A DNA stretch of 1,122 nucleotides from a phage. Of this stretch, positions 1 through 1,122 are shown one piece after another. The translations under genes and the position numbers were made by a program. How positions within the stretch are numbered: position 1 is the first letter of the stretch; each line of letters starts with the position of its first letter. The stretch lies in the sequence record OR846335.1. One strand, 5' to 3'. The notes beneath the pieces were generated by a model, which was not told the origin of the DNA, did not search any database, and worked only from the letters and a program-made list of their open reading frames with translations.

Positions 1-1053
1 GCGTACTTTCGCCAGGCTTTGCCACGGTGAAACGTCGTTGCCGTGAACCATCCGCTCGGTGAGATAATAGAGCGTGTAGTCAGCGGAAATGCCGATAACG
101 CTCATGCTCATCACCAGCGTCATCAGGTGTAATTCACCGAAAATCAATAAAGTGGCGACCGTTCCCGCCAGCGCGCCGATGCCGATGGAAATCACGCAAA
201 GCAGCAACGGGCGTAAAGAGCGGAACACCGCCACAGTCAGCAATATCACCCCCAGCAGCGTAGCCACGCCCAGGGTGGAGATATCCTGCTTCGCCTGTTG
301 GCTGGCGTAATCGCTGTAAAACACCGTGCCGCGCGAGAGCAACTGTGCCTGCGGGTAACGCGTTTTCAGATCCTTTTCCAGCGTATTCAGGGTCGTGATC
401 AGCTGGTGGGTTTGCTGCATATCAAACGACGATCCCGCCAGTTCGCCGTGCAGCAGATACCAGTAGTTGCCCTGGGGATCCTGCGTCACCAGCCAACCGT
501 CCATCAGCCGCAAACGCTGGCCGTTTTTCGCCATTGCCAGCTGCGAGCCGCGCATTAACATCAGCGGATCGTTTTGCAGCTCCTTGCCGCTTACGCCGGA
601 GAATGCGGAATAAAGCTGGGAGAGGATCCACTGTGCCTGCGCTCCGCCGCCGTTTTGCAGGCGGGCGCGGGTGTTGGGGTCAATCAGGCCGTTGCGATGC
701 TGCCAGAAAAACGCTCCCCACGCCTGCTGGCTGGCGGCATCCATTGGCCCTTTAACGTCGCCGAGCGCAGCGGATTTTTGCAGCAGCGTCAGCCACTCCT
801 GAGCGACCAAAGGATTAGCCTCTTTACCGGGGCTGACCAGCCACACCAGTTGGCGGTCAAGACGCTGCATAAAGCCGTCATTCAGCGCCGGAGGAATATC
901 GCCCATCGTCTGTTTGGGTAACATAGCCAGCACGCTACTGTTCAGCCGTGATTGCGGCAGCAGGATCAGCAACGCCACCGCCATGACCAGGCAGACTAGC
1001 CCCCATAACAGCGCGGGGCGTTTACTGGGCGGCAAAACGTTGGCGTTCGTCAT
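1..1053 (-). CDS. MMPL / RND-superfamily inner-membrane exporter, N-terminal 351 codons; partial, the 3' end continues beyond window position 1
   Basis: Hand translation of the minus strand from ATG (plus 1051-1053) gives 351 codons with no stop down to position 1; the nearest upstream in-frame stop is TGA at plus 1063-1065. Protein begins MTNANVLPPSKRPALLWGLVCLVMAVALLILLPQS (basic N-terminus then hydrophobic helix), continues with a ~220-aa mostly hydrophilic domain, then ISTLGVATLLGVILLTVAVF / RSLRP / LLLCVISIGIGALAGTVATLLIF / GELH / LMTLVMSMSVIGISADYTLYYL. This layout (TM1, large periplasmic loop, TM2-TM4 with a G-x-x-x-D-Y helix) is the established topology of RND/MMPL transporters. Family assignment rests on topology and motif recognition, not a database search. 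Confidence 0.85.
   Translation of the reverse strand, partial: MTNANVLPPSKRPALLWGLVCLVMAVALLILLPQSRLNSSVLAMLPKQTMGDIPPALNDGFMQRLDRQLVWLVSPGKEANPLVAQEWLTLLQKSAALGDVKGPMDAASQQAWGAFFWQHRNGLIDPNTRARLQNGGGAQAQWILSQLYSAFSGVSGKELQNDPLMLMRGSQLAMAKNGQRLRLMDGWLVTQDPQGNYWYLLHGELAGSSFDMQQTHQLITTLNTLEKDLKTRYPQAQLLSRGTVFYSDYASQQAKQDISTLGVATLLGVILLTVAVFRSLRPLLLCVISIGIGALAGTVATLLIFGELHLMTLVMSMSVIGISADYTLYYLTERMVHGNDVSPWQSLAKVR
61..282 (-). other. TM2-TM4 bundle of the exporter (residues ~258-331), including the G-I-S-A-D-Y motif (Asp codon at plus 79-81, Tyr at 76-78)
   Basis: Three hydrophobic helices are separated by very short loops (RSLRP and GELH). The last carries VIGISADYTLYYL, which resembles the conserved TM4 Asp-Tyr proton-relay motif described for MmpL3/HpnN-type MMPL transporters and the TM4 acidic residues of RND pumps. 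Confidence 0.6.
283..951 (-). other. Large soluble loop between TM1 and TM2 (residues ~35-257), predicted periplasmic porter-type domain
   Basis: About 220 residues of mixed, mostly hydrophilic sequence with several Trp and no Cys, flanked by hydrophobic helices. By analogy with RND/MMPL architecture this is the first periplasmic domain. Its boundaries are estimated by eye. Confidence 0.5.
955..1014 (-). other. Predicted TM1 / signal-anchor helix of the exporter (residues ~14-33, ALLWGLVCLVMAVALLILLP), preceded by basic residues K11 and R12
   Basis: An uninterrupted run of about 20 hydrophobic residues follows Lys-Arg in the hand translation, consistent with the positive-inside rule. No lipobox is present (residues before the Cys are G-L-V, not [LVI][ASTVI][GAS]). 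Confidence 0.6.
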
Positions 1054-1122
1054 CGGTCAGTTGCGCTGGCGTCAGTTGATGTTGGGTAAGAGCAATATCG
1101 GTGCGATCGCCCTGTTTATCAT
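1022..1122 (-). CDS. 3' end of the upstream minus-strand gene (C-terminal 32 codons plus TAA stop); product unknown; partial, the 5' end is beyond window position 1122
   Basis: Minus-strand frame from plus 1120 down to 1025 is open and reads DKQGDRTDIALTQHQLTPAQLTDDERQRFAAQ, ending at TAA (plus 1022-1024). It is in a different frame from the exporter and overlaps the exporter start by 32 nt. Only 32 residues are visible, so no product call is possible; the call relies on the open frame, same-strand operon-like arrangement and enterobacterial-type codon usage. Confidence 0.5.
   Translation of the reverse strand, partial: DKQGDRTDIALTQHQLTPAQLTDDERQRFAAQ

Follow-up and report, generated by a model that had tools for sequence, protein, structure and literature searches.

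The closest described systems to the locus analyzed here are the ApeM proteins of Escherichia coli CFT073 (c1191, identified as ApeM in Table 1 of PMC8253772) and of Xenorhabdus doucetiae, which fall in the APPE family, TC 2.A.6.8 (PMC10924465). The founding member of the APPE family is the xanthomonadin exporter of Xanthomonas oryzae, and its link to ApeM comes from the literature (PMC10924465; bioRxiv 10.1101/2020.12.19.423268). ApeM was proposed to be a transporter of the aryl polyene (APE) lipid that acts together with ApeL and ApeN (PMC8253772); the same proposal was made in bioRxiv 10.1101/2020.12.19.423268. When apeM is deleted, a low level of pigment remains and APE metabolites are undetectable (PMC8253772). 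More distant points of comparison are HpnN, the hopanoid transporter of Burkholderia (PDB 5khn, 5khs, 6wu0), the mycobacterial MmpL3, MmpL4 and MmpL5 of the HAE-2 family, and the Lol pathway (LolCDE-LolA-LolB).

The window, which is the whole 1,122-nt stretch of DNA analyzed, is dominated by one minus-strand frame that stays open for 351 codons down to base 1. The sole stops in the reverse-complement frame ending at base 1 are located at window positions 1072–1074 and 1057–1059, and TTA, CTA and TCA are absent from plus-strand frame 1 over positions 1–1053, as the initial annotation had claimed for positions 1–1050. In a shuffle test (n = 2000), the longest open frame had a mean of 131 codons and a maximum of 297; because none of the 2000 shuffles reached 351 codons, the length of the frame is not due to chance. 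GC content at codon positions 1, 2 and 3 of the frame is 0.61, 0.42 and 0.74, respectively. The genome scan for apeM loci covered the 80 closest species loci, all Enterobacterales-like. Across these 80 species, variability at the three codon positions is 0.10, 0.07 and 0.29, pN/pS has a median of 0.2, and the 351 aligned codons are free of stops in every sequence. Stops, shuffles and substitution pattern agree in confirming the 351-codon minus-strand frame proposed initially; it is a real gene under purifying selection. The list of ORFs supplied with the window omits frames that run off its ends; this ORF extends past the left edge and is missing for that reason alone. The list did hide the main gene, as had been stated; the gene that dominates the window is ordinary and was guessed correctly, and only the dropping of edge-crossing frames kept it out of the list.

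Plus-strand ORFs of 73–115 aa are also present in the window, and one of them (for example, that at 574–921, 115 aa) could be taken as the true gene, with the long minus-strand frame being incidental. We give this reading virtually no chance. ORFs of these sizes are expected from shuffled G+C-rich sequence, given the mean noted above; they have zero Pfam matches, they are not called in any annotated genome, and the substitutions across the 80 species track the minus frame. The five longest competitors (four plus-strand ORFs, one minus-strand) all lacked a Pfam match, and the plus-strand gene with homology that the initial annotation had named as the contrary finding was not seen among them. 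The plus-strand reading is already refuted by the Pfam and substitution results. A 69-aa minus-strand ORF was likewise rejected as a gene, having no Pfam match and a substitution pattern that follows the other frame. As for a structured RNA, the single Rfam match was below threshold (HEARO, 17 bits versus 83, E = 0.59) and was treated as chance. Promoter and terminator scans returned one promoter-like and four terminator-like sites within coding sequence, near the shuffle expectation. No inverted repeats were found in the window, and its three direct repeats, short and two-copy, were taken as chance.

The window is 99.7% identical at the nucleotide level to Escherichia coli O157 chromosomes, and its sequence was found in 824 of 5426 complete E. 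coli genomes. In RefSeq, the O157 counterpart is the 772-aa protein WP_000180194.1, named 'MMPL family transporter'; the window ORF corresponds to its N-terminal 351 residues, with 2 aa differences in this part. Aligned with CFT073 ApeM, 343 of the 351 residues (98%) are identical, with no gaps, and by this measure the window ORF is orthologous to CFT073 ApeM. Very probably, the window represents part of the E. coli APE biosynthetic gene cluster, namely the 5′ 45% of apeM together with the 3′ tail of apeL, and ApeM is the proposed APE-lipid transporter. The features are collected in the table below. apeM is an already described gene, and there is nothing new in its identity; the initial annotation guessed the transporter class and missed this known identity.

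Features of the window (positions in the 1,122-nt stretch; residues numbered in ApeM)
Feature	Position	Strand	Basis or detail
apeM, N-terminal 351 of about 772 codons	1..1053	-	Start ATG 1053-1051; continues beyond the left edge
TM1 (residues 12-34)	952..1020	-	Kyte-Doolittle peak 2.95 at 14-32; AlphaFold helix 12-34, pLDDT >90
First periplasmic porter-like domain (residues 35-242), predicted	328..951	-	AlphaFold; Foldseek matches listed are of the RND superfamily
TM2, TM3 and TM4 (residues 243-337)	43..327	-	Hydropathy, AlphaFold, Pfam MMPL, HpnN alignment
Asp325-Tyr326 in TM4, motif GISADY, candidate proton relay	76..81	-	GAC TAC at 81-76
Asp162-Pro163, 'DP(L)' motif in the periplasmic helical insert	565..570	-	Conservation
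apeL 3′ end, LolA-like periplasmic carrier	1022..1122	-	Last 33 codons and TAA stop 1024-1022
apeL/apeM out-of-frame overlap, dual-coding	1022..1053	-	32 nt

The initial annotation regarded the transporter as the only sensible reading of the window. This is correct in that apeM is dominant; however, the window also encodes the C-terminus of ApeL. The apeL tail translates as DKQGDRTDIALTQHQLTPAQLTDDERQRFAAQ up to its stop codon, which matches the C-terminus of WP_000670562.1, annotated as a LolA family protein. Full-length ApeL matches Pfam LolA and LolA_3 and carries a Sec signal peptide, and ApeN carries the lipobox LTGC followed by Ser. apeM is flanked by apeL and by apeN, the DUF3261 lipoprotein gene; its neighbours are polyketide/fatty-acid-type enzymes, the LolA-like protein and DUF3261. 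The gene order J-K-L-M-N-O was observed in all 80 species loci (closest loci), and the complete 18-gene order apeA-R, in agreement with Table 1 of PMC8253772, in both O157 and CFT073. One relative with 35% identity also lies within an APE-type cluster with DUF3261. The window copy thus resembles CFT073 in the position of apeM between apeL and apeN, in the apeA-R order and in the length of the apeL/apeM overlap. Different from CFT073, the window allele is nearest to the O157-type copy; it is O157-type, located between acpT and yhhT, whereas the CFT073 copy (96.9% nucleotide identity) belongs to an island flanked by an integrase, near dgcT/pga.

The 351-aa fragment alone matched Pfam MMPL (PF03176) over residues 251–328 (18.9 bits, E = 8e-4), narrowly missing the gathering score of 20.5; the full-length ortholog passed it with 33.2 bits (E = 3.6e-8), which bears out the MMPL/RND/exporter assignment made from the sequence initially. 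NCBIfam gave weak HAE3, HpnN, BstA and MMPL matches, and other sources label the relatives 'Predicted exporter', which is the name of COG4258. A protein of 750–900 aa with 12 TM helices had been expected; the ortholog has 772 aa, its hydrophobic segments are consistent with 12 TM helices, and the ORF is 768–780 aa long in 79 of the 80 species (closest loci), the exception being 391 aa in size (L028). By hydropathy only, the hydrophobic segments beyond the window part lie at residues 350–398, 429–450 and 626–765, with a second loop at about 451–625. This is a large family, with 1408 cluster representatives passing E ≤ 1e-10; most have 750–800 aa. Proteins found by homology search were only partial or frameshifted, none of full length; full-length family sequences were drawn from the genome loci and a representative library.

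The AlphaFold model of the 351-aa fragment, built with 70 sequences, has a pLDDT of 91.3 and a pTM of 0.80; with 13 mostly fragmentary homologs the pLDDT was only 59.6. In the model, the periplasmic domain is about 210 aa in size and contains a β-α-β core (strands 68–76, 97–101, 181–205 and 237–242) together with a helical insert at about 106–178; TM2–TM4 are formed by helices 243–277, 281–305 and 310–337. The layout of TM1, large loop and TM2–TM4 read from the letters initially is seen both in hydropathy and in this model. As predicted by the model, the window ORF has the N-terminal architecture of the RND superfamily, namely TM1, a periplasmic porter-like domain and TM2–TM4. All 50 Foldseek PDB matches listed are of the RND superfamily; the top ones are MmpL4 (5.4e-6) and HpnN (9.5e-6), both with a probability of 1.00. 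In listing order, MmpL4/5 and HpnN come first, followed by Patched, MmpL3 and AcrB-like pumps; the TM-scores are about 0.45–0.5, as expected for half a protein. Consistent with an internal duplication, window residues 277–334 align with residues 660–710 of CFT073 ApeM (E = 0.001), and many family members have two matched stretches to the query.

The presence of AcrB-like pumps far down the Foldseek list, together with a weak Pfam ACR_tran match (E = 0.11), could suggest an AcrB/CusA-type (HAE-1/HME) drug or metal efflux pump working with a membrane-fusion protein and an outer-membrane channel. However, the ACR_tran match of 10.5 bits is far under the gathering score of 28, and the ApeM ortholog is 772 aa long versus about 1040 for pumps of this type. 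The partners are missing as well: no MFP or OMF gene was found in the 31-kb neighbourhood of the O157 copy (within 15 kb). By structure, the top matches are MmpL4/5 and HpnN, which transport lipids. We therefore consider an efflux pump extremely improbable, and effectively refuted.

Among solved structures, HpnN is the closest to ApeM by sequence, with E-values of 2e-6 when the full-length ortholog was the query and 6.7e-9 when the family profile was. In the window protein as in HpnN, TM1 is followed by a periplasmic domain that contains a helical insert, and then by TM2–4; both proteins possess a single conserved TM4 Asp (ApeM D325, HpnN D344). Neither MFP nor OMF takes part when HpnN moves lipid from inner to outer membrane, and the same would hold for ApeM. 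Unlike HpnN, which is about 880 aa long and is not encoded beside LolA-like or DUF3261 partners, ApeM is 772 aa long; the two share about 15% identity. The NCBIfam HpnN models scored 23.3 bits against a cut-off of 751.85 (TIGR03480) and 14.9 against 1100 (NF052374); on these scores, ApeM is a distant relative of the HpnN hopanoid transporters and not a member. With MmpL3/4/5, ApeM shares the Pfam MMPL domain and the TM4 Asp-Tyr, and MmpL4/5 are its best Foldseek matches. MmpLs rely on accessory periplasmic partners in exporting lipids or siderophores to the envelope, and ApeM may do so too. However, identity to the MmpLs is 12–16%; the partners of MmpL4/5 are MmpS and AcpM, whereas that of ApeM is a LolA-like carrier; and MmpL4/5 function in diderm-mycolate envelopes, ApeM in Gram-negative ones.

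Asp325-Tyr326 is kept in 81 of 81 enterobacterial sequences. Among 70 family representatives, which span 23–86% identity to the window protein, D325 is present in all 70 and Y326 in 69; in the periplasmic insert, D162 is present in 70 of 70 and P163 in 69 of 70. Profile alignment placed ApeM D325 on HpnN D344 (GLGVDF). The latter residue is reported to be functionally essential by Kumar et al. 2017. In MmpLs, Asp/Tyr pairs of TM4 and TM10 constitute the proton relay (PMC8427324). Whereas MmpLs carry the Asp-Tyr pair twice, in TM4 and in TM10, enterobacterial ApeM has Asn-Tyr at the TM10 relay position, so that the canonical two-Asp relay is absent.

The TM10 Asn may instead point to APE-lipid transport without proton drive, in which ApeG, a COG4648 membrane protein encoded in the cluster, energizes ApeM, or ApeM serves as a passive scaffold or flippase. 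ApeG was named as a possible energy source in both experimental papers (PMC8253772; bioRxiv 10.1101/2020.12.19.423268), and MmpL7 offers a precedent of an MmpL without canonical relay (PMC8427324). Against this stand the invariance of the TM4 Asp and near-invariance of the Tyr in the divergent relatives, the alignment of D325 with HpnN D344, and the TM10 Asp kept by 48 of 67 family members; moreover, RND-superfamily transporters are generally driven by PMF, as is established (PMC8427324). We judge transport without proton drive to be unlikely, and proton-driven transport is the reading followed below.

The 32-nt apeL/apeM overlap is present in 80 of 80 species loci (closest loci). Third-position variability is 0.08 in apeM codons 1–11 versus 0.31 in codons 12–60, and no Shine-Dalgarno-like sequence was found upstream of the apeM ATG. 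These features suggest that the overlap probably couples the translation of carrier and pump.

The window copy has three differences from the nearest genomes, and two of them are non-synonymous and private (G137 and T273), not shared by CFT073 ApeM. Residue 137 is Gly in the window copy and Glu in most relatives; residue 273, in TM2, is Thr in the window copy and hydrophobic in 70 of 70 family representatives. Together with the truncated or frameshifted apeM copies that exist elsewhere (the 391-aa L028 and many fragments), these changes might indicate a decaying or non-functional allele. However, the 351 codons are present without stop or frameshift, the substitutions are mild, neither the start codon nor the apeL overlap is disrupted, and three SNPs are too few for inferring relaxed selection. 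Decay of this copy is thus very unlikely.

Taken with the published proposal, the likely function of ApeM is proton-driven hand-over of APE-lipid to its partners ApeL and ApeN, which would deliver it to the outer membrane; its substrate, direction and energy source are those we infer from the comparisons above. ApeM would be seated in the inner membrane, where the proton gradient, acting through Asp325/Tyr326 of TM4 and the Asn/Tyr partner of TM10, would move its periplasmic domains. It would then extract the finished APE-lipid from the inner membrane and hand it to periplasmic ApeL, which would ferry it to outer-membrane-anchored ApeN for insertion. The mechanism may be likened to that of MmpL3 for trehalose monomycolate and of HpnN for hopanoids. 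It also resembles the Lol pathway, in which cargo passes from an extractor in the inner membrane to a periplasmic carrier of the LolA fold and on to a lipoprotein receptor anchored in the outer membrane; ApeN has been described as LolB-like (PMC8253772). Unlike the Lol pathway, in which an ABC transporter is the motor and lipoproteins are the cargo, the relay would have an RND motor, and its presumed cargo is a glycolipid-like APE lipid. ApeL-ApeM-ApeN might therefore form a mechanistically distinct lipid-export route: an RND-powered Lol-like relay with an asymmetric proton relay (TM4 Asp-Tyr, TM10 Asn-Tyr in Enterobacterales), an Asp162-Pro163 hand-off site, and an overlap setting the carrier-to-pump ratio. 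Taken jointly, these points make up a tentative proposal, to which we assign somewhat less than an even chance.

For the route that brings the APE pigment-lipid to the outer membrane there is so far only a model, and the residues to mutate first, D325/Y326 and D162/P163, lie in the window. APE clusters have been described among the most widespread bacterial biosynthetic clusters (PMC8253772; bioRxiv 10.1101/2020.12.19.423268), and they are linked to oxidative-stress protection and biofilm formation.

Within the reverse-complement frame ending at base 1, stop codons are confined to window positions 1072–1074 and 1057–1059, and 351 codons are open on the minus strand from an ATG at 1053–1051 to the window edge. 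Plus-strand frame 1 is free of TTA, CTA and TCA over positions 1–1053. When the window was shuffled 2000 times, the longest open frame over six frames had a mean of 131 codons and a maximum of 297; GC content by codon position in the observed frame is 0.61/0.42/0.74. The stop positions and the shuffles confirm the 351-codon frame proposed in the initial annotation, which had also rightly noticed that the ORF track misses it, because ORFs running off the source are left out of the ORF list. Its view of this frame as the only sensible reading of the window was correct for the transporter gene and slightly too strong overall, since the C-terminus of the neighboring apeL gene is also encoded (Table). 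Because the window ends at codon 351, the intactness of the gene in the source strain can be assessed over its first 351 codons only. A HEARO RNA candidate inside the coding region (788–868, plus strand) was taken as a chance match, with 17.1 bits in Rfam against a gathering threshold of 83 (E = 0.59).

By megablast, the window was found in 824 of 5426 complete Escherichia coli genomes, every copy being chromosomal, with a top identity of 99.7% to O157 and related strains. In NZ_CP022050.2, the frame corresponds to the first 351 codons of WP_000180194.1, a 772-residue 'MMPL family transporter', whose annotated start falls exactly on window position 1053. The gene belongs to an 18-gene operon-like block flanked by yhhT and acpT. 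Compared with the table in PMC8253772, this O157-type block matches apeA–apeR of the E. coli CFT073 aryl polyene (APE) cluster gene for gene; there, apeL is described as 'LolA-like chaperone', apeM (c1191) as 'RND family transporter' and apeN as 'DUF3261, LolB-like'. The window protein is identical to CFT073 ApeM at 343 of 351 positions without gaps, and the DNA identity is 96.9%. The window ORF is therefore the ortholog of ApeM, which the literature assigns to the APPE family (TC 2.A.6.8; PMC10924465), founded on the xanthomonadin exporter of Xanthomonas oryzae. Publications already describe this gene, the APE cluster and the role proposed for it; the gene correctly called in the initial annotation is a known one. 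AcpT, whose gene adjoins the O157-type cluster, is a phosphopantetheinyl transferase reported to activate the O157:H7 ApeE/F homologues.

The cluster occupies two chromosomal sites in E. coli. The O157 copy lies beside acpT/nik, and the CFT073 copy (1143727–1158748) lies elsewhere, near dgcT/pga, in an island that also contains an integrase, IS remnants and pseudogenes. Carriage of apeM is limited to 15% of the complete E. coli genomes. The two sites, the 96.9% identity between copies and this low frequency are consistent with horizontal mobility.

ApeM belongs to the RND superfamily. In line with the initial annotation, it matches Pfam MMPL: the full-length ortholog scores 33.2 bits and the 351-residue fragment 18.9 bits (E = 8e-4), above and below the gathering threshold of 20.5, respectively. 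HMMER, run exhaustively over 1.84 billion cluster representatives, found 2493 relatives at E≤1e-3, of which 1408 reach E≤1e-10; most relatives are 750–800 residues in length. The fragment covers residues ∼10 to ∼350 of these, often plus a weaker second stretch; together with a local match between the N- and C-terminal halves of ApeM, this indicates an internal duplication, as is typical of the RND superfamily. The closest solved structure by sequence is HpnN 5khn (E = 2e-6; 6.7e-9 with the family profile). NCBIfam matches to BstA, HAE3, HpnN, MMPL and SecF are weak and all far sub-threshold, and an HpnN equivalog was rejected on that ground. An AcrB-type pump was likewise rejected, as the ACR_tran match reaches 10.5 bits where 28 are required and the 31-kb neighborhood holds no MFP or OMF genes.

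An AlphaFold model built with 13 fragmentary homologs was poor (pLDDT 59.6) and was replaced by one built with 70 diverse relatives (pLDDT 91.3, pTM 0.80). Hydropathy supports the layout of this model, and both bear out the predicted arrangement of TM1, a large loop and TM2–TM4. In the full-length ortholog, further hydrophobic segments are consistent with TM5–TM12, with a second loop at ∼451–625; together with its 772 residues, this agrees with the 750–900 residues and 12 TM helices expected initially. All 50 PDB matches listed by Foldseek belong to the RND superfamily, with MmpL4/5 and HpnN first (E 5e-6 to 1e-4, probability 1.00), then Patched, MmpL3 and AcrB-type pumps. TM-scores are only ∼0.45–0.5, which we attribute to half a transporter being modelled alone.

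Features of the window, ApeM and the ape loci (residue numbers refer to ApeM)
Feature	Position	Strand	Description or basis
TM1	residues 12–34	minus	AlphaFold helix
Periplasmic domain	residues 35–242	minus	AlphaFold
Beta-alpha-beta core of periplasmic domain	strands 68–76, 97–101, 181–205, 237–242		AlphaFold
Helical insert of periplasmic domain	residues ∼106–178		AlphaFold
TM2–TM4	residues 243–277, 281–305, 310–337	minus	long helices, AlphaFold
Asp325-Tyr326	window 76–81	minus	TM4 motif GISADY
Asp162-Pro163	window 565–570	minus	'DP(L)' motif, helical insert of first periplasmic domain
apeL 3′ end	window 1022–1122	minus	last 33 residues and TAA stop of LolA-like ApeL
apeL/apeM overlap	window 1022–1053	minus	32 nt, out of frame
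NZ_CP022050.2 block	genes 1–4		lipoprotein, methyltransferase, chain-length factor, lysophospholipid acyltransferase
NZ_CP022050.2 block	genes 5–9		two ACPs, hypothetical protein, acyl-CoA/ACP synthetase, FabZ-like dehydratase
NZ_CP022050.2 block	genes 10–11		GT2 glycosyltransferase, thioesterase
NZ_CP022050.2 block	genes 12–14		LolA family protein, MMPL transporter, DUF3261 protein
NZ_CP022050.2 block	genes 15–18		ketosynthase, ApeP dehydratase, FabG2, ketosynthase
L083 cluster (distant relative)			chain-length factor, acyltransferase, two ACPs, AMP-binding/ApeI-like protein, GT2, aromatic lyase, thioesterase, halogenase, DUF3261, ApeP-like protein, ketoreductase, ketosynthases

When species-representative genomes were scanned, 504 had relatives, and the best 80 of these (75–99% identity) were kept. 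Among these best 80, the apeJ-K-L-M-N-O order is intact in all, and the apeM ORF is 768–780 residues long in 79; the single exception, Kluyvera genomosp. 3 YDC799, has apeM truncated at 391 residues. Variability by codon position is 0.10/0.07/0.29 over the 351 aligned codons, with a median pN/pS of 0.2, and no stop codon interrupts them in any sequence compared. The overlap between apeL and apeM measures exactly 32 nt in all of the best 80 loci, as well as in O157 and CFT073. Third-position variability is 0.08 in apeM codons 1–11, within the overlap, against 0.31 just downstream, as expected from dual coding. No Shine-Dalgarno-like motif precedes the apeM ATG, which points to translational coupling, and the overlap looks like a conserved means of coupling the carrier with the pump.

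A relative at 35% identity (locus L083, 9001–13284) also lies within an APE-type cluster, in an assembly heavily broken up by frameshifts. Trp-halogenase-like and aromatic ammonia-lyase genes are present, and the cluster suggests a product that would be halogenated and xanthomonadin-like. An apeJ–O locus ∼80% identical to the enterobacterial one occurs in NZ_JBQPOM010000012.1, labelled as the Gram-positive Vagococcus sp. WN89Y; contamination or a mislabelled assembly is likely. A word-indexed protein search returned no full-length (∼772 residues) ApeM members. Many related database 'proteins' are frameshifted fragments (for example P0002, P0010, P0013, P0025 and P0045); P0002 joins ApeM residues 1–358 to unrelated sequence.

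The Asp-Tyr pair of TM4, a candidate functional site, is present in 81/81 enterobacterial sequences, and across 70 divergent representatives Asp is found in 70 and Tyr in 69. In the profile alignment, D325 falls on HpnN D344 in GLGVDF. HpnN D344 is said to be functionally required, reportedly from work by Kumar et al. in 2017. In MmpL proteins, the proton relay consists of Asp/Tyr pairs of TM4 and TM10 (PMC8427324). The TM10 counterpart in ApeM, outside the window (∼13960–13980 of the O157-type locus), is Asn-Tyr, in GIGINY or GIGVNY; Asn is present in all 79 full-length enterobacterial ApeM with the TM10 motif, and Asp in 48 of 67 family representatives. With Asp-Tyr in TM4 and Asn-Tyr in TM10, the proton relay of the enterobacterial clade would be asymmetric. 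The Asp162-Pro163 motif is a second candidate site; with Asp in 70/70 and Pro in 69/70 representatives at 23–86% identity, it equals the TM4 Asp in conservation.

Compared with the nearest E. coli genomes, the window has three base differences, two of them non-synonymous and private. Codon 137 (643–645, minus strand) encodes Gly, where 60/81 enterobacterial sequences have Glu; codon 273 (235–237, minus strand), in TM2, encodes Thr, where 79/81 have Ile and all 70 family representatives have a hydrophobic residue. Neither G137 nor T273 occurs in any of the retrieved sequences, and each may be an allele of the strain or a sequencing error.

ApeM has the architecture of an RND transporter, is conserved, and keeps a fixed partnership with ApeL and ApeN. 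ApeL carries a typical Sec signal peptide, MKFLPLLALLISPFVSA. ApeN has the lipobox LTGC followed by Ser and is therefore predicted, by the standard +2 rule, to be an outer-membrane lipoprotein. Deletion of apeM leaves only low-level pigment, with APE metabolites undetectable (PMC8253772). We suggest that the proton gradient, via D325/Y326, would drive the periplasmic domains of ApeM, which would lift the completed APE lipid out of the inner membrane and hand it to ApeL; ApeL would then carry the lipid to outer-membrane ApeN. The same export pathway has been proposed previously (PMC8253772; bioRxiv 10.1101/2020.12.19.423268); different from those models, in which ApeG might supply the energy, we prefer the proton gradient. 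The nearest parallels to the way ApeM would work are HpnN and MmpL3/4/5, which export lipids without MFP/OMF partners, and the overall logic of the ApeM–ApeL–ApeN route resembles that of the Lol pathway.

Follow-up and report, generated by a model that had tools for sequence, protein, structure and literature searches.

A 1.1-kb sequence assigned to the apeL-apeM junction of the Escherichia coli aryl polyene cluster

The 1,122-nt stretch of DNA analysed here (the window) holds parts of two co-oriented genes, one of them encoding the N-terminus of a putative exporter, and the question it raises is what kind of gene cluster this exporter belongs to and what it may carry. The initial annotation had suggested an MMPL-type exporter within a lipid or polyene biosynthesis-export cluster. 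Comparison with near-identical genomes indicates that the window represents the apeL-apeM junction of the E. coli aryl polyene (APE) cluster apeA-R, also referred to as O-island 138 of O157:H7, with a probability of roughly 0.93, a figure that applies jointly to this assignment and to the best explanation as a whole. The early guess was right, and the ape cluster at this locus was already known.

Both genes are encoded on the minus strand (Table 1), a clarification of the earlier description of an exporter N-terminus preceded by 32 codons of a second gene, whose peptide was exact. Translation of the reverse complement from position 1120 yields the last 32 codons of apeL (DKQGDRTDIALTQHQLTPAQLTDDERQRFAAQ) and then a TAA stop at 1024..1022. 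The apeM frame opens with an ATG at 1053..1051, begins MTNANVLPPSKRPALLWGLVCLVMAVALLILLP and continues stop-free for 351 codons to base 1, corresponding to the first 45% of the gene. In the RefSeq annotation of genomes 99.7% identical to the window, the stop of a "LolA family protein" and the start of an "MMPL family transporter" are found at exactly the same positions. All 76 species compared keep the apeM ATG start, and 73 of them keep the 32-nt overlap between apeL and apeM. Translational coupling of the two genes is likely, given this tight operon junction.

Both frames are real coding sequence and not chance open frames. Comparison with orthologues gave dN/dS values of 0.05-0.12, indicating purifying selection, and 169 of 351 ApeM positions are at least 98% conserved in an alignment of 74 species. 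Open reading frames on the plus strand (e.g. 574..921, 115 aa) were dismissed as artefacts that arise antisense to a GC-rich gene subject to purifying selection. The window is without any non-coding feature: an Rfam scan at E-values up to 1 returned just a chance HEARO match (17 bits vs 83), no inverted repeats are present in the window, direct repeats are short and two-copy, and promoter- and terminator-like matches occur near shuffle expectation.

Table 1 Positions of genes, predicted protein segments and notable residues in the window.
Feature	Position	Strand	Basis
apeL 3' end, LolA-like periplasmic carrier gene	1022..1122	-	Translation and RefSeq annotation
apeM 5' part, MMPL/RND-superfamily exporter	1..1053	-	Codons 1-351 of 772, running off the window at base 1
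Overlap of apeL stop and apeM start, 32 nt	1022..1053	-	Frames and RefSeq annotation
Predicted TM1, ApeM residues ~13-33 (PALLWGLVCLVMAVALLILLP)	955..1017	-	Kyte-Doolittle hydropathy
First large loop/domain, predicted periplasmic, ApeM residues ~34-258	280..954	-	Hydrophilic stretch between hydrophobic segments
Hydrophobic block TM2-TM4, ApeM residues ~259-335	49..279	-	Hydropathy, Pfam match and alignment with HpnN 5KHN
E137G (GAA to GGA), periplasmic domain	644	-	Difference from O157:H7
I273T (ATT to ACT), predicted TM2	236	-	Difference from O157:H7
D325-Y326 codons (GAC TAC), predicted TM4, candidate proton-relay pair	76..81	-	Conservation and HpnN alignment

By megablast, 824 of 5,426 complete E. 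coli genomes carry the window, always on the chromosome; O157:H7 chromosomes give the best match (99.7% identity), and none of the 5,426 genomes matches it at 100% identity. In O157:H7 chromosomes, an 18-gene cluster sits between yhhT and acpT. Gene order was read from approximately 15 kb in five E. coli contexts (two O157:H7, a swine strain, 83972 and CFT073) and runs: lipoprotein, methyltransferase, chain-length factor (CLF), LPLAT, ACP, ACP, COG4648, acyl-ACP synthetase, FabZ-like dehydratase, GT2, thioesterase, LolA, MMPL, DUF3261, ketosynthase, ApeP dehydratase, FabG2 and ketosynthase. This order equals that given in Table 1 of PMC8253772, where apeA-R corresponds to c1204-c1186 and c1191 to ApeM. 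The genomes carrying the window sequence therefore contain the FAS-II/type II PKS-like set that the initial annotation had proposed to look for, namely two ketosynthases with a chain-length factor, two ACPs, two dehydratases, the ketoreductase FabG2 and an acyl-ACP synthetase, as well as a lysophospholipid acyltransferase, a GT2 and a thioesterase. The flanks hold biosynthetic and carrier genes and not the unrelated housekeeping functions that had been named as contrary evidence.

The core of APE clusters has been defined as the ketosynthases apeO/apeR, the CLF apeC, the ACPs apeE/apeF, the dehydratases apeI/apeP, the ketoreductase apeQ and the transporter apeM (bioRxiv 10.1101/2020.12.19.423268). 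All of these are colinear around the 99.7-96.9% identical copies in the five E. coli contexts and in 77-80 of 80 species loci. More broadly, tblastn searches with 18 Ape proteins found 79 of the 80 enterobacterial species loci to be colinear, with ApeC-R present in 77-80. Since the window shows just apeL and apeM, we infer membership of the source locus from near-identical genomes; the most likely origin of the copy is the yhhT-acpT locus on the chromosome of a strain related to O157:H7.

The best-studied relative is the APE cluster of CFT073 (Johnston et al. 2021, PMC8253772), where ApeM (c1191) and ApeL (c1192) are encoded by the same genes in the same order with a 32-nt overlap at equivalent coordinates. 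The two copies are 96.9% identical at the DNA level, and 343 of 351 exporter residues are identical to the orthologous ApeM of CFT073 and 83972 (WP_000185758.1; 97.7%, eight amino-acid differences). While the closest relatives of the window occupy the yhhT-acpT locus, the copy of CFT073 and 83972 resides in an island, with a tyrosine integrase and IS remnants on one side in CFT073 and CDI/hemagglutinin genes on the other side in 83972. The E. coli CFT073 cluster, termed APE_Ec, is said to have been reported by Cimermancic et al. in 2014. O-island 138 of O157:H7 EDL933 shares 99.7% DNA identity with the window, is most likely the same locus and has AcpT immediately downstream; OI-138 (PMC3893438) and its cognate phosphopantetheinyl transferase AcpT have been described (De Lay & Cronan 2006, cited in PMC8253772).

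The cluster had also been supposed to be accessory and horizontally mobile. It is indeed accessory in E. coli, as seen from the 824 of 5,426 genomes, whereas the supposed mobility holds only in part. The yhhT-ape-acpT placement is common to most other Enterobacteriaceae, and K-12-type strains retain a 20-nt apeR remnant at the locus, a scar indicating that they lost the cluster by deletion. The copy at this locus is better explained by vertical inheritance and repeated loss than by a recent transfer. The second, island-borne copy of uropathogenic strains (CFT073/83972) and a few plasmid copies do show mobility. Plasmid matches were found in 9 of 72,556 records, about three or four of which seem to be genuine large plasmids (Enterobacter, Cedecea and Moellerella, the Moellerella plasmid with a short partial match only); the largest records (0.79-4.9 Mb) and a 1.6-kb fragment appear to be wrongly labelled chromosomes or pieces of assemblies. 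Base composition (GC content of 55.3% for the cluster, 52.7-53.7% for its flanks and 58.3% for the window) was set aside as a weak sign of horizontal transfer.

Three SNPs separate the window from O157:H7, two of which are nonsynonymous (E137G and I273T). Among 74 species, 98.6% have Ile at position 273 and 72% have Glu at position 137, and no species has Thr or Gly, respectively, at these sites. Because these are two derived changes at conserved positions, ApeM of the source strain may be less than fully active. The genes could thus be apeL and apeM as proposed, yet belong to a decaying or non-functional copy that has lost APE lipid export, and decay does occur elsewhere: O157:H7 strain 2017C-4109 carries internal stops and frame disruptions in apeD and apeH, P393-F10 retains a cluster remnant without apeM, and K-12-type strains show full deletion. 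On the other hand, the 351-codon apeM frame of the window is intact, relaxed selection cannot be deduced from just two substitutions, sequencing error explains singleton changes equally well, and the clusters of other O157:H7 and related strains are fully intact. The idea that the O157:H7 cluster is generally pseudogenised was rejected, as it is intact in O157:H7 PA20 and strain 1604D011. We regard a decayed source copy as improbable, though it fares best among the alternatives.

The encoded ApeM fragment has the expected architecture of an MMPL/RND transporter. This architecture comprises TM1, a large periplasmic loop and TM2-6 in the first half of a 12-TM protein, the second half lying outside the window. 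TM1 was called from 19-residue Kyte-Doolittle windows scoring at least 1.6 over residues 11-38, and is followed by the large loop, the hydrophobic block starting at residue 259 and a conserved acidic residue in predicted TM4. By analogy with RND/MMPL proteins, residues 34-258 would be located in the periplasm; mean column conservation is 0.87 in this loop across 74 species and 0.92 in the TM2-TM4 block, the part that matches MMPL, HpnN, HAE3 and SecF models. The D325-Y326 pair is invariant (100% in 74 species), and in the alignment with Burkholderia multivorans HpnN (5KHN) D325 falls opposite D344. A proton-relay role for this HpnN residue was reportedly described by Kumar et al. in PNAS in 2017.

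Within the APE pathway, dedicated ACPs carry the aryl polyene acyl chain while type II PKS/FAS-like enzymes build it, and at the inner membrane ApeD and ApeJ join the chain to a lipid anchor. ApeM, as an MMPL/HpnN-like RND transporter, may then pull the APE lipid out of the inner membrane at the expense of the proton-motive force and hand it to the periplasmic LolA-like ApeL, after which ApeN (DUF3261, LolB-like) would insert it into the outer membrane. There, the pigment protects against oxidative stress and promotes biofilm formation. We infer which way the lipid travels, what powers its transport and how it is handed on; going by the likeness to HpnN, ApeM probably uses the proton-motive force to move lipid away from the inner membrane and towards the outer one. 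It is conceivable, if somewhat short of probable, that ApeM-ApeL-ApeN form a self-contained inner-to-outer-membrane glycolipid route consisting of a proton-driven MMPL pump, a LolA-like carrier and a DUF3261 receptor, mechanistically distinct from the ABC-driven, lipoprotein-carrying Lol system as well as from Lpt, Mla and AsmA-like systems. Such a route has already been proposed in the APE literature, and what the window adds to the idea is only the invariant D325-Y326 pair and the conserved 32-nt apeL/apeM overlap.

Published work found the ape genes, including apeM, to be required for normal APE production. The CFT073 cluster expressed in E. coli makes pigment, and work on that cluster did not yield non-polar deletions of apeL and apeN (PMC8253772). 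In Xenorhabdus, ApeM has been classified as an APPE-family RND transporter, with LolA-like ApeL and DUF3261-containing ApeN proposed to move the APE lipid to the outer membrane (bioRxiv 10.1101/2020.12.19.423268). Transport by the three proteins is worded in both studies with "might" and "probably" (PMC8253772; bioRxiv 10.1101/2020.12.19.423268). The Xenorhabdus doucetiae cluster (Grammbitter et al.) uses the same apeB-R nomenclature in a different genus, its likeness to the E. coli cluster resting on nomenclature and proposed roles, and it is only for Xenorhabdus that the structure of the lipid (APEL) was solved.

ApeL, ApeM and ApeN might instead act in a Lol-like manner on the cluster lipoprotein ApeA, possibly APE-acylated, and not on a free APE glycolipid, given that ApeL is LolA-like, ApeN has been described as LolB-like and the cluster begins with a lipoprotein gene. 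However, the RND/MMPL relatives HpnN, MmpL3 and BstA carry lipids and are not known to carry proteins. Further, ApeA was detected by tblastn in just 58 of 80 species loci compared with 79-80 for ApeL, ApeM and ApeN, and the compound purified from Xenorhabdus is a free glycolipid that contains APE and not a lipoprotein (bioRxiv 10.1101/2020.12.19.423268). We regard ApeA as an improbable cargo, and retain the glycolipid as the presumed cargo of ApeL.

The LolA-like neighbour anticipated by the initial annotation was confirmed by RefSeq annotation and by Pfam analysis of the full-length ApeL orthologue, which scores 46.1 bits against a LolA cutoff of 23.6 and also exceeds the LolA_3 threshold. 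Its closest solved structure is the LolA-family lipocarrier 8T5J (E 1.2e-22). ApeL reaches 60.4 bits against the LolA equivalog model TIGR00547 (cutoff 112) and is thus LolA-like but not LolA itself, having the Pfam LolA domain while missing the equivalog cutoff. LolA of the LolABCDE pathway shares the LolA fold family with ApeL, but is paired with the LolCDE ABC transporter instead of an RND transporter. Family scans with the 32-aa ApeL tail alone gave nothing useful apart from one spurious TAL-effector match (E 0.1), and apeL was identified by DNA identity to annotated genomes. For the exporter, an MMPL-type assignment agrees with RefSeq and with the full-length ApeM orthologue, which passes Pfam MMPL (PF03176) with 33.2 bits against a gathering score of 20.5; the 351-codon fragment remains below it (18.9 bits, matched residues 251-328). 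The best family and structure matches of the exporter are HAE3 (E 2.5e-13), HpnN (TIGR03480, E 7e-13) and BstA, the best PDB match being HpnN 5KHN.

These matches also bear on whether the pair could stem from another lipid or pigment cluster, such as a hopanoid HpnN, xanthomonadin or flexirubin cluster. HpnN (PDB 5KHN, 6WU0) is the best solved-structure match, with TM2-TM4 aligned and the TM4 Asp kept, ApeL matches the flexirubin LolA2 model NF053544 (E 8.7e-15), and both xanthomonadins and flexirubins are aryl polyenes of related chemistry (bioRxiv 10.1101/2020.12.19.423268). Yet scores are far under the equivalog cutoffs for TIGR03480 (47.4 bits vs 751.85), the further HpnN model NF052374 (20 bits vs 1100) and NF053544 (55 bits vs 125). 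The similarity to HpnN is remote (E 2e-6), ApeM is approximately 100 aa shorter and, unlike the HpnN system, it has dedicated LolA-like and DUF3261 partners and ape genes as neighbours, with no hopanoid genes flanking apeL-apeM. ApeM resembles HpnN in its probable mechanism only. With gene content and order corresponding to apeA-R and the exporter fragment so close to CFT073 ApeM, an origin outside E. coli-type APE clusters is very improbable.

A housekeeping or HAE-1 (AcrB-like) drug-efflux RND pump with a membrane-fusion protein and outer-membrane channel, unrelated to any biosynthetic cluster, is effectively refuted: the weak likeness of the TM2-4 block to ACR_tran (E 0.11), OqxB and RND_permease_1 (E 0.003-0.005, 15 bits) and CmeB (E 0.008) is a generic RND-superfamily signal, HAE-1 models score 15 bits against cutoffs of 1250-2200, ApeM has 772 aa compared with about 1,040 aa for an HAE-1-type pump, no membrane-fusion-protein gene is annotated nearby in the five E. 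coli contexts examined, and the exporter lies between LolA-like and DUF3261 genes of a PKS/FAS-like operon, with colinear ape gene order in 79 of 80 species loci.

The practical value of identifying the apeL-apeM junction lies in correct annotation, as the two genes are apeL and apeM and not part of a drug-efflux pump. APE pigment lipids shield pathogens, among them the uropathogenic and enterohaemorrhagic types of E. coli, against oxidative stress and favour biofilm formation (PMC8253772; bioRxiv 10.1101/2020.12.19.423268).

Two coding frames sharing 32 nt run through the window, and the tail peptide quoted for the upstream gene in the initial annotation exactly matches the minus-strand translation from base 1120. 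The three hydropathy regions of the apeM frame are those with which an RND/MMPL protein is expected to begin. The family signal of this fragment taken alone is weak, with 18.9 bits against Pfam MMPL (E 8e-4), under the threshold of 20.5 bits, and NCBIfam matches to BstA, HAE3 and HpnN at 1e-5 to 1e-6. Besides these two frames the window is without any feature: an Rfam scan gave a single chance-level match (HEARO, 17 bits vs. 83), no inverted repeats were found in the window and its promoter- and terminator-like matches were close to shuffle expectation. Plus-strand ORFs were rejected as antisense artefacts.

Coding features of the window and base differences relative to O157:H7
Feature	Position	Strand	Detail
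apeL (LolA-like) 3' end	from 1120, TAA stop 1024..1022	minus	reverse-complement translation DKQGDRTDIALTQHQLTPAQLTDDERQRFAAQ, then stop
apeM (MMPL) 5' part	ATG 1053..1051 to base 1	minus	351 open codons beginning MTNANVLPPSKRPALLWGLVCLVMAVALLILLP; leaves window at base 1
apeM first transmembrane segment	residues ~13-33	minus	hydropathy
apeM hydrophilic stretch	~225 residues, between transmembrane segment and hydrophobic block	minus	hydropathy
apeM hydrophobic block	residues ~259 to 335	minus	hydropathy
Base difference	644	minus	apeM codon 137, E137G
Base difference	236	minus	apeM codon 273, I273T
Base difference	28		synonymous

By megablast, 824 of the 5,426 complete E. coli genomes (15%) carry a match to the window, chromosomally in every case, with a top identity of 99.7% to many O157:H7 strains. 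The matching sites are annotated as 'LolA family protein' and 'MMPL family transporter', and the RefSeq LolA stop and MMPL start coincide exactly with the frames of the window. The LolA-like carrier gene anticipated beside the exporter is the adjoining, overlapping gene. In O157:H7 2017C-4109, the pair lies inside a co-oriented cluster of 18 genes bounded by yhhT and acpT-nikA. These encode, in order, a lipoprotein, a methyltransferase, a ketosynthase chain-length factor, a lysophospholipid acyltransferase, two carrier proteins, a COG4648-type hypothetical protein, an AMP-dependent synthetase, a FabZ-like dehydratase, a GT2 glycosyltransferase, a thioesterase, the LolA-like and MMPL proteins, a DUF3261 protein, a ketosynthase, the ApeP dehydratase, the FabG2 reductase and a further ketosynthase. 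Gene order is identical in O157:H7 PA20, the swine isolate 1604D011, the urinary strain 83972 and CFT073, and agrees gene for gene with apeA-R in Table 1 of PMC8253772, which correspond to c1204-c1186 in CFT073 (Johnston et al. 2021, PMC8253772). There, ApeL is c1192, a 'LolA-like molecular chaperone', and ApeM is c1191, an 'RND family transporter' (PMC8253772). The O157:H7 copy is O-island 138 (PMC3893438), whose carrier proteins are the AcpT substrates according to De Lay & Cronan 2006, as cited in PMC8253772. The earlier observation is confirmed, and its interpretation as a polyene biosynthesis-export cluster is supported by these FAS-II/PKS-like flanks in near-identical genomes; the gene pair is a textbook piece of a cluster already described and experimentally studied.

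In 2017C-4109, apeD carries a TGG-to-TGA nonsense change at codon 44 and apeH contains internal stops or a frame disruption (L001:13806-14627 and L001:15705-17066); since both genes are intact in PA20 and 1604D011, the lesions are either confined to this strain or artefacts of its assembly. Downstream of nikR, the same genome carries a sugar island of the GntR/PTS-galactitol type and, after it, a HicAB toxin-antitoxin pair, both unrelated to the ape genes (L001:32779-39069). Of the window's own substitutions, the residues Gly137 and Thr273 of ApeM were seen in 0 of 74 species, Ile273 being 98.6% conserved; variation peculiar to the strain, errors in sequencing or the onset of decay could each account for them. 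CFT073 and 83972 share one RefSeq MMPL protein (WP_000185758.1), from which the ApeM fragment differs at 8 of 351 residues.

Scored on a full-length orthologue, ApeM passes Pfam MMPL (33.2 bits) and matches HAE3 (2.5e-13), the HpnN model (7e-13) and BstA (5e-8), while the HAE-1 models OqxB and RND_permease_1 reach only some 15 bits where the cutoffs exceed 1,200. No membrane-fusion-protein gene was found in any genomic context examined, and neither alternative raised in the initial annotation, housekeeping flanks or an HAE-1 pump beside such a gene, therefore holds. The best solved structure is the hopanoid transporter HpnN (5KHN, E 2e-6), in whose structure alignment ApeM D325 pairs with HpnN D344; the D325-Y326 pair in predicted TM4 is invariant over 74 species. 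Kumar and colleagues are said to have described, in 2017, a proton-relay role for HpnN D344. ApeL scores above the Pfam LolA and LolA_3 thresholds and below the LolA equivalog cutoff, its nearest solved relative being the LolA-family lipocarrier 8T5J (E 1.2e-22; canonical LolA, E 2e-3). The PDB entries 8T5J, 9COZ and 9CWL, named 'outer membrane lipocarrier LolA family protein', are much nearer to ApeL than canonical LolA is. The 8T5J-type lipocarrier may itself be an ApeL orthologue; a literature search found no paper describing the 8T5J structure.

A scan using one genome per species recovered 80 loci from Citrobacter, Klebsiella, Enterobacter, Raoultella, Kosakonia, Leclercia, Lelliottia, Atlantibacter, Edwardsiella, Serratia and others, with 72% to 99% protein identity. 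In tblastn searches with the 18 Ape proteins, the ape order was colinear in 79 of 80 loci, and ApeC-R were found in 77-80 of them (ApeL in 80, ApeM and ApeN in 79 each). The apeM ATG is kept in 76/76 loci and the 32-nt overlap with apeL in 73/76, at least 98% conservation is seen at 169 of the 351 ApeM residues in the window, and dN/dS against orthologues is 0.05-0.12. Judged from these comparisons, apeL and apeM are functional genes on which purifying selection acts, and the conserved overlapping junction is consistent with co-translation of partner proteins. In Kluyvera genomosp. 3 YDC799 (L027), the tblastn ApeM match spans less than half of the query, and in one species locus the apeM frame ends early, at 391 codons; these may be the same locus, in which case apeM could be a pseudogene there although the rest of the cluster is complete. 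A record titled Vagococcus sp. WN89Y, labelled as a Firmicute (L042), contains a complete enterobacterial-type ape cluster that is 80% identical and has a homologue of yhhT upstream; contamination or mislabelling of the assembly is the likeliest explanation.

The cluster had also been proposed to be accessory and horizontally mobile. Its accessory status stands, given the E. coli genome counts, and mobility applies only partly to the window's copy, in view of the yhhT-acpT locus, the K-12-type scar and a small GC contrast (55.3% vs. 52.7-53.7% in the flanks). All 5,426 complete E. coli genomes contain acpT, 570 of them with an apeR-acpT junction. Outside E. coli, the 80 species loci have yhhT upstream of the cluster in 52 cases or more and acpT downstream of it in 69. 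In K-12-type strains the yhhT-acpT gap is just 54 nt and keeps the final 20 nt of apeR directly before acpT, as in MT102 (L086:2467-2520), where they equal the O157:H7 apeR 3' end. This remnant is the scar of a deletion that removed the entire ape cluster, in line with the 'orphaned AcpT' story. Because acpT is universal in the E. coli set, the locus is common across species and the scar is present, yhhT-ape-acpT is most simply ancestral in Enterobacteriaceae and lost from most E. coli lineages. Given its 99.7% identity with O157:H7, the window most likely belongs to this locus.

A second version, ~96-97% identical, is the uropathogenic copy, island-borne in CFT073 and 83972, and the mobility evidence for the cluster is mixed. 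Within CFT073 1,127,702-1,160,000, one side of the cluster has a tyrosine integrase, remnants of IS1/IS66, an enterotoxin gene and sugar-utilisation genes in decay; in 83972 a truncated two-partner-secretion hemagglutinin/CDI (contact-dependent-inhibition) locus occupies the other side. The window matches 832 places in 825 E. coli records, so a few genomes have two copies, including E. coli 33F4 (NZ_CM147849.1) and about 6 others, presumably one at yhhT-acpT and one on an island. Plasmid carriage was seen in 9 of 72,556 records, several evidently mislabelled chromosomes. E. coli P393-F10 contains an island-borne remnant (L003:10948-13964) in which a truncated DUF3261 gene directly follows the thioesterase and LolA-like genes; apeM has been deleted and the ketosynthase is frameshifted, with CDI toxin/immunity genes and IS elements close by.

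In the published model, 4-hydroxybenzoate is loaded on ACP by ApeH, extended by KS/CLF, KR and DH enzymes and joined to a glycerol-phosphate-GalNAc lipid by ApeD and ApeJ, after which ApeM (APPE-family RND), ApeL (LolA-like) and ApeN (DUF3261, LolB-like) carry the lipid to the outer membrane (PMC8253772; bioRxiv 10.1101/2020.12.19.423268). The APEL structure was solved for Xenorhabdus (bioRxiv 10.1101/2020.12.19.423268). APE-associated pigmentation is lost when most of the core genes for biosynthesis and transport are deleted one at a time; apeM deletion left APE-related metabolites undetected, yet low-level yellow pigment in the extract, and clean deletions of apeL and apeN were not obtained (PMC8253772). 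The transport steps, energy source and protein-to-protein hand-off of the ApeM/ApeL/ApeN route are putative. How these proteins move the glycolipid to the outer membrane is a family-wide question that the window does not advance; what the present analysis adds is the invariant TM4 Asp-Tyr pair and the conserved overlapping apeL/apeM junction.

Follow-up and report, generated by a model that had tools for sequence, protein, structure and literature searches.

The window, the whole stretch of 1,122 nucleotides that was analysed, contains the 5' part of E. coli apeM, a gene already known to encode the RND/MMPL-type exporter of the aryl-polyene (APE) pigment cluster, and the Asp325–Tyr326 pair that it encodes on transmembrane helix 4 (TM4) appears, from family conservation and alignments, to be the near-invariant TM4 proton-relay dyad of the family, a feature which is ordinary for its members. 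The window matches E. coli O157 chromosomes at 99.7% identity, and among 5426 complete E. coli genomes, 824 carry the window/apeM gene. Its sole long open reading frame lies on the minus strand, as do all features given below, and runs from an ATG at window position 1053 to base 1 with 351 codons and no stop; it corresponds to codons 1–351 of the 772 in apeM (window 1..1053) and runs off the window at base 1. Because the frame is open from ATG 1053 to base 1, the residue number 325, which a preliminary description of this DNA had given as approximate, is exact. The 3' end of apeL, encoding a LolA family protein, occupies 1022..1122 (record annotation and a frame check), and its overlap with the start of apeM is the first 32 nucleotides of the latter. 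The annotated locus places the LolA CDS at 11496–12101, the MMPL CDS at 12070–14388 and the DUF3261 gene at 14385–14969, with the window at 12001–13122; the 772-residue apeM product is labeled "MMPL family transporter" and belongs to the APPE family of the RND superfamily. Full-length ApeM passes the gathering threshold of the Pfam MMPL model (PF03176; 33.2 bits, E 3.6e-8, threshold 20.5), and the 351-residue window fragment alone, at 18.9 bits, falls under it. Plus-strand ORFs of up to 115 residues were rejected as antisense shadows of the apeM frame without supporting evidence.

Inside the APE cluster, apeM is flanked by LolA-like apeL and DUF3261 apeN, which is the gene context of ApeM and the APPE family. 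Approximately 15 kb around it contains, in order, genes for a lipoprotein, a methyltransferase, a KS chain-length factor (CLF), a lysophospholipid acyltransferase and two ACPs, then an acyl-CoA/ACP synthetase, a FabZ-like dehydratase, GT2, a thioesterase, LolA (apeL), MMPL (apeM) and DUF3261 (apeN), followed by KS, the ApeP dehydratase, FabG2, KS and acpT. This is the apeA–R order tabulated in PMC8253772, whose Table 1 lists apeM as "RND family transporter", apeL as "LolA-like chaperone" and apeN as "DUF3261 LolB-like protein". Within the RND superfamily, ApeM has been placed in APPE, the aryl polyene pigment exporter family (bioRxiv 10.1101/2020.12.19.423268), which is TCDB 2.A.6.8. E. coli CFT073 c1191 and Xenorhabdus ApeM are the same gene at the same cluster position, with no gene-level difference. 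The lipid-type exporter proposed in the preliminary description is consistent with this identity, the protein being the ApeM of an aryl-polyene lipid cluster. The neighborhood extends to distant homologues: one at 44% identity, with D-Y on both TM4 and TM10, and one at 28% identity, with D-Y and D-F and a halogenase nearby, both have the same LolA_3, MMPL, DUF3261, KS, ApeP, KR and KS genes around them. The family alignment described below therefore samples orthologues. Anaerobiospirillum is one organism with a distant representative of the family. Gene, family and cluster were all known and annotated before, and an MMPL-type protein would be expected to have Asp-Tyr on TM4; what is added here, a residue-level description and the fixation of Asn701 among Enterobacterales, is minor and nothing new in kind.

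The reverse complement of window positions 96..76 reads ATC GGC ATT TCC GCT GAC TAC and encodes the motif I320-G321-I322-S323-A324-D325-Y326 (76..96), in which G321 is invariant in the family. The two codons of the putative relay dyad, assigned from conservation and alignments, span 76..81, with Asp325 at 81..79 and Tyr326 at 78..76. We examined the position of this motif in an AlphaFold2 model of a full-length E. coli allele, which differs from the window fragment at 6 of 351 residues and was modeled with 140 family sequences as input (pLDDT 93.8, pTM 0.88). The model has 12 TM helices and two periplasmic domains, and the large periplasmic domains lie between TM1 and TM2 and between TM7 and TM8, as is characteristic of RND proteins. 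Within the window part, the modeled helices are residues 12–34 (TM1; 952..1020), 243–277, of which about residues 255–277 form TM2 (223..291) in continuity with a periplasmic helix from 243, 281–305 (TM3; 139..213) and 310–321 plus 324–337, which together form TM4 (residues 310–337, 43..126; DSSP on the model) with a break at 322–323. Periplasmic domain 1 covers about residues 35–242 (328..951) and includes D162-P163 (570..565), which is invariant in the family alignment. The Asp-Tyr motif (GISADY) reported earlier on TM4 is thus present in the minus-strand reading and lies on what is the fourth TM helix of the model, where D325 is mid-helix, about 15 residues in and just past the short break. 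In the full-length protein, TM10 comprises residues 686–706. The two halves of ApeM show an internal duplication in which TM3–TM4 aligns with TM9–TM10 (BLASTP, residues about 240–405 versus 613–772, E 8e-4), and this half-to-half alignment places GISADYTLYY on GIGINYTLFF, matching D325 to N701 and Y326 to Y702.

To describe the family, we used an exhaustive HMMER scan that gave 7108 matches at E ≤ 0.001, from which 150 representatives were taken, one per 50%-identity cluster; the 142 representatives of near-full length or longer were aligned with the E. coli protein (n = 143), to which they are 28–51% identical. D325 is kept in 142/143 sequences, Y326 in 142/143 and the pair D-Y in 141/143, and both residues rank in the top five of the 772 columns for conservation, the mean identity per column in this family being 29%. 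Other residues discussed below are also well kept (Y702 in 135/143, T727 in 133/143 and T726 in 124/143). The DY dipeptide, which occurs twice in the fragment versus 0.38 expected, is unremarkable alone; it is the position-specific conservation of D325–Y326 in the aligned sequences, not the dipeptide itself, that appears remarkable. Being kept in 142 representatives, D325 is a good candidate for the essential residue that had been proposed at this position. As a general rule, RND proteins have at least one conserved acidic TM residue, on TM4, that is central to ion coupling (PMC8277102), and D325 is such a residue in ApeM. Within the TM helices, carboxylates are conserved across the family at D325 and position 701 alone; Glu333 (55..57), where TM4 ends on the cytoplasmic side, is acidic in 75/143 relatives.

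We compared ApeM with proteins of solved structure. A phmmer search of full-length ApeM against PDB sequences aligned VIGISADYTLYY with HpnN FVGLGVDFSIQY, placing D325 on residue 344 of the 5KHN chain, and with CmeB AIGIVVDDAIIV, placing D325 and Y326 on its two adjacent Asp residues. A profile of 140 family members retrieved HpnN (E 5.6e-34), MmpL5 and MmpL4 (about 3e-9) and then SecDF and CmeB. This profile did not retrieve MmpL3 (E > 10), and the putative equivalence to MmpL3 comes by way of MmpL4/5 and the literature. With MmpL5 residue numbers counted from the profile alignment coordinates, the family TM4 D-Y falls on MmpL5 D278–Y279 and the TM10 consensus D-Y on D851–Y852. In MmpL4/5, the proton relay consists of D278, Y279, D851 and Y852, which have been equated with D256, Y257, D645 and Y646 of MmpL3, and D278 and Y852 are hydrogen bonded (PMC11524445); two Asp-Tyr dyads, on TM4 and TM10, constitute the MmpL relay (PMC8427324, PMC13280996). 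In the profile alignment, the TM4 pair of HpnN is D344–F345 and its TM10 position holds Ala-Phe, and ApeM T726–T727 on TM11 aligned with HpnN T818–T819, such that ApeM possesses the TM4 Asp and TM11 Thr-Thr which characterize the relay of HpnN and HAE-3 proteins. D344, T818 and T819 reportedly have functional roles in the HpnN relay. D325–Y326 therefore occupies the relay positions of MmpL5, HpnN and CmeB, and the MmpL-type reading holds. The preliminary description had called the motif MmpL3/HpnN type as opposed to AcrB type; the MmpL side of that assignment is upheld by the alignment with MmpL5 D278–Y279, and the HpnN side applies to the Asp alone, since HpnN has Asp-Phe.

Among solved structures, HpnN comes nearest to ApeM in both sequence and predicted fold, with MmpL4/5 next, and ApeM differs from each group of relatives. 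In the hopanoid transporter HpnN (HAE-3; PDB 5KHN, 5KHS and 6WU0), the TM4 Asp is followed by Phe and TM10 carries Ala-Phe, in place of the Tyr and the Asn-Tyr of ApeM; HpnN is also about 100 residues longer and has extra periplasmic subdomains. Scores of ApeM against the HpnN/HAE-3 NCBIfam models were far below their cut-offs (TIGR03480, 47.4 bits, cut-off 751.85; NF052374, 20.0 bits, cut-off 1100; TIGR00921, 49.0 bits, cut-off 351.9), and its neighbors are APE polyketide and lipid genes rather than the hopanoid context of HpnN. With MmpL3/4/5 (HAE-2), mycobacterial exporters of lipids and siderophores, ApeM shares the Asp-Tyr on TM4, but the TM10 Asp of these proteins is Asn701 in ApeM. Its sequence resembles theirs weakly, its score against the HAE-2 model TIGR00833 was 29.3 bits (cut-off 874.7), and ApeM comes from Gram-negative bacteria and has LolA-like and LolB-like partners, whereas the partners of MmpL proteins are MmpS or AcpM. 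The AcrB/CmeB-type HAE-1 pumps have Asp-Asp on TM4 and a Lys on TM10, in contrast to the Asp-Tyr of ApeM and its lack of a TM10 Lys. The periplasmic domains of ApeM are much smaller than those of HAE-1 proteins, with no funnel or docking domain evident by size or matches, and the APE cluster, unlike the HAE-1 setting, contains no adaptor or TolC-type genes.

In ApeM, TM10 has the sequence QAVNLFSLLALVLVLGIGINYTLFF, and its partner position reads LVLGIGI-N701-Y702-TLFF, that is, Asn-Tyr and not Asp-Tyr. Thus, of the TM10 partner dyad that was to be sought in the full-length protein, Tyr702 is present and Asn701 stands in place of the Asp, and E. coli ApeM lacks the second Asp-Tyr dyad of the MmpL3 type. 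Across the 143 sequences, positions 701–702 are D-Y in 106, N-Y in 29, D-F in 7 and D-A in 1. N701–Y702 was found in 120/120 close homologues (at least 85% identical) and in 80/80 Enterobacterales species, which were sampled from a species-level genome collection by a search seeded with 20 sequences that gave only Enterobacterales at 72–98% identity. With D-Y in most of the family and N-Y in E. coli and the Enterobacterales, the MmpL3-style double dyad is therefore ancestral to the family and incomplete in the enterobacterial clade that includes this gene. Because residue 701 is Asn in this protein, D325 is left as its sole conserved carboxylate within the membrane, an arrangement shared with HpnN, and the relay would be asymmetric with a single titratable Asp.

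[quoted passage not shown] Among others, this reading draws on the apeM deletion phenotype, in that the deletion strain had no detectable APE-related metabolites (PMC8253772), and on natural ApeM–DUF3261 fusions, which occur in three distant homologues. The deletion phenotype alone is published; in the literature searched we found no ApeM transport assay or energy-coupling experiment, and the searchable literature yielded no description of its relay residues. We infer proton coupling, a D325–Y702 contact and a hand-over to ApeL/ApeN as follows. By homology with MmpL4/5/3 and HpnN, D325 would take up a proton from the periplasmic side and later release it. The residue would lie at the interface of the two six-helix TM bundles with a predicted hydrogen bond to Tyr702 of TM10, comparable to D278–Y852 in MmpL4/5; the TM10 partner of Tyr326 would be residue 701, and Thr726–Thr727 of TM11 would complete the network in the manner of T818–T819 in HpnN. 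Cycles of protonation at the bundle interface could then move TM2 and TM8 and, through them, the two periplasmic domains, which would pull the aryl-polyene lipid from the outer leaflet; the lipid would be passed to LolA-like ApeL and DUF3261 ApeN for delivery to the outer membrane.

The conserved Asp-Tyr could instead be structural, contributing to helix packing, with export energized by a partner such as ApeG (COG4648, a predicted pyrophosphatase). ApeG has been proposed as an energy source by hydrolysis (PMC8253772, bioRxiv 10.1101/2020.12.19.423268), although these proposals are speculation. In the cluster studied here, an apeG-like unannotated ORF of about 190 residues follows the two ACP genes, and distant clusters have one in the same position. 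Further precedent comes from MmpL7, an RND lipid exporter that works without a canonical relay, beside an ABC transporter (PMC8427324). Packing alone hardly explains the near-invariance of a buried, mid-membrane Asp at the position of the relay Asp in MmpL4/5, HpnN and AcrB-type proteins, and we regard this alternative as improbable. A canonical RND relay kept in ApeM is a simpler hypothesis than ApeG-powered export, and the analysis names six ApeM residues as mutation targets in an existing E. coli expression system.

What counts against a PMF relay is its TM10 side, where the Asp of the MmpL-type relay is Asn in ApeM and position 708, which is mostly acidic in the family, is also Asn. In MmpL3, the TM10 Asp is required. 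It could therefore be asked whether the enterobacterial relay is degenerate, such that ApeM would have no coupling to an ion gradient and would serve passively, as a platform for lipid extraction or as a scaffold for ApeL/ApeN. The fixation of N701 in all 80 Enterobacterales species and 120 close homologues is compatible with such decay, as are the acidic residue at 708 in merely 3/29 Asn701 relatives versus 80/114 Asp701 relatives and the in-frame deletions in many E. coli apeM alleles. In the enterobacterial clade, however, D325, Y326, Y702 and T726/T727 are strictly kept, a sign that the site is still under selection. HpnN, for its part, has one Asp with the Thr-Thr pair and aligns Ala-Phe at the TM10 position, and reportedly works with this one-Asp arrangement. 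The E. coli cluster also makes APE pigment, and all of its genes bar perhaps apeR appear required (PMC8253772). Taken with these observations, a degenerate relay is very improbable.

Another reading is a site coupled to Na+ or another cation rather than to H+. Dispatched/Patched and Vibrio SecDF are Na+-coupled, and Na+ sites in Dispatched/Patched contain three acidic residues, as opposed to the one acidic residue at the ApeM site. Some RND relatives use Na+ (one sodium-driven case is mentioned in PMC8277102), and an Asp with Asn, Tyr and Thr neighbors could in principle coordinate a cation. The nearest relatives with an assigned mechanism, MmpL3/4/5 and HpnN, are nonetheless described as proton-driven, and we give scarcely any credence to a site coupled to a cation other than the proton.

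In a neighbor-joining tree built without the tracked columns (701, 329 and 708), parsimony gave at least five Asp/Asn changes at 701 with Asp at the root. Residue 329 varies along with 701: it is His in 84/114 Asp701 relatives and in 0/29 Asn701 relatives, where it is Tyr in 25/29. One tentative reading, which we think unlikely, is that a two-Asp MmpL3-like gate was converted to a one-carboxylate HpnN-like gate in Enterobacterales and at least four other lineages, altering the number of protons per cycle; the switch may have replaced Asp701 with Asn, removed the acidic side chain at 708 and put Tyr instead of His at 329. If true, evolution would have carried out a "D-to-N experiment" repeatedly on the relay targeted by anti-tuberculosis MmpL3 inhibitors. 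More modestly, Asn for Asp on TM10 is a natural variant of the MmpL-type relay that could reveal the number of carboxylates required in such a gate. When mutual information with 701 was calculated over every other column, 329 ranked 4th and many periplasmic columns were similar. Because the value for 329 is no higher than that of several periplasmic columns, the tracking of 701 by 329 and 708 may reflect subfamily signatures and no more, and we do not take it as evidence of contact or as proven coupling. In the window, Tyr329 (67..69; family alignment) lies one helical turn after D325, and this offset, four residues after D256 in MmpL3, suggests that it corresponds to the "water lock" position F260, a role described along with those of other MmpL3 residues in PMC13280996.

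Only two columns were invariant across the 140 family members, D162 and G321, and P163 was nearly so. D162 and P163 (window 570..565, minus strand) lie in periplasmic domain 1 within an N-D-P-L motif, and they may serve as substrate-path or hinge residues. A second set of positions varied with residue 701, the TM10 counterpart of D325 in the putative relay. Position 329, which is Tyr in the window protein (window 69..67, minus strand), was His in 84 of the 114 representatives with Asp701 and in none of the 29 with Asn701. An acidic residue at position 708, which like 701 belongs to the full-length protein beyond the window, likewise occurred mostly alongside Asp701 (80/114 versus 3/29 with Asn701). 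This pattern at 329, 701, and 708 may reflect coupled remodelling of the gate or may be a mere subfamily signature.

In many E. coli apeM alleles (747–751 aa; e.g., P0005), periplasmic domain 1 is shortened by an in-frame deletion of 27 aa. The missing stretch, LQNGGEAQAQWILSQLYSAFSGVSGKE, has a repeated L-Q-N at its borders and corresponds to residues 132–158 (window 660..580, minus strand); the window contains the undeleted form. In the deletion allele we aligned, P0005, two extra residues, "LV", are also inserted in TM10 immediately upstream of GIGINY. P0057 and P0058, two further cluster representatives from E. coli, are each 727 aa long, ∼45 aa short of full-length ApeM. In P0057, the one of the two that was aligned, the 45 absent amino acids include TM2 and span residues 239–283 (window about 339..205, minus strand). 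P0057 and P0058 are probably inactive alleles.

Compared with the O157 reference allele, the window protein has two substitutions, Gly in place of Glu at 137 (window 645..643, minus strand) and Thr in place of Ile at 273 (window 237..235, minus strand). The best database matches to the window shared 99.7% DNA identity, and the G137 and T273 differences therefore mean that the source strain and these matches are not identical. Among the 5426 complete E. coli genomes, apeM occurred in just 824; it was chromosomal in every case and present in two copies in one genome. According to its title, a 2006 paper by De Lay and Cronan (ref. 25 of PMC8253772) reports that rearrangement of the K-12 genome left AcpT orphaned from its cognate substrates of E. 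coli O157:H7.

At its 5′ end, apeM overlaps the LolA-like gene apeL by 32 nt in a different frame (window 1053..1022, minus strand), an arrangement suggesting that translation of the chaperone and the exporter is coupled. Natural fusions of ApeM to DUF3261 (ApeN, "LolB-like") were found in three distant representatives (P0215, P0265, and P0267; 29–31% identity), a hint that ApeM and ApeN work as a complex. An E. coli ApeM–DUF3261 fusion of 966 aa, P0002, was also present on a single contig; because apeM and apeN share a 4-nt overlap, a frameshift or assembly artefact probably accounts for this one.

Follow-up and report, generated by a model that had tools for sequence, protein, structure and literature searches.

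Introduction

An aryl-polyene (APE) cluster of Escherichia coli CFT073 was reportedly treated by Cimermancic et al. in 2014. The product of such a cluster has since been described as an APE-lipid, and its transporter ApeM has been placed in an 'APPE' family of RND proteins (bioRxiv 10.1101/2020.12.19.423268). ApeM, ApeL and ApeN were proposed to act as a dedicated export system, and in an apeM deletion mutant APE-related metabolites were undetected, yet a low level of yellow pigment was seen in the extract (PMC8253772). In the mechanism put forward in the literature, ApeM, an RND/MMPL-type protein of the inner membrane, would extract the finished aryl-polyene lipid and would pass it to ApeL (LolA-like) and ApeN (LolB-like) for transfer to the outer membrane, where the pigment would protect against oxidative stress and promote biofilm formation.

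According to De Lay and Cronan (2006), as cited in PMC8253772, AcpT activates both ACPs of the cluster; acpT encodes the phosphopantetheinyl transferase that belongs to the cluster. A variable block adjoining acpT was described in the same study (De Lay & Cronan 2006, as cited in PMC8253772 and PMC4103896). Here, we analysed a 1,122-nt stretch of DNA (hereafter the window), which is part of this published and experimentally studied cluster, the biology of which is already known. We consider it very probable that the window carries apeM and apeL of the APE cluster as an O157-like copy from the acpT site, with a gene-specific GC3, and that the patchiness of the cluster among E. coli strains arose by deletion and relocation.

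Genes carried by the window

Two genes of the E. coli APE cluster are represented in the window, apeM by its start and apeL by its end, both on the minus strand. The sole long open frame, in frame 0 of the reverse complement, is the 5′ part of apeM (positions 1..1053, minus strand; codons 1-351 of 772), which opens with an ATG at 1053-1051 and leaves the window at position 1. Alignments with orthologues begin at residue 1, which supports this ATG as the apeM start. The matching region bears the RefSeq annotation 'MMPL family transporter', in agreement with an apeM product that serves the aryl-polyene cluster as its inner-membrane transporter of the MMPL/RND family. The 3′ end of apeL (positions 1022..1122, minus strand) contributes 32 codons and a stop, reading ...DKQGDRTDIALTQHQLTPAQLTDDERQRFAAQ* in frame 2 of the reverse complement rather than in the frame of apeM, and in RefSeq a 'LolA family protein' ends at window position 1022 (position 21022 of the O157 locus). 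The apeL product is a LolA-like periplasmic carrier, the full-length O157 ApeL scoring above the Pfam threshold for both LolA (46.1 bits) and LolA_3 (43.3 bits). By the coordinates from the open reading frames and RefSeq, the two genes overlap by 32 nt (positions 1022..1053, minus strand), suggesting co-transcription and coupled translation. The frame-0 peptide upstream of apeM (MINRAIAPILLLPNIN*) was rejected as a candidate for the tail of the gene before apeM, since the RefSeq annotation together with frame 2 gives ...ERQRFAAQ* as the apeL tail.

The apeM of the window corresponds to c1191/ApeM of CFT073, and the 18-gene cluster apeA-apeR around the O157 match follows the published CFT073 c1186-c1204 table in order and in predicted function (PMC8253772). 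CFT073 ApeM (c1191) and ApeL (c1192) share with the window the gene itself, the 18-gene order, 96.9% DNA identity and the predicted roles of RND transporter and LolA-like carrier (Johnston et al. 2021, PMC8253772), and this CFT073 cluster has been shown to produce the pigment. The two differ in their site: the CFT073 cluster sits in a mosaic island with unrelated flanks, whereas the nearest relatives of the window have it between yhhT and acpT. An APE cluster has been defined by the joint presence of the ketosynthases apeO and apeR, the chain-length factor apeC, the ACPs apeE and apeF, the dehydratases apeI and apeP, the ketoreductase apeQ and the transporter apeM (bioRxiv 10.1101/2020.12.19.423268). 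The O157 locus with the 99.7% copy of the window has the complete core set in order, the window itself comprising apeM and apeL only.

ApeM as a predicted RND-type lipid transporter

Full-length O157 ApeM scored 33.2 bits against Pfam MMPL, over the cut-off of 20.5, so that the full-length orthologue passes the threshold for the MMPL/HAE3-like part of the RND superfamily, while the 351-aa fragment in the window scored 18.9 bits, under the same cut-off. A Kyte-Doolittle scan, used as the sole measure of topology, returned hydrophobic stretches at residues 11-39, 256-451 (several) and 626-766 (several), separated by hydrophilic stretches at 40-255 and 452-625, a pattern consistent with the pseudo-symmetric RND arrangement of TM1, a large periplasmic loop, TM2-6, TM7, a second loop and TM8-12. 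Within the window, the scan of the full-length protein predicts a first transmembrane helix at residues 11-39 (positions 937..1023, minus strand), followed by a first periplasmic loop domain at residues 40-255 (positions 289..936, minus strand), which is hydrophilic between the hydrophobic segments 11-39 and 256-323. By analogy with the topology of the RND/HpnN family, this loop is predicted to occupy the position of the porter or lipid-handling domain of RND transporters. The hydrophobic segments at residues 256-323 (positions 85..288, minus strand) are the predicted start of the first membrane bundle, TM2-TM4; a match at family level is confined to this part of the window, Pfam MMPL covering residues 251-328 and the HpnN alignment residues 227-421.

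The best PDB match of ApeM was the hopanoid transporter HpnN (5khn, E = 2e-6). HpnN of Burkholderia multivorans resembles ApeM in being its closest solved structure over residues 227-421 and in the HpnN and HAE3 matches from NCBIfam, and the HpnN and HAE3/MMPL branches of the RND superfamily, MmpL3 included, move a specialised lipid from the inner towards the outer membrane, as ApeM is presumed to do. By contrast, the resemblance in sequence is slight and does not extend beyond the first membrane bundle, with 23-27 bits against cut-offs of 350-1400 (BstA 27.1 bits versus 1400, HpnN 23.3 versus 752 and HAE3 26.2 versus 352 for the NCBIfam equivalogs, all of them missed). In addition, ApeM has 772 residues compared with about 880 in HpnN, and it has LolA/LolB-like partners. 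From these comparisons, we infer that ApeM works like the BstA/HpnN/HAE3-type lipid transporters and is a member of none of these families.

Source of the window and patchiness in E. coli

The window is 99.7% identical to E. coli O157:H7/O55:H7 chromosomes, EDL933 included, and the expectation of enterobacterial coding sequence in the sequence-only reading was borne out, the nearest relatives being E. coli of this lineage. An exact match to the window was absent from the complete E. coli genomes; three transitions separate it from the nearest copy, two of which are nonsynonymous (E137G and I273T) and fall at residues that are otherwise invariant. The O157/O55:H7 copy has 3 mismatches to the window and the CFT073 copy has 35 (96.9%), and among the matches listed, all of those with at least 99% identity belong to O157/O55-type genomes. 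Most likely, the window comes from an O157:H7/O55:H7-like strain, in which the cluster would lie between yhhT and acpT; as the window carries no flank, this placement at the acpT site is read from the identity, 99.7% versus 96.9%.

In EDL933, the fatty-acid-synthase-like block adjoining acpT, in so far as De Lay and Cronan (2006) is cited for it, holds the window with 3 point differences only. Of 5426 complete E. coli genomes, 824 (~15%) have the window sequence and with it the 18-gene APE cluster, and 'distant' blastn returned no more divergent E. coli copies beyond these 824 genomes. The EDL933 block has been called 'O-island 138', a name under which no paper was found in the literature searched. 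The adjacent acpT, by contrast, is present in 5426/5426 genomes, and so the earlier hint of an island pointed at a block that is truly variable.

A GC excess at third codon positions

The sequence-only reading had counted about 58% GC by hand (654 G+C in 1122 nt), and the exact count (C 333, G 321, A 238 and T 230) gives 58.29%, with local values of 54-63% along the window and no internal break. The third-position G/C bias that it had asserted is also real, although the strand that carries it, the minus strand, had been left unstated: over the 351 apeM codons, GC1/GC2/GC3 were 0.607/0.416/0.738. The 58% GC arises almost entirely at third codon positions (GC3 74%), GC1 (0.61) and GC2 (0.42) lying inside the range of the neighbouring genes, the GC2 of which is 0.24-0.49, while the GC3 of 0.74 exceeds the sample mean of 0.563. 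Codon usage in this minus-strand frame is rich in CTG (36/59 Leu codons), GCG (15/31 Ala) and CAG (19/27 Gln), the three codons singled out beforehand, and likewise in GGC (18/28 Gly) and ACG (12/19 Thr), with CTG, CAG, GGC and GCG among the most frequent codons.

As background, we used 250 kb from five spaced stretches of one O157 chromosome with a GC of ~50.8%, so that the window, at 58.3%, does exceed the average of an Escherichia-like host, as had been surmised. By our own arithmetic, the excess amounts to ~5 binomial SD over a flat 50.8% background; a fairer null is the spread of real 1122-nt windows in the same 250-kb sample (mean 50.7%, SD 4.8%), in which the window has z = +1.57 and 2.7% of windows are equally GC-rich. 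A GC3 of 0.738 was reached by 0 of the 95 long ORFs (at least 300 codons) of this sample, which had a mean of 0.563 and an SD of 0.075. Closer to the locus, 13% of windows in the 25 kb of core flanks are as GC-rich, and the core neighbours nikC (GC 60.6%, GC3 74.1%), nikD, nikB and zntA match the composition of the window, nikB, nikC and nikD being as GC3-rich.

The GC might follow from the make-up of a membrane protein rich in Leu, Ala and Gly, or from translational selection for optimal codons where expression is high, given that no residues are more frequent than Leu (59), Ala (31) and Gly (28) and that CTG, the favoured Leu codon of E. coli, dominates. However, GC1 and GC2 (0.61/0.42) are close to those of the core neighbours and the excess lies at GC3, and the enriched codons include ACG (12/19 Thr), GCG, CCC and TCC, none of which, to our knowledge, is favoured in highly expressed E. 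coli genes. A related Xenorhabdus cluster, moreover, is silent in laboratory conditions (bioRxiv 10.1101/2020.12.19.423268). Because of the normal GC1/GC2 and the enrichment of ACG, GCG and CCC, we reject amino-acid composition and translational selection as the cause, an account we find scarcely credible.

Deletion and relocation as the probable origin of the patchiness

In the O157 locus, the block lies between the core genes acpT/nikA and yhhT, and hence in the conserved core-genome context that the sequence-only reading had named as evidence against acquisition. Its companion point against acquisition, a host GC equal to that of the window, does not apply (~50.8% versus 58.3%). The marks of mobility that it had proposed to look for were absent: no tRNA gene lies in the 41-kb O157 locus, nor in the 41-kb stretch fetched for the CFT073 locus, and neither within the O157-type block nor next to it does the annotation show an integrase or transposase. 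No pair of direct or inverted repeats encloses the 15-kb block either, and the repeats present are short, scattered in coding sequence and of at most 77% identity, which we treated as chance.

Classical tRNA-linked islands resemble the APE block in their patchy occurrence among strains and in a GC somewhat over the host mean. They differ from it in their mobility features, as the block has no tRNA gene in 41 kb, no integrase or transposase in it or next to it and no direct repeats around it, in its position, which is conserved across genera, and in the empty site, which is scarred rather than intact: the distribution is sporadic, but a relic of apeR stands in the empty site. In composition, the window is in the top 2.7% of windows of the 250-kb sample and its GC3 lies over that of 95/95 long ORFs, while nikB/C/D are equally GC3-rich and the excess is found in 71/71 other hosts.

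Among 73 full-length loci of other enterobacterial species, 44 keep the order yhhT-ape-acpT, and 63 have acpT directly after apeR, one base past its stop codon. The acpT|yhhT junction of K-12-type genomes retains the last 19 nt of apeR (I-K-R-W-P-stop), and the IKRWP-stop C-terminus is conserved in ApeR orthologues of other genera. With these last 19 nt left behind in K-12-type genomes, the empty site is a deletion and not a virgin target. The 34-nt K-12 spacer from the apeR relic to yhhT had no match in the O157 or CFT073 loci. Each genome has one junction type, 570 being acpT|apeR and 4856 K-12-type, which together account for all 5426. A single deletion junction in 4856 genomes of diverse lineages, with retention in some, implies putative recombination within the species of one of the two junction alleles.

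About 254 genomes (824 minus 570), CFT073 and Nissle included, must carry the cluster away from acpT, and the CFT073 left junction is common to 162 of them. CFT073 is homologous to the O157 locus from precisely the apeR stop codon to a point within apeA; beyond this stretch, the flanks are unrelated to O157, with many IS elements and pseudogenes, and the mosaic island is pieced together from IS1/IS21 remnants, AlpA, YfjI and toxin/hemagglutinin pseudogenes. The patchy distribution in E. coli would be mainly the trace of one shared deletion; in addition, the cluster would have moved secondarily into a mosaic island in strains of the CFT073/Nissle type. The 570/4856 partition and the ~254 second-site copies together restate in numbers the 'orphaned AcpT' observation of De Lay and Cronan, as far as that observation is relayed by later papers.

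If the window were itself a secondary, island-borne copy of the CFT073/Nissle type, 'acquired island' would be the right description of it, and both the number of genomes with the cluster off acpT (~254/824, 162 of them with the CFT073 left junction) and the IS1/IS21, AlpA, YfjI and pseudogene mosaic around the CFT073 copy speak for such an origin. It is nevertheless very improbable in view of the 35 mismatches to CFT073 against 3 to the O157/O55:H7 acpT-site copy, and of the O157/O55-type source of every match of at least 99% among those listed.

Recent horizontal transfer into the O157 lineage, the donor being an enterobacterium of higher GC, for instance one like Klebsiella, Enterobacter or Citrobacter, and the 58% GC being the signature of that donor, would fit the restriction of the block to 15% of complete E. 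coli genomes, the GC gradient from block (55.3%) to flanks (52.8%) to sampled genome (50.8%), the 57-65% GC of the Klebsiella, Citrobacter and Enterobacter orthologues and the second location in the CFT073 mosaic island, which shows the cluster to be capable of moving; APE clusters have also been noted on pathogenicity islands (PMC8253772). Yet protein identity to the nearest ApeM outside Escherichia reaches only 86%, ~3% of DNA positions separate the O157 version from that of CFT073, as expected for divergence within a species, and the codon preferences (CTG, CAG, GGC and CGC) are E. coli-like. Furthermore, the O157-type site shows no tRNA, integrase, transposase or bracketing repeats, the same insertion point is used in 63/73 loci of other species, and the relic in the 'empty' site matches the ApeR C-termini of outgroups. 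These observations largely refute a recent gain at the acpT site, which we regard as improbable.

Under deletion and relocation, the block is ancestral at the acpT site and was lost from most E. coli, not gained. The 7 to 8 point GC excess correctly flagged a strain-variable block, and to that extent the island hint was sound; as a sign of acquisition the GC is not supported, and composition by itself would give the wrong evolutionary direction.

GC3 of apeM in other enterobacterial hosts

The orthologous 1053-nt segment has a GC of 56-65% and a GC3 of 67-86% in other species, above the local flank in 71/71 of them. The GC3 of apeM is higher than that of the adjacent acpT in 65 of 67 species (r = 0.71) and than that of yhhT in 42 of 48 (r = 0.63), and the E. 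coli copy of apeM lies at the low end of the family GC. The raised GC is an old trait of apeM across enteric bacteria and not the signature of a fresh import, and GC3 richness would be a stable, gene-specific property of apeM in every enterobacterial host, set over a baseline that tracks the host.

Tentatively, and with little confidence, we raise the idea that a gene-specific force holds the GC3 of apeM ~6-7 points over that of its immediate neighbours. Candidate forces may be recombination-associated biased gene conversion, the cluster being often exchanged, or selection that acts on the mRNA or on insertion into the membrane during translation. The excess is seen in 65/67 species against acpT and in 71/71 against the flanks, a pattern not obviously expected of a decaying foreign signal. 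If true, 'atypical GC' in the APE cluster would be a maintained state rather than an acquisition clock.

As a separate observation, a GC3 excess that persists after long residence departs from the prediction of simple amelioration.

The window lies in the aryl-polyene cluster

The window contained 333 C, 321 G, 238 A and 230 T, so that G+C amounted to 654/1122 (58.29%), identical to the hand count of 654 (~58%) in the sequence-only reading, and, taken in 200-nt steps, GC ranged from 54% to 63% and showed no internal boundary. Six-frame translation revealed a single long open frame, on the minus strand, which began with an ATG at window 1053–1051 (protein start MTNANVLPPSKRPALLWGLVCLVMAVALL...) and remained open past position 1. 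The CTG/GCG/CAG-rich, G/C-ending codon usage remarked on earlier was borne out on this reverse strand, where the 351 codons had a GC of 0.607, 0.416 and 0.738 at positions 1, 2 and 3, and CTG (36), CAG (19), GGC (18), ATG (15), GCG (15) and ACG (12) were the most frequent. The GC observation is thereby confirmed.

Among 5426 complete E. coli genomes, megablast placed the window in 824, chromosomally in all, with a top identity of 99.7% in O157:H7, O55:H7 and related strains, an Escherichia-like host being one that the sequence-only reading had considered. The annotations under the match were 'MMPL family transporter' and 'LolA family protein'. In the locus of O157 strain FDAARGOS_293 (L001), the window fell inside an 18-gene block, all on one strand, encoding in map order a ketosynthase, FabG2 ketoreductase, ApeP dehydratase, ketosynthase, DUF3261 protein, MMPL transporter, LolA-like protein, thioesterase, glycosyltransferase, FabZ-like dehydratase, acyl-CoA/ACP synthetase, hypothetical protein, two ACPs, lysophospholipid acyltransferase, chain-length factor, methyltransferase and lipoprotein. 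This block corresponds gene for gene to apeR to apeA of CFT073 (c1186–c1204; Johnston et al. 2021, PMC8253772), where ApeM (c1191) is listed as 'RND family transporter' and ApeL (c1192) as 'LolA-like molecular chaperone' (PMC8253772); the window therefore comprises parts of apeM and apeL, and everything identified in it is already described in the literature.

The 5′ part of apeM (codons 1–351 of 772) occupied window 1053–1 on the minus strand, and the 3′ end of apeL (last 32 codons plus stop) lay on the same strand in another frame, the two genes overlapping by 32 nt in different frames (window 1022–1053, minus strand). This overlap, together with the lack of an obvious Shine-Dalgarno motif just upstream of the apeM ATG, suggests translational coupling of apeL and apeM. 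Full-length ApeM scored 33.2 bits against Pfam MMPL (cut-off 20.5) vs 18.9 bits for the window fragment alone, while NCBIfam matches to BstA, HAE3 and HpnN were weak, all far under their cut-offs. The closest solved structure was the hopanoid transporter HpnN (5khn, E = 2e-6), and the topology predicted from hydropathy, with TM1 at residues 11–39, a periplasmic domain at 40–255 and a membrane bundle from 256, is consistent with an RND pattern; ApeM has been placed in an 'aryl polyene pigment extrusion' RND family (bioRxiv 10.1101/2020.12.19.423268).

From the literature, we infer for this sequence a mechanism in which a type II PKS/FAS-like system would make an aryl-polyene carboxylic acid on the carriers ApeE and ApeF, ApeD and ApeJ would then join it to a lipid anchor, and ApeM, with LolA-like ApeL and LolB-like ApeN, would export the product to the outer membrane. 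An apeM deletion mutant yielded no detected APE-related metabolites, though its extract still contained yellow pigment at a low level (PMC8253772), and the Xenorhabdus product is a large APE-lipid (bioRxiv 10.1101/2020.12.19.423268). AcpT, encoded by the gene adjoining the cluster, activates both ACPs, according to citations of De Lay & Cronan 2006.

High GC is a property of apeM across hosts

The expectation that the window would exceed an E. coli host average held against five 50-kb segments spaced along the same O157 chromosome (58.29% vs a pooled 50.8%). In this sample, 1122-nt windows had a mean GC of 50.7% (SD 4.8%), placing the window at z = +1.57, with 2.7% of sampled windows equally GC-rich, and none of 95 ORFs of at least 300 codons reached a GC3 of 0.738 (mean 0.563, SD 0.075, 99th percentile 0.688); GC1 and GC2 of the window were ordinary. 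By E. coli standards, the GC of the window clearly falls in the upper tail, above all at third positions. Its composition is less special locally than genome-wide: 13% of core-flank windows were at or above its GC, and the neighbouring core genes nikC (GC 60.6%, GC3 74.1%), nikB (58.4%, 72.1%), nikD (60.0%, 69.0%) and zntA (GC 58.3%) were similarly rich. The whole ape cluster had 55.3% GC vs 52.8% in 25 kb of flanks, dropping to 46% at the apeA/apeB end.

Amino-acid composition was ruled out as the cause because GC1 and GC2 were normal. Translational selection is unlikely, since ACG, GCG and CCC were enriched and the related cluster in Xenorhabdus stays silent under laboratory conditions (bioRxiv 10.1101/2020.12.19.423268). 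Across 71 other species, the orthologous 1053-nt segment had a GC of 56–65% (mean 61.5%) and a GC3 of 67–86% (mean 77.8%), and in every one of the 71 its GC was above that of the local flank outside the cluster. apeM had the highest mean GC3 of the cluster genes across species (0.767), surpassing adjoining acpT in 65 of 67 species and yhhT in 42 of 48, and its GC3 correlated with both (r = 0.71 and r = 0.63, respectively). The simplest reading is that apeM follows each host's composition with a positive gene-specific offset, the E. coli copy lying near the family's low end, which fits long residence rather than recent import.

The whole neighbourhood of the cluster is high in GC; the core nickel-uptake genes nikR–nikB beside it (L001 8543–12291) have a GC3 level with apeM, and nikA was found beside acpT outside Escherichia only in Superficieibacter and some of the Citrobacter loci. 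Left of the nik operon in O157 is a low-GC block (L001 2054–8344, 42–54%) with hicAB, a class II aldolase, HPr, an FGGY kinase, PTS IIA/IIB/IIC (IIC being a pseudogene) and a GntR regulator, where the K-12 locus (L002) has rhsB (L002 1–365). In composition, this block makes a stronger case than the window for an acquired segment.

The empty acpT site is a deletion scar

acpT was found in all 5426 E. coli genomes vs 824 with the window sequence, and the ape block is thus accessory in E. coli. Of the suggestion that the window might belong to an acquired island, this strain variability stood, while composition proved to be no evidence of acquisition; the tRNA genes, integrases and direct repeats proposed as flanking signs were absent at the O157 site, the 41-kb locus containing no tRNA gene, no integrase or transposase lying in or beside the block, and no repeats bracketing it.

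In K-12, acpT and yhhT are 54 bp apart. Alignment with O157 showed acpT and the next 20 nt (L001 14564–14583) to be common to both, and these contain the last 19 nt of apeR, coding I-K-R-W-P-stop. Because ApeR orthologues in other genera end alike (I(K/Q/R)RWP), and the IKRWP-stop end is part of the cluster also in CFT073, with its unrelated flanks, the K-12 sequence is an apeR relic and the 'empty' site a deletion scar. The 34-nt spacer after the relic (junction at L002 6589–6642) matched nothing in the O157 and CFT073 loci. Junction-specific searches detected acpT|apeR in 570 genomes and the K-12-type scar in 4856, which together divide the 5426 genomes exactly.

When one genome per species was scanned, ApeM homologues (71–98% protein identity) turned up at 80 loci, nearly all in Enterobacterales genera, including Citrobacter, Klebsiella, Enterobacter, Raoultella, Kosakonia, Leclercia, Scandinavium, Atlantibacter, Edwardsiella, Serratia and Pantoea. 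Among 73 full-length loci, acpT lay directly 3′ of apeR in 63, yhhT immediately preceded the cluster in at least 45, and both ends were kept in 44. Only one base separates the apeR stop codon from the acpT ATG in several genera (e.g. TGAtATG; ~16490–16500 in the other-species loci L009–L088), and acpT behaves as a 19th, translationally coupled gene of the operon, effectively the cluster's last. As yhhT-ape-acpT recurs across species, the O157 order is conserved and presumably ancestral for enterobacteria, in agreement with the title of De Lay & Cronan 2006, which has K-12 AcpT orphaned by rearrangement. The comparisons point to a cluster that was present ancestrally and has since been lost widely, some lineages having a separate, relocated copy. 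One typical yhhT-ape-acpT locus (ApeM 80%, YhhT 82% protein identity) came from NZ_JBQPOM010000012.1, labelled Vagococcus sp. WN89Y, a Firmicute, an assembly most likely contaminated or mislabelled.

A second, island-borne copy

Of the 824 genomes with the cluster, only 570 have it at acpT, so ~254 have it elsewhere together with the scar. CFT073 is an example (96.9% identity across the window), its cluster surrounded by IS1 and IS21 remnants, an AlpA regulator, YfjI, an enterotoxin gene and many pseudogenes; the left junction of this type occurred in 162 genomes, including Nissle 1917, and the cluster is thus able to move. Homology between CFT073 and O157 started exactly at the apeR stop codon and stopped inside apeA, with 96.2% identity over the first 9.6 kb (apeR–apeI) vs 89.7% over the last 4.2 kb (apeG–apeA; L001 25168–29329 against the CFT073 locus, L008) and a ~1-kb gap at apeH without blastn alignment (L001 24171–25168 against L008). 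The two cluster types are mosaic, which suggests that a more divergent donor contributed to the apeA end by recombination. With 3 mismatches to the acpT-site version vs 35 to the CFT073 version, the window is most likely the ancestral-site copy.

Relative to every complete E. coli genome searched, the window carried at least three transitions (window 28, 236 and 644), two of them nonsynonymous in apeM (E137G and I273T) at residues that O157, CFT073, Escherichia sp. E1V33 and Citrobacter pasteurii all share. The changes may be private to the strain, result from sequencing errors or mark a mildly altered transporter. In E. coli P393-F10 (NZ_CP076274.1 3381314–3381409), the match was limited to window 1027–1122, over LolA and DUF3261 features, in what appears to be a natural apeM deletion in a cluster otherwise present.
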